Shown: positions 1 through 64,000, numbered from the stretch's first letter. The stretch is 64,000 nt of DNA from an uncultured delta proteobacterium (GCA_963775425.1 CAVZJB010000013.1:32001-96000); one strand, 5' to 3'. Program-made: numbers and translations. The notes: a model not told the origin generated them from the sequence alone.

Positions 1-24
1 GATCCTCAGGAGATCCAGGGATGA
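1..24 (+). CDS. 3' end of an upstream gene, possibly NuoK (partial)
   Basis: Frame 1 reads DPQEIQG*; its TGA overlaps the nuoL ATG (ATGA coupling). The position and ending resemble nuoK, but only 7 codons are visible. Confidence 0.3.
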   Translation, partial: DPQEIQG

Positions 25-2036
25 TCCACGACGTCCTCGCCTGGTCCTTCCTCCTCCCCCTCGTCACGCTGCTGTTGTCGGCGTCGGGGCTCCCCGGCCG
101 CGCCGGCGCGCTGTCGTGGCTGTCGCCCGCCGTCATCTTCGGCCTCGCGCTCGCCTGCCTGCTCGCCGGCGATCTCCACGGCAACGACGTCGTCGTCGCC
201 GGCTGGGTGCCGTTCCTCCCCGACACCGCGTTCCGCCTCCACGTCGACGCCCTCGCCGACGTCATGCTCCTCGTCGTCGGCGGCGTGTCGACGTGCGTGT
301 ACGTGTACTCGCTCGGCTACATGAAGGACGACGAGCGGCCCCACCGCTTCTTCGCCTTCCTCGACTTCTTCGTCGCGTCCATGGTGCTGCTCGTCGTCGC
401 CGGCAACCTCGGCGTGCTCCTCATCGGTTGGACGGGCGTCGGCGTCGCGTCGTTTCTCCTCATCTCCTTTTGGTGGCAGCGCGGGGAGCCCCTGCAGGCG
501 GGCTTCCTCGCCCTCGGCGCGAACGCCATCGGCGACGCCGCGCTCCTCGTCGCCGTCGTCCTCATCCCCAAGGGCGCCGGCAACCTCGCCGGGCTCGGCG
601 GCATGGACATGTCGTCGGTGCCCGGCGGCGGCGCCACCATCGCCTGGTGCCTCGTCATCGCCGCCTGCGCCAAGAGCGCGCAGGGGCCGCTTTGGTGGTG
701 GCTGCCCTCGGCCATGGCCGGCCCCACGCCGGTGTCGGCCCTCATCCACGCCGCCACCATGGTCGCCGCCGGCGTCTATCTGCTCGTGCGCACCTCGGGC
801 CTGCTCATGCACTCCGACGTCGTCATGTGGAACATCACGCTCATCGGCCTGTGCACGGCCATCGGCGGCGGCGTCGCGTCTTTGTGGCAGACCAACTTCA
901 AGCGCGGCCTCGCGTACTCCACGGTCTCGCAGCTCGGCTGGATGTTCACGGCCATCGGCGTCGGTGCGCCCCTCGCGGCGCTCTTCCACCTCATCACGCA
1001 CGCGAGCTTCAAGGCCATGCTCTTCCTGTCCGCGGGCACCGTCATCGCGGCCACCCACCACGAGGAGGACATCCGCAAGATGGGCGGCCTGCGCAAGAAG
1101 CTGCCCATGGCGCACGCCTACTTCGTGCTCGGCACGCTCTCGCTCATCGGAGCGCCGTTCATCACCGCGGGCGCGTTCTCCAAGGACGCCATGCTGCAGG
1201 GCGCGCTGTCGTCGCAGTGGCCGTTCATCGGCTGGATCCTGCTGGTGTCGACGGTGATCACCGGCGCCTACGCCGGCCGCCTGTTGTTCGGCGCCTTCTA
1301 CGGCCCCGAGGGCGAAGCGGTGAAGCACGCGCACGCCCCGGGCGCCTTGTTCGATTGGCCGCTGCTGCCGCTCGCCGCCGGCGCCGTCGCGCTCGGCTGG
1401 GTCCAGGCGCAGACCCACGCGCTGTCGCGCTTGCTCGGCGGCGAGATCGACGCGGACCTCCCCCACGACGGCATGGCCTGGGGCGTGATGGCCGGCGCGT
1501 TCGCCGCCGGCCTCGTCGGCGTCGGCATCGGCGCCCTCATCGCGCGCACGCGCACCAAGTGCCTGCCGGCGCCGCCGCAGGCGCTCACGGGCGCGCTGCT
1601 CGGCGAGCTCAAGGCCATGCCCGACAGCTTCGCCTCCATCCACGACGGCCGCGTCGGGCGCTATGCGCTCATCGGCCTCGTCGGCACGGCCCTCATCGTC
1701 TACCTGGCGCAGCGGCCGCCGTCGGTGGCGCCCGCGGGCGACCGCGCCGCGGTGGGCATGAAGGCCCCGGAGCGCGAGCGCCCGCAGAAGAAGAAGCCGC
1801 GGGCCATCGACCCGCGCCAGGCCAAGGCCAAGGCCATCGAGCGCCTGCAGAACATGCTCCACGCGCGCACGCCCGCCGAGCTCAAGCGCCGCCTCGAGCA
1901 GCAGCGCAAGCACGCCGAGGAGCACGGCAAGGACCCGTCGAAGCTCGACGCCGGCGGCAACCCCCGCCGCGGGCCCGGCAAGCTCGTCCCGGTGCAGCCC
2001 AAGAAGCCCGGCGGAGACCAGGGGAGGACGCCATGA
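21..2036 (+). CDS. nuoL: NADH-quinone oxidoreductase subunit L-like antiporter subunit (atypical)
   Basis: Polytopic membrane protein with KSAQ.P...WLP.AMAGPTPVSALIHAATMV, LAYSTVSQLG, HASFKAMLFL.AG.VI and EEDIRKMGGL motifs. Confidence 0.88.
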   Translation: MIHDVLAWSFLLPLVTLLLSASGLPGRAGALSWLSPAVIFGLALACLLAGDLHGNDVVVAGWVPFLPDTAFRLHVDALADVMLLVVGGVSTCVYVYSLGYMKDDERPHRFFAFLDFFVASMVLLVVAGNLGVLLIGWTGVGVASFLLISFWWQRGEPLQAGFLALGANAIGDAALLVAVVLIPKGAGNLAGLGGMDMSSVPGGGATIAWCLVIAACAKSAQGPLWWWLPSAMAGPTPVSALIHAATMVAAGVYLLVRTSGLLMHSDVVMWNITLIGLCTAIGGGVASLWQTNFKRGLAYSTVSQLGWMFTAIGVGAPLAALFHLITHASFKAMLFLSAGTVIAATHHEEDIRKMGGLRKKLPMAHAYFVLGTLSLIGAPFITAGAFSKDAMLQGALSSQWPFIGWILLVSTVITGAYAGRLLFGAFYGPEGEAVKHAHAPGALFDWPLLPLAAGAVALGWVQAQTHALSRLLGGEIDADLPHDGMAWGVMAGAFAAGLVGVGIGALIARTRTKCLPAPPQALTGALLGELKAMPDSFASIHDGRVGRYALIGLVGTALIVYLAQRPPSVAPAGDRAAVGMKAPERERPQKKKPRAIDPRQAKAKAIERLQNMLHARTPAELKRRLEQQRKHAEEHGKDPSKLDAGGNPRRGPGKLVPVQPKKPGGDQGRTP

Positions 2037-3346
2037 CGCTCTTGAGCTGGGTCGAGCGCGCCGAGCTGCTGCTCGTCGTCGTCGCCCTCGCGCTCCTCGT
2101 GTTCGCGCCGCGCCTGGAGCGGCTCCCCTTCGTCACCGCGGGCGTCGGCCTCGTCGGCGCCGCCGTCGCCATCGGCTGCGGCGTGCTCGCGGGCGGCGCC
2201 GAGCGCTTCGCCCTCGTCGTCGCCGGCGGCTGCGTCGCCGCCGCCATGCTGCTCCTGCACGCGGCCGAGATGTTCGACGACCGCCAACGCCCCGAGGCCG
2301 CGGCCCTCGTCGTCATCGGCGGCATCGGCGCCGTGGTGCTCGCGACGGGCGCGACGCTCCTCGAGCTCGCCGTCGGCGTGGAGATGCTCTCGCTCACCGC
2401 GGCCGCGCTCGTCGCCCTGGGCCACGGCCAGCGGCCGCTCGAGGCCGGCTTCAAGTACTTCGTGCTCACGGCGGTGACGTTCGCCACGTTCCTCTTCGGC
2501 ATGGCGCTCGTGTTCGTGGGCACGGGCTCGCTCGCGCTGCCCGGCCCGGGCTCGGCGTCGCACGGCATGCAGCTCGTCGTCGCCGCCGGCGCCGGCCTCA
2601 TGGTCATCGGCCTCGCGTTCAAGCTCGCCGTCATCCCCGTGCACTTCGGCGCGCTCGACGCGTACACCGCGGGGCCTTCGAGCTTCGTCGGCTTCATCAT
2701 GGTCGCGTCCAAGCTCGGCGCGGCGTTGGCGTTGCTCCGCCTTGCCACGGCCATGGGCGCGTCCATCGAGTCGCTCTTGATGGGCATCGGCATCGGCACC
2801 ATCGCCTTCGGCGTCGTCGCCAGCTTCGCCCAGACCGATCTGCGGCGCCTGCTCGCCTACTCGGCCGTCGCGCACGCCGGCTTCCTCGCGCTCGGCGCCG
2901 GCAGCCACGCGCCCGACGCCGTTCGCTTCTACATCGTCGCCTACGGCAGCGCGGCGCTGTTGTGCTTCGCCGCCCTCGCCGGCACCGGCACCGGCGGCTT
3001 CCCGATCACCGCGCTCGGCGGCGCGCGCGGCCTCGGGCGCGGGCGCTCGCTCGCGCTGCTCCTCGGCCTCTTGTCGCTCGCGGGCGTCCCGCCCACGCCG
3101 GGCTTCTTCGCCAAGCTCGCGGTGCTCTCCGCGGCTTTCCATACGTGGGGAACGCTCGCCACCGCCATCGCAGCCCTGGGCGGCGTCGTCGGCGTCATCT
3201 ACTACCTGAGGCCCATGCCCGACCTGTTGGCGTCGACGACGACCAAGGAGCACGACGGCGGCGGCCTCTCCGCTGCCTTGTGGGTCGTCATCGTCGTCGC
3301 GATCGGCATCGCCCCCGCCCTGATCTGGAAGCTCTCGCACTTCTGA
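2033..3346 (+). CDS. nuoN: NADH-quinone oxidoreductase subunit N
   Basis: GGAGG RBS and ATG at 2033 overlapping the nuoL stop; motifs GVEMLSL, EAGFKYF, FKLAVIPVHF, RLLAYSAVAHAG, LAGVPPTPGFFAK. Confidence 0.88.
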   Translation: MTLLSWVERAELLLVVVALALLVFAPRLERLPFVTAGVGLVGAAVAIGCGVLAGGAERFALVVAGGCVAAAMLLLHAAEMFDDRQRPEAAALVVIGGIGAVVLATGATLLELAVGVEMLSLTAAALVALGHGQRPLEAGFKYFVLTAVTFATFLFGMALVFVGTGSLALPGPGSASHGMQLVVAAGAGLMVIGLAFKLAVIPVHFGALDAYTAGPSSFVGFIMVASKLGAALALLRLATAMGASIESLLMGIGIGTIAFGVVASFAQTDLRRLLAYSAVAHAGFLALGAGSHAPDAVRFYIVAYGSAALLCFAALAGTGTGGFPITALGGARGLGRGRSLALLLGLLSLAGVPPTPGFFAKLAVLSAAFHTWGTLATAIAALGGVVGVIYYLRPMPDLLASTTTKEHDGGGLSAALWVVIVVAIGIAPALIWKLSHF

Positions 3347-3406
3347 GCCACTCCGTCTGTTCCCCTACCAGAACAGGTGCGCGTCAGGCCGGTGTACGAT
3401 CGGCGG

Positions 3407-5800
3407 ATGCGCCTCCGTCACGCCATCTCGTCGATGTTCGCGCTCTTCGCGTTCTTCGCCCCGGTCTGCGTCTCCGGCAACGCTCGCGCCGCGACCATCA
3501 CGGTGACGTCTGCCGACGGCGGCGCCACGGTGGACGGCGCGTGCTCGCTCCTCGAGGCCGTCAGCGCCGCCGCCAGTGACGCCGCCGTCGACGGCTGCGA
3601 CGCAGGCAACGGCATCGACGAGATCGTGTTTGATCCTTCGCTCGCCGGCGCGAGCATCGCCCTGTCGAGCTCGCTGTCCACGTCTCAGGCGGTCACCATC
3701 GACGGCAGCGCCGCGCCCGGGGTGAGCATCTCGTTTTCGCCGCAGTTCGCCGGCGTCCGCAACAGCGCGGCGCTCACGCTGCGCGGGCTCACGTTCGCCG
3801 GGAGCGCCGTCGACGGGCCGCTGATCGAGCCGAGCGCCGCGCTCACCCTCGACACTGTCGCCATCATCAACAACAGCGTGCAGTTCGGCGCGCTCATCGC
3901 GCCCGCAAGCTCGAGGGCGTCGCTCAACCTCACCGACGTCACCATCGAGGACGACACGCTCGGCTCGGACCCCGCGCTCACCTGGACCGACGGCGGCGCG
4001 CTCACCGCAGACCGCGTCGCCTTCCGGCGCCTGACCGGCGTGGCGCTGGATGTGGCGTCGAGCGGCCTGAGCCCCAACGCCGCCCTGCGCGACATCATCG
4101 TCGAGGACGTCGCCGCCGTCGGTGACGACGTCGTCGCCCACGTCGCCGGCGGCACGGTCGAGGGCTTCACGGCGACCAACGTCACGACGGGGTCCACCGG
4201 GATCGCGTTGAGCTTCGAGGCGAGCAACCTCGGCACCATCCAGGTCACCGACCTCACCGTCGACGGCTGCGCCGGCGCGTCCTGCGTGCTGTTCGACGGC
4301 GCCGGCTCCATCACCAGCGTGCTCACGCGTCCGACGGTGACCAACTCCGCCGCCACGACCGCGATCACGTTGGACGTCTCGAGCGGCATCGTCCGCGTCG
4401 TCGACGCCGACATCGACAGCTCCGCCGGCGGGCTCGTCGCCGTCAACAACGGCGGCTCCGGGCGCATGGAGGTGGAGGGGCTTTTCCAGCGCGACGTCGG
4501 CGACGCCGGGCGGACGACGTCGACGCTGGTGCTGCGGGCCGACGGCGCGGGCACCACGGTGATCGCGAGCAACATCACGGTCGAGCGCAACGTCATCTCG
4601 ACGAGCGCCCTCGTGCCCACCGTGGAGATCAACGCGGCGGGGTCGCTCGGCACCCTCAAGGTCGACGACATCGACGTCATCGACTCCGAGGGGCCCGAGC
4701 CACTGGAGGTGCTCGGGAGCGAGATCGGCAACGTCACCGTGACCCGCGCGTCCGTCGTGGGGACGACGGGCGGGGCGCACGCGCTGCGCGTGAGGACGAC
4801 GGGGAGCGGCATCGCGACGGTCGCGCGCATGCTCGTCGAGGACAACGCGGTGACCGGGGCGCAGGTGAGCGTGGAAGGCGGCACGGTGACGGTCACCGAG
4901 GCCGTCGTCGTCGGCGGCGACGCGGTGTCGATCGCCGCGGGCCGCGTGCGCAACACCACCATCGCGCTCGCGGACACCGGCATCACGTGCACCGGCGCGG
5001 GGTCACCGCGGATCGAGAATGATCTCATCGGTGACGACGTCGTGACGGCGAGCTCCGGCTGCGGCGCGCTCACCGGGAGCGGCAACGTCATCGGCGTCGA
5101 CCCGCTCTACCTCGCCCCTTCTCTCGTCGGCGGCGACTTCCACACGGGGGACGGCTCGCCCGCCATCGACGCCGGCGTGGTTCCCTCGTTCCCCGCCCTC
5201 TCCACCGTCGACTTCGACGGCAACCCCCGCGTCCAGGGCAACGCCGTCGACAGCGGCGCGTTCGAGCACCCCGACCCCGCCGGCGAAGGCGAAGGCGAGG
5301 GAGAGGGAGAAGGCGAGGGAGAAGGCGAGGGAGAGGGCGAAGGCGAGGGAGAGGGCGAGGGAGAGGGCGAGGGCGAAGGCGAGGGAGAAGGCGAGGGCGA
5401 AGGCGAAGGCGAGGGCGAGGGAGAAGGCGAAGGAGAAGGCGAAGGAGAAGGTGACGTCGGCGAGGGAGAGGGCGAGGGAGAAGGTGACGTCGGCGAGGGA
5501 GAGGGCGAGGGAGAAGGCGAGGGCGAGGGAGAGGGCGAGGGCGAGGGAGAAGGCGAAGGAGAAGGCGAAGGAGAAGGCGACGTCGGCGAGGGAGAGGGCG
5601 AGGGAGAAGGTGACGTCGGCGAGGGAGAGGGCGAAGGCGACGCCGGCGAGGGAGAGGGCGAGGGAGGCGGCGCGGCGCCGCCCGGGTGCGGCTGCGGCGC
5701 GACCTCGGGGGACGGCGGCGCGCTGTTCTTCTTCCTCGCGGCTCTCGCGCTGCGGCCCGGCCGGCGCGTTTGCGGAAGGCGGCGCGCGAAGGAGCTCTGA
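3407..5800 (+). CDS. Secreted beta-helix surface protein with CSLREA-like and choice-of-anchor Q-like regions, (GE)n linker and MYXO-CTERM-like sorting signal
   Basis: Signal peptide ending NARA; [10 protein letters not shown]; GSPAIDAG...DFDGNPR...DSGAFE; long GE tract; GCGCGA + hydrophobic helix + basic tail. Confidence 0.8.
5282..5665 (+). repeat. (Gly-Glu)n coding tandem repeat (GGN GAR), interrupted by DV/DA
   Basis: Directly visible hexamer repeat of about 380 bp. Confidence 0.95.
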
Positions 5801-5845
5801 GCGTGCGGTCGGCGAGCGGCGTCGTCGCGGGGCTCTCGTCGAGGT

Positions 5846-5876
5846 CGCAGACGCGGGGACAAGCCCCCGCCCTGCG
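5846..5876. repeat. REP-like hairpin (GTAG-type, degenerate copy)
   Basis: GCGGGG-ACAAGC-CCCCGC stem-loop; the core GGACAAGCCCCCGCCCT(G/A)CGG is shared with 30658-30679. Confidence 0.6.
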
Positions 5877-5877
5877 G

Positions 5878-5976
5878 TTCGTCGCATCCGACGTCGTGAA
5901 TGGGTCGTCGCAGCCGACGTCGTGAACAGGTCGTCGCAGCCGACGTCGCGAACGGGTCGTCGCAGCCGACGTCGCG
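5878..5976. repeat. Intergenic 26-bp tandem repeat, about 3.8 copies
   Basis: Unit GTCGTCGCAGCCGACGTCG(T/C)GAACGG starting at 5878, 5904, 5930 and 5956. Confidence 0.9.
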
Positions 5977-6083
5977 CGTCGCTACGGGCGTGCGGCGGCG
6001 TACGCGGCGAGCTTCGGAATCATCCAGGCGGCAACGATGGCCGCGCCGCGCCTCGCGGAGAGCACACGCGCTACGATGGGCCT

Positions 6084-6800
6084 GTGGTCGACCCGCTCGA
6101 AGAAGACACCAGCGACGGCCTCGAAAAGACCGAGGAGGCCACCGAGGTCGGCGAAGTCCCCACCGTCTCGGGGGCGCCGCCGCCCAAGCCGCTCAGCTTC
6201 ACCCGCGGGATGAACATCCGCGCGGCCACCGGCTGGGTGCGCGACCGCTATGGCGAGGGTGGCGTCTCAGCGCTCGCCCGCTCGCTCCCGCTCGACGTCG
6301 TCGGCGAGCTCGGCGGGCCGTCACTCAAACCGTCGCCGACGTCGTGGACGCCGTTCCTCGCGCACGCGCAACAGCTCGAGCACATCGACGCCATCTTCGG
6401 CGACGGCGACCTCGAGCTCCTCCGCGAGGTCGGACGCGGCATGGCGAAGCGCGACTTCCCCGCCATCGCGCGCCCCATCGCCGCTCTGCTGAGCCCCGGG
6501 TTCTTCCTCGACATGGCGACGAAGATCTGGGGCCTCTACCACACGCACGGGAGCTGGGAGATCTCGCGCGGAGACCGTGAGATCCAGGGGCTCCTCGTCA
6601 ACCGCCCTGAGAACCACCCCGCGTTCTGCATGGCGATGCGCGGCTGGGTCGAGGGCGCCTTGATGTTCTGCGGCGCCGTCGACGTCGACACCCAGGAGGA
6701 GCGCTGCGCCGCCCAGGGCGCGCCGCTGTGCAGCTTGCGGATGACCTGGCGTGAAAAGCGCGACGGCGCGCGCGACCGACGACCGCGCCCGCCGACCTGA
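6084..6800 (+). CDS. V4R / H-NOX-like ligand-binding protein (myxobacterial type)
   Basis: C-terminal FC...GW.EGAL...EERC...G...C pattern typical of V4R folds; start uncertain (GTG 6084 or ATG 6209). Confidence 0.6.
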
Positions 6801-6805
6801 CGACG

Positions 6806-8158
6806 TCAACGCCCCGCGCGCGCCGCCCGCTCCGTCACCCCGGTGAACGACAGGCAGCCGCTTTGCCCGCAGCTCCGGCCGGCCGCCGAGGGGACGTGAA
6901 AGCGCAGGAGCGACACGGGCGCGCCGGGCTTCACGCCGAACGTGCGCAGCACGCCGTCGGGGTCGCCGCAGGTCGAGGTGCCCGCGGCAGGCACCGCGAG
7001 CTCATAGATGAAGAAGCCGCCGCTCACCGCGCTCGCGCCGTCGTCGTCGAGGACGTCGACGAGCGCGAGCACGTGCTTGTTGCCCCACGCCTTGCCGACC
7101 CTCAGGCGGAGGCAAGGGACGCCGCCCCGTTGTTCGACCGCGGCCTCGACGCACTTGCCCGCGCAGGCGGCGCCGTCGGGGCCGTGCGTGCGAAACGCGG
7201 GGCGGATGGGCATCGGGGCGAAGCGCAGCTCCGCGTGGTGCGACGCGAGCAACGTCCGGTGCCGCATCAAGACGTCGTTGCCGAGGATGCTCTCGTAGGC
7301 CTGGTCGGCGAGGACGGGGCCGACGTCGACGCGCTCGCGGCCGAGCCGAAAGTGGGGGAGGACGTACGCGCCCTTGCTGGCCTTGCCCGTGCCGTCGAAG
7401 CCCGCGATGGCGCGCGCAAAGCGGTGGTCGAGGGGGACCGCGGCAGGGTCGGCGACGACGGGGTCGAGCGTGGAGTGCGGCGCGCCGGTGTCGATGAGCA
7501 TCACCGCCGTGATCCGCCCGCTGTCGTCGAGCGGCAGCGCGGCGAAGGCGCGGTCGCGCACGGAGATCCGCACCACAGAGTCGCGCGCGGTGAGCGTTCC
7601 CTTGCCCGCGGGGAAGACGCCGAGGAGCCCCTCGTCGAGCGCGAACAACAGATCGGTGCTGAAGAGGACCTCGAAGCCGAGGAGGATGTCGCAGTCGGCG
7701 AGGCGGGGCACCACGTCCGCCTCGAGGCCCTCGAGGTGGATGTCGCCGAGCTCGACGGTGCCGAGGTGCACGCGGTAGTGCTCAATCTTCTTGTGATTGA
7801 TGTCGAACGACGTGACCATCCGGTGCGACACCGAGGCGGCGTCGAGGCCGAGGGCGTGCGAAGCCGACGCCGAGATGGTCGTGATGTACGCGCCCGTGTC
7901 GATGATCGCCGTGAGCTCGTGCCCCTGGATGCGCACGGGGAAGCGCAGCCGCAGACCCTGCGAGAGATCGATCGGCAGCCACGCCGCCCCCGGCTTGCGT
8001 CGCGGGAGATCGACGACGTCGCCGCCCGCGTCCATGCGCGGCTCGGCGGCGTGCGGGCGGCGAGCGAGCGGCAGCGGGGACAGCGACGAGGGCGGCGGCG
8101 CGCCCGCGAGCGCGCCGGTCGCAGCCATCAGGACGCACAGCGGCAGAATCCTCGTCAT
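6806..8158 (-). CDS. Secreted retropepsin-like aspartyl protease with two catalytic domains
   Basis: Signal peptide MTRILPLCVLMAATGALA; two IDTGA motifs, each followed by an (I/L)LG motif (DILLGF, SILGND). Confidence 0.85.
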   Translation of the reverse strand: MTRILPLCVLMAATGALAGAPPPSSLSPLPLARRPHAAEPRMDAGGDVVDLPRRKPGAAWLPIDLSQGLRLRFPVRIQGHELTAIIDTGAYITTISASASHALGLDAASVSHRMVTSFDINHKKIEHYRVHLGTVELGDIHLEGLEADVVPRLADCDILLGFEVLFSTDLLFALDEGLLGVFPAGKGTLTARDSVVRISVRDRAFAALPLDDSGRITAVMLIDTGAPHSTLDPVVADPAAVPLDHRFARAIAGFDGTGKASKGAYVLPHFRLGRERVDVGPVLADQAYESILGNDVLMRHRTLLASHHAELRFAPMPIRPAFRTHGPDGAACAGKCVEAAVEQRGGVPCLRLRVGKAWGNKHVLALVDVLDDDGASAVSGGFFIYELAVPAAGTSTCGDPDGVLRTFGVKPGAPVSLLRFHVPSAAGRSCGQSGCLSFTGVTERAARAGR

Positions 8159-8290
8159 CGGCCCCTGAATCGTACCGCGTGATTGCGCTTCACGCACGAC
8201 CGCAGGCGAATGCGGAATTGATTCCCACCGCCCGCGGCGCGTCGCGGACGGGTTTTGACTTCGCCCCTGCGCTCGCCCACCGTCCGCCGC

Positions 8291-10263
8291 ATGCTCCGCG
8301 CGCTCCCGCTCGTCACGCTGATCGTCTCCCAGGCCGCGCTCGCCACGAGCCTCGTCCCCGCGCCGGGGGAGCCGGGCGCCGACGCGGCGCTGCACGCTCT
8401 CGCCGCCGGCTACGAGCGACAGTTCCACACGTTCAACACGCCGCTCGGCGGGGCCGTCGACGCGTTCATCGCCGACCCGGACCACAGGAGCCTCGTCGAG
8501 GCGTTTCTCGCGCAGGACGCGGAGCCGGACTTCCTGTCGTTCACGACGGCGCAGGGAGCGCCGCTCGGCCCCCGTGACGTCGTGGACGCGTACGGCGAGG
8601 TCGGCGACCTCGGCATGTTCGGCGGCGTCGCCGCGGCGGGCGACGCGTTCCGCTACGTGGTGCTGCGCGACGGAGGCGCGCCGGCCGCCGACGTGGACGC
8701 GGCGCGCGCCGACCTGCTCGCGGCCATTGAGATCTTCCACGTGTTCGGCACCATCACGGGCTTCCCCGGCGGCGTCGCGCGCGGGGTCACGCAGGTCGGC
8801 GTCGACGGCGGCACCATCGAGCCGCCAGCGTCGACGTGCCCCGCCGCAAGAGACCGCGACCACGACGCGTGGCGCGCCGACGCCTCCGGGCAGCTCCCCG
8901 GCTGGATTCTGGCTCGACAACAGCAGCAAGGACCAGGTGCTCGGCTACGTGTTCGCGCTCGGCGCGTTCTGGGACGCCGTGGGCGCGGACCCGTCCGTCG
9001 ACGACAGCGTGCGCGCGCGGCTCCAGGCGGACGCCGCCGCGTTCGCGCACGCGCTGATGGAGCCGGTGGACGTCGGCGCGAGCGAGAGCATCGACCTCGT
9101 CATTCGCGACGCCGGCGGCTGCCCCACGTTCTTTCACGATCTGAACCCGCGCGAGATCGTCGACGGGAGCGGGCCCCCCGTCATCCTGCCGGCCGGCACC
9201 AGCACGCCCAACGCCTTCAACGCGCTCGCGGCGCTCGGCGTCATCCGCACGCTCTATCATGTGAGCGGCGACGACGACGTGCGCGCGTATTACTACGACG
9301 AGCTCGTCGGCAACCGCGGCTATGCGGACATGCTCGACCAGGGCCCGGCCCGCCTGAAGAACATGTTCGTCGACGTGTGCGTGCTCGGCTCCTGCTCGGC
9401 CACCAACTTCTCCAACGTCAACATGGCGTTCGTCGCCATCTATCCGTTGCTCCGTTACGAGAGCGATCCGGGGCTGCGGGCGCGCTACCGCGACGTCCTC
9501 GACGGAGAGCTGTGGAACAACGGCAGGTCCACGGGCGGGAGCAGCATCCACCAGCCCTTCTTCAGCCTCATCGAGGCGGGGCTGCGCGCGGGCGCCAGCG
9601 ACGACGCCGCGGCCGACGACGCCGCCGCGGGCCTCGCGGGCTTCCGCACGCCCCCGTACTGGAACGACGCCGTCGTCAACTGCGACGCCGGCGAGCTCGC
9701 CGCCGGCTCCTGCGTCGGCGTCGACGGCACCACCGCCATCACCCTCGACGACGTGCCCGGCCGCGGCGGGGCTCCGGAGGCGGACGCGCCCCTGGCGATG
9801 CCCATCCGTCCGCCGAGCGACTTCACGTGGCGGAGCGATCCGCGCGAGGTCAACGGCGGCGGCGGCAGCAGGCTCAACCCGGGCGGCGACTTCCTCGCCG
9901 CATATTGGCTCGGCCGCCTCCTCGCGCGCAGCGTCGACGACGACGACAACCTCTCGCCCGTCCTCCGCAACCGCGACGGCAGCGGCGGCCCCGCCCTCGG
10001 CGAAGGCGAAGGGCGAGGGCGAGGGCGAGGGCGAAGCCGGCGAAGGCGAAGGCGAGGGCGAAGGCGAAGGCGAGGGCGAAGGCGAAGGCGAAGGAGAAGG
10101 AGAAGGAGAAGGAGAGGGCGAGGGCGACGCCGCGGCCGCCGACGGCTGCACCTGCGGCACGGCCGCGGCGCCCGACGGAGCCGCGGGGCTGGCGCTCGTC
10201 GCCGGGATCGTCGCGCTGCGGCGTCGCCGCGCGGCCGGCTCCGTGAAGCGCCGCGCGAAGTGA
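8291..10263 (+). pseudogene. Secreted surface protein with (GE)n linker and MYXO-CTERM-like tail, interrupted by two +1 frameshifts (pseudogene or sequencing errors)
   Basis: Coding-like sequence runs in frame 2 to about 8908 (LPGWI), frame 3 to about 10011 (WLDNSSKDQ...), then frame 1 (GEGE...DGCTCG, TM, RRRR, stop at 10261). Confidence 0.75.
9999..10125 (+). repeat. (Gly-Glu)n coding repeat
   Basis: GGCGAA/GGCGAG/GGAGAA hexamers. Confidence 0.9.
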
Positions 10264-10500
10264 TCGCGAGCTGGGTCCGCGGCGCACTGTCACGACGTCA
10301 CCGACGATGCTGTCCTGCGGGTGGTGCGTGCCGAGGGCAGCGCGTGCGACTCGCGGTCACGGCGGCGGTCTCGGTCCGGTTGCACACCCTCGGCGTGACC
10401 GCGCACGTGCGCCGCACGCGCGCGCCGGACACGCGACCGCTCGCCGCGCGCCCGTCACGCTCAGCCGCGTTCGAACCCTCGCAGCACCCTGATCGGTGTT

Positions 10501-11034
10501 CTACGCCGTGTCGGGCTCGCGCACGGCCTTCAGCAACAGATCGATGCGCTCCTCGTCGCCCTTCCACGGCGGCAGGAAGCGCGCGCGGCGCTCGGCGCGG
10601 GTGAGCACCAGCGTCGAGGTGGAGCGCGCCAGGCCGTGGCGCTGGGCCTCGCGCAGGAACAGGCGACGCACCGCCAGCGTGCCGATGGCGAACACGGGCA
10701 TCCCGACGATGCCGGCGAGCGTGCCGTAGATGAGCGCCGCGTAGGTCGGGTCCGCCACGCGCAGGACTCCGAAGACGAGCGCGCCGGCGACGGCGGCGGC
10801 GGCGGTGACGCCGAGCTTGATGCGGCGCAGGCCCACCAGCGTCTTCAAGAGCCCGGCGAGGGTGTCGTCGTCGACGTCGCGCACGCGCCGCATCCACGGC
10901 TCTACGAATTGGCCGCCGGAGTGCGCCGCGAACGGCGACGCGAGAACGTTGCCGTGCCCCGGCGGGCGTGCTCCGTCGCCGACGGGCACGCCGAGCTCCG
11001 TCGCGCCGCCCCCCGGCTCGTTCGGCTCGCCCAT
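10501..11034 (-). CDS. Hypothetical membrane protein (2 TM)
   Basis: ATG-started ORF with two hydrophobic segments and normal codon bias. Confidence 0.65.
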   Translation of the reverse strand: MGEPNEPGGGATELGVPVGDGARPPGHGNVLASPFAAHSGGQFVEPWMRRVRDVDDDTLAGLLKTLVGLRRIKLGVTAAAAVAGALVFGVLRVADPTYAALIYGTLAGIVGMPVFAIGTLAVRRLFLREAQRHGLARSTSTLVLTRAERRARFLPPWKGDEERIDLLLKAVREPDTA

Positions 11035-11108
11035 GTCCCGAACATACCGGTCCCGGCGTCGTCGGGCGATGGGCGGTCGCTTGCATGTCTCGACGAGCGC
11101 CGGGCAAC

Positions 11109-12062
11109 ATGACCGTTGTGAACCCGGCGCAATTCCGGCTGCTCCTCGCGGGCCCCAAGGTGTCGCGCCTTCTGCCGTTCTTCACCGCGCGCGGCTACGT
11201 CGCCGACGCCGCCGTCAGCGGCGAAGAGGCGCTCGAGCACATGCGCATGGCCCCGCGCCACGTGCTCCTCGTGGAGCTGGAGCTCGAGGACATGATCGTC
11301 GCCGAGCTGCTCGAGCACGTCCGCGAGGAGAACCTCGCCGGCGCCGTCATCCTCCTCGAAGATCCCGCCAAGAGCGGCCTCATCGTCGCCACGCTGCTGC
11401 GCGGCGTCGACGGCTACGTCGCCACGCCGCCCGACGAGCAGTACCTCTTTCGTCTCATCGAGCGGCAACTGCTCGCCCAGTGGGCCCTCGCGCAGGAGGG
11501 GCAGACCCAGTCTGATCAACGCGACAAGCAGCGGCTCGAAAAGACCCTGCAGCTCGAGCGCGCCAAGGTCACCGAGCTCGTCAAGGAGATCGCTTCGCTG
11601 CGCGAAGAGCTTCACCGCGCGCGCGCCCGCGCCGAGCCGCTCGTGCCGAGCGCCCACAGGGAGATCGAAGAGGTGCTCGACGACGAGAGCGGCACCTTCG
11701 ATCCCGATCTCCCGGCGGACGGCGACTTCTCCGAGCAAGCCACGCAGTTCCGCCCGCAGATCCCCGGCTTCGACGACGCCGCGGCCGAGGAGCTGGCCAT
11801 GCAGAAGACCTCGCCGGCGCGGCAGCCGGCGATGATGGACGACAAGACCTCGCCGAAGGGCTTCAATCCCCTCGACGCGCCCTTCGCCGACATGCCCCAC
11901 ACGCGCCCCATGCCCGCCCAGGGACCGGAGCCGGCGGTGAGCAAGCCCAAGCAGGACGCCCCCGTCGACGACGCCTCGGAATCCGACCTCTTCCTCGACC
12001 TCGACGAGGACACCTCGGAGCTCGACCTCGACGGACTGCGCAAGGCACCGAAGCGCCCGTGA
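11109..12062 (+). CDS. Pseudo-receiver domain protein with coiled coil and acidic disordered tail
   Basis: Receiver-like pattern GY....A.SGEEALE......HVLLVELELEDM, with the catalytic residues degenerate. Confidence 0.7.
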   Translation: MTVVNPAQFRLLLAGPKVSRLLPFFTARGYVADAAVSGEEALEHMRMAPRHVLLVELELEDMIVAELLEHVREENLAGAVILLEDPAKSGLIVATLLRGVDGYVATPPDEQYLFRLIERQLLAQWALAQEGQTQSDQRDKQRLEKTLQLERAKVTELVKEIASLREELHRARARAEPLVPSAHREIEEVLDDESGTFDPDLPADGDFSEQATQFRPQIPGFDDAAAEELAMQKTSPARQPAMMDDKTSPKGFNPLDAPFADMPHTRPMPAQGPEPAVSKPKQDAPVDDASESDLFLDLDEDTSELDLDGLRKAPKRP

Positions 12063-12067
12063 CTGAC

Positions 12068-12097
12068 CGCTCCCTCCGGTCGCTTCCCTCCGGTCGC
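12068..12097 (+). repeat. Dispersed 16-bp intergenic repeat CGCTCCCTCCGGTCGC (two overlapping copies)
   Basis: Further copies at 13474-13489 (1 mismatch) and 15236-15251 (reverse strand). Confidence 0.75.
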
Positions 12098-12100
12098 CTC

Positions 12101-12709
12101 TCAGCGCGTGTGACGCTCGACGCCGGCGGGGATGCCGCCCGCGACGGCGCCTCTCGCCTTGAGCCCGCGCAGCCACAAGAGGCGATCCTGGAACGCCTCG
12201 AGCGCGGCCATGAGCGGCGCCGGGTCGAGGTCGTCGAGGACGGCGAGCGAGCGGGCCACGGCCTCGAGCGTGCTCATGCCGTCGTCGTGCGGCCCCTTGC
12301 GCAGCGCGTACGCCGAGGGGCCGGCGGGCGCGCGCGCGAAGGGGATGCCCTGGGCCGCGAAGCGCTTGCGCATGCGCGCCGCCTGCCGCCAGTTGGCGTC
12401 GAGGACGACGAGGGCCAGGCCCTCCTCGCCGCGAAAGGCCTCGATCGAGCGCGCGCCCGCGACCGGGAAGAGCACCACCGGGCGCCGACCGCGCAGCGCG
12501 CCGTCGACGGCGGCGATCTCGTCGTGAAACACCAGCGCGCTGTTGTCGAGGCAACGCACCGCGAGGCGCCCGGTGTTGGTGGACTTGCGATGCTCGAGCT
12601 TGTGCATCACCACGGTGACGCGGGTGCGGTTGTGCAACCACGGCAGCGACGCACAGATGCACAACGCTTCCTTCAAGAAGCAGCCTTCGCAGCGGGGCGC
12701 GAGCGACAT
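12101..12709 (-). CDS. DTW-domain tRNA-uridine aminocarboxypropyltransferase (TapT/TuaA-like)
   Basis: RCEGC...LCIC zinc motif, HKLE..KSTNTGRL, LDANWRQA (DxTW variant), MSTLEA. Confidence 0.88.
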   Translation of the reverse strand: MSLAPRCEGCFLKEALCICASLPWLHNRTRVTVVMHKLEHRKSTNTGRLAVRCLDNSALVFHDEIAAVDGALRGRRPVVLFPVAGARSIEAFRGEEGLALVVLDANWRQAARMRKRFAAQGIPFARAPAGPSAYALRKGPHDDGMSTLEAVARSLAVLDDLDPAPLMAALEAFQDRLLWLRGLKARGAVAGGIPAGVERHTR

Positions 12710-13462
12710 ATGGCGCACGGCATGGACTCTAACGGCGACGTCGCCGACGCGCTCGTGGCGGCGGCGCGCGACCTCAGCGCGGCGGTCGCCAGGATGCGCT
12801 TCGGCGCGCCCGTGGCGTGCGTCTACAACCCGCTGTCGTACGCGTGGGCCGCCCACGAGCAGTACCTGCGGCGCTACGGCAACGGACGAAAGCGGATCGT
12901 GCTCGTGGGAATGAACCCCGGGCCGTTCGGCATGGCGCAGACCGGCGTGCCCTTCGGCGAGGTCACCGTCGTGACGACGTGGATGAAGATCGACGCGCCC
13001 ATTCACAAGCCCCGGCGCGAGCACCCCGCGCGCCCCGTGCTCGGCTACGCCTGCACCCGCAGCGAGGTGAGCGGCGGGCGGCTGTGGGGCGCCGTCTCTT
13101 TGAAGTTCAAAGACCCCGCGCGCTTCTTCCGCGACCACTTCGTCCTCAATTACTGCCCCCTGCTCTTCCTCGAGGACAGCGGCAGGAATCGCACCCCCGA
13201 CAAGCTGCCGCCGAAGGAGCGGGCCCGCCTCGAGGCCGCGTGCGACGCCCACCTGGCGCGGGCGCTGGCGGCGCTCTCGCCGGCGGTGGTGCTCGGCGTC
13301 GGTGCGTACGCGAAGAAGCGCGTGGAGCGGGTGCGCGGCGATGCCACCTTTCGCGTCGGCATGCTCCCCCACCCGAGCCCGGCCAGCCCGGCGGCGAACC
13401 GGGGGTGGGACCGCCTCGCGCGCGACGCACTTGTGGAACAGGGAATCGAGCCATTTCTCTGA
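12710..13462 (+). CDS. SMUG1-like (family 3) uracil-DNA glycosylase
   Basis: VYNPL.YA, GMNPGPFGMAQTGVPFGE, RSEVSG.RLW, NYCPL.F, HPSPASP; alternative start at 12722. Confidence 0.92.
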   Translation: MAHGMDSNGDVADALVAAARDLSAAVARMRFGAPVACVYNPLSYAWAAHEQYLRRYGNGRKRIVLVGMNPGPFGMAQTGVPFGEVTVVTTWMKIDAPIHKPRREHPARPVLGYACTRSEVSGGRLWGAVSLKFKDPARFFRDHFVLNYCPLLFLEDSGRNRTPDKLPPKERARLEAACDAHLARALAALSPAVVLGVGAYAKKRVERVRGDATFRVGMLPHPSPASPAANRGWDRLARDALVEQGIEPFL

Positions 13463-13473
13463 TTCGGCACGGC

Positions 13474-13489
13474 CGCTCCCTCCGATCGC
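13474..13489 (+). repeat. Copy of the 16-bp dispersed repeat
   Basis: CGCTCCCTCCGATCGC, 11 bp after the SMUG1 stop. Confidence 0.7.
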
Positions 13490-13601
13490 TGGATCGCCCT
13501 GGCGTGGTCGTCTCAAATCGAGGCATTTGTTGCGTCTGTCCCGTCTCGGTCGATTAGCATTGCAGAGGATGATGACGACGGGTGGACAGAAGCCGCGGGG
13601 A

Positions 13602-13838
13602 ATGACCGCCTTTGCTGATCGCGTGTACGACGTGCTGCAGGTGTTCACTGTCTCGCCCTGGAACGTCCTCAAGGTCGAGTGCGGCTGGCGCGGCGTCGAT
13701 CCGCTCACGCTGGACCCGGACCACCTGGAGTCCCTCATCCCGTCTTTGGGCGCCCACGTGGCGCGCATGACCGACGAGGATCACGCCCGCGATCTGATGA
13801 ACCGGCTGCGCGCGCTCCTGCTCGCCCCGGTGGCGTGA
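13602..13838 (+). CDS. Small hypothetical protein
   Basis: 78-aa helical-looking ORF with purine-rich leader and good codon bias. Confidence 0.6.
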   Translation: MTAFADRVYDVLQVFTVSPWNVLKVECGWRGVDPLTLDPDHLESLIPSLGAHVARMTDEDHARDLMNRLRALLLAPVA

Positions 13839-13841
13839 GCG

Positions 13842-14405
13842 TCACCGAAGCAACGGACGCACGCGGCGCACGAGGCCCTGCTCGTTGAGCACGCCGCCGC
13901 TGTCGTCGACGCGGACGGCGCCGTCTCGATCGAGGATCACGAGGCGCGGCACGTAGCTGGCCTCGCCGAGCGCGCTGGTCCCGGCGCGCACGCGGGGGCC
14001 CGCGATCACCACGGCGTGCTTCACGCCGAGCACCTCGGCGTAGCTCTGCAGCGCCACGCGGGCGAGCGACTCGTCGTCGACGAGCACGGTGACGACGAAG
14101 ACCGGCTCGCCGTGGAGCGCGACGGCGACGTCGTCGAGCACCTTCGCGTTGACGTTGCAGGCGGCCGCCCACGAGGTGCAGACGTCGACGACGACGACCT
14201 TGCCGCGGTAGGCGTCGAGATCGCCCCGGTGGCCGGCGGCGTCGCGGAAGTCGATGGTGGCGGCGGGCCGCTCGCGGCCCACCGGCGCCGTCGCGCACCC
14301 CGCGGCACACAGACCGACCGCGAGCGCCACCGCGCCGTAGCGCTGCGTAGCGTACGACGCACTCCGCGCGCGGGCGCCTCGACGCAACTGCCTGCTTTTC
14401 CTCAT
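13842..14405 (-). CDS. TlpA/redoxin-like lipoprotein with non-canonical active site
   Basis: Lipobox-like AAGC; L..YRGKVVVVD, VP.LVILDRDG; WAAAC in place of WCxxC; start uncertain. Confidence 0.7.
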   Translation of the reverse strand: MRKSRQLRRGARARSASYATQRYGAVALAVGLCAAGCATAPVGRERPAATIDFRDAAGHRGDLDAYRGKVVVVDVCTSWAAACNVNAKVLDDVAVALHGEPVFVVTVLVDDESLARVALQSYAEVLGVKHAVVIAGPRVRAGTSALGEASYVPRLVILDRDGAVRVDDSGGVLNEQGLVRRVRPLLR

Positions 14406-14468
14406 GTCGTACACGCAGCCTGCCGCTGGCACCGACCCTGCTGTGTCGCTGCGCCCCCCGGAGGACGC

Positions 14469-14675
14469 ATGACCCGTCAGCTCCACCGCGCCGCCCTCAC
14501 CCGCTTCGCCGTCCGCCTCGGCATCGGCGCCACATTGGCCGCCGGCGTGGTCGCGCTCGCGCTCCCCGGCGGCGTCGCCCCCGTCGCGCTCGCCGTCGGC
14601 GCGGGTGGCCTGGTCGCCCTGTCCGGCCTCGGCTCCGGCCGCCGGCCGCGCTCGCGCGTCACACGCCGCTCCTGA
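14469..14675 (+). CDS. Small membrane protein
   Basis: GGAGG RBS and two hydrophobic stretches. Confidence 0.5.
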   Translation: MTRQLHRAALTRFAVRLGIGATLAAGVVALALPGGVAPVALAVGAGGLVALSGLGSGRRPRSRVTRRS

Positions 14676-14738
14676 TCGCTGAACGCACCCGGTCCTCTCG
14701 ACATCCGAGACGCACCTTACGCACTTCGGGCCCCCGGC

Positions 14739-15143
14739 TCATGCGGTGCGCTCTCCGACGTCGTCGCGCAGCGGGATCGCCTTGCCCTTGCCCTGCTCGT
14801 GCGCCACGGACACGATCGTGCTGATGCCGCCGCGCACGTTGAAGTGCCCGGTGACGACGAGCTTGCGCGGGCCGAGCGCGGCGACGAGGTCGTCGGCGAT
14901 GGTGTTGGTCACCTTCTCGTGGAACGCGCCCTCGTTGCGAAACGACCACAGGTAGCTCTTGAGCGACTTGGACTCGACGCAGAAGCGGTCCGGCACATAG
15001 CGGATCTCGATGCGCGCGAAGTCAGGCTGCCCCGTGAGCGGGCACAGGCAGGTGAACTCCGGGCAGTCGAACGCGATCTCGTAGTCGCGCGCGGGCTCGG
15101 GGTTGTCGAAGCGCTCGAGGAGTCTCGACGGCTGCGTCGCCAT
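14739..15143 (-). CDS. queF: preQ1 synthase (7-cyano-7-deazaguanine reductase), unimodular
   Basis: [39 protein letters not shown]. Confidence 0.96.
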
Positions 15144-15235
15144 GGTGGGCGCACGTTATTGAAACCGTCCGTCGAGGCAACGCCCCTCGCTCGATCCGTC
15201 GCTGTGGGCTGCCGTCACAATCGCTATCGTGATCG

Positions 15236-15251
15236 GCGACCGGAGGGAGCG
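15236..15251 (-). repeat. Inverted copy of the 16-bp dispersed repeat
   Basis: GCGACCGGAGGGAGCG in the queF-yidC intergenic region. Confidence 0.7.
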
Positions 15252-15369
15252 GCCGCAGATCCCGGCCTTGTCGCTGGGGCCACGGGGGCGATCTTCAGCG
15301 GACTCCCGCTTGCCGGATGCACCCGGCTCGCATACGCCCTTTCATGATCCATCCGAACCGGAACCCCCT

Positions 15370-17118
15370 ATGAGTATGCAGCCCGGCGGGATGCTCCCCG
15401 GCCTCGAGCCGCAGGGCCCCAACACCAAGCGTCTCCTCACCACGGTCCTCCTCGTCACCGTGATGTGGATCGGCTTCACCTGGCTGATGCCGCAGAAGGC
15501 GCCGCCGCCAAAGCCGACGCCGCCGACGCCCACGGCGACGACGCCCGCGCCGGACACCGGCACGCCCGCGGCCGCCACGCCGCCCGCCGTCGGCGCCGAC
15601 GGCGCGCCCGTGGTCGCCACCGAGGAGGCGCTCCCCGAGGAGAAGCACGTCGTCGAGGCGGACGTCGCCAAGGCGTCCAAGGCGGACACCGTCAGCGTCA
15701 AGGGCGGCTATCGCGCGGAGATCACCAACCACGGCGCCCAGCTCTCCGGCTTCGTGCTCACCGGCTATGACGACGCCGACGACCGGCAAAAGCCCATCGA
15801 CCTCGCCGGCGCAGACTTCCAGGGCGCGCGCATGCTGGCGCTGCGCTCCCGCGGCGGCGACGTGCAGCTCGCGGCGGACGCCTCGTACAAGCTCGTGTCG
15901 TCGGACGACCACCAGGTGGTCTACGAGCGCATGACGCCCTCGGGCGTGCGCGTCACGCGCACGTACACCTTCGACCCCGACAAGTTCGCCTTCACCGACG
16001 AGGTCGTGCTCAAGAACGAGTCGGCGGCCAAGAAGACCGCGCTCCTCGACGTCGTGCTCACCGGCCGGGAGCGCGACAACGAGCGCAGCCAGGGCGGGAT
16101 GTTGTCCGCCAAGACCGACCTGCTCGCCGGCGCCTGCAAGGTGAACGACAAGCGCGAGACCTTCACGTCGAAGAAGGTGGAGGACGAGGCCAAGACCTAC
16201 GCCGGCCCGGTGACCTACGCCGCCATCGACCGCCACTTCTTCCTCGCCGCCCACGTCCTCGATGGTGACACCACCGAGCGCTGCCTCGTGCAGCCGTGGA
16301 AGGTGCAGGCCACCGGGGAGAAGGCGCCCTCGGCGCGCGGCTTCCAGATCGTCGTCGAGCACGCGCCCATCGAGCTTCAGCCCGGCGAGTCCAAGACTCT
16401 CAAGCACGAGAACTACTTCGGCCCCAAGCAGGTGGGCCTGCTGTCGGACTTCGGCCACGACCTCGGCGAGAACATCAACTTCGGCATCTTCGGCGTCATC
16501 AGCCGGCCGATGCTCTGGGTGCTCGTCAAGCTGCACTCCTTCACCGGCAACTTCGGCCTCGCCATCATCATGCTCACGCTGATGATGAAGGCGCTCACCT
16601 TCCCGCTCACGCAGAAGAGCTACGTCTCGATGCAGCAGGTGAGGAAGTTGAAGCCCGAGATCGACGCGCTTCAAAAGAAGTTTGGACATGACCGCACCGT
16701 CATGGGCCAGAAGCAGATGGAGCTCTACAAGGAGAAGGGCGTCAACCCGCTCGCCGGCTGCTTCCCGGTGCTCATCCAGATGCCCATCTGGTTCGCGCTG
16801 TACCGCACGCTGTCGCAGGCGGTGGAGCTGTACCAGCAGCCCTTCGCCCTCGGCATCCTCGACCTCACGGCGCCCGACCACCTCCTGCCGTTCGGCATCT
16901 CGCTGTTGCCCCTCATCGTGGGCGGCCTGATGTTCTTCCAGACCTGGCTGCAGCCGCCGCCCGCCGATCAGCCGCAGATGAAGTACATGATGTGGTTCAT
17001 GCCCGTCATCTTCACCTTCATGATGTTGAGCCTCGCGTCCGGGCTCTCCATGTATATGATTACGAACAGCTTGCTCACCATGGTGCAGCAGCTCTACATC
17101 AAGCGAAAGTACAGATAG
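15370..17118 (+). CDS. yidC: Membrane protein insertase YidC
   Basis: N-terminal TM, periplasmic domain, YFGPK, GNFGLAII.LT, GVNPLAGCFPVLIQMPIWFALY. Confidence 0.96.
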   Translation: MSMQPGGMLPGLEPQGPNTKRLLTTVLLVTVMWIGFTWLMPQKAPPPKPTPPTPTATTPAPDTGTPAAATPPAVGADGAPVVATEEALPEEKHVVEADVAKASKADTVSVKGGYRAEITNHGAQLSGFVLTGYDDADDRQKPIDLAGADFQGARMLALRSRGGDVQLAADASYKLVSSDDHQVVYERMTPSGVRVTRTYTFDPDKFAFTDEVVLKNESAAKKTALLDVVLTGRERDNERSQGGMLSAKTDLLAGACKVNDKRETFTSKKVEDEAKTYAGPVTYAAIDRHFFLAAHVLDGDTTERCLVQPWKVQATGEKAPSARGFQIVVEHAPIELQPGESKTLKHENYFGPKQVGLLSDFGHDLGENINFGIFGVISRPMLWVLVKLHSFTGNFGLAIIMLTLMMKALTFPLTQKSYVSMQQVRKLKPEIDALQKKFGHDRTVMGQKQMELYKEKGVNPLAGCFPVLIQMPIWFALYRTLSQAVELYQQPFALGILDLTAPDHLLPFGISLLPLIVGGLMFFQTWLQPPPADQPQMKYMMWFMPVIFTFMMLSLASGLSMYMITNSLLTMVQQLYIKRKYR

Positions 17119-18666
17119 ATGGGTTTCCGCAAACATCGTCGCCGCGGGGGCGGCGGAGGCGGCTTCGGCGGCCAGCACCAACGCCATCACCACCACGGAT
17201 ACGGCACGGGCGAGCCCAACGGGCTCCAGCCGGGTGACGACGTCGGCAACCGCCGCTCGTTCAAGCCGGTGCAGATCCCCCCCGAGGACCTCGGCAACCG
17301 CAAGGACCCGGACGAGGCCGAGTGGATCCCCGATGAGGACTGCGGCAACCGCATCGACGCCGCGCCCACGCACGCGCTCTCCGGCGTGCTGTTGGACCTC
17401 GACGGCCGGCGCCGTCGCCGGCGCCCCAAGGGCGTGTCCGCGCCCGAGCGCGTGGGCCGCTACTTCGTCGGCGGCGTGAACCCCTTGATCGCGAGCAACG
17501 TGCCGCGCGCGTTCCCGGGCAAGACCCTCGAGGAGTCGATGAACGGCTCGTCCGACGTCCGCGTCGCCGACACGGGCGGCGGCGGCCCCGGCGACGACGG
17601 CTCCGGCGACGGCCTCGACGAGGGCGGCGGCGGGCGCCGGCGCCGGCGCCGCGGGCGCGGCCGTGACCACGTCGACGGCGTGGCCGCGCAAGAGGTGAGC
17701 GAGCGCCGGGCGCAGCGCTTCTTCGACTTCGAGGAGGACGACCGCTTCGACTACACCCTGAAGACCACGGCGGAGCAGAAGCGCAAGGACGCCGAGGACG
17801 CCGTGCGAAACGTCGTCGTCGAGGCGGGGCGCGACGCCACCGTCGCGGCGCGGCTCATCGAGGACGGCGACAAGCCGAAGGTCCTGGTGACCATCGACGA
17901 GCGCGGCCCCGCTCCCTCGCTGCCGCCGCAGCGGCGCTCCGAAAACGCGCAGGAGCCGCTGTTCGTGATGGGGAACGCGGCGTTGATGTCGCTGAACTAT
18001 CTGGCGAACAAGATCGTCAACCGTTTCCCCGACGACCGCATCCGCCTCGCCATCCTGCCCGCGGCCGATCAGAAGCTCTACCTCGACGCGCTCGAGGAGC
18101 ACCGTCGCACGCGGCGGCCGAAGAACGGCGCCACCGCCGCGCCCCTGCCCGCGGCGCCGGCCGGCCGGCCCACGGAGAACGCGCGGGAGGCGGCCGCCCT
18201 CGACGCGGACAACGCCCCGGCGCCCGTCGTGACGGACGAGCCCGCGGAGGAGCCGCCGCTCAACGCGAGCGAGCGGGAGGAGTCCCTGTTCGCCGCGGTC
18301 GACGTCGAGCCGGCGGTGCACGAGGCCGACGACGACGCGCAGAGCGACGACGCGCAGGGCGACGACGCGCAGGGCGACGACGCAGCCGCCGTGGAGGCAG
18401 CGGCCGCGGAGGCAGCGGCCGCGGAGGCAGCGGCCGACGAAGCCGACGAAGCCGGTGAGGCGTCCGCGGCCCCCAAGCGCGCCGCGAAGAAGAAGGCTGC
18501 GGCGAAGGCGCCCGCGAAGGCGCCGGCCAAGGCGCTCGCGAAGGCGCCGGCCAAGGCGGCGCCGAAGAAGGCGCGCGCGAGCGAGGTCGAGGACAAGCCC
18601 AAGCGCCCTCCGGCCAAGCGCGCCCCCAAGAAGGTCGAGGTCGCGCGCGCCCGCCCGAAGGCTTAG
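17119..18666 (+). CDS. Divergent Jag/EloR(KhpB)-like protein with disordered termini
   Basis: Abuts yidC, the usual jag position; ALMSLNYLANKIVNR...RIRL resembles the Jag KH domain; AKAP-repeat tail. Confidence 0.55.
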   Translation: MGFRKHRRRGGGGGGFGGQHQRHHHHGYGTGEPNGLQPGDDVGNRRSFKPVQIPPEDLGNRKDPDEAEWIPDEDCGNRIDAAPTHALSGVLLDLDGRRRRRRPKGVSAPERVGRYFVGGVNPLIASNVPRAFPGKTLEESMNGSSDVRVADTGGGGPGDDGSGDGLDEGGGGRRRRRRGRGRDHVDGVAAQEVSERRAQRFFDFEEDDRFDYTLKTTAEQKRKDAEDAVRNVVVEAGRDATVAARLIEDGDKPKVLVTIDERGPAPSLPPQRRSENAQEPLFVMGNAALMSLNYLANKIVNRFPDDRIRLAILPAADQKLYLDALEEHRRTRRPKNGATAAPLPAAPAGRPTENAREAAALDADNAPAPVVTDEPAEEPPLNASEREESLFAAVDVEPAVHEADDDAQSDDAQGDDAQGDDAAAVEAAAAEAAAAEAAADEADEAGEASAAPKRAAKKKAAAKAPAKAPAKALAKAPAKAAPKKARASEVEDKPKRPPAKRAPKKVEVARARPKA

Positions 18667-18693
18667 CGCGCGCAGGCACGCGGCGGCGGAGCG

Positions 18694-19314
18694 CTACTTC
18701 GAGGCGGTGGCGAGGCGGGCGGCTTCGGCGTCGTCGATGAGGTGGCCCATGCGGCGGCCCTTCACCTCGAGGTAGCTGCGCGCCGGCCCGGGGACGTGGA
18801 CGAGGTGCGGCACGCGGCGGGCGACGCTGATGCCGGCCTCCTCGAGGCCCTCGACCTTGAGCGGGTTGTTGGTCAGCAGCGCCACGGAGCGCACGCCGAG
18901 CTCCCCGAGGATGGCGGCGGCGACGGCGTAGTCGCGGGCGTCGTCGGGGAAGCCGAGGAGGCGGTTGGCGTCGACGGTGTCGTAGCCCTGCTCCTGCAGC
19001 GCGTACGCGCGGATCTTGTTGCCGAGGCCGATGCCCCGGCCCTCCTGGCGCAGATAGACGACCACGCCGCGGCCGCGGCGGGCGACGAGGTCGAGGGCCC
19101 GGTCGAGCTGCTGTTTGCAGTCGCACTTGAGGCTCCCGAGGACCTCGCCGGTGATGCACTCGGAGTGCACGCGGCACAGCACGTCCTCGCCGGCGACGTC
19201 CCCGGCGACCAGGGCGAGGTGCTCGACGCCGCCCGCGGCGCGGTAGACGACACACCGCAGCGCGCCGTGCACCGTGGGGAGGATGGTCTCTGCGTAGCGT
19301 TCCAGTGTGTCCAC
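18694..19314 (-). CDS. ribA: GTP cyclohydrolase II
   Basis: RVHSECITGEVLGSLKCDC, YLRQEGRGIGL.NK, LLTNNP.K. Confidence 0.95.
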   Translation of the reverse strand: MDTLERYAETILPTVHGALRCVVYRAAGGVEHLALVAGDVAGEDVLCRVHSECITGEVLGSLKCDCKQQLDRALDLVARRGRGVVVYLRQEGRGIGLGNKIRAYALQEQGYDTVDANRLLGFPDDARDYAVAAAILGELGVRSVALLTNNPLKVEGLEEAGISVARRVPHLVHVPGPARSYLEVKGRRMGHLIDDAEAARLATASK

Positions 19315-19482
19315 GGACCCTCGCCGTCGACGACGCAGACCCGGTGCGGTCGTCGCATGCGGGCGGACGCGCACGTCCGCCTACTTTCACCGGGTGCCAA
19401 GAGCCGGGCTCGGCACCCTGTTTTGCTTGCTGTTTTTAAGATGACGCCACCAGTCGTGCGTTGCAACCGGTAGATCCCTGGA

Positions 19483-19510
19483 TTGACGTTCTGAAACGGG
19501 AGCTTAGATT
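19483..19510 (+). promoter_or_regulatory. Sigma70-type promoter upstream of the FmdB gene
   Basis: TTGACG-N16-TAGATT in an AT-enriched intergenic stretch. Confidence 0.55.
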
Positions 19511-19547
19511 TCAGGGGTCGGTCCCGGCGGACCGCGGAGAGACGACC

Positions 19548-19952
19548 ATGCCGCTTTTCGAGTATCGCTGCACCGCTTGTGAGCACCTCGAGGAAGTCCT
19601 GCAAAAGCACGGCGAGCCTCCGCCCGACGTCTGCCCCGTGTGCGGCAAGAAGAACACGATGCACAAGGAGCTGAGCCTGACGTCGTTCCAGCTCAAGGGC
19701 GGCGGCTGGTACAAGGACCTGTACGCCTCGTCCAAGCCGGACAAGAAGACCCAGTCCGACTCGAGCTCCTCGTCGTCATCGAGCGCGTCACCTTCGAGCT
19801 CCTCGTCTTCGAGCGCGTCCCCCGCGTCGAGCTCGTCGTCGTCGTCGTCGTCGGGCTCGTCGTCGTCGTCGTCGAGCGGCACGTCGTCGAGCGGCTCCGC
19901 GCCGACGTCGTCGCCCAAGGGCTCCGGCAAGAAGGGCGCCGCCGCCGCCTGA
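19548..19952 (+). CDS. FmdB-family zinc-ribbon protein with poly-Ser tail
   Basis: MPLFEYRC..C...CPVCG...FQLKGGGWY..LY. Confidence 0.92.
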   Translation: MPLFEYRCTACEHLEEVLQKHGEPPPDVCPVCGKKNTMHKELSLTSFQLKGGGWYKDLYASSKPDKKTQSDSSSSSSSSASPSSSSSSSASPASSSSSSSSSGSSSSSSSGTSSSGSAPTSSPKGSGKKGAAAA

Positions 19953-19964
19953 CCGGCGCGCTGC

Positions 19965-21329
19965 TCAGCGCGGGCAGAGCTTCGGATCGTCGACGAGCTC
20001 GAGCTTGACGCCGCCGTCGGCGGCGAGCGTCCACTTGTACAAGCCCGGGTGCGTGTAGCTGTACACGAGGGGCACGGGGGGAAACGGGCGGCTGTCGCCG
20101 CCGGGCACCACGCTGAGCGCGCGCTCCGCCGAGGCCACGCTCGGCCGATAGGTCTCGTGGTCGCCGAGCATCGGCGTGTGCGTGCCGGAGATCTCGCGCC
20201 AGCGGATGTCCTTGTGAAACGGGAGCTTGCCGCCGACGCGGACGCACTCGCGGCGGGCGCCGCCGCGCATGTGCTGCACGAACGTCGACGTCACCGAGTA
20301 GATCTCGCCGCCGCGCAGCACCGCCCGCGTGTCGTGCACCACCGGCGTGCCCTGCTCGCTCGTCACGATCCAGAAGCGCACGGCTTCGCGCGGCACCTTG
20401 AGGTCGAAGCCGGTGGGCGTGCCCTTCTTGCGGTTGAACACCTCGACCGCGTCGACCCACAGCGACTGCACCGCGTCGTCGACGATGAGGTGGGCGCTCG
20501 CGTCGCGCTTCTGCGCGCTCGGCTGAAGCTCCGTCCGCCAGAAGTGCACCAGCGGCCGCAGCTCCGCCGGCATCGCTCTTTCGTCGAAGCGTTGGATCTC
20601 CTTGAGGCGGCGCTCCGGCGTCCACGTGCGCAGCTCCGAGCGCAGCGACGCCGCCACCTCCGCAAAGAGCACGCGCTGCGCCTGCGCCGACGGGTGCGCC
20701 CGCATCTCGTCGACCAGGCCCGGGTCGAGCGCGGCCAGGCTCTTCAGATACAGGTCGGCGCCGTCCTGCTCGAGCACCTCCTCGTCGGGAGGCCCGTCGC
20801 CGACGTACAGGCGCATCTCACCTGCGTCGCCGAGCGTCACCGAGAGCACGTCGGACGACAGCGACACCGCGTCCGGCTTCACCGTGAACGTGCGCGCCGC
20901 CTGTCCACGCTTGCCGATCGTGACGCTGACGTCGACGGGCAAGCCGGAGAACGTCGCCTCGCGCAGGTCCTTGTCGAACAACACCGCCGTGGCCCTGGAG
21001 CACCACGCGCCCTCCACCTTGCGCGGCACCAGGTCGACGACGCCGCGCCAGGGCGCGGGCAGCGCGAGCGACACCCGCAGGGTCGGCAGCGCCCTGTCGC
21101 CGGCGAGCGCGAACGTGACGTGGTGCTCGTCGACGACGAGGGAGCTTTGCGCGCCGACGGCGTCGAGCCCCGTGAACAGCCGCGCGAACGGCCCCTTGCC
21201 GAGCGCCGGCACCGCCGCCTTGAGCGGCTCCTTCTTGCCCGCGCACGGCGCGTCGGCACCGACGTCGGCGTCGGCGCCGGCGACGGCCGCGAGGGCGAAG
21301 GTGACGACGAACGGGAGCACCGCCCGCAC
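19965..21329 (-). CDS. Secreted hypothetical protein
   Basis: Signal peptide and strong codon bias; no recognised motif. Confidence 0.7.
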   Translation of the reverse strand: MRAVLPFVVTFALAAVAGADADVGADAPCAGKKEPLKAAVPALGKGPFARLFTGLDAVGAQSSLVVDEHHVTFALAGDRALPTLRVSLALPAPWRGVVDLVPRKVEGAWCSRATAVLFDKDLREATFSGLPVDVSVTIGKRGQAARTFTVKPDAVSLSSDVLSVTLGDAGEMRLYVGDGPPDEEVLEQDGADLYLKSLAALDPGLVDEMRAHPSAQAQRVLFAEVAASLRSELRTWTPERRLKEIQRFDERAMPAELRPLVHFWRTELQPSAQKRDASAHLIVDDAVQSLWVDAVEVFNRKKGTPTGFDLKVPREAVRFWIVTSEQGTPVVHDTRAVLRGGEIYSVTSTFVQHMRGGARRECVRVGGKLPFHKDIRWREISGTHTPMLGDHETYRPSVASAERALSVVPGGDSRPFPPVPLVYSYTHPGLYKWTLAADGGVKLELVDDPKLCPR

Positions 21330-21377
21330 TGTAACCGAGACCGGCCACCGCCGGGCGACGCCGCGAGGCTCGCGCGC

Positions 21378-22925
21378 TCAGCGCGCCGACTTCAGCGCGG
21401 CCTTGATCATGTGCAGGCTGCCGCGCGGGGCCACGCCGGCGTCGACGCGGCCTTCGCGGCCCGCGGTGCCCGAGCCGCCGCCTGCGCCGCCGGCCCCGTC
21501 GGCGCCGCGCGCGGCGCGGTCGCTGCCGCAGGAGTCGCCGTCGCCGCCGCCGCCGCCGTTGCCGCCGAAGCCGCCGCCGCCGGGGGCGCCGCCCTGCACG
21601 CTCGCCCGGACGGCCGCGAGCGCGGCCTTGCTGTCGGCGCGGATGCGCACGTGCCCGCCGTCGCCGCCCCGCCCGCCGGGGCCGCCGTTGCCGCCCGTGC
21701 CGCCGGCGCCGCCGGGGCGGCAGGTGTCGCCGCTGCCGAAGGCCCAGCCGTTGCCGCCGCCGCCGCCGCGCCCGCCCGAGCCGCCGGGGCCGCCGTCGGC
21801 CGCGATCAACAGCGGGCCCGCGGTCTTCGGGTCGAACACCGCGAGGTTGACGCCGCCGCCGTGCGTGGAGACCGCCGCGAGCACGAGGTCCTCGCCGCCG
21901 GGGCCGCGCAGGGAGGTGGCCTCCACCGTGACGTCGAGGCCGCGCGCGCCGTCGCCGCCGGGGCCGCCGGGGCCGCCGGGGCCGCCCGCCTGGCCTTCGG
22001 AGCCCGCGCCCTGGCCGGAGTCACCGAAGTTGCCCGAGCCGCCGCCGCCGCCCTCGAAGTTGAACCAGGGCTTGGGACAGCCGAAGTCGGGCTTGAGGTC
22101 GAGCGTGGCCTGCACGTTGGTCGGCGCGTCCACCTTGACGGTGACGATGACGTCCTTGCCGAGCGCCGCCAGCGACGTGCCGAGCGGCGAGACCACGGCG
22201 CTCCTGGTCTGGGTGAGGACGCCGTCGGGGTTGCTGGTCCACTGAAACCAGCCCGCGCGCGAAGCGTCGAGCTTGATGTTGCGGCCCTTTTCGTCCTTGG
22301 CCACGAGGGGCTTGAGCGCCGTGGCGCCGACGGTGCAGAAGCTCTGCGCGCCGCTCTTGGTGGCCAGCTCCACGGACGCGACCGTGGACTGGGTGGCGCC
22401 GCCGCTGCCGTAGCGCGCGCTCTCGAGCGAGGCCGTGGCGTGCTTCACGTCGAACATGCGGTTCTTGCCGCTCGCCTTCTGGTTGCCGTCGTACCAGAGG
22501 TAGCCGCCGCCGACGGCGCCGGCGAGGCCGCCGAAGAAGGCGGCGTAGTACACGAGGGTGTCGCCGGTGCCGCCGAGGATGGGCTTGGCGTTGCTGCCCG
22601 ACGTCGTCACCACGTAGTAGCCGAGGCCGCCGACAATCATGCCGGCGCCGGTGAGCCCGAGCGCGACGCCGACGGGTTGGAACATCTCGCCCTGGGCGCG
22701 CTCGGCGCGGATCTTCTCCGCCGACTCCTTGTCGCCGACGAGGGAATAGAACTCCTCCTCGTCGAGGTGGTCGTCGCCGCGGATGAAGCTCCCGTTCGGC
22801 GTGATCTCGACGTCGTCGCCGCTCTCCTCGAGGTGGCGCGCGGGATCGGTGACGCAAGCGCCGCCGACGGCGACGACGGCGCTGAGGGCCACGGGGACGA
22901 GACGGGAGAGAGGAAGGGTTCGCAT
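21378..22925 (-). CDS. Putative lipoprotein with two internal TM segments and Gly-rich (GGxGGx) C-terminus
   Basis: Lipobox-like GGAC; hydrophobic hairpin; polyglycine repeats. Confidence 0.7.
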   Translation of the reverse strand: MRTLPLSRLVPVALSAVVAVGGACVTDPARHLEESGDDVEITPNGSFIRGDDHLDEEEFYSLVGDKESAEKIRAERAQGEMFQPVGVALGLTGAGMIVGGLGYYVVTTSGSNAKPILGGTGDTLVYYAAFFGGLAGAVGGGYLWYDGNQKASGKNRMFDVKHATASLESARYGSGGATQSTVASVELATKSGAQSFCTVGATALKPLVAKDEKGRNIKLDASRAGWFQWTSNPDGVLTQTRSAVVSPLGTSLAALGKDVIVTVKVDAPTNVQATLDLKPDFGCPKPWFNFEGGGGGSGNFGDSGQGAGSEGQAGGPGGPGGPGGDGARGLDVTVEATSLRGPGGEDLVLAAVSTHGGGVNLAVFDPKTAGPLLIAADGGPGGSGGRGGGGGNGWAFGSGDTCRPGGAGGTGGNGGPGGRGGDGGHVRIRADSKAALAAVRASVQGGAPGGGGFGGNGGGGGDGDSCGSDRAARGADGAGGAGGGSGTAGREGRVDAGVAPRGSLHMIKAALKSAR

Positions 22926-23074
22926 GGGCGCGGACCCTACGCGCCGCCCACGCGCGCCGCAGCGGCCCCCGTCACACCCGTGCGCGCACCACACGCGCCG
23001 CGGCGGACCGGGCCCGTCGTGCGCACGGAGCTGCGGGCGCACAAAGCTGCGCGCACGAACAGCGGCGCGACCCG

Positions 23075-24298
23075 CTACGGGGCGACGCTGGCGGCGTAGA
23101 CGGCCTTGCCGTCCTTCACCTGGAGGACCACGGCGGGCTTCACGGCGTTTCGCTCGGCGTTCAAGGTGATGTTGCCGGCGACGCCGGGGTAGTCCTTGGT
23201 CTTGGCGATCTCGTCGCGGATGGCCGGGCCCGACAAATCGTTCGCCCGCTCCATGGCCGTGATGGCGACGTTGGCCGCGTCATACGCGAGCGCCGCCAGC
23301 GACTCCGGCTTGTTGCCGCCGTACTTGGCCTCGAAGGCCTTCACGAACTTCTGCACGTTGGGGTTCGGATCGTCGGGCGAGTAGTGGTTGGTGTAGTAGC
23401 TGCCGTCGATGGCGCTGCCGCCGAGCTCGAAGAGCTTCTCGCTCTCCCAGCCGTCGCCGCCGAGGAGCGGGGCCTTGATGCCGAGCTCGCGCGCCTGGCG
23501 GGCGATGACGCCTACGTCGGTGTAGTAGCCGGGGACGTAGATGGCCTCGGGCTTCTTGCCCTTGAGCGAGGTGAGCTGCCCGCGGAAGTCGGTGTCGCCC
23601 TTGGAGTACGCCTCCTCGCCGACGATCTTGCCGCCCATCTTGGTGAACTCCTCGGAGAACACCTTGGCGAGGCCGAGCGAGTAGTCGCTCTTGTTGTCCT
23701 TGAGGACGGCGACGTTCTTCACCTTGAGGTTGTTGGTGGCGAACTTGGCCATGGCCAGGCCCTGGAAGGGATCGATGAAGCAGACGCGGAAGATGTAGTC
23801 GCCCACCTGGGTGACGGCGATGTTCGTCGACGACGGCGTGATCATCGGGACCTGCGCGGCCTGGGCCTTGGGCGCCATGGCCAGCGAGTTGGACGACGCC
23901 ACCTCGCCGAGGATGAGCTTCACGTGGTCCTGGTTGATGAGGCGGGTGACGGCGTTGGCGGCCTCTTCGGCCTTGCCCTGGTCGTCGTAGACGCGGACGT
24001 CGAGCTTCTTGGTGCTGCCGTCCTTGAGCTTGATGCCGCCGCGGGCGTTGGCCTCCTCGATGGCCATCTGGATGCCGTTTCTCGTCGAGATGCCGAACGT
24101 GGCCTCGCTGCCGGTGAGCGAGCCGACCTCGCCGAGGAGGATGACGTCGTCCTTGGGCTCGGTGGGCGCCGATGGCTGCGAGGTGGCGCCGGCGCCGGCG
24201 GCGTCGCCGTTGTTCTCGCCTCCCTGGGCCGCGCGCTTTTCGCAGCCGAAGGCGAAGGTCAACGAGGCGGACAACAACGAGACGGCGAGCGCACGCAT
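23075..24298 (-). CDS. Branched-chain amino acid ABC transporter substrate-binding lipoprotein (LivJ/LivK family)
   Basis: Lipobox AFGC; A.EEAN..GGI, DDQGK.EEA, YIFRVCFIDPFQG, DTDFRGQLT. Confidence 0.92.
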   Translation of the reverse strand: MRALAVSLLSASLTFAFGCEKRAAQGGENNGDAAGAGATSQPSAPTEPKDDVILLGEVGSLTGSEATFGISTRNGIQMAIEEANARGGIKLKDGSTKKLDVRVYDDQGKAEEAANAVTRLINQDHVKLILGEVASSNSLAMAPKAQAAQVPMITPSSTNIAVTQVGDYIFRVCFIDPFQGLAMAKFATNNLKVKNVAVLKDNKSDYSLGLAKVFSEEFTKMGGKIVGEEAYSKGDTDFRGQLTSLKGKKPEAIYVPGYYTDVGVIARQARELGIKAPLLGGDGWESEKLFELGGSAIDGSYYTNHYSPDDPNPNVQKFVKAFEAKYGGNKPESLAALAYDAANVAITAMERANDLSGPAIRDEIAKTKDYPGVAGNITLNAERNAVKPAVVLQVKDGKAVYAASVAP

Positions 24299-24357
24299 GG
24301 AAAACCTCCGGATGCGGGCTTGTACCAGGGTCCGGTGTCACGAGCTACACTCGATGC

Positions 24358-24870
24358 GTGCGCCGCTTCGTCGTCGTCGCCGTGCTGGTGCTTTGTGGCT
24401 TCACCGCGAGGGCCACGAGCGTCTACGTGCTGTCGCTCGCGCAGATGCGCGCCCGCGCCGACGTCGTCGTGCGCGCGCACGTGGTGGCGCAAGAGACGGC
24501 GCTCGAGGGCGACAGGCCCGTGACGTACACAACCCTCGACGTCGTCGAGGTCTGGAAGGGCGCGGCGCCGCACGAGCGGCTGGTGCTGTATCAGGCGGGC
24601 GCGCTCGACGGGGTCCACGTGCGGTGGATCGCCGGCGCGCACGTGTTCTCCGTCGGCGACGACGTGGTCATCTTCGGGGAGCGCGTCCGCCACGCCGGAA
24701 ATCCGGTCGTGGTGACGCTCACGCTCGGCTACGGCACGTTCGCCGTGGACGGCCAGGGCGCCGTGCGCGAGGACGCCGGCGGCGCCGTCGACGTCGTCAC
24801 CGGCCGGGTGACCCGGCCGCGCGCGTTCCCGTCGGTGCAGGCGCTGCACGCGGCCGTGGAGCGCCCGTGA
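24358..24870 (+). CDS. Secreted TIMP/NTR-like OB-fold protein
   Basis: Signal peptide ending ARA; ADVVVRAHVV...V.EVWKG pattern; stop overlaps the next start (GTGA). Confidence 0.7.
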   Translation: MRRFVVVAVLVLCGFTARATSVYVLSLAQMRARADVVVRAHVVAQETALEGDRPVTYTTLDVVEVWKGAAPHERLVLYQAGALDGVHVRWIAGAHVFSVGDDVVIFGERVRHAGNPVVVTLTLGYGTFAVDGQGAVREDAGGAVDVVTGRVTRPRAFPSVQALHAAVERP

Positions 24871-26936
24871 GCGGCCGGCGTGGGGCGGCGCCCGCGGTCG
24901 TGGCGTGTCTCGTCGCGTGCCTCGCGGCGACGGACGTGGGCGCGTTCGAGCCCCTGTGCAACAGCTTCGGCGCCGGCGGCGGCCACTTCCAGGACCAGTG
25001 CGGCGCCTGCAGCGAGGACAGCGCCGCGCGCTGGGAGCCCGCGGCGGTGACGTTCGTGTTCGACCGGACCACGGTGCCGAGCGCGCAAGGCGTCTCGGCC
25101 GCGCGCTTCGCCCAGGACATCGACATCTCGCTCGCGGCCTGGAACGCGGTGCCCTCGTCGACGCTGGTGATGTCCGACGGCGGCGCGCTCAGCGAGCGCG
25201 TGCACAACGCAAACGTCGCCGAGCACGCCGTCTACTGGGACATCGACGACCAGGACTGGGTGAACGACACCAGCACCGCCCCCGACGGCGGCGCCCTCGG
25301 CATCACCTCCTTCACCTACGACTGCGACAATGACGGCGACGGCCGCCGCCAGCCCTATCAGGACGCCGACGTCGTGTTGAACGGCACACCCGGGCTCGCC
25401 GCCAACGTCTCGAGCTACAACGGCACCTGCGGCGGCCGGCCCTGCCCGTCGTCGACGACGGTGCTGATGCACGAGCTCGGGCACGCGGTGGGCCTCGGCC
25501 ACCCCTGCCCGCTGTGCGCGGACGCGCTCATGAGCGCCTCGCTCATCGTCAACGTGGGCGAGCCGCTCCCCGACGACGCGCTCTCGCTGCTCTCGCTCTA
25601 CGGCGCGCCCGGCGCCCTCGGCACGCCCTGCGCCGGCGACGGCGACTGCGGCTCGGGACACTGCGGCTCCTTCGCGCTCCCAAGCGGCGCGGCGTCGTAT
25701 TGCACGCAGCCCTGCGGCACCTGCCCCACGGGCTTCGCGTGCCTCGCGGGGCAGTGCGCGTTCGCGAGCACGCCGGACACGGCGCTCCCGGCCGTCGGCG
25801 AACCCTGCGGCTTCACCTGCGCCGACGACTGCTTCGCCGGGCAACCCGCCGGCAGCGTCATCGGCCCCGGCTGCAACGCCTGCCTCGTGGTCGGCGGCGC
25901 GGCCACGTGTGTGAAGGGCTGCTCGAAGTCGACCGGCGACGGCTGCGATCTGGCGAACGAGTTCTGCTCGGGCGTCGGCACGCCCGACGACCAGGGACAG
26001 TGCAAGCCGCGCCGCGCCGAGGGCGGAGCGTGCGCCGACGACAGCTTCTGCGAGCAGGGCCTTCACTGCGTCGGCAACGTCTGCCGCGCCGGCTGCGACC
26101 CCGCCGACAGCGCCACGTGCGCCGCCGGCCAGAGCTGCGTCGACGACGGCAGCGGGAGCTTCACGTGCCGCGGCGGCCTCGAGGGCGAGGCGTGCGCCGC
26201 CGCCGCCGACTGCGCGAGCGGCTTCACCTGCACGGGCTTCACGGCGCAGGCGCTGTTCTGCTTCAAGGACTGCGTGGACGACACCTCCTGCGCCGCCGAC
26301 GAGGCCTGCGCGCAGACCAACGCGGGCGACATCTGCGTGCGCGCGCGCGACGTCGGCGAGAGCTGCCCCGAGTTCAACGTCGTCTGCGCCGCGGGCTCGA
26401 CGTGCGACCCCGCGCACACGCTGTGCACGCGCCCCTGCTCGCTCGACGACGGCAGCGGCTGCCAGGCGGGCGAGACCTGCGTCGACGTCGACGGCGACGG
26501 CCTCTGCGTCGCCGCCGGGGACGCCGGCCTCGGGGAAGCGTGCGCGACGTCGTCGGACTGCCAGGCGGAGCTCCTGTGCGACGGCAGCGCCTGCCGCGCC
26601 CGCTGCGACCTCGGCGTCCCCTGCCCCTTCGGGGACGCGTGCACCGCCCTCGACACCGGCAGCGCCTGCATCCCCGCGGGCGAGGGCGAGGGCGAGGGCG
26701 AAGGCGACGCGGGCGAGGGCGAGGGCGAAGGCGAAGGCGATCCCCCCGGCGATCCCCCCGGTGGCTGCACCTGCGCGACCACCGCCGCCCCCGACGCGCT
26801 CGCGCTCGCCCTCGTCGCCCTCCTCGCCCGGCGACGCCGCCACGTGAAAGCGCAGCAGGGACACCGGCGCGCCGGGCTTCACGCCGAACGTGGCGAGCGC
26901 CGCGCATCCGCATGCGACGACGCGCGGGCAGGATGA
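24867..26936 (+). CDS. Matrixin-family (M10-like) zinc metalloprotease with Cys-rich repeats, (GE)n linker and MYXO-CTERM-like tail
   Basis: AAWNAV, DADVVLN, HELGHAVGLGH and Met-turn ALM; many C..D.DC repeats; GGCTCA + TM + RRRR. Confidence 0.88.
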   Translation: MSGRRGAAPAVVACLVACLAATDVGAFEPLCNSFGAGGGHFQDQCGACSEDSAARWEPAAVTFVFDRTTVPSAQGVSAARFAQDIDISLAAWNAVPSSTLVMSDGGALSERVHNANVAEHAVYWDIDDQDWVNDTSTAPDGGALGITSFTYDCDNDGDGRRQPYQDADVVLNGTPGLAANVSSYNGTCGGRPCPSSTTVLMHELGHAVGLGHPCPLCADALMSASLIVNVGEPLPDDALSLLSLYGAPGALGTPCAGDGDCGSGHCGSFALPSGAASYCTQPCGTCPTGFACLAGQCAFASTPDTALPAVGEPCGFTCADDCFAGQPAGSVIGPGCNACLVVGGAATCVKGCSKSTGDGCDLANEFCSGVGTPDDQGQCKPRRAEGGACADDSFCEQGLHCVGNVCRAGCDPADSATCAAGQSCVDDGSGSFTCRGGLEGEACAAAADCASGFTCTGFTAQALFCFKDCVDDTSCAADEACAQTNAGDICVRARDVGESCPEFNVVCAAGSTCDPAHTLCTRPCSLDDGSGCQAGETCVDVDGDGLCVAAGDAGLGEACATSSDCQAELLCDGSACRARCDLGVPCPFGDACTALDTGSACIPAGEGEGEGEGDAGEGEGEGEGDPPGDPPGGCTCATTAAPDALALALVALLARRRRHVKAQQGHRRAGLHAERGERRASACDDARAG
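26679..26738 (+). repeat. (Gly-Glu)n coding repeat
   Basis: [20 protein letters not shown]. Confidence 0.9.
26842..26892 (-). pseudogene. 51-bp remnant matching the aspartyl protease gene (6894-6944)
   Basis: 48/51 nt identical; encodes the same peptide TFGVKPGAPVSLLRFHV. Confidence 0.7.
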
Positions 26937-27033
26937 GCGCGCGTCGCTGACGGGCGCTCGAGCGCACCGGCAGCGCGCGCGGGCCGCGCTGGCACGGTCG
27001 ATGAGTCCTGCGTCATCGCACCCAGGAGTCATC

Positions 27034-27267
27034 ATGAAGACCGTCATCGCCGCTTTCGTCCTCATCTGCGCGGGCAGCGTCGCCAACCGCCCGCTCACGG
27101 CGTCGTCGCTCGACCATTTGCAAGCCCTCGACGACACCGCCCTCGACGGCACCAAGGCCGCGCTCACCGGGCTCAACGAGCGCGCGCTCGACGTCCTGCC
27201 CGCCGCCGCCACGCTGCGCGCCGAGGACGCCGTCGCCGCCGTCGCCCTTCGGCTCGCCGGCGGATGA
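27034..27267 (+). CDS. Small secreted hypothetical protein
   Basis: AGGAG RBS; signal peptide MKTVIAAFVLICAG. Confidence 0.6.
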   Translation: MKTVIAAFVLICAGSVANRPLTASSLDHLQALDDTALDGTKAALTGLNERALDVLPAAATLRAEDAVAAVALRLAGG

Positions 27268-27307
27268 TCGGCTTTTCCGTGCGCCGCGCCGGCGGTGTCG
27301 GTCTGCC

Positions 27308-28378
27308 ATGAAGCTCAGGTGGCGCGCTCTCGCCCTTGTCGCCCCGTGGCCGCTCGCGTGCTGCGCCCCGCCGCCCCTTCACCCGGACGGCGTCGGAGAG
27401 ACCGTGCATCAGCAGGTGGTGGTGCAGTTGACCGGCGGCGCGCCGACGGGCCCGGGCTCGCCGTCGGAGATCGGCGTGGTCAACCTCGACGGGTCCGACC
27501 TCCTGCCGCTCACCAACGACGGCACCTTCAAGTTCCTCCCGCACTTCTCGCCCGACGGCACGCGGATCGCGTACACGAAGTTCGCGCTCGGCGGCGCCTA
27601 CGGCCAGCCCGGCTCGCACGCCGACATCGCCGTCTACGAGCTCGCCACGGGCCGGGAGACGATGCTGACGACGGACGGCGCCAGCGTCCAGGTGACGTGG
27701 TCCCCCGACGGAGCGCGCTTCGCGTGGCTCCGCTTCGACGGCACCGTCGGCAACGGGCCCGGCGCGATCTGGGTCGCCGACGCCGACGGCGCGAACGCGC
27801 ACCGCATCGCGGCGTCGCCCGGCACGCGCGAGGACGGCGCGTGGGGTGACATCGCGTGGGGGCCCGGGGATTGGATCCTCTTCACGGTCCAGACGAACAT
27901 CGGCGACTGCTTCAAGGTGCGCACCGACAAGATCCGGGCAGACGGCAGCGAGCGCACGCAGGTGAGCGACGGCGGCTCGAGCTGCACGCCGCAGGGCTTC
28001 GAGCAGGCGGGCGACGCGGACCCGGGCTGGAGCGCCGACGGCGCGACCATCTACACCTCGCGCGGTCTGCCGTCCGCCCCGAGCGACGCGCCGGCGGGCC
28101 AGACCATCACCGAGCGCAAGCTCGAGTCGTTCTCGAGCGACGCATGGACCCCGCAAAGCGCCGACACCGACCTGTCGCTGCCCGCCGCGCCCGACTGCAT
28201 CGAAGGCGTGCCGAAGGCGTCGCCCGACGGTGACAGCGTGCTCCTCTTCCGTCTGTGCTTCGGCGCAAACGGCCAACCCGACGAGCCCGGCGTCTACCTC
28301 GCGGACGCTGCCGGCGCGACGCGGAGCTTCGTGCTCGCCGGCTTCGGCGCAGACTGGAATCCTTCCGCCGCGCCGTAG
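27308..28378 (+). CDS. TolB-like PD40 beta-propeller lipoprotein
   Basis: Lipobox-like LAC; repeated (F/W/A)SPDG motifs. Confidence 0.85.
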   Translation: MKLRWRALALVAPWPLACCAPPPLHPDGVGETVHQQVVVQLTGGAPTGPGSPSEIGVVNLDGSDLLPLTNDGTFKFLPHFSPDGTRIAYTKFALGGAYGQPGSHADIAVYELATGRETMLTTDGASVQVTWSPDGARFAWLRFDGTVGNGPGAIWVADADGANAHRIAASPGTREDGAWGDIAWGPGDWILFTVQTNIGDCFKVRTDKIRADGSERTQVSDGGSSCTPQGFEQAGDADPGWSADGATIYTSRGLPSAPSDAPAGQTITERKLESFSSDAWTPQSADTDLSLPAAPDCIEGVPKASPDGDSVLLFRLCFGANGQPDEPGVYLADAAGATRSFVLAGFGADWNPSAAP

Positions 28379-28598
28379 CCCCACGCGCCGCAGTGGAGAA
28401 GCGCAGCGACGTGGACGACGTCGTCACCGCGCGCCGCCGCTTTGACACGCGGGGCGCGCGGCGTTACGTTTCGTGCTCGTTCAGGGCGTGCTGCGGATCC
28501 GCGTTCGGTCCCTGCAGTCGCGATCATTCTCCCTCTTTGAAGGACCTTGGGCGGCCCACGGCCGAGCGCGCCGCCATGGCGCGTGCATAGGAGTTTCG

Positions 28599-30554
28599 AT
28601 GTGTGGAATTGCGGGGGTGTGGCAGTGCGCGCCCATCGAAGCCGGGATCGACACGCTTCTCGGCGACATGCTCGCCACCATCCACCACCGCGGGCCGGAC
28701 GGCACGCGCATCCACGTCGATCGCGCCGCCCAGCTCGCCATGGGCCACACGCGGCTCGCGATCATCGATCTGGAGACGGGCGCCCAACCGCTGTTCGACG
28801 AGCCGCGCGAGCGCGCGCTCACCGTCAACGGAGAGTTCTACGACTACAAGCGGATTCGCGCCGATCTCGTCTCGCGTGGGCACCGCTTCGCCACGAAGAG
28901 TGACAGCGAGATTGCTCTGCCGCTGTACGAGCGGCGTGGGCTCGACTTCGTCGACTCGCTCCGGGGCGAGTTCGCGCTCGCGCTGTACGACCGCGCCGCG
29001 GACCGGCTCGTGCTGGCGCGGGACCGCTTCGGCATCAAGCCGCTGTTCTACTACGCCGATCGCGAGCGACTGATCTACGCCTCGGAGATCAAGGCCCTCT
29101 TCGCCCATCCGCAGGTGCCGAGGCGGATGAGCGCGAAGGGCGTGCTGCGCCAGCTCATGCATGTGCCGGTGCCGGGGGCGACCGCGTTCGAGCACGTGCA
29201 CAAGGTCAAGCCCGGACACATGCTCGTGGTCAGCCGGCGCGACGGACGGCTGGAGGTCACGGAGCGGCGCTACTGGGACCTCGACTTCCCGCGCGAGCAC
29301 GAACGCGACCTGGGCGTGGCGGCCGAGACGCAGATCGAGCAGGTGCGCGAGCAGATGATCGAGGCCGTGCAGCTTCGCCTGGAGGCCGACGTCCCCGTGG
29401 GCTGCTACCTCTCCGGCGGCATCGACTCCTGCTCCATCCTCGGCCTCGCGACCGCGGTGCAGCAGTCGCCGGTGAAGGCCTTCACCATCGGCTTCGACCA
29501 CCAGGCCTACGACGAGTCCGACGTCGCGCTGGAGATGGCCCACGCGGTGCGGGCCGACCACGAGACCTTCGTGATGAACGCGGAGGACCTGTACGGAGAC
29601 AACTACACGCGCTGCCTCTGGCACGCGGAGCGCGCCTTCTACAACGCGTTGGGTGTCGCCAAGTGGTGTCTGTCCGAGCGCGTCCGCGAGCGCGGCTACA
29701 AGGTGGTCGTCACCGGCGAGGGTGCCGACGAATTGTTCGGGGGCTACCCGGCGTTCAAGCGCGACATGATCCTCCACGGGATGGCCGGCGAGTCCCCCGA
29801 CGAGGTCTCGGCGCTGCAGCGGCAGCTCTATGAGAGCAACCGGATCTTCAAGGGCGCCATCCTCTCGGAGAGCTCACCCACGCACCCCGCCATGGAGGCC
29901 CTCTGCGGGTTCACGCCCTCGTGGATCCAGCCGTGGCTCGAAGCATCCAAGGTGGCCCGACCGCTGCTCGCCGACGACCTGCTCGCCCAGCTCGAGGGCT
30001 ACGACCCGGTGGAGGAATTGGCCGCCAGCCTCGACGCGAGCCAGTTCGAGGGGCGGCACCCGCTCGACAAAGCCCAGTACACGTACACAAAGACCCTGCT
30101 CGAGGTGCAGGTCCTCGGCTGGAGCGGCGACCGCGCCGACATGGCCAACTCCATCGAGGCGCGCCCGGCGTTCCTCGACCACCACGTGGCCGAGCTGGCG
30201 CGCACCATCCCTCCGTCGCGGCGCATCCACGGCATGGTCGAAAAGTGGGTCCTGCGTGAGGCCATGCACGGCATCCTCCCGGAGCGCTTGTACAAGCGAC
30301 AGAAGTTCGCGTTCATGGCCCCGCCGCCGCACACCGGGCCCAATCGACGCAAGGCGGTCGACCGCCTCATCGACCAGCACATGGGCCGCTCGCAGGTGGC
30401 CGACGCCGGGCTCTTCGATCCGGGGCGCCTCGACGCGTTCCTGCAGTCCTACCGGGTCGAGCACGATCCCACCGCGCTCACGCGGAAGGACGCGCTGCTC
30501 AATCACCTGCTCGGGCTGCACATGCTGCATCAGCGCTTCGTCCAGGGGAGCTGA
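28599..30554 (+). CDS. asnB: Asparagine synthase (glutamine-hydrolysing) family amidotransferase
   Basis: MCGIAG, HRGPD, RLAIID, RDRFGIKPL, LSGGIDS, GEGADELFGGY. Confidence 0.92.
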   Translation: MCGIAGVWQCAPIEAGIDTLLGDMLATIHHRGPDGTRIHVDRAAQLAMGHTRLAIIDLETGAQPLFDEPRERALTVNGEFYDYKRIRADLVSRGHRFATKSDSEIALPLYERRGLDFVDSLRGEFALALYDRAADRLVLARDRFGIKPLFYYADRERLIYASEIKALFAHPQVPRRMSAKGVLRQLMHVPVPGATAFEHVHKVKPGHMLVVSRRDGRLEVTERRYWDLDFPREHERDLGVAAETQIEQVREQMIEAVQLRLEADVPVGCYLSGGIDSCSILGLATAVQQSPVKAFTIGFDHQAYDESDVALEMAHAVRADHETFVMNAEDLYGDNYTRCLWHAERAFYNALGVAKWCLSERVRERGYKVVVTGEGADELFGGYPAFKRDMILHGMAGESPDEVSALQRQLYESNRIFKGAILSESSPTHPAMEALCGFTPSWIQPWLEASKVARPLLADDLLAQLEGYDPVEELAASLDASQFEGRHPLDKAQYTYTKTLLEVQVLGWSGDRADMANSIEARPAFLDHHVAELARTIPPSRRIHGMVEKWVLREAMHGILPERLYKRQKFAFMAPPPHTGPNRRKAVDRLIDQHMGRSQVADAGLFDPGRLDAFLQSYRVEHDPTALTRKDALLNHLLGLHMLHQRFVQGS

Positions 30555-30597
30555 CCGCAGCGGCGCGCGCTATCCTCGCGGACCCCGAGGAGGCCCG

Positions 30598-30633
30598 ATG
30601 GCGCGCGTGACTGGTATCGGTGGAGTGTTCTAG
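30598..30633 (+). pseudogene. Truncated VOC/glyoxalase-family gene (N-terminal 11 codons)
   Basis: GGAGG RBS + MARVTGIGGVF then TAG; this N-terminus is characteristic of a VOC subfamily. Confidence 0.7.
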
Positions 30634-30641
30634 GCACCGAG

Positions 30642-30677
30642 CGTAGGGCGGTTGCCCGGACAAGCCCCCGCCCTACG
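30642..30677. repeat. GTAG-type REP-like palindrome
   Basis: CGTAGGGCGG...CCGCCCTACG 10-bp inverted repeat; core shared with 5857-5877. Confidence 0.7.
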
Positions 30678-31926
30678 GGTCCGCGGCGTCGAGGCGCTTG
30701 AGAGCGTCGAGGAGCGCGCCCTGCTCGGCGGGGTTCTCCTCGATGACGTGGCTGTCGCTGTGAAGCGTCTCGAGGTGCGCACCGAGCAAGCCGGCCCACT
30801 CCTGCGTCTCCGCGTAGTCGGCGAGCGAGTCGTGGTCGGCGTGGATGATCTCGATGTGCCCCGAGGGACGCGCGCCGTCCTCGAGGAGCTTCTTCATCGT
30901 GGCGAGGTCCTCGTCGGAGGCATGAAACGCCTGCGCGCGGCCCTTGAGGTGCTCGGTGGCCGCGTGCTGCGCGTTCTTCTGGAGGACGACGTCGCTCGAC
31001 GACAGGATCGGGAAGCCCATCGCGGCGAGCGGCACCTGGCGCAGCACGGGGACGTTGCCGAGCCCGGACAGCGTGGCGTTCACGATGCCGTCGCTGCGCT
31101 TGTAGTACGGGTCCTGCAGGACGACGTCGACGTCCTTGGGCATCCGCGGCCCGTCGAGGTCGATCTTGTCGAGGCTGTTCATCACGACCGCGCCCGTGGC
31201 GCCGGCGCCGCCGCCCATCGAGGTGCCGATGACGACGACCTTGTTGCCGCCCTCGGCCGCCTTGGCCGTCACCGCGGCGAGGTCGCGGGCGATGCCGAAG
31301 CCGCGGTCGATGCCGCCCTGCTTGCCGTCGGAGAGCCCGGCCCACTGGTGGTCCATCACCACCACCTCGTAGCCGCGCGCGTTCAGGAGCTGGATCTGCT
31401 CGGCGTAGTTGCGGCCGGTCTCGAGGAAGCCGGGCGAGATCACCGCGGTCTTGCCGTTGGCCGGCGCCGTCGGCTTCCAGGTCTGCGTGAAGACCTGGCG
31501 CTCGGCGATGGCGTGCCCGTCGACGCTGCCCCTGGCGGTGACGAAGGCGTCTGTGACTTCGCCTGGCTCGCGGCCGAAGCGCACGAGGGTGATGGCCTTG
31601 TCGACGAGGTACGCGTTCCAGTCCGCGGCGGAGACGTGCGCGGGCTTGTCGAGCGTGGAGACCTTGTGATCCCACGCCTTCTCCGCCGCCCCGAGGAACT
31701 GCGTGAGGCGCGCCTCCTCGTCGACCTTGCTGGCGCCGACCTCGAAGAACGCGCGCAGCTTGAAGAGGATGGGGTTGGTATCGAACGCCCCCGCCCGCTT
31801 CCCTTCACCGACGGTGCCGGGCTCGTTGCCGACGAGGCCGTCCTTGTTGCCGACGGTGGCGTCGTCGAGCTTCTTGTTGAGGGTGGCGACGGTGGCGCGC
31901 GATCCGAGGTTCAAGATGGCGGGCAT
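30673..31926 (-). CDS. Alpha/beta hydrolase (lysophospholipase-like) with N-terminal extension
   Basis: PGFLE...Y, D.QWAGLSDG, GTSMGG nucleophile elbow, C-terminal SHV. Confidence 0.85.
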   Translation of the reverse strand: MPAILNLGSRATVATLNKKLDDATVGNKDGLVGNEPGTVGEGKRAGAFDTNPILFKLRAFFEVGASKVDEEARLTQFLGAAEKAWDHKVSTLDKPAHVSAADWNAYLVDKAITLVRFGREPGEVTDAFVTARGSVDGHAIAERQVFTQTWKPTAPANGKTAVISPGFLETGRNYAEQIQLLNARGYEVVVMDHQWAGLSDGKQGGIDRGFGIARDLAAVTAKAAEGGNKVVVIGTSMGGGAGATGAVVMNSLDKIDLDGPRMPKDVDVVLQDPYYKRSDGIVNATLSGLGNVPVLRQVPLAAMGFPILSSSDVVLQKNAQHAATEHLKGRAQAFHASDEDLATMKKLLEDGARPSGHIEIIHADHDSLADYAETQEWAGLLGAHLETLHSDSHVIEENPAEQGALLDALKRLDAADP

Positions 31927-31970
31927 GCCGGAGCTTCGCCCGTCCCGCGCCGCTTGGCGAGGGCGGCGGC

Positions 31971-32615
31971 TCAGGCGAGCCGGGCGAGGAGCGACTGACA
32001 CAGCTCCTTCACGTCGGACGTGCCCGCGAGCAGGAGCACGTTCTTCACGCGCGTCTTGAGGAGCGACGGGCTCTTGATCTGCGCTTTGTCGATGGCGACG
32101 AGGCCACGCAGGGCCTCGGAGAGGACGTCTTCGTTGCCGTGGCCGAGCGCCTTGGAGAGCACCTCGGCGTCCTTGGGGAGCGCGGCGCCCTTGGCGCGCA
32201 GGGCGTCGACGGCCGCCTCCACCTCGCGCGGGCTGTTGGCGCGGCGGATCTGCTCGACGATGGCGAGCACCTCGTCGGAGGGCCCGTTGATCACGCGCCG
32301 CTTCTTGCCGGGGTCGGCCTCGGCCCTGGCCGGCGGCTTCTTCGCGGCGTTGCCGTTCGCGGCGGCGGGGGCCTGTTCAGGCTCGGCGATGCCGTGCTCG
32401 GCGGCGCCGGGGCGCGTGGCGAGCATGTCCTTCAGGTGCTCGGGCAGCGGCTTTTCGCCGTTGAAGAACGCGTGCAGCTCCTGCTTGTAGCGCTCGTAGG
32501 CGGTGTTGGCGGGGCGCCGCGGGAGCTCGTCGTCGCGGCTGGCGCCGGTGGTGCCGTCGGCGCGGACGCGCGTCGGCTCCCCGAAGGATTTCTCGCGCCG
32601 TCTATCGAATGCCAT
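31971..32615 (-). CDS. Hypothetical protein (disordered N-terminus, helical C-terminus)
   Basis: GAGGAG RBS and strong codon bias. Confidence 0.7.
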   Translation of the reverse strand: MAFDRRREKSFGEPTRVRADGTTGASRDDELPRRPANTAYERYKQELHAFFNGEKPLPEHLKDMLATRPGAAEHGIAEPEQAPAAANGNAAKKPPARAEADPGKKRRVINGPSDEVLAIVEQIRRANSPREVEAAVDALRAKGAALPKDAEVLSKALGHGNEDVLSEALRGLVAIDKAQIKSPSLLKTRVKNVLLLAGTSDVKELCQSLLARLA

Positions 32616-32777
32616 GCGTCTCCTCGTGCACGGATCGGATCTCGGGGTGGCGACTCGCCGCGGCGGCGGCGTTGGTTGAACCCGGTCTGACTCGTCCCCT
32701 GGGCGGCTGGGGAGAGAAGGCCCCAGCGGCTCGAACACAGTGACTGTAACCGGTTCGCGGCCGGGTGCCAAAGCGAA

Positions 32778-34574
32778 TCAGTCCCCGACCGGATCCAGGA
32801 GAACCGTCCCCTTGCTCTGGAGGAACGCGGCCATCTGCGCGTGGATGCCCGGCGCGCCGGCGAACATGTGCAAGCCGTGCGGGTTGTCGTCGGGCGGGTA
32901 GTCGAAGTCCTCGCCGCGCATGACCCACAGCGCGTCGACGGCGGCGCCGTCGGCCTCGGGCGCGGCGCGCTCGTCGACGCCGAGGGCGGCGGCGAGGTCG
33001 CGCGTGGCGCCGTTGGGCAGCGTGCGGTCCCCGTCGTTCATTTGCAACAAGAGCGGCGGCGCGGTGGCGGGGCGCAACGCCGCGTAGGCGATCGGATCGG
33101 CGGGCTCGATGAGGGTCTGCAGCAAGCTTCCACACAGCGGGAGCGCGTCGTCGTAGGCGGGGTCATCGACGGAGAGGCCGATGGCGGGCTTGAGCAGGAG
33201 GCCGACGCCGGCCTTGAGCACGCCGCTTTGGAGCATGTCGTAGAAGCTCGACCCCGGCGCGTTGAGCACGCCCGCGTCGAAGCGGTGGTCGACGGCGAGG
33301 AGCGGCGCGCCCACGATGGTGCCCATGCTGTGGCCGAAGAACGTGACGCTGCCGTCGAGGTCGTCGCCGGGGACGCCGTCGACGTCGACGTGGCCTGCGG
33401 TGACGAGCGTCGCGAGCTGCACGAGGTCGAGCGACGTCTGGCGGAGGTGCTCTCGGGCGACGCGCGGATCGTCGACACGGAAGAGGGTGAAGGAGCTCCC
33501 GCGCCCCCCTTGCGACGACGCGTCGATGGAGAACACGGCCATGCCGCGCGCGAGCAACTGGTCGCCGACCTTGAGGCCGAAGGTGCGGTCGTCGTCGAAG
33601 CCGTGCTGCGCGATCACGGCCGGCCAGGGTGGCGGGAACCGCGAGGCGTCGGGGAGGGCGTAGAGCACGTCGAGGCTGACCTCGCGGCCGGGCCGGTCGA
33701 GGTCCCAGACGCCATCTTCCCCGGGGCGCATGTCGAGGTCGGTGAAGGTGCCGACGGCGACGCGGACGCCGTCGGGGAGGCGGTCGATGTGGCCCTTGAG
33801 CGCGTCGGGGAGGTCCGCGGGCGCGACCGGCGGGGCGAACGAAAACGGCGGCACGCGATCGCGGACGGCGTCGGCGGCGCGCGCGAGGTCGCCGGCGGGG
33901 TCGCCTGTGACGTAGGCCGCGACGAGGGCGAGCTCGTCGGCGTCGACGCCGAGGGCGGCGGCGGCGGCGGCGACGTCGGCTTCGCCGGCGCCGTGGGCGA
34001 AGGCGTCGAAGTCGGCGGTGCGCGCGAGGTCGCCGCCGTCGACGGAGCGGCGCACGGCGAGGAGCACGCGCGTCGACGGCGGCAGCGGCGACGCGGGGCG
34101 GACGGCGAGGTAGCCGGGATCGTTCACCCACTGCGCGTGGGCGGCGACGACGGCGCCCGATCTCTCGGCCACGACGAACGCGAGCGCGCGCTCGTCGATG
34201 TGCGCGGCGTCGAGCGGGGCGCTGAAGCGAAGGAGCACCGGGGCGTAGACGCCCCACCCGGGCATTTCGCCGAGGAAGCGCTCCCAATTCGTGAGCGTGG
34301 TCTCGGCCTCGGCGGTCCACGCCGCCTGCGGCAGATAGGCGAACGCGAAGTCGTGCGGCAGCGCGAGCTTGCCCTCCTTCACGTCGCGCGCGTCGGGCAC
34401 GGGGTTGTCCGCCGACGCCGCGTCGCTCGACCACAAAGGCGCGGGCCCCTCGTGCGCCGGCGCGCACCCGGCCCCCACGGCGACGACCGCCGCGGCGATC
34501 CAGGCGCCCCTGTGGCGCGCGCGCTCCTCGTGGGGCGCGCCTCCGTGGCGCCCGCGCTCGGCATCGCCCTGCAT
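32778..34574 (-). CDS. Lipoprotein with Ig-like region and C-terminal alpha/beta hydrolase (lipase-like)
   Basis: GAGC lipobox-like; QHGF, FGHSMG, D..LPN, NPHG; start uncertain. Confidence 0.8.
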   Translation of the reverse strand: MQGDAERGRHGGAPHEERARHRGAWIAAAVVAVGAGCAPAHEGPAPLWSSDAASADNPVPDARDVKEGKLALPHDFAFAYLPQAAWTAEAETTLTNWERFLGEMPGWGVYAPVLLRFSAPLDAAHIDERALAFVVAERSGAVVAAHAQWVNDPGYLAVRPASPLPPSTRVLLAVRRSVDGGDLARTADFDAFAHGAGEADVAAAAAALGVDADELALVAAYVTGDPAGDLARAADAVRDRVPPFSFAPPVAPADLPDALKGHIDRLPDGVRVAVGTFTDLDMRPGEDGVWDLDRPGREVSLDVLYALPDASRFPPPWPAVIAQHGFDDDRTFGLKVGDQLLARGMAVFSIDASSQGGRGSSFTLFRVDDPRVAREHLRQTSLDLVQLATLVTAGHVDVDGVPGDDLDGSVTFFGHSMGTIVGAPLLAVDHRFDAGVLNAPGSSFYDMLQSGVLKAGVGLLLKPAIGLSVDDPAYDDALPLCGSLLQTLIEPADPIAYAALRPATAPPLLLQMNDGDRTLPNGATRDLAAALGVDERAAPEADGAAVDALWVMRGEDFDYPPDDNPHGLHMFAGAPGIHAQMAAFLQSKGTVLLDPVGD

Positions 34575-34653
34575 GCCGTGTGGTACCGCCGGCGCCCGCC
34601 CGAAGAATCCGCAGTCCGGCGGAGGGACCCGGCCCGACGCGCCACGTGATCCA

Positions 34654-35366
<713 letters not shown>

Positions 35367-35370
<4 letters not shown>

Positions 35371-36278
35371 GGGGCCCCCACATCGGCGACGTCGAGGCCG
35401 GCGACGCGCCAGAACTCCTCGAGGTGCTCGTTGACCAGGGCGGGCATCTCGACGGCGGCGTAGTGGGTGCCGCCGGCGAGCATGACGAGGCGGGCGGCGG
35501 GGATCTCCGCGGCCATGCGGCGCGCGGCCGACAGCGGCGTCATCCTGTCCTCGGTGCCCTGCAGGATCAGCGTCGGGCACCTCACGCGCGGGAGCACGTC
35601 GTACGCGTCGTGCTCACCGAGCTTGCGCAAGATCTCGACGTACAGGTGCATGTCGAGCTGCTTGAAGCCCTGGGCGACCTCGGAGAACACCTCGCGGTCG
35701 AGGTCGTGGTGCACGAGCCCGAGGCGGATGGCGGCGGGGATGAAGCCGGACCACGAGACCACGCCGTGGACCGCGCGCTCGAGCGCGCCGTCCACGCGCT
35801 GGGCGCCGGCGAGCATCGGGTCGACGAGCTTTTTGAGGGCGCCGCCGGCGAAGGTCGCCCAGGGACGCCCGGGGACGCCGTTGTGCAGCACCAGCGTGTC
35901 CGTGCGCTCGGGCGCGAGGCGCTGCAGCTCGAGGAGCACCTGCACGCCCATGGACCAGCCGAGCGCGTGGACCTCCTCCGCGCCGCCCGCGTCAGCGCCG
36001 ACGGCGTCGAGGACGGCGAGGGCGTCGCGCGCGTGATCCTCGACGGCGAGCGCGCGGTAGCCCCGCAGCGGGCGCCCCGACGAGTACAGCCCGCGGTAGT
36101 CCCACGACACGAAGCGGAACGTGCGCCGGAAGCGCTCGATGACGAAGCGGTACGCGTTCACCGTGGCCCCGAGCCCGTTGGCCAGGAGCAGCACCGGCGC
36201 TCCCGGCGGCCCGAACACCTGCACCCCGAGCGGCGTGCCGTCGAACGACGGCAGCGTGCGCTGCTCGAACGCGATCAT
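35367..36278 (-). CDS. Alpha/beta hydrolase
   Basis: ANGLG, WDYRGL, GWSMG, G.ED.MTP, GTHY. Confidence 0.9.
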
Positions 36279-36354
36279 GCCGCGCGCCTGTCGTGGGCTT
36301 TGGCGTGGCCCCTGGCGTGGCGCGGGGGCTCTCCCCCCGCCGCGGGCGGAGCGC

Positions 36355-39300
36355 TCACGCCATTCTCGCCAGCGCCGCGCTCAAGCGGGCGACCTTCTCG
36401 TCGAGGGCCTTCATGTTCGCGCGGCCCTCGGCGACCACCTCGGCGGGGGCCTTCTTGACGAACTCGGGGTTGTCGAAGCGCTTCTCGAGCCCGGCCTTCT
36501 CCTTGGTGGCCTTTTCAATCTCGCGCTGCAGGCGCGCCTTCTCCTTGTCGACGTCGATGAGGCCCTCGAGGTGCACGACGACCTCGAACGCGCCGGTCGA
36601 CTGGCGCGCGGCGATCTTCGGGCCCGCGTACGAGGCCGCCTTGGCGCGCACGACCTCCTTGAGCACGGCGAGGTGCCCGATGAGCGCCGCGTGGGTGCCG
36701 AACAGCTCGAAGGTGGCGTCGTCGCCGGCGACGAGGTCGACGCGCACGGGCGAGCGCGGCTGGAGGCCGGACTCCTGCCGCAGGTTGCGCGCGACGGTGA
36801 CGGCCTCGAGCACGATGCCCATGTCGCGCTCGGCGGCCTCGTCGACGAGCGCGGCGTCCACCGTGGGCCAGGGCGCCACGGCGCAGAACTTCACGTCGGC
36901 CCAGCGCGCCTCGCGGCCGGGGAGCCGCTGCCAGATCTCCTCGGTCTGGAACGGACACAGCGGGTGCAGCAGGCGCATCGACGTGTCGAGCGCGTGGACC
37001 AACGTGGCGCGCGTGGCCGGCGTGTCGAGCGAGGACTTGCTGGCCTCGATGTAGACGTCGCACAGCTCGGTCCAGAAGAACTGGTACATCGCGTTGGCGG
37101 CGTCGTCGAAGCGGTAGGCGTCGATGGCGTCGCTCACCTGCTGCGCGGCGCGCTGCAGGCGCGACAGGATCCAACGATCCGCCAGCGACAGCGCTCCCCG
37201 CTCGAGCGACGACACCGCCGGCACCGGCGCGTCGCCGACGCGCGCGACGCCGAAGTTCACCGCCGCGTTCCAGATCTTGTTGAGGAAGCGCCGGTAGCCC
37301 GCCGCGCGCGGCAAGGAGAGCTTCACGTCCCGCCCCTGCGCCGACAGCGCCGCCAGCGTGAAGCGCAAGCCGTCGGCGCCGGCGGCGGGCAGCCCGTCGG
37401 GGAACTCCTTCTCGAGGCCCTTCAAGACGCTCGCGAGCTTCTTGTCCGGCACCGGGTACGTCTTGGTCTTGTCGAGCAGGTCCGGCAGCGTGATGCCGTA
37501 CATGACGTCGAGCGGATCGATGGCGTTGCCGAGGGACTTGGACATCTTGCGGCCGTTGGCGTCGCGCACCATGGCGTGCAGGAACACGTCGGCGAACGGT
37601 GTCTCGCCCATCAGGTGCTTGCCGAGCCACACCATGCGCGCGACCCAGAAGAACAGGATGTCGCTGCCGGTCTCGAGGACGGCGCCCGGGTAGAAGGCCT
37701 TGAGCTCGGCGGTCTCGTCGGGCCAGCCGAGCGTCGAAAACGGCCACAGCCCGGAGGAGAACCACGTGTCGAGCACGTCCTCCTCCTGCACCCAGCGCCC
37801 CGGCTCCTTGGCGGCAAGGTCCTCCACCGAGGCGACCGTGAAGGTCTTGACGGCGTCCTCGTCGAGCGTGGCCAGCGCCACCGGCAACAGCTCCTTGCCG
37901 ATGACGCCGCGGGCCTGCTCGCGCACGGCGTCGGTGTCGCCGCCCTTCTTGTTGGCGTCGGCCTCGATGGCCTCGTCGATCTTGCTGAGGTCGTAGAACA
38001 CCGGGATGCGGTGTCCCCACCAGAGCTGCCGCGACACGTTCCAGTCGCGGATGTTCTCCATGAAGTGGTCCCACGTCTTCTTCCACCATGCGGGGATGAT
38101 GCGGGTGTCGCCGTTGTCGACGAGGGAGAGCGCTTCCTTGGCGAAGCCGGCGGTCTTCACGAAGAACTGCCGCGACAACATCGGCTCGATGACCGCGCCC
38201 GAGCGCTGCGACACCGGCACCTCGTGGCGAATGGGCGTGGTGCCGCGGAACAAGCCGAGCTCCTCGAGGGCGCGCTTCACCGCCTTGCGGGCGGCCGTGC
38301 GTTCGAGGCCGGCGAAGGCGCCGCCCTCGGCGGAGATCGCCATGTCGAGGTTGAAGATGGAGATGGAGGGCAGCCCGTGCTGCTTGCCGCGCTCGAAGTC
38401 GGTGGGGTCGTGCGCCGGCGTGATCTTCACGGCGCCGGTGCCGAGCTCCATGTCGACGTCGTCGGAGGCCACCACCACCACCCGCCGCTCGGGAAAGAAC
38501 GGGTGCAACAGCTCCTTGCCCACGAGCGCGGTGTAGCGCCCGTCGCTGGGGTGCACGCCGACGGCGACGTCACCGAGCATGGTCTCGGGGCGCGTGGTGG
38601 CCACCACGATCTCGGCCGCGTCGTCGGGGGCGCACATGGCCGCGGCCTGCTTGTCCGGGTCGTGCGGCGACGTGTAGGGCTTGGCGGCGATGGTGTGGCC
38701 CTTGAGCTTGTAGGCGAAGCGCCACAGCTCGCCGTCCTTCTCCTCCTTGTCGACCTCCTCGTCGGAGAGCGCGGTGCGCGTGCCCGGGTCCCAGTTCACC
38801 AGCCGCTCGCCGCGGTAGATGAGGCCCTGGTCCCAAAGACGCACGAACGCCTCGCGCACGGCGCGGTTGCAGCGCTCGTCCATGGTGAAGCGCTCCCGCG
38901 TCCAATCCGCGGATGCGCCCATGGCCTTGAGCTGCTCGACGATGCGGCGGCCGTTCTTCTCCTTCCACGCCCAGATGCGCTCGAGGAACTTCTCGCGCCC
39001 GAGCTCGTGGCGCGTCTTGTTCTCGTGGCGCTTGAGCTCGCGCTCCACCACCGCCTGCGTGGCGATGCCGGCGTGATCGACGCCGGGCAGCCACAAGGCG
39101 GCCTCGCCGCGCATGCGGTGGGTGCGGATGAGGATGTCCTGCAGCGTGACGAACAGCGCGTGCCCCATGTGCAGCGTGCCCGTGACGTTGGGCGGCGGCA
39201 TCATGACGACGTACGGCTTCTTGTCGCCGCGGGTGACGGCGTCGACGTCGGGTTGAAAGACGCCCGCCTTGTCCCAGACCGCGTACCAGCGCGCCTCCAC

Positions 39301-39357
39301 CTCCGCGGCGTCGTAGGCTTTCGGGGCTGAACCGTCGGTGTCGGGCGCGTTTTCCAT
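36355..39357 (-). CDS. valS: Valine--tRNA ligase
   Basis: PPPNVTGTLHMGH, ATTRPET, SRQLWWGHRIP, DVLDTWFSS, KMSKS and C-terminal coiled coil. Confidence 0.98.
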   Translation of the reverse strand: MENAPDTDGSAPKAYDAAEVEARWYAVWDKAGVFQPDVDAVTRGDKKPYVVMMPPPNVTGTLHMGHALFVTLQDILIRTHRMRGEAALWLPGVDHAGIATQAVVERELKRHENKTRHELGREKFLERIWAWKEKNGRRIVEQLKAMGASADWTRERFTMDERCNRAVREAFVRLWDQGLIYRGERLVNWDPGTRTALSDEEVDKEEKDGELWRFAYKLKGHTIAAKPYTSPHDPDKQAAAMCAPDDAAEIVVATTRPETMLGDVAVGVHPSDGRYTALVGKELLHPFFPERRVVVVASDDVDMELGTGAVKITPAHDPTDFERGKQHGLPSISIFNLDMAISAEGGAFAGLERTAARKAVKRALEELGLFRGTTPIRHEVPVSQRSGAVIEPMLSRQFFVKTAGFAKEALSLVDNGDTRIIPAWWKKTWDHFMENIRDWNVSRQLWWGHRIPVFYDLSKIDEAIEADANKKGGDTDAVREQARGVIGKELLPVALATLDEDAVKTFTVASVEDLAAKEPGRWVQEEDVLDTWFSSGLWPFSTLGWPDETAELKAFYPGAVLETGSDILFFWVARMVWLGKHLMGETPFADVFLHAMVRDANGRKMSKSLGNAIDPLDVMYGITLPDLLDKTKTYPVPDKKLASVLKGLEKEFPDGLPAAGADGLRFTLAALSAQGRDVKLSLPRAAGYRRFLNKIWNAAVNFGVARVGDAPVPAVSSLERGALSLADRWILSRLQRAAQQVSDAIDAYRFDDAANAMYQFFWTELCDVYIEASKSSLDTPATRATLVHALDTSMRLLHPLCPFQTEEIWQRLPGREARWADVKFCAVAPWPTVDAALVDEAAERDMGIVLEAVTVARNLRQESGLQPRSPVRVDLVAGDDATFELFGTHAALIGHLAVLKEVVRAKAASYAGPKIAARQSTGAFEVVVHLEGLIDVDKEKARLQREIEKATKEKAGLEKRFDNPEFVKKAPAEVVAEGRANMKALDEKVARLSAALARMA

Positions 39358-39435
39358 CCGTGCTCCTCGTCGACGTTGGACCTAGCAGACGCGCACCGCC
39401 GGCAAAAGGGTCCGGGTCGGCTGTATGCTGGCGCC

Positions 39436-40266
39436 ATGCGCGCGCCCGTCGCCCTCCTCGCCTCCGCACTCACCGCCGCCGTCTGCGCCGCCGCCTGCGC
39501 CACCGACCGGGGGTACGGCGCCATCACCACCACGTGGGACCAGGCCACGCCCACCGAGCACGACGCGAGCAAGGACCCGGCCCCGACGGGCCGCCTCACC
39601 GCGACGCAGGCGGCGGCCGCGTACAAGACCGCCGCGGCGTGCGCCGCCGGCGCCAAGGCCTACTGGGCCAAGAGCCCGCACGCCGGGGCGGTGCTGTTGA
39701 AGGCCTGCGTCCACCGCGACGACTTCATCGACCTCGACGTCATCCTGCGCGGGCCGTGGGCCGCGGACATGCGCAAGGCCGAGCCGCTGCAGCTCATCGC
39801 CGCCGAGGTCATCGCCCATCGGGGCGGCTTCGTGGAGGCGGACACCGGGGCGGCGCGCGCCGCCGGCATCCCGCTGTACGACGTCACCACCGCCAGCGAG
39901 CAGGGCGACAAGGCCGTCGGCAAGCTCGTCCTGGTGCGCGGCGCCGTCGACGCCGTGGCCAAGGAGAAGATCGGCGGCTCGGAGGTCACGGTGGCGCGCG
40001 TGCAGGAGTCCTCGTGGGTGGACCCGGACGCCACCGACGAGGAGAGCGGGGCGCTCCCCGTGCGCGAAGACGTCGACGACACCGGCCGCAGCGTCTTCGC
40101 CCGCGTCGAAAACCGCGACCCGCGCTTCACCCGCGACCACGCCCTGGTGTTCGCGATGCGCCTCGACGGCCCCAAGAAGTACAAGGACGAAGCCGGCGAG
40201 GAGCACGACAGCCTCATCGGCGTCGCCGTCGGCATCTACGACGCCGCCTCGCGCATCCGCAGATAG
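39436..40266 (+). CDS. Hypothetical lipoprotein
   Basis: Signal peptide with AAAC lipobox-like motif. Confidence 0.7.
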   Translation: MRAPVALLASALTAAVCAAACATDRGYGAITTTWDQATPTEHDASKDPAPTGRLTATQAAAAYKTAAACAAGAKAYWAKSPHAGAVLLKACVHRDDFIDLDVILRGPWAADMRKAEPLQLIAAEVIAHRGGFVEADTGAARAAGIPLYDVTTASEQGDKAVGKLVLVRGAVDAVAKEKIGGSEVTVARVQESSWVDPDATDEESGALPVREDVDDTGRSVFARVENRDPRFTRDHALVFAMRLDGPKKYKDEAGEEHDSLIGVAVGIYDAASRIRR

Positions 40267-40272
40267 GCCCGC

Positions 40273-40911
40273 TCAGGGCAACGCGAGCTTGTTGCGCAGC
40301 GCTGCGTCGAGCGTGGTGAAGGCGCGGGTGCGGGCGTCTTCCTCGTCGTCGCGGACGCTCATCCCCCAGGTCACGAGCGCGCCGCCGCCGACCACGCCGA
40401 CGAGGATGGCCCCGACGCCGGCGACGAAGCGGGCGTCGAGCGAGTTACCCTGGTCGTTCAAGCCCTGCTCCAGCAGGTACGACGCGACGAGGCCGGCGCC
40501 GGCGCCCGCGCCCACGCCCGCCGTGGCCATGCCGGCGCCGGTGATGACGTCGGCGCGGCCGCGGGCGTCGACGGAGGCGTCGATGGCGGCGGCGGTGGCG
40601 CTGCCGTCGACGACGAGGGGCCGCAGGTCCTCGACGTACGCCACGCGCACGCCGTTGTGCAGGTGGACCGCCTTGCGCGTGAACGTGGGCTTGTCCTCGA
40701 ACATCCTCGTGCGCACCGCGAATTCGCCGCGCTCCGGCGGCTCCGGGCGGTGCTGCTCGTAGTACGACGTGCGCAGCGCCTCGGGCGCCGACGCCGGCGG
40801 CGGCGCGTCGAGCATCACGTGCGCCGGGCAGCCGGGCCCCGCGACCACCACGACGACGACAGCGGCGATGACGGCGGCGGCGGCGGCGCGGGCGCGGGCG
40901 CGGGCAGGCAT
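40273..40911 (-). CDS. Hypothetical lipoprotein with two C-terminal Gly-rich TM segments
   Basis: Hydrophobic leader ending GPGC; glycine-zipper-like helices. Confidence 0.65.
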   Translation of the reverse strand: MPARARARAAAAAVIAAVVVVVVAGPGCPAHVMLDAPPPASAPEALRTSYYEQHRPEPPERGEFAVRTRMFEDKPTFTRKAVHLHNGVRVAYVEDLRPLVVDGSATAAAIDASVDARGRADVITGAGMATAGVGAGAGAGLVASYLLEQGLNDQGNSLDARFVAGVGAILVGVVGGGALVTWGMSVRDDEEDARTRAFTTLDAALRNKLALP

Positions 40912-41003
40912 GTCGCGTCGATCGCGTCGACGGCCGCGGGTGTCAACCGGAGGCAGGGCGCGGCCGCGTTGACCGTCCGTGGGGCCGCGTGTAGCAACGG
41001 GCC

Positions 41004-42578
<1,575 letters not shown>

Positions 42579-42679
42579 GCGCCCGCAGGCCGCGACGCCT
42601 CTCGGTCCGCTCTGAGCATCTGTGTGGGTTGCACCGCCGGTGGTCGCGGGGCATGAGCTTCGTTCGCCTGAAGGATCCC

Positions 42680-45600
42680 ATGAAGTCTTGTCGCACCGCC
42701 GCCGCCACCGCCTCCTCCGTCGCCGCCGTCGCCGCGGCCGTCCTCGCCCTGGTCGCGGTGAGCGGCTGTCCCGCGCCCGAGTGCGTGGTGAACGGCGAGC
42801 ACCACGAAGGCGGGAGCACGTTCCCCTCCGACGACGGCTGCAACACCTGCGCGTGCGGCGACGACGGCACCGTCACCTGCACGACGCGCGCGTGCGCCGG
42901 CGAGGGAGAGGGCGAAGGAGAAGGGGAGGGCGAGGGAGAAGGCGAGGGCGAGGGCGAGGGCGAGGGAGAAGAGAGCCTCGTGACGCCCATCCCCGACGTC
43001 GATTGCACGCTCGGAGTGACGGGGCCGGGCTCGTTCGCCGTCGTCGGCGTCCCGGGTACGGCGTGGTCGCTGGTGCGCGCGCCCATCGGCGCCCACGCCG
43101 CGCTCGACGTCCTCGAGGGGACGCAGACGGTGCTCACCGCCGACGCCTTCGGCCTGTACGTCGTGCGCGCCACCGTCGGCGGCGCCAGCAGCGACTGTCT
43201 GGTGCGCAACCTGCCGACGTCGGAGCTGGCGGTGGAGATGTCGTGGGATCGCAACAAGGGCGACCTCGATCTCCACGTCACCAAGGCCGACGACGCGGGC
43301 CAGCTCTGCTTCACGGGCGCCTCCACCGGCTCCGTCATCCCGCCGCCGCTCGCGGACTGCGCCAACGACCTCGACTGCAACTACCAGAACTGCAAGGACA
43401 ACTCCTTCAACGCCGCCCCCGAGTGGGACGGCGTCGCCGGGCGCAGCGCCGGCGACCCCGTGCTCGCCATCGACGACCTCGACGGCTTCGGCCCCGAGGT
43501 CATCGAGGCGGACACCCTCCCCGACGGCACCTACGCCGTCCTCGTGAACGAGTTCACCGCGCCGCCGCAGCCGACGGACGCCACGGTGCGCCTGTGGGTG
43601 CGCGGGCAGCTCGTCGCGTCGCGCACCGACACGTTCGGCGCCGTGGGCGCGGTCGGCGCCACGATGCGCTTCGTCGTCTCCGGCAACCAGGTCTGCGTCG
43701 ACGACCTCTCCGGGGCAGCTCCGCTGTGCGCGGACGCGCCGAGCTGCGCGCCCGCCGACACCTGCGCGCAGTGCACCGTGGACGGCGACGGCGGCGTGGA
43801 CGGCGCCGACGGCTGCGGCGTCGGCGTCCGCTGCGACGCCCAGGCGACCGCGTGCGTGCCCGACGTGCCGCTGTGCACCGGGACCGCCGACTGCGTGCAG
43901 AGCCTGAGCTGTAGCGCGGCGACGGACACATGCGTCGAGGCCGCGTGCACCACCGACGCCGACTGCGGCCCCGTCGGCACGGGCCTGGTCTGCGACACCT
44001 CCGTCGGCGCTTGCATCTCGAGCGGCAGCACCTGCACGGAGGACGACGAGCCCAACAACAGCGCGGCCGACGCCGTCGCCGTCGACAACGGCGCGTACGC
44101 CGGCGTGCTGTGCCGCGGCGACGTCGACTTCGTGTCCTTCCCGGTGGAGCCGAACAAGCGCTACACCGTCACCGTCGACCTCGGCGGCGCGGGCGAGCCC
44201 GGCATCACCGCAGCCATCGTCGACGCGCAGGGCGTGGAGCGCCGCAACGCGGTGTTCGGCACCATCGATTCGGCGGTGACGCTCAGCTTCGTGTCGGGCA
44301 CCGCGGACACCGGCGACCTCTTCGTGGTCGTCACCGGGAGCGCCGTCACGCGCGACGCGTGGAACTACACCGTCGCCGTCGACGTGCAGGACGGCCCGCC
44401 GCCGCCGGACTGCTCCACGGGCGCCACCACCGGCGAGCCCAACGACGACTTCGATCACGCCACCGCGCTCGCCACCGGCACACCCAGGACCTTCGCGCGC
44501 TGCGGCAGCACCGACGTCGACTTCTACCGCGTCGACGTCGCGCCGCTTCACGGGCTCAGCGTCGACGTCAACGGCTTCTTCGCCGAGGACGGCAAGCTCA
44601 AGGTCGAGATCTTCGGCGCCCCGGACGGCGGCGCGCGCCTCGCCATCGGCAACACGGTCGACGACGACGCCAGCGCCGAAGCGCCCGAGGGGAGCACCAC
44701 CTACTACGTGGCGGTGTCGGCGCAGACGACGGGGGCGGCGGTCGATCAGAGCTACACCATCACCGCCACCGAGGTCGCGCGGCCGGCGGCCTGCGACGCC
44801 GACGTCAACGAGCCCGACGGCACCGTGGACACCGCGGGGGCGCTGACGCTCACCGCGGGCACGGGCGGCGCGCTCGGGGCCACGCTCGACTCCATCCGCT
44901 GCGACACCGGCGACGTCGACGACGTCGCCTTCACCCTGCCCGCCAACCTCGGCGGCACCGTCACCGTCACGTTCGACCAGAGCGAGGGCAACCTCGCGCT
45001 CGACCTGCTCGACACCGACGGCAACGTCATCGACACGTCGAACTCGTCGTCGACGAACACCCCGGTGGAGCAGGTGGAGGTGCCCGTCGCCGCCACCGAT
45101 ACGGACTTCATCGCGCGCGTCCGACTGGCGTCCGCCAGCTCGGCGGTGGCGCAGGCGTACCACCTCGAGGTCGCCACGTTCGACGGCGCGGTGTGCCTCG
45201 CTTCGGAGCCCGTCTCCGACGACACGTTCGACGACGGCACCTGCATCGGCGACTTCGCCCCGCTGTCGACGCCGTGCAGGAACGACGCGGCGCGCCTCGC
45301 GGAGCCGCTCGAGCCGGGCGACCTGGCGACCTGCGCGGCCGCGACGGACGGCACCGTGGCCGGCTGCGGCCGCGTCTGCGGCGGCAACGACACCGACGTG
45401 TTCCGCGTCGGCCCGCTCGCGGACCAGCAGGTGCTCCACGCGGTGCTCGACTTCGATCCCGCCGACGGCGCGCTGGCGCTCGTGCGGCAATTGCAAAACA
45501 CCTCGGGCACCATCTCCGAGAGCGCCACCGGTGACACCGACGGCGACGGGCACATCGAGCTGTCCTTCGTGGCGCCGCCGGGCACGCCCAAGGAGTACGC

Positions 45601-46099
45601 CGTGCGCGTGAAGACCTCGGGGAGCATCGGCCACCAGGTCGAGCGCTACGCCCTCGCCGTCGAGGTGGGCGTGCCGTGCTTCGCCGACGAGGCCGACATC
45701 GACGGCGGCGAGAACGGCTCGCCCGCGACGTCCACCGTGATCCGCCCCGTCCCCGAGGCGGGCACACCGTTTTCGTTCGACAGCACCACCGCGCTCGACC
45801 CGGCGTCGAGCCGCTGCAACAACGACACCGACGTCTACGAGCTGTTGTCGTTCGCGGGCGAGACCGTCTCGGTCTCGTTCACGCCGGCGGACACCTCGCC
45901 GGGCGGCCTCGTGGCCGACATCGGCACGCGCCCGGCCAACCTCAACGACGACGCCGTCGTCGTCGCCACCGCCGACGACTCCGGCACGCCGGCGACGTTC
46001 GCGAACCCGGTGACGCAGGTCCTCTACGTGACGGTCCACGCGCCCACGGGCGTGCTCGCCACCGGCCCCTACGCCCTCGTCGTCACGACCGCCCCGTAG
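42680..46099 (+). CDS. Large Cys-rich lipoprotein: pacifastin/VWC-like module, (GE)n linker, YfaP/DUF2135-like domain, several PPC-like domains
   Basis: Lipobox VSGC; DGCNTCAC..G.V.CT..AC; DLDLHV...DD.DGFGPE; repeated EPN(N/D)...D.D(F/Y) units. Confidence 0.8.
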   Translation: MKSCRTAAATASSVAAVAAAVLALVAVSGCPAPECVVNGEHHEGGSTFPSDDGCNTCACGDDGTVTCTTRACAGEGEGEGEGEGEGEGEGEGEGEGEESLVTPIPDVDCTLGVTGPGSFAVVGVPGTAWSLVRAPIGAHAALDVLEGTQTVLTADAFGLYVVRATVGGASSDCLVRNLPTSELAVEMSWDRNKGDLDLHVTKADDAGQLCFTGASTGSVIPPPLADCANDLDCNYQNCKDNSFNAAPEWDGVAGRSAGDPVLAIDDLDGFGPEVIEADTLPDGTYAVLVNEFTAPPQPTDATVRLWVRGQLVASRTDTFGAVGAVGATMRFVVSGNQVCVDDLSGAAPLCADAPSCAPADTCAQCTVDGDGGVDGADGCGVGVRCDAQATACVPDVPLCTGTADCVQSLSCSAATDTCVEAACTTDADCGPVGTGLVCDTSVGACISSGSTCTEDDEPNNSAADAVAVDNGAYAGVLCRGDVDFVSFPVEPNKRYTVTVDLGGAGEPGITAAIVDAQGVERRNAVFGTIDSAVTLSFVSGTADTGDLFVVVTGSAVTRDAWNYTVAVDVQDGPPPPDCSTGATTGEPNDDFDHATALATGTPRTFARCGSTDVDFYRVDVAPLHGLSVDVNGFFAEDGKLKVEIFGAPDGGARLAIGNTVDDDASAEAPEGSTTYYVAVSAQTTGAAVDQSYTITATEVARPAACDADVNEPDGTVDTAGALTLTAGTGGALGATLDSIRCDTGDVDDVAFTLPANLGGTVTVTFDQSEGNLALDLLDTDGNVIDTSNSSSTNTPVEQVEVPVAATDTDFIARVRLASASSAVAQAYHLEVATFDGAVCLASEPVSDDTFDDGTCIGDFAPLSTPCRNDAARLAEPLEPGDLATCAAATDGTVAGCGRVCGGNDTDVFRVGPLADQQVLHAVLDFDPADGALALVRQLQNTSGTISESATGDTDGDGHIELSFVAPPGTPKEYAVRVKTSGSIGHQVERYALAVEVGVPCFADEADIDGGENGSPATSTVIRPVPEAGTPFSFDSTTALDPASSRCNNDTDVYELLSFAGETVSVSFTPADTSPGGLVADIGTRPANLNDDAVVVATADDSGTPATFANPVTQVLYVTVHAPTGVLATGPYALVVTTAP
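42899..42973 (+). repeat. (Gly-Glu)n coding repeat
   Basis: About 12 GE units. Confidence 0.9.
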
Positions 46100-46241
46100 C
46101 GTCCCCGGCGCCCCCCCGGCCGCGTGACCGCGCGCACGCGATCTCGCCGCGTTTGGACGCCGTGAAACGGGCGCCGCGGGGATCGCGCAACGCTCGTGGC
46201 GATCCGCCGAAAACCTGCCCACATGTAGGTGGGGAGGCGAC

Positions 46242-48203
46242 ATGCCGGTTGCGCTGCGGGTCCTGACTGATGCCAAGCCCTTCCTCGCGCCCCTCGCGGC
46301 GACGAAGGACAAGGACGCCAAGGCGGTGCTCGACGCCGCCTTGCGCGAGGCCGCGTCCGTCGACGGCGACCGCTGCGTCGACGCGTTCGAGGCCGAGGCC
46401 GTGCGGCAGGCCTTCGACGCGGTGAAGCCCCAGGGCGGCGCGCTCACCCTCCCCGAGGCCCAGCAGCTCAAAAGCGCCCTCGACGTCCGGCTCGGCCAGC
46501 TCCGCGAGGCGCGGCCCAAGACCACCGACGTGGTGTTCACGTCGACGGGCAACGCCACCCAGGTGTTCCGCGACAAGATCCTCGGCGGCGTCGACGAGGT
46601 GCTCGCCCGCGCCAACGGCAAGCCCGCGGACCTCAACGTGCTCCTGTTCGCCTTCACCGACAAGGTGCTCGCCGACGGCCTCGCCGACCGCTGCCGCAAC
46701 AACCCCAACCTCACCGTGCGGGTGCTCACCGACTGGAGCGACCTCGCCTCGAGCGGCGGGCGCCAGGCGCCGCGCCTCGCCAAGATGAACCTCCCGAACC
46801 TCCTCGTGAAGTTCAAGGCGGACAACCCCTACTCGTGGAGCGCGTCGCGCGCCGGCCCGGTCTACAACCACGGCGCCACCGAGGGCCTGAACCACCACAA
46901 GGGCTTCGTCGCGCTCGTCGACGGGAGGCCGGAGAAGATGGCCCTCGGCTCCTTCAACTGGTCCGAGCAGGCCATGGAGAAGAACCTCGAGAACCTCATG
47001 GCCCTCGACCGCGGCGACGTCGACAACCGCGCGCCGATGGAGGCGTACGAGAAGGAGTTCGAGGGGTTCTGGAACGACGACAAGGCCGCGCTCTCCTACG
47101 CCGAGGCCCTGCGCGCCCGCGAGGACGCCTACGCCGCGCTCGCCGCCGCCAACCACGGCAGCTACGTCAGGAGGCCCGTCACCGCCGCCGACATCGCCGA
47201 CCCGGTCTACGCGCCCGCCGACAACACCGACTTCGTCGACGTCAACTCCTTCCGCGACGCCGACGCCGACAGGCTCCAGTCCATCCTCGGCAAGGGCGTC
47301 GCCGAGAAGGTCTGGCGCGAGCTCGCGTACAACGGCCGCTTCGACACGCTCGACGAGCTCAAGGAGCGCGTGCCCGAGGTGGCGTCGCTGTCGGCGGAGA
47401 AGCTGCAGGCGCTCGCCGACAAGGCCGAGCTCGGCGACGGCAGCCTCAGCATCAACACCGCCAACGTCGAGGAGCTCGACCGCGCCGGCTTCTCGCGGCG
47501 CCAGGCCGAGAAGCTCGTGGCGTACCGCGACAAGTACGGGGCGCTGGAGAACCTCGACGAGGCGCACTTCGCGTCGGGCATCGGCAAGAGCCGGCTCGAG
47601 AAGATCGGCATCTCGCTGTCGGACGACGAGGCCCGCGGCTTCTTCTCCGCGCGCCGCCCCGGCGGCAGCGCGACCACGGGCTGGGACGCGGGCAACCGCG
47701 CCAGCGTCAACGTGCCCAAGGACCCCGCCCAACAGACCGTGGACCCCAACGCGCCGCTCAACCGCAGCGAGCTCGAGGCCATGGATCCCACGCTCGCGGC
47801 GCCCGTCACCGACATGCTGCGGCGCGCGCCCGCCGGCGAGACCTTCCGCTTCGCCATGTACGGCGTCTCCGACAGCAGCCCGGAGTTCAAGGAGATGGAG
47901 GCGGCGGCGAAGCGCGGCGTGAAGATCCGCGCGGTGCTCTACAACGCGTACAACAAGCCCGCCATCGACGCGCTCAAAGCGCTCAAGGCGCAGGGCTGCG
48001 ACGTGGAGCTGAAGATCATCTCGTCGCGCGTGATGCACGAGAAGTTCGGCGTGTGTGGCGACGACGTGTGGAACGGCTCGGCCAACATGTCGCTGTCGTC
48101 CATCACCAAGCACACCGAGGACCGCTTCTACTTCCGCAACATGCCGAACCTGGCGCAGAAGTTCGTCGAGGAGTTCGACCGCCTCTGGGCGCTCGGTCAC
48201 TGA
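46242..48203 (+). CDS. Phospholipase D/nuclease-family protein with internal ComEA-like helix-hairpin-helix domains
   Basis: HHK...GSFNWS and MHEKFGVCGD...GSANMS motifs flanking SINTANVEEL...A.K.VAYR.KYG. Confidence 0.85.
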   Translation: MPVALRVLTDAKPFLAPLAATKDKDAKAVLDAALREAASVDGDRCVDAFEAEAVRQAFDAVKPQGGALTLPEAQQLKSALDVRLGQLREARPKTTDVVFTSTGNATQVFRDKILGGVDEVLARANGKPADLNVLLFAFTDKVLADGLADRCRNNPNLTVRVLTDWSDLASSGGRQAPRLAKMNLPNLLVKFKADNPYSWSASRAGPVYNHGATEGLNHHKGFVALVDGRPEKMALGSFNWSEQAMEKNLENLMALDRGDVDNRAPMEAYEKEFEGFWNDDKAALSYAEALRAREDAYAALAAANHGSYVRRPVTAADIADPVYAPADNTDFVDVNSFRDADADRLQSILGKGVAEKVWRELAYNGRFDTLDELKERVPEVASLSAEKLQALADKAELGDGSLSINTANVEELDRAGFSRRQAEKLVAYRDKYGALENLDEAHFASGIGKSRLEKIGISLSDDEARGFFSARRPGGSATTGWDAGNRASVNVPKDPAQQTVDPNAPLNRSELEAMDPTLAAPVTDMLRRAPAGETFRFAMYGVSDSSPEFKEMEAAAKRGVKIRAVLYNAYNKPAIDALKALKAQGCDVELKIISSRVMHEKFGVCGDDVWNGSANMSLSSITKHTEDRFYFRNMPNLAQKFVEEFDRLWALGH

Positions 48204-48297
48204 TCGCGCCGCGCGCGTCGACGCGGTACGTCCGCGCCCCCTGACAAGACGAGGGGCGCCTCGCGGCGCGCCTCGTCTTCTCCCTGGGAGCGAACGC

Positions 48298-48987
48298 TCA
48301 GGCGTGGCTTCTCGTGGCGACGCCGCCGCCGAGGACCAGCCCGCCGAGGAACGCCGCCGAGCCCACCGCGAGGATGGAGACGAGCGTGAAGAGCACCTGA
48401 TGCGGGTTGCCCACCGCCGTGAGACCGAGGATCCCGAGGATCACCGCGGCCATGCCGGCGACGGGGCGCGCGGCGGCGTAGCTGGCCACGAGCGCTCGCG
48501 TGCCGACGTCGTCGTGGCGGCGCGCCGGTCCGGAGAGCATGCCGAAGGTGAACGCCCCGCCCGTGGTGAGGACGAACGCCGCGCCGTAGCAGATGGTCGC
48601 GATGTTGAGCAGGATCACCGGGGCGATGTTGACGAGGGCGAGGATGCCGAGGGTGACCGCGGCCGCGCCGCCGATGAACTCGACGCTCAACGCGCCGCCT
48701 CCGGCGAGCTTCCTCATGGCGTCGAGCTGTCCCCGCTCCTTGCGGTAGCGGTTGCCGATGCCGATGCCTTCGAGCAGCAGCGTGGTCCCGATGGCGATGA
48801 CGGCGATGGAGGTGAGGACGCGCGGCCAACCGCCGGCGAACGAGATGATGGCGAGGACGACGGCGCCCGCGCCGATGATGGAGGAGAGGCCGAAGCCGCC
48901 GGCGTTGACGCCGACGTGCGCCCGGCGCTCGGTGTACCCCGTCGGGGGAGCCATTCGCTGTTCGTGGGTCTGTTCATACGTGGTCAT
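48298..48987 (-). CDS. Hypothetical integral membrane protein (about 6 TM, three repeated hairpins)
   Basis: Three similar GxxAVxLxIL hairpins; GGAG RBS. Confidence 0.75.
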   Translation of the reverse strand: MTTYEQTHEQRMAPPTGYTERRAHVGVNAGGFGLSSIIGAGAVVLAIISFAGGWPRVLTSIAVIAIGTTLLLEGIGIGNRYRKERGQLDAMRKLAGGGALSVEFIGGAAAVTLGILALVNIAPVILLNIATICYGAAFVLTTGGAFTFGMLSGPARRHDDVGTRALVASYAAARPVAGMAAVILGILGLTAVGNPHQVLFTLVSILAVGSAAFLGGLVLGGGVATRSHA

Positions 48988-49019
48988 TTTTGACTCCGTG
49001 AGATGTCGACGACGAAACC

Positions 49020-49035
49020 TGCAACGACCGATCCA
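49020..49035 (-). promoter_or_regulatory. Putative sigma54 promoter
   Basis: TGGATCG-GTCG-TTGCA (GG-N10-GC) about 32 bp upstream of the 48987 start. Confidence 0.55.
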
Positions 49036-49178
49036 TCACCCGGTCCCGCGGGAGAAGCTCGTCGACGACGAGGGCCGCCGCGGCGACGAGCCGCGCCGCG
49101 ATCGGGCGGTGCGCGTTGCAACGGCGCTGTGCGATCATCACCGGATTGACGTCGACGCCGGCGCGTAGGATGCCGTCC

Positions 49179-49730
49179 ATGATGCAGCACCCGAAGATGA
49201 AGTTCATCGCCACGCTTGGCGACGCCCAGCACGTGATCGAGTGCCAGCGCGACGAGAACAACACCGACGTCTTCCACATGACGCTCGACGGCAAGCACTA
49301 CGATGTGGACGCCCGGCGGATGCCGTCCCAGATCGTCCACATCCTGATGGACAACCACTCCTACGACGTCGACCTCGAGCGCCTCGCCAAGAAGAGCGAC
49401 ACCCTCGACGGCCGCATCCACGTCCGCGTGCGCGGCCGCGTGCTCCGCTTCGAGATCCTCGACGAGCGCCGCATCAAGATGAAGGAGGCGCAGGGCTTCC
49501 GCTTCGACGTCGGCGGCGTCGCCAACATCGACTCGCCCATGCCGGGCAAGGTCATCAAGATCTTGAAGAGCGAGGGCGACGAGGTGAAGGAGGGCGAGGG
49601 CATCATCGTCGTGGAGGCGATGAAGATGGAAAACGAGCTGCGCTCGCCCAAGGCCGGCAAGGTCCGCGACATCAAGGTCAAGGAGGGCGACGCCGTCGAA
49701 GCCGGCGCCCGCCTGGCGCAGATCGAGTAG
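49179..49730 (+). CDS. Biotin carboxyl carrier protein with N-terminal BT-like domain
   Basis: SPMPGKV, EAMKMENE biotinylation motif; several possible Met starts between 49170 and 49197. Confidence 0.92.
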   Translation: MMQHPKMKFIATLGDAQHVIECQRDENNTDVFHMTLDGKHYDVDARRMPSQIVHILMDNHSYDVDLERLAKKSDTLDGRIHVRVRGRVLRFEILDERRIKMKEAQGFRFDVGGVANIDSPMPGKVIKILKSEGDEVKEGEGIIVVEAMKMENELRSPKAGKVRDIKVKEGDAVEAGARLAQIE

Positions 49731-49739
49731 GCGGCGCGC

Positions 49740-50504
49740 CTAGCGCTCGAGCTCGCCCTCGACGCGCTGCAGCCGCCCGTCGTCGACGTCGCCGACCAGC
49801 GTGTACAGCTCGCCGCCGGTCTCGATGACCCGCACGGCGAGCCCGTCCTGCGACATGGAAAATGGTGCGTGGACGCCCGCGGCGAGGCTGCCGTCGGGGT
49901 CGGCGAGCGCGGTGACGCTCAGGCGCTGGCCGTAGCCGCCGGTGTACACGAGCTGGGCGCCGCGGTGCTCGGCCACGTCGACGACGCGGGCGCCGCGCAG
50001 GCCGAAGCCGTGCGGATCGAGGCGCGGCACGCGCAAGGGGCCGACGCGCGCGGCGAGGAACTCCTGCACGCGGCGCGGATCCGGGGAGGCCACGTCGACC
50101 GGCAGGTCCAGGCGGTGCCGCTCGACGGCCGCGCGCAGCACCGCGGAGGGCCCGGGGGGCGCCGCCTGGTGGGCCGGCACGAGGACGAAGACGGCGGCGG
50201 CCGCGGCGGCGACGCCGGCGAAGAAGATGCCGGCCCGGGCCAGCCGGCCCCGGCGGGCGACCGCGCGGACGTCTCTTTTGATCTGGGCCTCGAGCGCGGG
50301 CGGCAGCGTGGGCCGCGGGGCGCGGGCCACCGCCCGCTTCAGGGCCTCCAGCGAGGCCAGGCGGGCGCGGCAGGCATCGCAGGACTGGATGTGGGCCCGC
50401 ACGGCGGCGCGGTCGTCCTCCAGCAGCTCGCCGTCGACGCAGGTCGACAGCAAGGGCTCCACGTCGCGGCAGGCGGTCAGGGCGCGTGCGGTCACGGAGG
50501 TCAC
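49740..50504 (-). CDS. Membrane-anchored zinc-finger (zf-HC2) anti-sigma factor
   Basis: C......LS..VDGEL...H...CDAC, one TM helix, periplasmic domain; downstream of an ECF sigma gene. Confidence 0.88.
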   Translation of the reverse strand: MTSVTARALTACRDVEPLLSTCVDGELLEDDRAAVRAHIQSCDACRARLASLEALKRAVARAPRPTLPPALEAQIKRDVRAVARRGRLARAGIFFAGVAAAAAAVFVLVPAHQAAPPGPSAVLRAAVERHRLDLPVDVASPDPRRVQEFLAARVGPLRVPRLDPHGFGLRGARVVDVAEHRGAQLVYTGGYGQRLSVTALADPDGSLAAGVHAPFSMSQDGLAVRVIETGGELYTLVGDVDDGRLQRVEGELER

Positions 50505-50575
50505 AGTCTCACCTCTCCCCGGTCGCTGGTTCAACGAGGGGGAGCGGTCCGTTCTTCCCGTGACAGGTGCGCGGG

Positions 50576-51229
50576 CTATTTGCGCGCGCGGCGCTTGCGG
50601 TAGTCGTCCAGGGAGAGGGGCCCGTCGGCGCCGCCGTCCAGGGTCGGGTGGAGGACGCCGGACTCGACCGCGTAGTCGAACAGCTCCTCCTGCAGGATGC
50701 GGCGGCCGCGGAACAGGCGGGACATCACGGTGCCCACGGGGATCTCGCAGATGTCGGCGATCTCCTTGTACGAGAAGCCCTCGACGTCGGAGAGGACCAC
50801 CACGGTGCGGAAGTCCACGGGGACCCGCTCGAGGGCCTGCAGCACCTCGTCGCCGAGGCTCTTGTCGACGAGCGCGCCCTCGGGGTCGACGGTGGCGCGC
50901 TTGCTCGGCAGGTGGATGAGGTTCTGCTCCGCCGTCTGCTGGTGCTCGCCCTCGAGGATCTCGCGCTCCTTCACGCGGCGGCGGTACTTGTTGATGAACG
51001 CGTTGGTGAGGATGCGGAACAGCCACGCCTTGCAGTTGGTCCCGGGCTCGAACTGGTCGAACGCGCGGTAGGCCTTGAGATAGGTCTCCTGCACCAGATC
51101 TGCGGCGTCGTCCGGAGAGCGCGTGAGGCGCATCGCCGCTCCGTACAGCGCGCGCCCGTGGGGCAGCGCCTCGGTTTCGAAGAGCTTCTCCTTCTTCGAC
51201 GTCAGACCGATCAGAGAGCCAAGTCCCAT
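50576..51229 (-). CDS. ECF RNA polymerase sigma factor
   Basis: DAADLVQETYLKA, AWLFRILTN, SYKEIA.I.EIPVGTVMSRL.RGR. Confidence 0.95.
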   Translation of the reverse strand: MGLGSLIGLTSKKEKLFETEALPHGRALYGAAMRLTRSPDDAADLVQETYLKAYRAFDQFEPGTNCKAWLFRILTNAFINKYRRRVKEREILEGEHQQTAEQNLIHLPSKRATVDPEGALVDKSLGDEVLQALERVPVDFRTVVVLSDVEGFSYKEIADICEIPVGTVMSRLFRGRRILQEELFDYAVESGVLHPTLDGGADGPLSLDDYRKRRARK

Positions 51230-51275
51230 CGCGCCACCTCGTGCCCACCGTGTTTCCACACCGTGTGCCATCTCG

Positions 51276-51302
51276 AGACGCCGCGACGCACCGCCAGGTT
51301 CC
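51276..51302 (-). promoter_or_regulatory. Putative autoregulatory ECF promoter
   Basis: GGAACC-N16-CGTCT about 46 bp upstream of the sigma gene start. Confidence 0.6.
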
Positions 51303-51393
51303 CGGGGAATGAACGCCGGACTGTGTCCGTTGGGACACACAAGCGCGTGTCCGGAGAGACCCGCGCCGCCATCTTCGTAAGACGCGCTTTACC

Positions 51394-51948
51394 TCAGCGG
51401 GTCCAAGACGCGCTGTCGAGGAGCGCGCGCAGGCGCCCATCGGCGGCGCGCTGATCCTCGAAGGCGACGATGCTCGTGATGAGGTGGACGGCGGTCTTGT
51501 CGCGGCCGACCAGCGCGTAGTTGATGGAGGCGAGGGCGGCGCCGTCGTCTCCCTTCACGCGCTGGAGGAAGCGAACGAGGGTGAGGCCGTTTTCGCTGAA
51601 GCGGTCGACCACGCCGCCCTTGCCGGTGACGTCCTTGGCGAGGTTGTCGACGAAGCGCTCGAGCGCGCTCGCGTCCTTGACCTCGACGACGAAGACGCGC
51701 ACCACCTGACCGGAGCTGTGCAGCCACTGCGAGGCGCAGTGGTCCTCGGGCCGCACATCGGTGCAGCTCCGCCCGCCCGTCCACCCCTCGGCGCCGGCGA
51801 ACGTCAGCGCCTCGCCGCGCGCCGGGCCCGAGGGAGCGGCGGCGGCGACAGCGGCGGCGGGCGTGCCGCCTTCGGCGCCGGTGGGCGCCGCCGGGGATCG
51901 CGTACAGCCGAGCGACGCCGCGAGGACGAGGAGGGCGACGAGCTTCAT
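51394..51948 (-). CDS. Hypothetical lipoprotein
   Basis: MKLVALLVLAASLGC lipobox. Confidence 0.75.
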   Translation of the reverse strand: MKLVALLVLAASLGCTRSPAAPTGAEGGTPAAAVAAAAPSGPARGEALTFAGAEGWTGGRSCTDVRPEDHCASQWLHSSGQVVRVFVVEVKDASALERFVDNLAKDVTGKGGVVDRFSENGLTLVRFLQRVKGDDGAALASINYALVGRDKTAVHLITSIVAFEDQRAADGRLRALLDSASWTR

Positions 51949-51997
51949 GCCCCCATCAAACCACGAAGAGCGCGCGAGCCGACAGGCGCCCGCGCCC

Positions 51998-53653
51998 TTA
52001 CGGTTCGCGGGGAGGGCCGTCGTCGGCTTTGGGGGCGGGCGCCGGCTCCGAGGGCGGGCCCGGCAGGATGCGGGGGCCCGGGGCCACCGCGTGGGCGCCG
52101 CCGGGGCCGTAGGACCTGATGACGTCGAGGAGCGCTTCGACGTCGGGCGCCTTGCCTTCGTGCGCCATCTGCAGCGTGCGCGTGGGGAACGCGAAGCTCA
52201 CGCCGATGTCGCGGGCGAGCCGCACGATGTCGAGGAGCACCTCGTGGCGCACGCGCAGCTCACCGCTCCACGTCGGGCGCACCACGTAGAAGTGCACCAT
52301 GAACGCCAGGGCGCTGTCGCCGAAGTCGTGCAGGTGCACGTCGACGTCTTCTTTTCGCGTGTGCGGGTGCGCGGCCACGATGGCGCGCACGCCGTCGCAG
52401 AAGGCCTCGGCCTGCTCCGGCGTGGTGCCGTACTGGAGGCCGGCCGTCACGCTCACCCTTCGCGCCCGGCGCGCGCCGAAGTTCTCGATGTTTCCGTCGG
52501 TGAGCCGCGCGTTCGGCACGCTCACCACGGTGTCGCGGATGGTGCGGATCTGCGTGGAGCGGAAGCCGACGTGCTCCACGGCGCCCTCGACGTCGGGGCC
52601 GAGCACCACCCAGTCGCCGATCTGAAACGGGCGATCGAGGAAGATGGCGACGGAGCCGAAGAAGTTGCCGATGGTGTCCTTGGCTGCCAGCGCCACCGCG
52701 AGGCCGCCGATGCCGAGGCCGGCAATGAGCGAGCCGACGTTGATGTCGAACGCCTCCAGCAGGAGCACCGCGGCCAGGGTGACGACCACCACCTTGAGGA
52801 TGCGCCGCACGAGCGGCACCAGGTGCTCGTCCATCTTGCCCGTGCTGTGCGGGGTCCGCTTCACGATCTGCTCGGCGACGACGTCGACGACGCGGTAGCA
52901 AAAGGCGAGCGCCGCCAGCGCCGCGGTGATGCGCACGACGAACATCACCACCACGGCCGCCTCTCCCGGCAGCGCCAGCGACGGCGTCCCCAGCGCGAGC
53001 ATCGCCGCGAGCGCGAGCGTGCCGAGCGGCCGCGCCACCACCACGAGGCGCTCGCGGGTGACGTCGACGCCGAAGCGGGCGAGCACCGCTCCCGCGCGCC
53101 ACACGAGCACGCCGGCGATGGCGAAGCGCAGCAGCGCCCCCGCCGCCGCGATCAGCAGGAGCCCGAGGAGCTGCCAGGCGGCCACCCCGAGCACCGGCCG
53201 CTGCGCCCAGTGCGGCAGCCGCCGCTTGAGCGTGTGCAGGTCGACGGCGACGGCGTCTTCGTAGATGTCGTCGGCCTGGGTGAGCACGGACGTGGGCAGC
53301 ACCCAGTCGCCGCTCTCGAGGCGCTCGAGGCGGAGGCGCGGGAGCGCGCGGGTGAGGACGACGGTGGGCTCGAAGGTGCTCGCGTCGACGAACGCGGGAT
53401 CGCTCGGGATGTTCTCGAGGCGCGGCCGGGCGCCGACGGCGTCGAGGGCCTGCTTGAGGACGGCGACGGCGTGCTCGCGGCGGGCGAGGGGGAGGTCCTG
53501 CTCGGTGCAGCGCGCGGCCTTCTTCAGGTCGAGGCGGTCGTCACGCAGGTTGGACAGGATCGTCGCCGCCGCCGCGCGCGGGTTGGCGCACGGCGAGGTG
53601 TCGGCGGTGCCGAGCTGGGCGCTGACGACGAGAGCGGCGGCGACGGCGAGCAC
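51998..53653 (-). CDS. MscS-family mechanosensitive channel with N-terminal periplasmic domain
   Basis: AGLGIGGLAVALAAKDT..N.FG, DRPFQIGDW, GFRSTQIRT, VPN, SFAFPT. Confidence 0.93.
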   Translation of the reverse strand: MLAVAAALVVSAQLGTADTSPCANPRAAAATILSNLRDDRLDLKKAARCTEQDLPLARREHAVAVLKQALDAVGARPRLENIPSDPAFVDASTFEPTVVLTRALPRLRLERLESGDWVLPTSVLTQADDIYEDAVAVDLHTLKRRLPHWAQRPVLGVAAWQLLGLLLIAAAGALLRFAIAGVLVWRAGAVLARFGVDVTRERLVVVARPLGTLALAAMLALGTPSLALPGEAAVVVMFVVRITAALAALAFCYRVVDVVAEQIVKRTPHSTGKMDEHLVPLVRRILKVVVVTLAAVLLLEAFDINVGSLIAGLGIGGLAVALAAKDTIGNFFGSVAIFLDRPFQIGDWVVLGPDVEGAVEHVGFRSTQIRTIRDTVVSVPNARLTDGNIENFGARRARRVSVTAGLQYGTTPEQAEAFCDGVRAIVAAHPHTRKEDVDVHLHDFGDSALAFMVHFYVVRPTWSGELRVRHEVLLDIVRLARDIGVSFAFPTRTLQMAHEGKAPDVEALLDVIRSYGPGGAHAVAPGPRILPGPPSEPAPAPKADDGPPREP

Positions 53654-53671
53654 CGCGCCGGACTACCACAA

Positions 53672-54781
53672 TCAGATCTGGAACGTGGTGTCGACGAAGA
53701 AGCTGGAGAAGTTGTTGGCCGGCGACACGAAGTCCCACAGCGGGAAGCGGACGCCCTTGTTGTCCGAGCTCAGGAAGGGCTGCGCGCTGAACGTGCCGCC
53801 GGTGAGCGTGAACCACGCCGTCGGCGACCACGACAGGCCGAGGCTGCCGGTGGTGGACTGGCGGGGCACGAAGCCGTTGAGGGCGTGGGCGCCCGTGAGG
53901 TCGGCGTTGTCGTACTGGGTGCCGTTGTAGCCGGTGGTGGTGCCGTCGGTGGGCGGGAGGTACGAGGAGAAGGCCTGCGCGTAGCCGAGGTCCACGCTGG
54001 CGGAGAGCTGGTCGCTGATCTGGTAGCTGGCGCCGAGGCCCAGGCCCCAGCGCGGGCCCGGCGGCAGGTGACCGCAGCCGAAGTTCTCGATGTCGCCCGC
54101 GCGCGCGCCGTCGGCGCACGACAGGGTGGAGGTGGCGACGCCGTTGCTGGCGGTGAAGCCCACGCCCGTCTGCGCTTGCGCGTAGCGCGCGGCCAGCGCG
54201 CCCGACGACGGGGTGTAGCCGCCCGAGAGCGCGGCGTACGCGCCGAGGCCCTTGAGCATGGGCGCGGTCCAGGTCCCGCGCGCGCCGACGCCGAGGCCGC
54301 CGAGGCTGCCGTCCGCCCGCGAGGCCATCGAGATCGGCAGCGCGTAGGTACCGCTGAGGGCGACGCCGAGGCCGAGGTCCTTGAAGTTGAACGCGTTGTA
54401 GCTCACGGCGAAGCGCGGGTCCGCCAGCTCGAGCTGGTGGTTGTAGGTGTCGCTGTCCGTGTTGGTCCACTCGAAGCCGATGCGCTCGTTGGCCGACACC
54501 GACCACTGCTCGTTGATCTTCGCGGTGCCGCCGAGGGTCAGCAGCGACTGCAGCGTGGGGTTCACCGGCGACAGGACATACGTGGCCGAGCCCAGGCTCG
54601 TGGTGACGCCCGCCGACGCGTGCAGCGGCAGCGGATCCGCCTTCTTCGCCGGCGTCTTGGCGACGGCCGAGACCGCGGTGACAGCGTCGGCCGGGGCCCC
54701 GACGCCGGAGGGGGCGTCGGCGGGGGCGCCGGTGGCGGAGGGGGTGGCGGCGAGGGCGAGCGCGAAGGCAGCGGCGATCAT
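53672..54781 (-). CDS. Putative outer-membrane beta-barrel protein
   Basis: Signal peptide, alternating amphipathic strands, C-terminal ..FVDTTFQI. Confidence 0.7.
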   Translation of the reverse strand: MIAAAFALALAATPSATGAPADAPSGVGAPADAVTAVSAVAKTPAKKADPLPLHASAGVTTSLGSATYVLSPVNPTLQSLLTLGGTAKINEQWSVSANERIGFEWTNTDSDTYNHQLELADPRFAVSYNAFNFKDLGLGVALSGTYALPISMASRADGSLGGLGVGARGTWTAPMLKGLGAYAALSGGYTPSSGALAARYAQAQTGVGFTASNGVATSTLSCADGARAGDIENFGCGHLPPGPRWGLGLGASYQISDQLSASVDLGYAQAFSSYLPPTDGTTTGYNGTQYDNADLTGAHALNGFVPRQSTTGSLGLSWSPTAWFTLTGGTFSAQPFLSSDNKGVRFPLWDFVSPANNFSSFFVDTTFQI

Positions 54782-54916
54782 GCGGGGACTCCTGGGCCTG
54801 CGGGGCGAAGCAAGGTCCGTGCGCACATCCACGTACAGGCCAGAAGTCTGAAAGGAAAGGGCATTTTGCAGGAGGTGATCGTTGACTGACGGCGCCCGTC
54901 ACCCTAGCGATCGGGC

Positions 54917-56737
54917 GTGGCCGCCGTCCGATACCGCATCACACCGCAAAACCCCCGGGCCCACCTGTTCGAGGTGGAGGTCCACGTCGACGACCCGGAT
55001 CCGCAGGGCCAGGCGTTCCACCTGCCCGTCTGGGTCCCCGGCAGCTACCTGGTCCGCGAGTTCGCGCGCCACGTCGTCGAGGTCTCGGCGCGCTCGAACG
55101 GCAAGCCGGTCGCCGTCGAAAAGACCGACAAGCGCACCTGGCGCGCCGCGGCCACCGAGGGCCCCCTCGTCGTCGCCTGCACCATCTACGCGTGGGACCT
55201 GTCGGTGCGCGCCGCCCACCTCGACCTCACGCACGCGTTCTTCAACGGCACCTCGATGTTCCTCGCCGTCGCCGGCCGCGAGCGGGAGGCCGTCGACGTC
55301 GTCATCGAGCCCCCGCACGATCCCGCATGCAAGGGCTGGCGCGTGGCCACCACCCTCCACGCCGTCGACGTGCGCCCGCCCGGCTTCGGCAGCTACCGCG
55401 CCCAAAGCTACGAGGAGCTCGTCGATCACCCGGTGGAGATGGGCACCTTCGAGCTCGTCGAGTGGGCCGCCGGCGGCGTGCCCCACCAGATGGCCGTCAC
55501 TGGGCGTGCGCGCTTCGACAAGGAGCGGCTGCAGAAGGACTGCGCCGCCGTCTGCGCCGAGCACATCCGCATGCTCGGGGGCAGCTCGCCGGTGCAGCGC
55601 TACCTGTTTTTGACCACCGCCCTCGGCGAGGGCTACGGCGGGCTCGAGCACAAGGACAGCGCCGCGCTCCTGTGCAAGCGCGACGACCTCCCCAAGGAGA
55701 CCACGCCCAAGGAGCCCGGCGACGGCTATCGCGGCTTCCTCGGCCTCGTCTCCCACGAGTACTTCCACCTGTGGAACGTCAAGCGCATCAAGCCGGCCGT
55801 GTTCACGCCGTACGCGCTCGGCGCCGAGGCCTATACGCGCCTGCTGTGGGCGTTCGAGGGCATCACCTCGTACTACGACGACCTCGCCCTCGTGCGCGCC
55901 GGCGTCATCAGCACGGAGAGCTGGCTCGAGCTCATCGGGCGCACGCTCACGCGCGTGATGCGCGGGGCCGGACGCATGAAGCAGAGCGTGGCGGAGTCGA
56001 GCTTCGACGCGTGGATCAAGTTCTACCGGCCCGACGAGAACTCCCCCAACGCCGTCGTCAGCTATTACACCAAGGGCTCGCTGGTGGCGTTGGCGCTCGA
56101 CCTCACCATCCGCGCCGCCACCGGCGAGAAGCGCTCGCTCGACGACGTCATGCGCCTGTTGTGGCAGCGCCACGGCATGCAGAACGTGGGCGTGCCCGAG
56201 GACGGCGTCGAGCAGATCGCGAGCGAGGTGGCCGGCGTCGACCTCACGCCGTTCTTCGACGAGGCCGTGCGCGGCACCAACGATCTCGCGCTCGCTCCGC
56301 TCTTGAAGCCCTACGGCATCGAGCTGCACCTCCGGCCCGCCGACAGCGACAGCGACCTCGGCGGCAAGCCGGGCAAGAAGCCCAAGGACGAGGTGCTCAA
56401 GCGCGGCACGCTCGGCGTCACGCTCTCGCACCACCACGACGACGGGGCCCACCTGCACGTGGTGCACGACGGCGGCGCCGCGCAGGACGCGGGGCTCGCG
56501 TCGGGCGACGTCGTCATCGCCGTCGACGGGCTGCGCGCCACGCGCGGCAACCTGCGCAAGCTCGTCGGCGAGCGCGCGCCGGGCACCCGGATCCACGTGC
56601 ATGCCTTCCGCCGCGACGAGCTGCACGAGATCGACGTCGTGCTCAAGGCGCCCGCGCTCGACACCGCCTGGCTCTCTTTGCGAACCGACGAAGAGGCCGC
56701 CGCCCGGCGCGCCGCGTGGCTCATGACACGGCGATGA
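54917..56737 (+). CDS. M61-family glycyl aminopeptidase with PDZ domain
   Basis: LPVWVPGSYL.REF, GGLEH, HEYFHLWNVKRI.P, EG.TSYY, SYY.KG. Confidence 0.95.
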   Translation: MAAVRYRITPQNPRAHLFEVEVHVDDPDPQGQAFHLPVWVPGSYLVREFARHVVEVSARSNGKPVAVEKTDKRTWRAAATEGPLVVACTIYAWDLSVRAAHLDLTHAFFNGTSMFLAVAGREREAVDVVIEPPHDPACKGWRVATTLHAVDVRPPGFGSYRAQSYEELVDHPVEMGTFELVEWAAGGVPHQMAVTGRARFDKERLQKDCAAVCAEHIRMLGGSSPVQRYLFLTTALGEGYGGLEHKDSAALLCKRDDLPKETTPKEPGDGYRGFLGLVSHEYFHLWNVKRIKPAVFTPYALGAEAYTRLLWAFEGITSYYDDLALVRAGVISTESWLELIGRTLTRVMRGAGRMKQSVAESSFDAWIKFYRPDENSPNAVVSYYTKGSLVALALDLTIRAATGEKRSLDDVMRLLWQRHGMQNVGVPEDGVEQIASEVAGVDLTPFFDEAVRGTNDLALAPLLKPYGIELHLRPADSDSDLGGKPGKKPKDEVLKRGTLGVTLSHHHDDGAHLHVVHDGGAAQDAGLASGDVVIAVDGLRATRGNLRKLVGERAPGTRIHVHAFRRDELHEIDVVLKAPALDTAWLSLRTDEEAAARRAAWLMTRR

Positions 56738-56858
56738 CGATCCCGGCGCGGGCGCGCCGCCGCCCGACGCGCCGGGGGAGCCCGCACACCGTAAAACGAC
56801 GCGTGTGTTGTGCGTGTGAGTGACAATGCGCGCCGAGACCACTAAGTGTGGTCCCCAG

Positions 56859-57956
56859 ATGCAAAACAAGCTCACCTTCGCACCCGCCTCCGCGTTTCAC
56901 GGCGAGCTGCGCCGGCGCGTCGACGCGTACTTCACGGACAACAATCTGAAGAAGAGCGCGAACGGCTTCATGGTCGCAAAGACCGCCTTCTGGCTCGCCT
57001 TCACCTGGGGCGCGTGGGCGCTGACGATGCGCGAGGTCGTCTCGTTTCCGCTGAGCATCGCTCTGTGGTGCGCGCAGGGCTTCGGCTTCGCCTGCATCGG
57101 CTTCAACATCGGGCACGACGCCATCCACGGCAGCTACTCCGACAAGAAGTGGGTGAACGCCATCCTCGCGTGGAGCTTCGACGTCATGGGGGCGTCGTCG
57201 TTCACGTGGCGCGTCGCGCACAACGTCATCCACCACACGTACACGAACATCCCCGGCCACGACGGCGACCTCGAGCCCGGGCCGACGATGGTGTTCTACC
57301 CGCAGCCCACGCGCTGGTTTCACCGCTTTCAGCACATCTACGCCTGGGCGCTGTACCCGTTCATCGGCGTCATCTGGGTCTACATCAAGGACTTCGAGCA
57401 GATCCGCCGCGGCGATCCGCTCACGGGCAAGACCGCCGGGCGCCTCGACTTCGCGCAGATGATGCTCGGCAAGGGACTGCACATCGGGCTCGTGCTCGCG
57501 GCCCCGCTCGTCTTCATGCACGCGCCCGCCTGGCAGATCCTCATCGGCTACTCGCTGCTGCTCGCCACCGGCGGCGTCACCCTCGCGGTGGTCTTTCAGC
57601 TCGCGCACTGCATCGAGGGCGTCGAGTTCCCGCGCACGCCCGAAGGCGCGCAGCAGATGCCGGTGTCCTGGTGCGAGCACCAGCTCCGCACCACGGCCAA
57701 CTTCGGCCGCACCGCGCTGGCCACGTTCATCTGTGGCGGCCTCGACCACCAGATCGAGCACCACCTGATGCCGCGCATCTGCCACATCCACTACCCGGCG
57801 CTGGCGCCCATCGTCGAGCAGTGCGCGCGCGAGCACGGCTTGCCGTACGTGCACAACGGCAGCTTCTTCCGGGCCGTGGGCGCCCACGCCCGCACGCTCA
57901 GGCGCCTCGGCCAAGGCGCCGCCGTCGTGGAGACGGCGGCGCTCGCGAGCTCATGA
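56859..57956 (+). CDS. Membrane fatty acid (acyl-CoA) desaturase, front-end type
   Basis: His boxes HDAIH, HNVIHH, QIEHH. Confidence 0.93.
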   Translation: MQNKLTFAPASAFHGELRRRVDAYFTDNNLKKSANGFMVAKTAFWLAFTWGAWALTMREVVSFPLSIALWCAQGFGFACIGFNIGHDAIHGSYSDKKWVNAILAWSFDVMGASSFTWRVAHNVIHHTYTNIPGHDGDLEPGPTMVFYPQPTRWFHRFQHIYAWALYPFIGVIWVYIKDFEQIRRGDPLTGKTAGRLDFAQMMLGKGLHIGLVLAAPLVFMHAPAWQILIGYSLLLATGGVTLAVVFQLAHCIEGVEFPRTPEGAQQMPVSWCEHQLRTTANFGRTALATFICGGLDHQIEHHLMPRICHIHYPALAPIVEQCAREHGLPYVHNGSFFRAVGAHARTLRRLGQGAAVVETAALASS

Positions 57957-57963
57957 GCGTCCG

Positions 57964-58182
57964 TCAGAAACGGAAGTTCGTCTCGCGTGCGAAACGCTCC
58001 ACCTCGTTCTTGATCTTCACCCGCTCCTGACCGGTCGCCTTGTGGATGTAGCCGATCAACTGGTCGAGCTGCCCCTCGTAGCGATCGAGATCGTTGTCGG
58101 TGAGCGCGCCCCAGGCCTCGCGCAGCTTGCCCCTCAAACGCAGCCACTCGCCGCCACGAGCCTCTTGGTTCGGGTTCGTCAT
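57964..58182 (-). CDS. CsbD/YjbJ-family stress protein
   Basis: G.W..LRGK.RE.WG.LTD.DL....G..DQLIG; GGAGG RBS. Confidence 0.88.
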   Translation of the reverse strand: MTNPNQEARGGEWLRLRGKLREAWGALTDNDLDRYEGQLDQLIGYIHKATGQERVKIKNEVERFARETNFRF

Positions 58183-58283
58183 GTCGTCCTCCCGGGCTGA
58201 AACCTTCACGGCGCGTGCCTCGGCGCCGGCGCAAAAGGCGACGCTGTGGGAAGCGGCCGCGCTTCAATTTGCTACGTCGCCTC

Positions 58284-59294
58284 ATGCCGGGAGACGCGAT
58301 CGACGACGACATCATCGGGGAGAGCGCGCCGCTTCGTCGCGTCCGCGACCTGATGGAGCGGGTGAGCACGAGCGACTCCACCGTCCTCATCATGGGGGAG
58401 AGCGGCACGGGGAAGGAGCTCGTCGCCCGCGGCCTGCACGAGCGCTCGGCGCGGCGTGATCGCCCCTTCGTGGCGCTCAACTGCTCGGCCATCCCCGAGA
58501 CCCTCATCGAGAGCGAGCTGTTCGGTCACGTGAAGGGCGCGTTCACCGACGCGCGGGCGGCGCACGCGGGGCTGTTCGTGGACGCCCACGGCGGCACGCT
58601 CTTCCTCGACGAGATCGCCGAGCTGCCGCTTTCGATGCAGCCCAAGCTGCTGCGCGCGCTGCAGGAGCGCGCGGTGCGCCCCGTGGGCGGCGCGCACGAG
58701 GTGGAGCTCGACGTCCGCGTCGTCGCCGCCACCAACCGCGACCTCGAGGAGGACGTGCGCGCGCGGCGCTTTCGCCAGGACCTCTACTACCGCGTGAACG
58801 TCGTGCGCATCGACGTTCCGCCGCTGCGCGATCGCGGGCGCGACGTGCTCCTCCTCGCGCGCCGCTTCGTCGCGCGCTTCGCCGCCCGCGCCCAAAAGAG
58901 CGTGACCGGGCTGTCGACGCAGGCCGAGGCGCTGCTGCTGCGCCACCGGTGGCCGGGCAACGTGCGCGAGCTGGAGAACTGCATCGAGTGCGCGGTGACG
59001 CTCTGCCGCAACGACCTGATCGACGTCGACGACCTGCCGCCGCCGCTGGCGGCGCTCGCCGATGCGGTCGTACCCGACGACCGCCTGCGGGCGCCGGCCG
59101 CGGGCGACGACGAAGAAGAGGGCAGCGCGCTGCCCTCGATGGAGGAGGTCGAGCGCCGCCACATCCGCCGCGTGTTGCGCGCGGTGCACGGCAACAAGTC
59201 GCAGGCCGCGGCGGTGCTCGGCTTCGACCGGCGCACGCTCTATCGCAAGCTCAAGCTCTACGGCGACTTCACGGGCTCGCCGCGACATCCGTGA
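58284..59294 (+). CDS. Sigma54-dependent enhancer-binding protein (AAA+ and Fis HTH, no N-terminal sensor)
   Basis: [46 protein letters not shown]. Confidence 0.93.
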
Positions 59295-59658
59295 GCGCCC
59301 CCTCGTCCTCCTCGTCCTCTTCGGCCCCCTCGTCCTCCGCGGCCGGCGCGGGCGACGCCGCGGGCGCGGGCGCGCGCTCCTCGAGGACGGCGTCGAGCAC
59401 CTCGTCGAGCAGCGCGCCCAGGGCGAGCTTGCTGCCCGCGCTCATCAAGCCGCGCATGAGCACGGGGGCGACGCCGCCGGCGAGCACGAAGCCCGCGCCC
59501 GCGGCGATCCCGAGCACCGTGTAGGGGCGCTCCGCGAGCTGCTCGCGCGCCGCGCGCCGCGCCAACGACGCCGTCGACCGCACCGACGTCACCAAATCCG
59601 AGGCGCGCTCCTTGGTGTCCTGGCCGGCGCGAACGAGCTCTTCCGTGGTCGTGTCCAT
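59269..59658 (-). CDS. DUF883/ElaB-like membrane-anchored protein
   Basis: ERPYTVLGIAAGAGFVLAGG motif; acidic tail. Confidence 0.65.
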   Translation of the reverse strand: MDTTTEELVRAGQDTKERASDLVTSVRSTASLARRAAREQLAERPYTVLGIAAGAGFVLAGGVAPVLMRGLMSAGSKLALGALLDEVLDAVLEERAPAPAASPAPAAEDEGAEEDEEDEGALTDVAASP

Positions 59659-59668
59659 GATTCCCCCT

Positions 59669-59974
59669 TCACACCCGCGAAACGATGCGACCGATGACGA
59701 AGCCGGCGACGACGGCGGCGGCGATGGCGCGCATCGGGTGCTTGTCCACCAGCTCCCGGAACCGCTCGTCGAGCGCGAGCGCGCGCTCCGCGAGCGCGTC
59801 GACGTCGAGCGCGTCGTCCGGGTGTGCGCGCGCGCCGGGCTCGGTGGGCTGCGCGGCACCCTCGGCCGGCTGGTCGAGATGCGGCACCGGCTCTTCCTTC
59901 AACGACGTCTCATGCTTGGCCGTGCCGTTCGACGGCTCCGGGCGAGTGGGATCGAACGCGGTGTCGATGCTCAT
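59669..59974 (-). CDS. DUF883/YqjD/ElaB-like tail-anchored protein
   Basis: C-terminal V.KHPMRAIAAAVVAGFVIGRIVSR; GGAGG RBS. Confidence 0.75.
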   Translation of the reverse strand: MSIDTAFDPTRPEPSNGTAKHETSLKEEPVPHLDQPAEGAAQPTEPGARAHPDDALDVDALAERALALDERFRELVDKHPMRAIAAAVVAGFVIGRIVSRV

Positions 59975-60000
59975 GACGGTCCTCCAGCCCGCGATCACCG

Positions 60001-60016
60001 TGCAGCGCTTGTGCCA
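60001..60016 (-). promoter_or_regulatory. Sigma54 promoter (leftward)
   Basis: TGGCACA-AGCG-CTGCA, GG-N10-GC. Confidence 0.75.
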
Positions 60017-60053
60017 CTGCGACGACGGCCCCTTCGAGGCGCGCGCACTGTGG

Positions 60054-60092
60054 CGTGACGACACACCGTGACGCGTTGCCTCGGTCGTCACG
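60054..60092. promoter_or_regulatory. Inverted repeat, candidate shared upstream activator site
   Basis: CGTGACGAC-N21-GTCGTCACG between the two sigma54 promoters. Confidence 0.45.
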
Positions 60093-60116
60093 AACGAGCG
60101 CGCGCGCGGCTGCGTG

Positions 60117-60132
60117 TGGCACGTGCGCTGCA
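60117..60132 (+). promoter_or_regulatory. Sigma54 promoter (rightward)
   Basis: TGGCACG-TGCG-CTGCA, GG-N10-GC. Confidence 0.75.
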
Positions 60133-60182
60133 CACCTCATCCTTCGGTGAAGGACTTCCACGCACGACCGAGGAGACCAGAC

Positions 60183-60455
60183 ATGCTCGACACCATCGCC
60201 AAGACCGCAGTCGTCAGCTCGATGCTCTCGCTGTTTCGCAGGTCACGACGCAACGACACCAACTACATCGCCGCCGCCGGCCTCGTCTGCGCCGGCGTCG
60301 TCATCGGCGCGGGCGCGGCGCTCATGTTCGCCCCCAAGAGCGGCGCGGAGCTGCGCGCCGACGTCCGCCAACGCGCGCGCCGCCTCAGCTCCGGCGCGCA
60401 GAAGCGCTTCGAGCGAGCGCGCGACGCCGCCGCGAGCGAGATCGAGACCCACTGA
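60183..60455 (+). CDS. YtxH-domain protein
   Basis: G.VIGAGAALMFAPKSGAELR; GAGGAG RBS. Confidence 0.88.
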   Translation: MLDTIAKTAVVSSMLSLFRRSRRNDTNYIAAAGLVCAGVVIGAGAALMFAPKSGAELRADVRQRARRLSSGAQKRFERARDAAASEIETH

Positions 60456-60461
60456 GCCGGG

Positions 60462-61139
60462 TCAGGCCTGGACGACCTTCACGCCGTCGTCGGTGCCGGC
60501 GATGAGCGTGTGCACCATGCCGCAGAACAGGCCGTGCTCCGCGACCCCGGGGATCGCGGAGAGGGCCGTGGCCAGGCGCGGCGGGTCGTCGACGGGGGCC
60601 ATCTTGCAGTCGACGATCCACAGGCCGTTGTCGGTGACGTAGGTCTTGCCGTCGCGCACGCGGAGCGTGGGCTCGAGCCCGAGGCGCCGCAGCGCGCGCT
60701 CGACCACCTTCTGCGCGAACGGCACGATCTCCACCGGCAGCGGAAACGCGTGGAGCTTGTCCTTGAGCTTGCCGTCGTCGACGATGCAGTAGAAGCGCTC
60801 GCTGGAGTACGCCACCACCTTCTCGCGCAACAGCGCGCCGCCGCCGCCCTTGGTGAGGTTCAGGTCCTTGTCGACCTCGTCGGCGCCGTCGAAGCAGAGG
60901 TCGAGGCGCTCGACGTCGTCGAACGACAGCACCGGGATGCCCTGCTCCTGCGCGAGCTTGCGCGTGGACTCCGACGTCGGAACGCCATGGACCTTGAGGC
61001 CCTCGCGCACCCGGCGGCCGAGCGCCTCCACCGCGAACTTGGCCGTGGAGCCCGTGCCGAGCCCGACCTTCATCTTGTTTTCGATGAGCGAAACCGCGTG
61101 CTCCGCCGCCCTCTGCTTCTTTTCGTCGGTGGTCGCCAC
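60462..61139 (-). CDS. rpiA: Ribose-5-phosphate isomerase A
   Basis: GLGTGST, DGADEVD, KGGGGALLREK. Confidence 0.97.
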   Translation of the reverse strand: MATTDEKKQRAAEHAVSLIENKMKVGLGTGSTAKFAVEALGRRVREGLKVHGVPTSESTRKLAQEQGIPVLSFDDVERLDLCFDGADEVDKDLNLTKGGGGALLREKVVAYSSERFYCIVDDGKLKDKLHAFPLPVEIVPFAQKVVERALRRLGLEPTLRVRDGKTYVTDNGLWIVDCKMAPVDDPPRLATALSAIPGVAEHGLFCGMVHTLIAGTDDGVKVVQA

Positions 61140-61573
61140 TACGAGGCCTTTCGTCTGCCCCCGGCATAGGGGTGCAGCTCGTGCTCATGCCACGCATGCA
61201 GGGCCTTGTGAATCGTGGGGAACTCCTTGAAGTCGTGCGGCGGCCGCCACGGCACCCACGCGTAGTCGTCGTGATCGGGGGTGACGACGGCACAGGGCCC
61301 GCGCACCTCGCCGGCGAACAACACCACGGTCTTCTCCCGCTGCTTGTTCGGGTGATACGTGGTCTCGAAGCGAAAGCCCTCGTGGAAGGTGATGCTGTCC
61401 GCGGTGATCCCCGTCTCCTCTTCGAGCTCGCGCAGCGCGCACTGCACCTCGCTCTCGCCCTTCTTCATCCGTCCCTTGGGCAGATCGAGGCGGTCTCGGA
61501 CCACCAGGAGCAGGACGGACCGCCGCGGCCGATCCTGGAACACGAGCACGCCGCAAGACTTCTCTTTGCGCAT
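61139..61573 (-). CDS. NUDIX hydrolase, Ap4A hydrolase-like
   Basis: EKSCG, PKG.....ES...CALRELEEETG Nudix box. Confidence 0.88.
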   Translation of the reverse strand: MRKEKSCGVLVFQDRPRRSVLLLVVRDRLDLPKGRMKKGESEVQCALRELEEETGITADSITFHEGFRFETTYHPNKQREKTVVLFAGEVRGPCAVVTPDHDDYAWVPWRPPHDFKEFPTIHKALHAWHEHELHPYAGGRRKAS

Positions 61574-61629
61574 GCGGTGATCATGCACGACTCGATCACG
61601 CGCGTCGATCGCTTCACCTGGTTGTCACG

Positions 61630-63045
61630 CTAGCGGAGCGCTCCCGTCACGAGGAAAGCTTCCGCTCCCGAAAGCGGCAGGCGTGCTCCCGCCGCGAGCG
61701 ACGCGCTGACGATGACGTCGCCCGTCGTCACCCGCCGCACCTGGACGTCGCACGCACGCGTGGGAACAAACGCCACATCGCCGCCGGCGCCGATGACGAT
61801 GTCGGCGAACCGCGCGCCGTCGGTCGCGCCGTACGCGCCGACGAAGGAGCCGTCGAAGTCGCCGCCCGCGTCGGCGCGCTCCCACGTCGTCACGTCGGGC
61901 GGGAGCAGCGAAGCGGCGGCGCCGACGACGTCCGCGCCGGCCATGTCGGCGAAGTCGACGTCGCCGCGGACGCCGGCGCGCGAATGGAAGACGTGGATGG
62001 GCAACCCGGCGACGTAGGTGAGCAGCACGGACGCGGCGAGCTTCTCCGGGTCGTCGAGGGTGTTCACGGAGGAGCCGGGGCCGATGGGCTCGTTGTTGCT
62101 GACGGCGCCGCCGGTGCAGGCCGCGATGCTCCAGGGCTGCCACACGGGGCGCCAGCCGGTGTCGTCGTTGTCGCGGGCGAAGTGGACGGTGGCGATGTCG
62201 GCGACGCCGCCGCCGTAGACCGCGTCGAAGGAGGCGCACGAGGTGCTGTCGAAGGGGGCGCTGGCGGCGACGAGGACGTCGGTGCGATCGCGCAGGTGGA
62301 TCGTGAGCTCGCGCAGCTCGTCGGTGGTGAAGCCGTTTTGGTACGACTCGTTCGCGGTCTCGAAGAGCATCACCTTGCCGGGGCGGGCGGCGGCCATGGC
62401 GGCGAAGCGGTCGGCGAGGGCTGCGCGGTCGCCGTCGTCGGGGCTGCCGCCGAAGAGCGTCCACTGCACGCGCAGGCCGTACTGGTCGTAGGCGAGGTCG
62501 GTGAGGCCGGCGATGACGTCGTCGTAGTCGGGCCAGCGCCAGTCGGTCTCGCGGCCGTCCCAGAAGTCGGGGCCGACGGGATCGCCGACGACGCCGAGGA
62601 CGCGGATGAAGTCGAAGCCGTGGCCGGCGAGGAACGCGAGGTTCCTCTCGAGACGCGGGCGGTCATTCTTGTATGCCCACGCGGCGTAGAACATCGTGGC
62701 GCCGAGCGCGTGGAAGCGCCCGCGCGCGTCGACCAGGGCGCGGCCGTCGAGGGAGAGGCCGGCGGCGGTGCCCGCGCCATCGCCGGCCGACCCGTCGCCG
62801 GCCGACCCGTCGCCGGCCGACCCGTCGCCGGCCGACCCGTCGCCGGCCGTGTCGTCGCCGGCCGTGTCGTCGCCGGTCGTGTCGTCGCCGGCGCCGGGTG
62901 CCGCGGCGAAGGGCGCGTGCAGAAACGGCGCGCGCGCCAATCCTCGCGCGCCCGCCAGGCAAGGCGCTTCGACGACGGCGGGGCCGCAGGCGGCGGCGGC
63001 GGCGAGGGCGGCGAGCGCCGCTGCGCGCGGCGGGGTCAGGGACAC
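61630..63045 (-). CDS. Lipoprotein with clan GH-A-like glycoside hydrolase TIM barrel
   Basis: AAAC lipobox-like; GFDFIRV, FETANE (acid/base-like), VHF, NNEP (nucleophile-like). Confidence 0.7.
   Translation of the reverse strand: MSLTPPRAAALAALAAAAACGPAVVEAPCLAGARGLARAPFLHAPFAAAPGAGDDTTGDDTAGDDTAGDGSAGDGSAGDGSAGDGSAGDGAGTAAGLSLDGRALVDARGRFHALGATMFYAAWAYKNDRPRLERNLAFLAGHGFDFIRVLGVVGDPVGPDFWDGRETDWRWPDYDDVIAGLTDLAYDQYGLRVQWTLFGGSPDDGDRAALADRFAAMAAARPGKVMLFETANESYQNGFTTDELRELTIHLRDRTDVLVAASAPFDSTSCASFDAVYGGGVADIATVHFARDNDDTGWRPVWQPWSIAACTGGAVSNNEPIGPGSSVNTLDDPEKLAASVLLTYVAGLPIHVFHSRAGVRGDVDFADMAGADVVGAAASLLPPDVTTWERADAGGDFDGSFVGAYGATDGARFADIVIGAGGDVAFVPTRACDVQVRRVTTGDVIVSASLAAGARLPLSGAEAFLVTGALR
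62780..62892 (-). repeat. 15-bp coding tandem repeat (GDDTA/GDGSA), about 7.5 units
   Basis: Directly visible CGCCGGCCGACCCGT units. Confidence 0.9.
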
Positions 63046-64000
63046 GTGGCGACCTCGCCCGCGATGTGGCCGTCGACGACGAGGTCCGAGAACACGGCGC
63101 CGATGGGCATGCCCGCGGTGCCGACGGCGCTCGGGCGCGGGGTGCCGAGCGACATATGCAGCGCCTGGGGCGCGAAGCGCAGGCCGGTCGCGCTCCAGTC
63201 GACGTCGATGAGCAGCACGCCGTCCTTCAGGTAGCGCGTGTGCCCGCCGCCCCACTCGATGCGGAGGCGCACCGGGGCCCCGGTCCACGTCGAGGCCTCG
63301 CGGGTGAAGGGCTCCTCGAAGAACTGCGCGCCGCACGCGCAGGTGCCGGTGCCGGGGGCGCCGTCGGGGCACATCCCCCACATGAGCTTCTGCGCGCCGG
63401 GGCGATCGCTCTCGTCGCTGCCGTAGACGCGCAGGAGCGCCTTGTAGTGGTTGTCGCGCAGCTCGGGGTTGTACGGGATGGGCTCGGTCATCCCGTAGCC
63501 GCCCTCGTACAGGGCGAGGAGGTCGTTGTCGTTCTTGACGAGGTTGTCGCCGACGTCCTTCAGCGTGAGCTCGACGGCGCCGCTGTCGAGCCGCGGCAGC
63601 GCGAAGATCAAGCGGTCGCTGTCGCCGGTGATGCGCCAGCCGTCGTCGCCGAACGTGCCGCCGACCGCGAGACCCTGCGTGCCACCGCGCAGGCTGTCCT
63701 CGAAGTGGAAGGCGTCCGGGTCCGGGTCCGGGGGGCAGGTGACGACGACGTCGGCCTGCGCCACCGGGCCGAACCAGCGCACGAGCTCGTGCACCATGCG
63801 CCAGTCCGTGGTGAACGTCCCCGCCACCGCCGGCGCGGTGAGCGTGAACGTGAACGCGTGCTCGGCGCCGGGCGCCACGTCTTGGTCGAGGCGCACGCGC
63901 CCGGGGCCGCCGAGGGGATCGCCGTCGTCGACGGCGCCGAGCCGGTAGTCGGCGCTCCAGGCGGCGTCGCCGTCGTTTCGCATCACGACGACGGCCTCGG
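63036..64000 (-). CDS. NBR1-Ig-like domain protein (5' end outside the window)
   Basis: MRNDG...W...Y.LG...V.PG....FTF.LTAP...G.....WRMV.E...WFG; ORF open at the window edge. Confidence 0.8.
   Translation of the reverse strand, partial: EAVVVMRNDGDAAWSADYRLGAVDDGDPLGGPGRVRLDQDVAPGAEHAFTFTLTAPAVAGTFTTDWRMVHELVRWFGPVAQADVVVTCPPDPDPDAFHFEDSLRGGTQGLAVGGTFGDDGWRITGDSDRLIFALPRLDSGAVELTLKDVGDNLVKNDNDLLALYEGGYGMTEPIPYNPELRDNHYKALLRVYGSDESDRPGAQKLMWGMCPDGAPGTGTCACGAQFFEEPFTREASTWTGAPVRLRIEWGGGHTRYLKDGVLLIDVDWSATGLRFAPQALHMSLGTPRPSAVGTAGMPIGAVFSDLVVDGHIAGEVATCP

What the first reader, a model, noticed from the sequence alone, without database searches (positions are those of the whole stretch)
24358..26936. 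Candidate bacterial TIMP-MMP pair: TIMP-like protein coupled to a propeptide-less matrixin
Seen: a 170-aa secreted protein overlaps (GTGA) the start of a surface-anchored matrixin (HELGHAVGLGH + Met-turn) that has no recognisable cysteine-switch propeptide. After the ARA signal cleavage the small protein starts T1-S2-V3 and reads A15-D16-V-V-V-R-A-H-V-V, then V-E-V-W-K-G. Established (recalled): human TIMP-2 starts C1-S2-C3 and reads A15-D16-V-V-I-R-A-K-A-V, then K-M-F-K-G; TIMPs inhibit by chelating the zinc with the residue-1 amine and carbonyl and inserting Ser/Thr2 into S1'. The register from the mature N-terminus to Asp16 is the same here, without the disulfides. Inference: a disulfide-free N-TIMP-fold inhibitor or trans-acting prodomain for its cognate MMP-like protease, which would bear on the origin of animal TIMPs.
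Basis: partly seen in the sequence, partly recalled or inferred. Interest (0 to 1): 0.82.

Follow-up and report, generated by a model that had tools for sequence, protein, structure and literature searches.

The report
Bacterial TIMP-like partner of MMP-like protease
A small secreted bacterial protein with the fold of animal TIMPs, but no disulfides, sits directly in front of an MMP-like protease gene in many genomes and probably plugs that protease's active site, suggesting the TIMP–MMP pairing is not confined to animals.

Summary

- **The genes.** Window 24358-24870 (+) encodes a 170-aa secreted protein. Its stop overlaps (GTGA) the start of a 689-aa metzincin with HELGHAVGLGH, a Met-turn, no propeptide and a MYXO-CTERM anchor.
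- **The fold.** An AlphaFold2 model (pLDDT 93.3) matches N-TIMP-3 best among 48,161 PDB chains (Z 10.7). Ranks 1-12 are all TIMP/NTR/agrin-NtA folds. In 9 of 9 TIMP rows, predicted mature residue Thr20 aligns with TIMP residue 1.
- **The linkage.** 28 of 29 loci fetched with the protease alone carry the small gene directly upstream (the 29th is cut by a contig end). So do 15 of 20 distant loci, next to other HExxHxxGxxH proteases. Fused forms exist.
- **The complex.** The predicted complex scores ipSAE 0.86 against 0.00 for three controls. Residues 20-25 and the zinc-site histidines both lie in the interface.
- **Sequence homology.** The family does not match TIMPs directly. It matches (hhalign 93.7-96%) a second myxobacterial family starting Cys-x-Cys, which matches TIMP-2 at E 6.9e-7.

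No inhibition, binding or signal-peptide cleavage has been measured. I read it as a cognate TIMP-like inhibitor or latency partner. It is a new variant of a known kind.

The parts
24358..24870 (+). Gene for the 170-aa TIMP-like small secreted protein (P0001)
   Evidence: Translation. AF2 model pLDDT 93.3. Best structural matches are N-TIMP-3 (Z 10.7), N-TIMP-1 (Z 10.3), agrin NtA and C345C/NTR. No Pfam or NCBIfam family matches.
24358..24414 (+). Predicted Sec signal peptide (residues 1-19), ending A-R-A
   Evidence: Hydrophobic helix 2-15 in the model. In the family, -3 is Ala in 79 of 104 and -1 is Ala in 95 of 104. Cleavage itself was not measured.
24415..24432 (+). Predicted mature N-terminal segment T20-S-V-Y-V-L25, the candidate zinc-site plug
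   Evidence: Translation. Position +1 is Thr in 73, Ser in 16 and Ala in 11 of 104; +3 is Val in 76 of 104. Residue 20 aligns with TIMP residue 1 in 9 of 9 TIMP rows. Residues 20-25 lie in the predicted interface.
24589..24639 (+). Loop residues 78-94 (Y-Q-A-G-A...I-A-G-A), the second predicted contact element
   Evidence: In the predicted interface, pairing with protease domain residues 106-112 and 121-127. Family columns 81, 82 and 93 are Gly in at least 90% of rows. hhalign aligns the I-A-G-A stretch with the A-A-C-G of the Cys-x-Cys family. HMMER aligns that in turn with TIMP-2 A-V-C-G.
24867..24870 (+). GTGA overlap: the start of the protease gene overlaps the stop of the small gene
   Evidence: Read directly. 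It suggests co-transcription and translational coupling, which is inferred.
24867..26936 (+). Gene for the 689-aa surface-anchored MMP-like metzincin (P0002)
   Evidence: Translation. Pfam and NCBIfam results.
24945..25661 (+). Catalytic domain (P0002 residues 27-265) beginning F-E-P-L-C-N, with no propeptide
   Evidence: Alignment A2 of 29 domains has invariant HExGHxxGxxH and M196. PF00413 matches 27 of 29 at E<=0.01. The profile hits MMP-1, MMP-12 and MMP-11 at E about 2e-8. AF2 model pLDDT 85.6. Foldseek top hits are karilysin and MMPs, with target-normalised TM-scores of 0.63-0.78 against isolated catalytic domains.
25470..25532 (+). Zinc-binding motif HELGHAVGLGH followed by P-C and the Met-turn methionine
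   Evidence: Translation. Invariant columns. Domain residues H176, E177, H180 and H186 are in the predicted interface.
25662..26756 (+). Cys-rich repeat region and Gly-Glu linker of the protease
   Evidence: Translation. Window 25662-26936, which contains this region, has no Pfam family at E<=0.001.
26757..26840 (+). MYXO-CTERM sorting tag (PGGCTC...ARRRR)
   Evidence: TIGR03901 scores 22.0 bits against a cut-off of 20. Translation. The sorting pathway is described in PMC11980579 (passages read).

Best explanation
The two genes form an operon-type pair: an MMP-like zinc protease and its cognate TIMP-like inhibitor or latency partner.

1. Both proteins are made together, because of the GTGA overlap, and both are exported by Sec.
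2. The protease has no prodomain. According to the published MYXO-CTERM pathway, it folds in the periplasm while tethered to the inner membrane, and the type II secretion system then moves it to the cell surface.
3. During this stage the small protein docks into the active-site cleft. It is a disulfide-free OB-fold module homologous to the N-domain of TIMPs, and it carries no sorting tag.
4. Three elements make the contact: the free N-terminal segment (Thr20-Leu25 of the precursor), the loop at residues 78-94, and the hairpin at 107-123.
5. By analogy with TIMPs, the alpha-amino and carbonyl groups of mature residue 1 would bind the catalytic zinc. The segment would lie on the primed side and the 78-94 loop along the edge strand.
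6. The protease would become active when it is separated from the partner, on export or after the partner is degraded.

Shown here: gene overlap, fold, conserved N-terminus, conserved synteny, fusions.
Predicted: the complex and its interface.
Inferred: cleavage after Ala19, zinc chelation, inhibition, periplasmic timing and release.
For: - Fold. AF2 model pLDDT 93.3, pTM 0.86. Searching 48,161 PDB chains gives N-TIMP-3 first (Z 10.7, rmsd 2.9 A, 114 of 121 residues). Ranks 1-12 are all TIMP, agrin NtA, C345C or NTR, and generic OB folds score at most 7.2. All 50 rows of the second look are in the same fold group, and all 9 TIMP rows align model residue 20 to TIMP residue 1.
- Conserved N-terminus. 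Position -1 is Ala in 95 of 104. Position +1 is Thr in 73 and Ser in 16 of 104. Position +3 is Val in 76 of 104.
- Free N-terminus in fusions. In the fused and over-long forms inspected (P0092, P0088, P0124, P0134), the domain always follows a signal-like segment directly, so its N-terminus would be free.
- Synteny. Of 29 loci fetched with the protease domain alone, 28 have the small gene directly upstream on the same strand, and the 29th is cut by a contig end. By hand, 39 of 44 protease matches in 61 genomes have it. Of 20 distant small-protein loci without a detected orthologous protease, 15 have another HExxHxxGxxH ORF directly downstream.
- Paralogues and fusions. A third paralogue in the same genome precedes a PF00413-positive ORF (44.2 bits). 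P0088 and P0124 join a full Peptidase_M10 domain (50.3 and 54.5 bits) to this domain. P0092 joins it N-terminally to a HELGH protease.
- Predicted complex. ipSAE 0.86, 0.87 and 0.86 in three runs; best of 3 controls 0.00. That mark was reached by 58 of 80 solved complexes and 2 of 110 mismatched pairs. Partner pLDDT is at least 85, and the runs agree in at least 72% of contacts. The interface holds partner residues 20-25, 78-94, 107-113 and 119-123, and protease residues H176, E177, H180, H186 and 198-200.
- Protease fold. It is MMP/karilysin-like and has no propeptide.
- Sequence homology through a bridge. hhalign of the family against a myxobacterial Cys-x-Cys family gives Prob 96.0%, E 4e-9. 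With signal peptides removed it gives Prob 93.7%, score 47.9. The reversed control scores 15.2 and 30 column shuffles score at most 12.7. The Cys-x-Cys profile hits TIMP-2 at E 6.9e-7, TIMP-3 at 2.9e-6 and TIMP-1 at 1.1e-4, from the first Cys to TIMP residue 1.
- Sorting pathway. From PMC11980579, passages read.
Against: - No experiment of any kind: binding, inhibition, cleavage site and localisation are all untested.
- MMP-TIMP complexes are solved, so the complex prediction may reproduce a remembered arrangement rather than test this pair (caveat stated). My own alignments and a riding zinc also depart from the tool's calibration.
- The tool gives no coordinates, so I could not check that Thr20 reaches the zinc.
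- No direct sequence match to TIMPs. There are 0 PDB hits at E<=10 with the protein, its N-terminal 56 residues or the family profile, apart from two chance rows. PF00965 matches neither the protein nor its locus.
- Foldseek E-values to TIMPs are only 0.008-0.05.
- The mature protein has no cysteine, whereas TIMPs staple the N-terminal segment with disulfides.
- Position +1 is not universal. It is Ala in 11 of 104, and Ile or Leu in one clade of small genomes, by my reading of the junctions printed.
- 5 of 20 distant loci have no metzincin next to the gene.
- The only studied bacterial TIMP-like protein, Listeria Tim, is reported as a substrate of its metzincin, not as a shown inhibitor (PMC8235301, passages read).
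- 19 of 104 members weakly match DUF4131 at E<=10 (best 9.7e-4). Part of the sequence signal may therefore be shared with other families.
Confidence: 0.62

Rival explanations
1. The small protein binds the protease as a folding or secretion escort, or as a stable non-catalytic subunit such as a substrate-recognition or anchoring module. It does not act as an inhibitor.
For: Strict synteny, fusions and a confident predicted complex show partnership, not inhibition. The protease lacks a prodomain, and in other proteases the prodomain often serves as a folding chaperone (recalled). OB folds and NTR modules often act as binding modules; for example, the NTR domain of PCOLCE belongs to an enhancer, not an inhibitor (abstract of PMC2871463, seen in the listing).
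Against: The predicted interface covers the zinc-binding histidines and the catalytic Glu, which is hard to reconcile with an active holoenzyme. The conserved free N-terminus has no obvious role in an escort. The small protein carries no sorting tag with which to follow the protease to the surface.
Confidence: 0.15
2. The small protein is a substrate or pro-factor, like Listeria Tim. The protease cleaves it and releases a fragment that acts elsewhere, for example on the cell envelope or on prey.
For: The only experimentally studied bacterial pair of a metzincin and a TIMP-like protein works this way (PMC8235301, passages read). Adjacent genes and a predicted active-site contact would also fit a substrate.
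Against: Listeria Tim is a lipoprotein with about 50 extra N-terminal residues that are removed, and its gene lies downstream of the protease. Here the fold starts at the predicted signal cleavage site. The Cys in the leader is preceded by L-V-L, not a standard lipobox by the recalled consensus. The gene lies upstream of the protease. tblastn of the protein against 50,697 phage records found nothing at E<=1.
Confidence: 0.08
3. The fold resemblance is generic OB-fold similarity. The protein has an unrelated role, such as ligand or glycan binding, or immunity against foreign proteases, and its adjacency reflects only shared regulation.
For: Foldseek E-values to TIMPs are weak and are mixed with telomere and SSB OB folds. 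There are weak DUF4131 matches. 5 of 20 distant loci lack a neighbouring metzincin. The Cys-x-Cys TIMP-like family is not next to metzincins in any of 10 loci.
Against: The exhaustive structural search separates TIMP/NTR modules (Z 7.5-10.7, ranks 1-12) from generic OB folds (Z at most 7.2). The profile bridge to TIMPs stands far above its controls. Synteny holds across 21 family-level groups of one phylum, and fusions with M10 domains exist.
Confidence: 0.07

Closest known systems
Animal TIMPs (MEROPS I35, Pfam PF00965), N-terminal inhibitory domain
   Same: Same OB-fold module: N-TIMP-3 Z 10.7, N-TIMP-1 Z 10.3, TIMP-2 Z 9.1 at 18% identity. The fold starts at the first residue after the signal peptide. 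The A-D-V-V-x-R-A and K-G motifs sit in the same register. The partner is an MMP-like metzincin. The predicted interface uses the N-terminal segment plus the loop that aligns with the TIMP Cys-Gly loop.
   Different: No cysteines at all in the mature protein, so none of the disulfides that fix the TIMP N-terminus. Thr instead of Cys1. No C-terminal domain. No PF00965 match. Bacterial, and operon-coupled to its target. Inhibition is untested.
Myxobacterial Cys-x-Cys N-TIMP-like proteins found here (for example L067:3115-3885, minus strand)
   Same: Secreted proteins of the same phylum. hhalign against the P0001 family gives Prob 93.7-96.0%. Both share the hydrophobic strand after an Ala/Ser-Asp/Glu pair, the K-G motif and the F-x-x-G-E/K strand.
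   Different: They keep Cys1, Cys3 and the two partner cysteines (invariant C21, C23, C90, C116 in A3). They match Pfam TIMP above its cut-off (27.0 bits against 23.1), and their profile matches TIMP-2 at E 6.9e-7. They are rarer (11 of 251 genomes). In 10 loci, none lies next to a metzincin.
Listeria monocytogenes Mtz-Tim pair (Boichis et al. 2021, PMC8235301; passages read)
   Same: A bacterial secreted metzincin encoded next to a protein predicted to have a TIMP-like structure but no TIMP-like sequence. The pair is conserved across many bacteria.
   Different: Tim is a lipoprotein encoded downstream of the protease. Mtz cleaves it about 50 residues in, and it sensitises the cell wall; inhibition was not shown. 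It is of phage origin and occurs in Gram-positive bacteria. Whether it is related in sequence to the present family was not tested, because I held no Tim sequence (tblastn of P0001 against phages found no match).
Potempin A-karilysin of Tannerella forsythia (Ksiazek et al. 2022, PMC9890683; passages read)
   Same: The inhibitor gene lies immediately upstream of, and is co-transcribed with, an MMP-like bacterial protease. The inhibitor is a small OB-fold barrel that protects the cell's own envelope. Karilysin is the best Foldseek match of the protease here (8b2q_A, E 2.9e-6).
   Different: Potempins are outer-membrane lipoproteins. PotA inhibits through loops in a 'bilobal' mechanism, not through the N-terminus, and the authors call it otherwise unrelated to TIMPs. 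PotA is not among the 50 best structural matches of the model.
Serralysin inhibitors (Pseudomonas APRin and Erwinia Inh, MEROPS I38)
   Same: A periplasmic inhibitor encoded with an M10 metzincin. It is said to interact with the protease in a TIMP-like fashion (statement in PMC8235301). That the N-terminal residue binds the zinc is my recollection.
   Different: [quoted passage not shown] No such chain appears.

Membership tests
TIMP (MEROPS I35 / Pfam PF00965) | Sequence match to PF00965 above its gathering cut-off | tested here: not met
   P0001 has 0 Pfam families at E<=1 and at E<=10. TIMP is not among the 25 families listed, of 39, for the 104 family members. A PF00965 search of the whole genome hits only an unrelated sub-threshold site on contig 12.
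TIMP (MEROPS I35 / Pfam PF00965) | Cys1 and Cys3 at the mature N-terminus, disulfide-linked to the CD and EF loops | tested here: not met
   The mature sequence (residues 20-170) contains no cysteine and starts T-S-V.
TIMP (MEROPS I35 / Pfam PF00965) | N-domain OB fold, with the fold starting at the residue exposed by signal-peptide cleavage | tested here: met
   Z 10.7, 10.3 and 9.1 to N-TIMP-3, N-TIMP-1 and TIMP-2. Model residue 20 aligns to TIMP residue 1 in 9 of 9 TIMP rows. An AxA site is conserved. Cleavage is predicted, not measured.
TIMP (MEROPS I35 / Pfam PF00965) | C-terminal domain with three further disulfides | tested here: not met
   The protein ends at residue 170. The structural alignments cover it with N-TIMP residues 1-118 to 1-125 only.
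TIMP (MEROPS I35 / Pfam PF00965) | Sequence-detectable homology to TIMPs | tested here: inconclusive
   Direct searches found none. Through a bridge: the family against the Cys-x-Cys family gives hhalign Prob 93.7-96.0% with clean controls, and the Cys-x-Cys profile against TIMP-2 gives E 6.9e-7. HMM-to-sequence cross hits reach 24.6 bits.
TIMP (MEROPS I35 / Pfam PF00965) | Inhibits metzincins by binding the catalytic zinc with the N-terminal amine and carbonyl | not testable with these tools
   The predicted complex places residues 20-25 and H176, E177, H180 and H186 in one interface. The tool gives no coordinates, and there is no assay.
TIMP-like / NTR fold group (TIMP, netrin-like NTR/C345C, agrin NtA) | The best structural neighbours are members of this group, clearly above generic OB folds | tested here: met
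   Ranks 1-12 of 48,161 chains are all in this group (Z 7.5-10.7). The next hit, Stn1, scores 7.2. 50 of 50 rows are in the group. The protein atlas's nearest named clusters carry TIMP, NtA and NTR families (a lead only).
Matrixin / peptidase M10 (the protease P0002) | HExxHxxGxxH zinc motif and Met-turn | tested here: met
   HELGHAVGLGH...M. These columns are invariant in 29 sequences.
Matrixin / peptidase M10 (the protease P0002) | PF00413 above its cut-off (24 bits) | tested here: not met
   The window copy scores 16.8 bits (whole protein) and 20.0 bits (domain). 27 of 29 orthologous domains match at E<=0.01, best 1.5e-8. PF00413 is precomputed for the 61%-identical P0154.
Matrixin / peptidase M10 (the protease P0002) | MMP-type catalytic fold | tested here: met
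   Foldseek finds karilysin at E 2.9e-6, MMP-11 at 7.1e-6, and MMP-1, -8, -9, -12 and -13 with target-normalised TM-scores of 0.63-0.78 against isolated catalytic domains. The profile hits MMP-1, MMP-12 and MMP-11 at about 2e-8.
Matrixin / peptidase M10 (the protease P0002) | Cysteine-switch propeptide (PRCGxPD) | tested here: not met
   A conserved [FY]x[FY]xCN segment follows the signal-like leader directly. I see no PRCG in the translation.
Potempin-type co-transcribed bacterial protease inhibitors | Inhibitor gene directly upstream of its target protease gene | tested here: met
   GTGA overlap. 28 of 29 loci.
Potempin-type co-transcribed bacterial protease inhibitors | Lipoprotein anchor (lipobox Cys at the mature N-terminus) | tested here: not met
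   The signal peptide ends A-R-A before Thr. The single Cys13 is preceded by L-V-L and is not conserved in the rows shown of A1. The lipobox consensus is recalled.

The most novel reading that the evidence does not exclude
The TIMP-metzincin regulatory module is not an animal invention. There is a large, old bacterial family of disulfide-free TIMP-fold proteins: 771 clusters at 50% identity, with members named by their sources as Acidobacteriota-type and Limnocylindria, besides this phylum. It is hard-wired to MMP-like proteases as a two-gene unit. A rarer bacterial Cys-x-Cys form bridges it by sequence to animal TIMPs. Animal TIMPs and NTR modules would then descend from, or share an ancestor with, this bacterial inhibitor family, and N-terminal zinc chelation would predate the disulfide staples.
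Probability: 0.25. Interest if true: 0.92.

Novelty: new variant of a known kind. Interest (0 to 1): 0.8.

Why it matters
**Evolution of TIMPs.** The evolutionary papers I checked treat TIMPs as metazoan. PMC4860685 and PMC9409782 mention bacteria only in a reference, and the word-start 'prokaryot' does not occur in either. The authors of the one bacterial precedent wrote that they found no earlier record of bacterial TIMP-like proteins (PMC8235301).

- A widespread bacterial family with the TIMP fold, a TIMP-like free N-terminus and a fixed genetic link to MMP-like proteases makes the origin of the TIMP-MMP system testable.
- The newly seen Cys-x-Cys bacterial TIMP homologues strengthen that test.

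**Protein design.** If this protein inhibits, it shows that the TIMP wedge can work without disulfides. That is of interest for engineering small, reducible-environment-proof metalloprotease inhibitors.

**Cell biology.** It suggests how a propeptide-less surface protease is kept harmless during its periplasmic stage.

Tried and rejected
- **Direct sequence searches against PDB.** P0001 gave 0 hits at E<=10. Residues 20-75 gave 0 hits. The family profile gave only two chance rows, at E 0.78 and 1.6.
- **Pfam and NCBIfam on P0001.** Nothing. A PF00965 search of the window's own genome found only an unrelated sub-threshold site.
- **Foldseek against PDB.** No match at E<=0.001. TIMP rows at 0.008-0.05 are mixed with telomere and SSB OB folds. 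I relied on the exhaustive VIA-align search instead.
- **Foldseek against viral models.** Only generic OB/SSB-like rows, none at E<=0.001.
- **tblastn of P0001 against 50,697 phage records.** No match at E<=1, so there is no link to the phage-borne Listeria Tim by this route.
- **hhalign of the family against the single G013 sequence.** Prob 0.85%, not significant. The relation appeared only with a 9-sequence alignment.
- **Word-indexed homologue search with the single proteins.** 2 hits for P0001 and 3 for the protease domain. The full HMMER scan and the genome searches were needed.
- **Promoter and terminator scan of 24100-27400.** 0 promoter-like sites. The 4 terminator-like sites do not separate the two genes.
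- **Metzincins next to the Cys-x-Cys family.** 0 of 10 loci within about 1.5 kb.
- **DUF4131.** Weak matches in 4 of 104 members at E<=0.01 and 19 of 104 at E<=10. In P0088, the one match I could inspect, it spans the hydrophobic leader. I did not pursue it.
- **Literature.** No paper describing this family or bacterial Cys-x-Cys TIMPs turned up. Supplements were not consulted, and subscription journals are not covered.
- **No SignalP-type tool was available.**

Full report
**1. What is in the window**

The window has about 72% G+C. The ORF at 24358-24870 (+) starts with GTG and encodes 170 residues. Residues 1-19 look like a Sec signal peptide ending A-R-A. The predicted mature protein starts T-S-V-Y-V-L and contains no cysteine.

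Its stop codon TGA (24868-24870) overlaps the GTG (24867) of a 689-residue ORF that ends at 26936. That second protein has:
- a signal-like leader, followed directly by F-E-P-L-C-N;
- HELGHAVGLGHPC and a methionine ten residues after the third histidine;
- about 365 residues of Cys-rich repeats with no Pfam family;
- a Gly-Glu linker;
- a MYXO-CTERM tag (TIGR03901, 22.0 bits, cut-off 20).

I see no cysteine-switch motif in the translation. The flanking genes are a periplasmic binding protein on the opposite strand, a PD40 beta-propeller protein and an asparagine synthase. They look unrelated to the pair.

**2. The small protein belongs to a large, unnamed family**

The protein has no Pfam or NCBIfam match. 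A full HMMER scan of 1.84 billion cluster representatives finds 771 clusters at E<=0.001, and 38 at E<=1e-10. A profile search of the 5.8-billion-protein set gives 445 hits. All 120 listed are 'hypothetical protein' or unnamed, with no precomputed Pfam domain. Three of the listed rows are named by NCBI, as Candidatus Acidiferrales (two) and Candidatus Limnocylindria (one).

In 61 genomes related to the window's genome, 51 have a match.

In the alignment of 104 members (A1), the signal-peptidase site and the first mature residues are among the best conserved positions:

| Position | Residue counts (of 104) |
|---|---|
| -3 | Ala 79 |
| -1 | Ala 95 |
| +1 | Thr 73, Ser 16, Ala 11 |
| +3 | Val 76 |

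The aligned proteases begin with a different conserved segment, mostly Phe or Tyr. So the Thr is a property of this family, not of secreted proteins of these organisms in general. It is not universal: by my reading of the junctions printed, one clade of small genomes has Ile or Leu at +1.

**3. The fold**

An AlphaFold2 model built from A1, without templates, has mean pLDDT 93.3 and pTM 0.86.

- *Foldseek against the PDB* gives no match at E<=0.001. Its top rows are TIMP-1, TIMP-2, N-TIMP-3, agrin NtA and complement C3, mixed with telomere OB folds.
- *The exhaustive VIA-align search* of 48,161 representative chains is clearer. N-TIMP-3 ranks first (Z 10.7, rmsd 2.9 A, 114 of 121 residues). 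Ranks 2-12 are agrin NtA, the C345C domains of C3, C4 and C5, PCOLCE NTR, TIMP-1 and meteorin NTR (Z 9.6 to 7.5). Generic OB folds start at Z 7.2.
- *The second look* at Foldseek's 993 aligned best chains gives 50 of 50 rows in the same fold group. N-TIMP-1 scores 10.3 and TIMP-2 scores 9.1 (18% identity).
- *Register.* In all 9 TIMP rows the alignment runs from model residue 20 to TIMP residue 1.

**4. The protease**

The window copy is below the Pfam matrixin cut-off: 16.8 bits for the whole protein and 20.0 bits for the domain, against 24. However:
- 27 of 29 orthologous catalytic domains match PF00413 at E<=0.01;
- their profile hits MMP-1, MMP-12 and MMP-11 catalytic domains at about 2e-8, and serralysins at about 1e-5;
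- the AF2 model (pLDDT 85.6) is closest to karilysin, the bacterial MMP of Tannerella, and to mammalian MMPs. Foldseek E-values start at 2.9e-6, and target-normalised TM-scores are 0.63-0.78 against isolated catalytic domains.

In the 29 aligned sequences, HExGHxxGxxH, the methionine and several Trp and Cys residues are invariant. A conserved [FY]x[FY]xCN segment follows the leader directly. It is an MMP-like metzincin without a prodomain.

**5. The genetic link**

- *First 14 foreign loci, fetched with the small protein.* 12 have an HExxHxxGxxHPC ORF directly downstream. The other two sit on short contigs: L003 runs out inside the protease ORF, and L013 has only about 300 bases downstream of the small gene.
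- *Independent test.* I searched the same 61 genomes with the protease domain alone, and 38 have it. Of the 29 foreign loci fetched this way, 28 carry an A1-profile match immediately upstream on the same strand. The 29th (L036) is cut by the contig end 35 bases beyond the protease match.
- *Hand comparison of the two place tables.* 39 of 44 protease matches have the small gene upstream. Two of the five exceptions lie at contig ends.
- *The hard cases.* I then fetched 20 small-protein loci where no orthologous protease had been detected nearby. Of these, 15 have a different HExxHxxGxxH ORF directly downstream on the same strand, and two loci hold tandem pairs. The other five are followed by an ABC transporter, a giant Cys-rich lipoprotein or unassigned ORFs.
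- *Paralogues in the window's own genome.* There is a second orthologous pair on contig 16. A third, more distant pair lies on contig 3, and its protease passes PF00413 (44.2 bits).
- *Fusions.* P0092 has the domain directly after a signal peptide, followed by a HELGH protease and fibronectin repeats. P0088 and P0124 have a complete Peptidase_M10 domain (50.3 and 54.5 bits), then a membrane segment, then this domain preceded by its own signal-like stretch. These two may be run-on gene calls.
- *Free N-terminus.* In every long form I inspected, the domain begins right after a signal-like segment. This fits a need for a free N-terminus.

**6. The predicted complex**

I folded the catalytic domain (alignment A2), one zinc, and mature P0001 (residues 20-170 of A1). 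The results:

| Measure | Value |
|---|---|
| ipSAE, three runs | 0.86, 0.87, 0.86 |
| Best of three controls | 0.00 |
| Mark reached in the tool's calibration | 58 of 80 solved complexes; 2 of 110 mismatched pairs |
| Partner pLDDT | at least 85 |
| Agreement between runs | at least 72% of contacts |

The confident interface contains:
- partner residues 20-25, the 51-55 hairpin tip, 78-94, 107-113 and 119-123;
- protease residues 106-127 (the edge strand and the loop before it), H176, E177, H180, H186, 188-189 and 198-200, just after the Met-turn.

This has the overall topology of a TIMP wedge in an MMP cleft, a comparison I make from recalled TIMP-MMP structures.

Caveats:
- MMP-TIMP complexes are solved, so the model may be reproducing a remembered arrangement.
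- My own alignments and the riding zinc depart from the calibration.
- No coordinates are returned, so contact between Thr20 and the zinc is not verified.

**7. Is it homologous to TIMPs, or only similar in shape?**

Direct sequence searches fail.

Searching the 61 related genomes with Pfam TIMP gave one hit above the curated cut-off, in G013 at a different locus (27.5 bits). That ORF (L067:3115-3885, minus strand; 256 aa) has:
- a signal peptide followed by C-R-C-G-P;
- K-M-F-K-G;
- A-A-C-G;
- a MYXO-CTERM tail.

It scores 27.0 bits on PF00965, whose cut-off is 23.1. Relatives occur in 11 of 251 genomes of the phylum. Nine of them, aligned as A3, keep four invariant cysteines, and all start Cys-x-Cys right after the signal peptide.

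The A3 profile hits the TIMPs significantly, each time from the first Cys to TIMP residue 1:

| Target | E-value |
|---|---|
| TIMP-2 | 6.9e-7 |
| TIMP-3 | 2.9e-6 |
| TIMP-1 | 1.1e-4 |

The printed alignment places A3's third and fourth invariant cysteines on TIMP-2's A-V-C-G and T-L-C. From memory, these are the partners of Cys1 and Cys3.

The P0001 family aligns to A3 with hhalign Prob 96.0%, E 4e-9 over 96 columns. After removing the signal peptides from both, it gives Prob 93.7%, E 1.9e-7, score 47.9 over 78 columns. The reversed A3 scores 15.2, and 30 column shuffles score at most 12.7. HMM-to-sequence cross hits reach 24.6 bits.

The alignment puts the family's I-A-G-A (residues 91-94, in the predicted interface) on A3's A-A-C-G.

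So there is a sequence bridge: P0001 family, then bacterial Cys-x-Cys family, then animal TIMPs. I regard homology as likely but not proven, for three reasons: the bridge rests on nine sequences, only the N-terminal two-thirds aligns, and weak DUF4131 matches (19 of 104 at E<=10) remain unexplained.

**8. Mechanism**

The published model for MYXO-CTERM proteins runs as follows (PMC11980579, passages read):
1. Sec export.
2. Tethering in the inner membrane.
3. Lipidation and cleavage by myxosortase.
4. [quoted passage not shown]
5. Display on the cell surface.

A protease without a prodomain would be active in the periplasm during this passage. A co-made periplasmic partner without a sorting tag that covers the active site would prevent self-damage. 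This is the role shown for potempins, which are encoded upstream of the Tannerella KLIKK proteases (PMC9890683), and the role I recall for the serralysin inhibitors, which PMC8235301 names as endogenous inhibitors.

I therefore commit to a cognate TIMP-like inhibitor or latency partner, with confidence 0.62. The specific N-terminal zinc chelation I put at roughly even odds.

Rivals:
- a non-inhibitory escort or subunit (0.15);
- a Tim-like substrate or pro-factor (0.08);
- an unrelated OB-fold protein (0.07).

**9. Comparison with what is known, and novelty**

By the membership test this is not a TIMP. It has no Cys1 or Cys3, no disulfides, no C-terminal domain and no PF00965 match. It does have the TIMP/NTR fold, the TIMP register, a metzincin partner and a predicted TIMP-like docking mode.

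The precedents are:
- the Listeria Mtz-Tim pair: TIMP-like by Phyre2, a lipoprotein that is cleaved by the protease, with no inhibition shown;
- PotA-karilysin: an OB-fold inhibitor acting through a loop-based mechanism, which the authors call otherwise unrelated to TIMPs.

The two TIMP evolution papers I checked do not discuss bacteria. My five literature searches found no description of this family or of bacterial Cys-x-Cys TIMPs. Supplements and subscription journals were not covered.

I rate it a new variant of a known kind, with interest 0.8.

Noticed in passing
L067:3115-3885 (minus strand; G013 contig 18), with relatives in L071-L078: These are TIMP homologues in myxobacteria. They are secreted proteins that start Cys-x-Cys right after the signal peptide. 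They have K-G and A-A-C-G motifs and four invariant cysteines, and at least three of them carry a MYXO-CTERM-like tail by eye. The G013 protein scores 27.0 bits on Pfam TIMP (cut-off 23.1), and the family profile hits TIMP-2 at E 6.9e-7. They occur in 11 of 251 genomes of the phylum. None of 10 loci lies next to a metzincin. No paper on them turned up in my searches.
   Followed up: partly
G000 contig 16, 808031-809391 (minus strand), and G000 contig 3, 320701-322100 (L046: 2876-4377): The window's own genome holds two further pairs of a TIMP-like gene and a metzincin. One pair is orthologous in type (protease match E 1.3e-31). The other is distant, and its protease passes Pfam matrixin at 44.2 bits with the motifs HEFGHVLGLDH and A-T-M-F-P.
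   Followed up: partly
L056 (2921-5985) and L063 (401-6269): Tandem arrays: small gene, metzincin, small gene, metzincin, all on one strand, in two distant genomes of the phylum.
   Followed up: no
Genomes G015-G037 (family f6, 0.3-3.4 Mb, same order): The pair is kept in 14 of 21 genomes of a family of very small genomes (1.3-3.4 Mb among those with it). In one of its genera the first mature residue of the small protein is Ile or Leu instead of Thr, by my reading of the junctions.
   Followed up: no
window 25662-26756 and 26841-26936: The protease carries about 365 residues of Cys-rich repeats with no Pfam family, then a Gly-Glu repeat linker. Unusually, about 30 more residues follow the Arg-rich end of the MYXO-CTERM tag before the stop.
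   Followed up: no
window 21378-23042 (minus strand): A 554-aa ORF with a signal-like start and long Gly-rich runs (GGPGGSGGRGGGGGNG-like). It has no Pfam family at E<=0.001.
   Followed up: no
L050:1-3069 (minus strand; G049 contig 77): In one distant genome the TIMP-like gene is followed not by a metzincin but by a lipoprotein of more than 1,000 residues, built of C-x-D-x-N-x-C-T-x-D-x-C-type repeats. It runs off the end of the locus.
   Followed up: no
Alignment A1 members and P0088: Weak matches to DUF4131 occur in 4 of 104 members at E<=0.01 and in 19 of 104 at E<=10. In P0088 the match spans the hydrophobic leader and the first strands. That DUF4131 is the N-terminal region of ComEC is recalled. 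The matches are unexplained.
   Followed up: no
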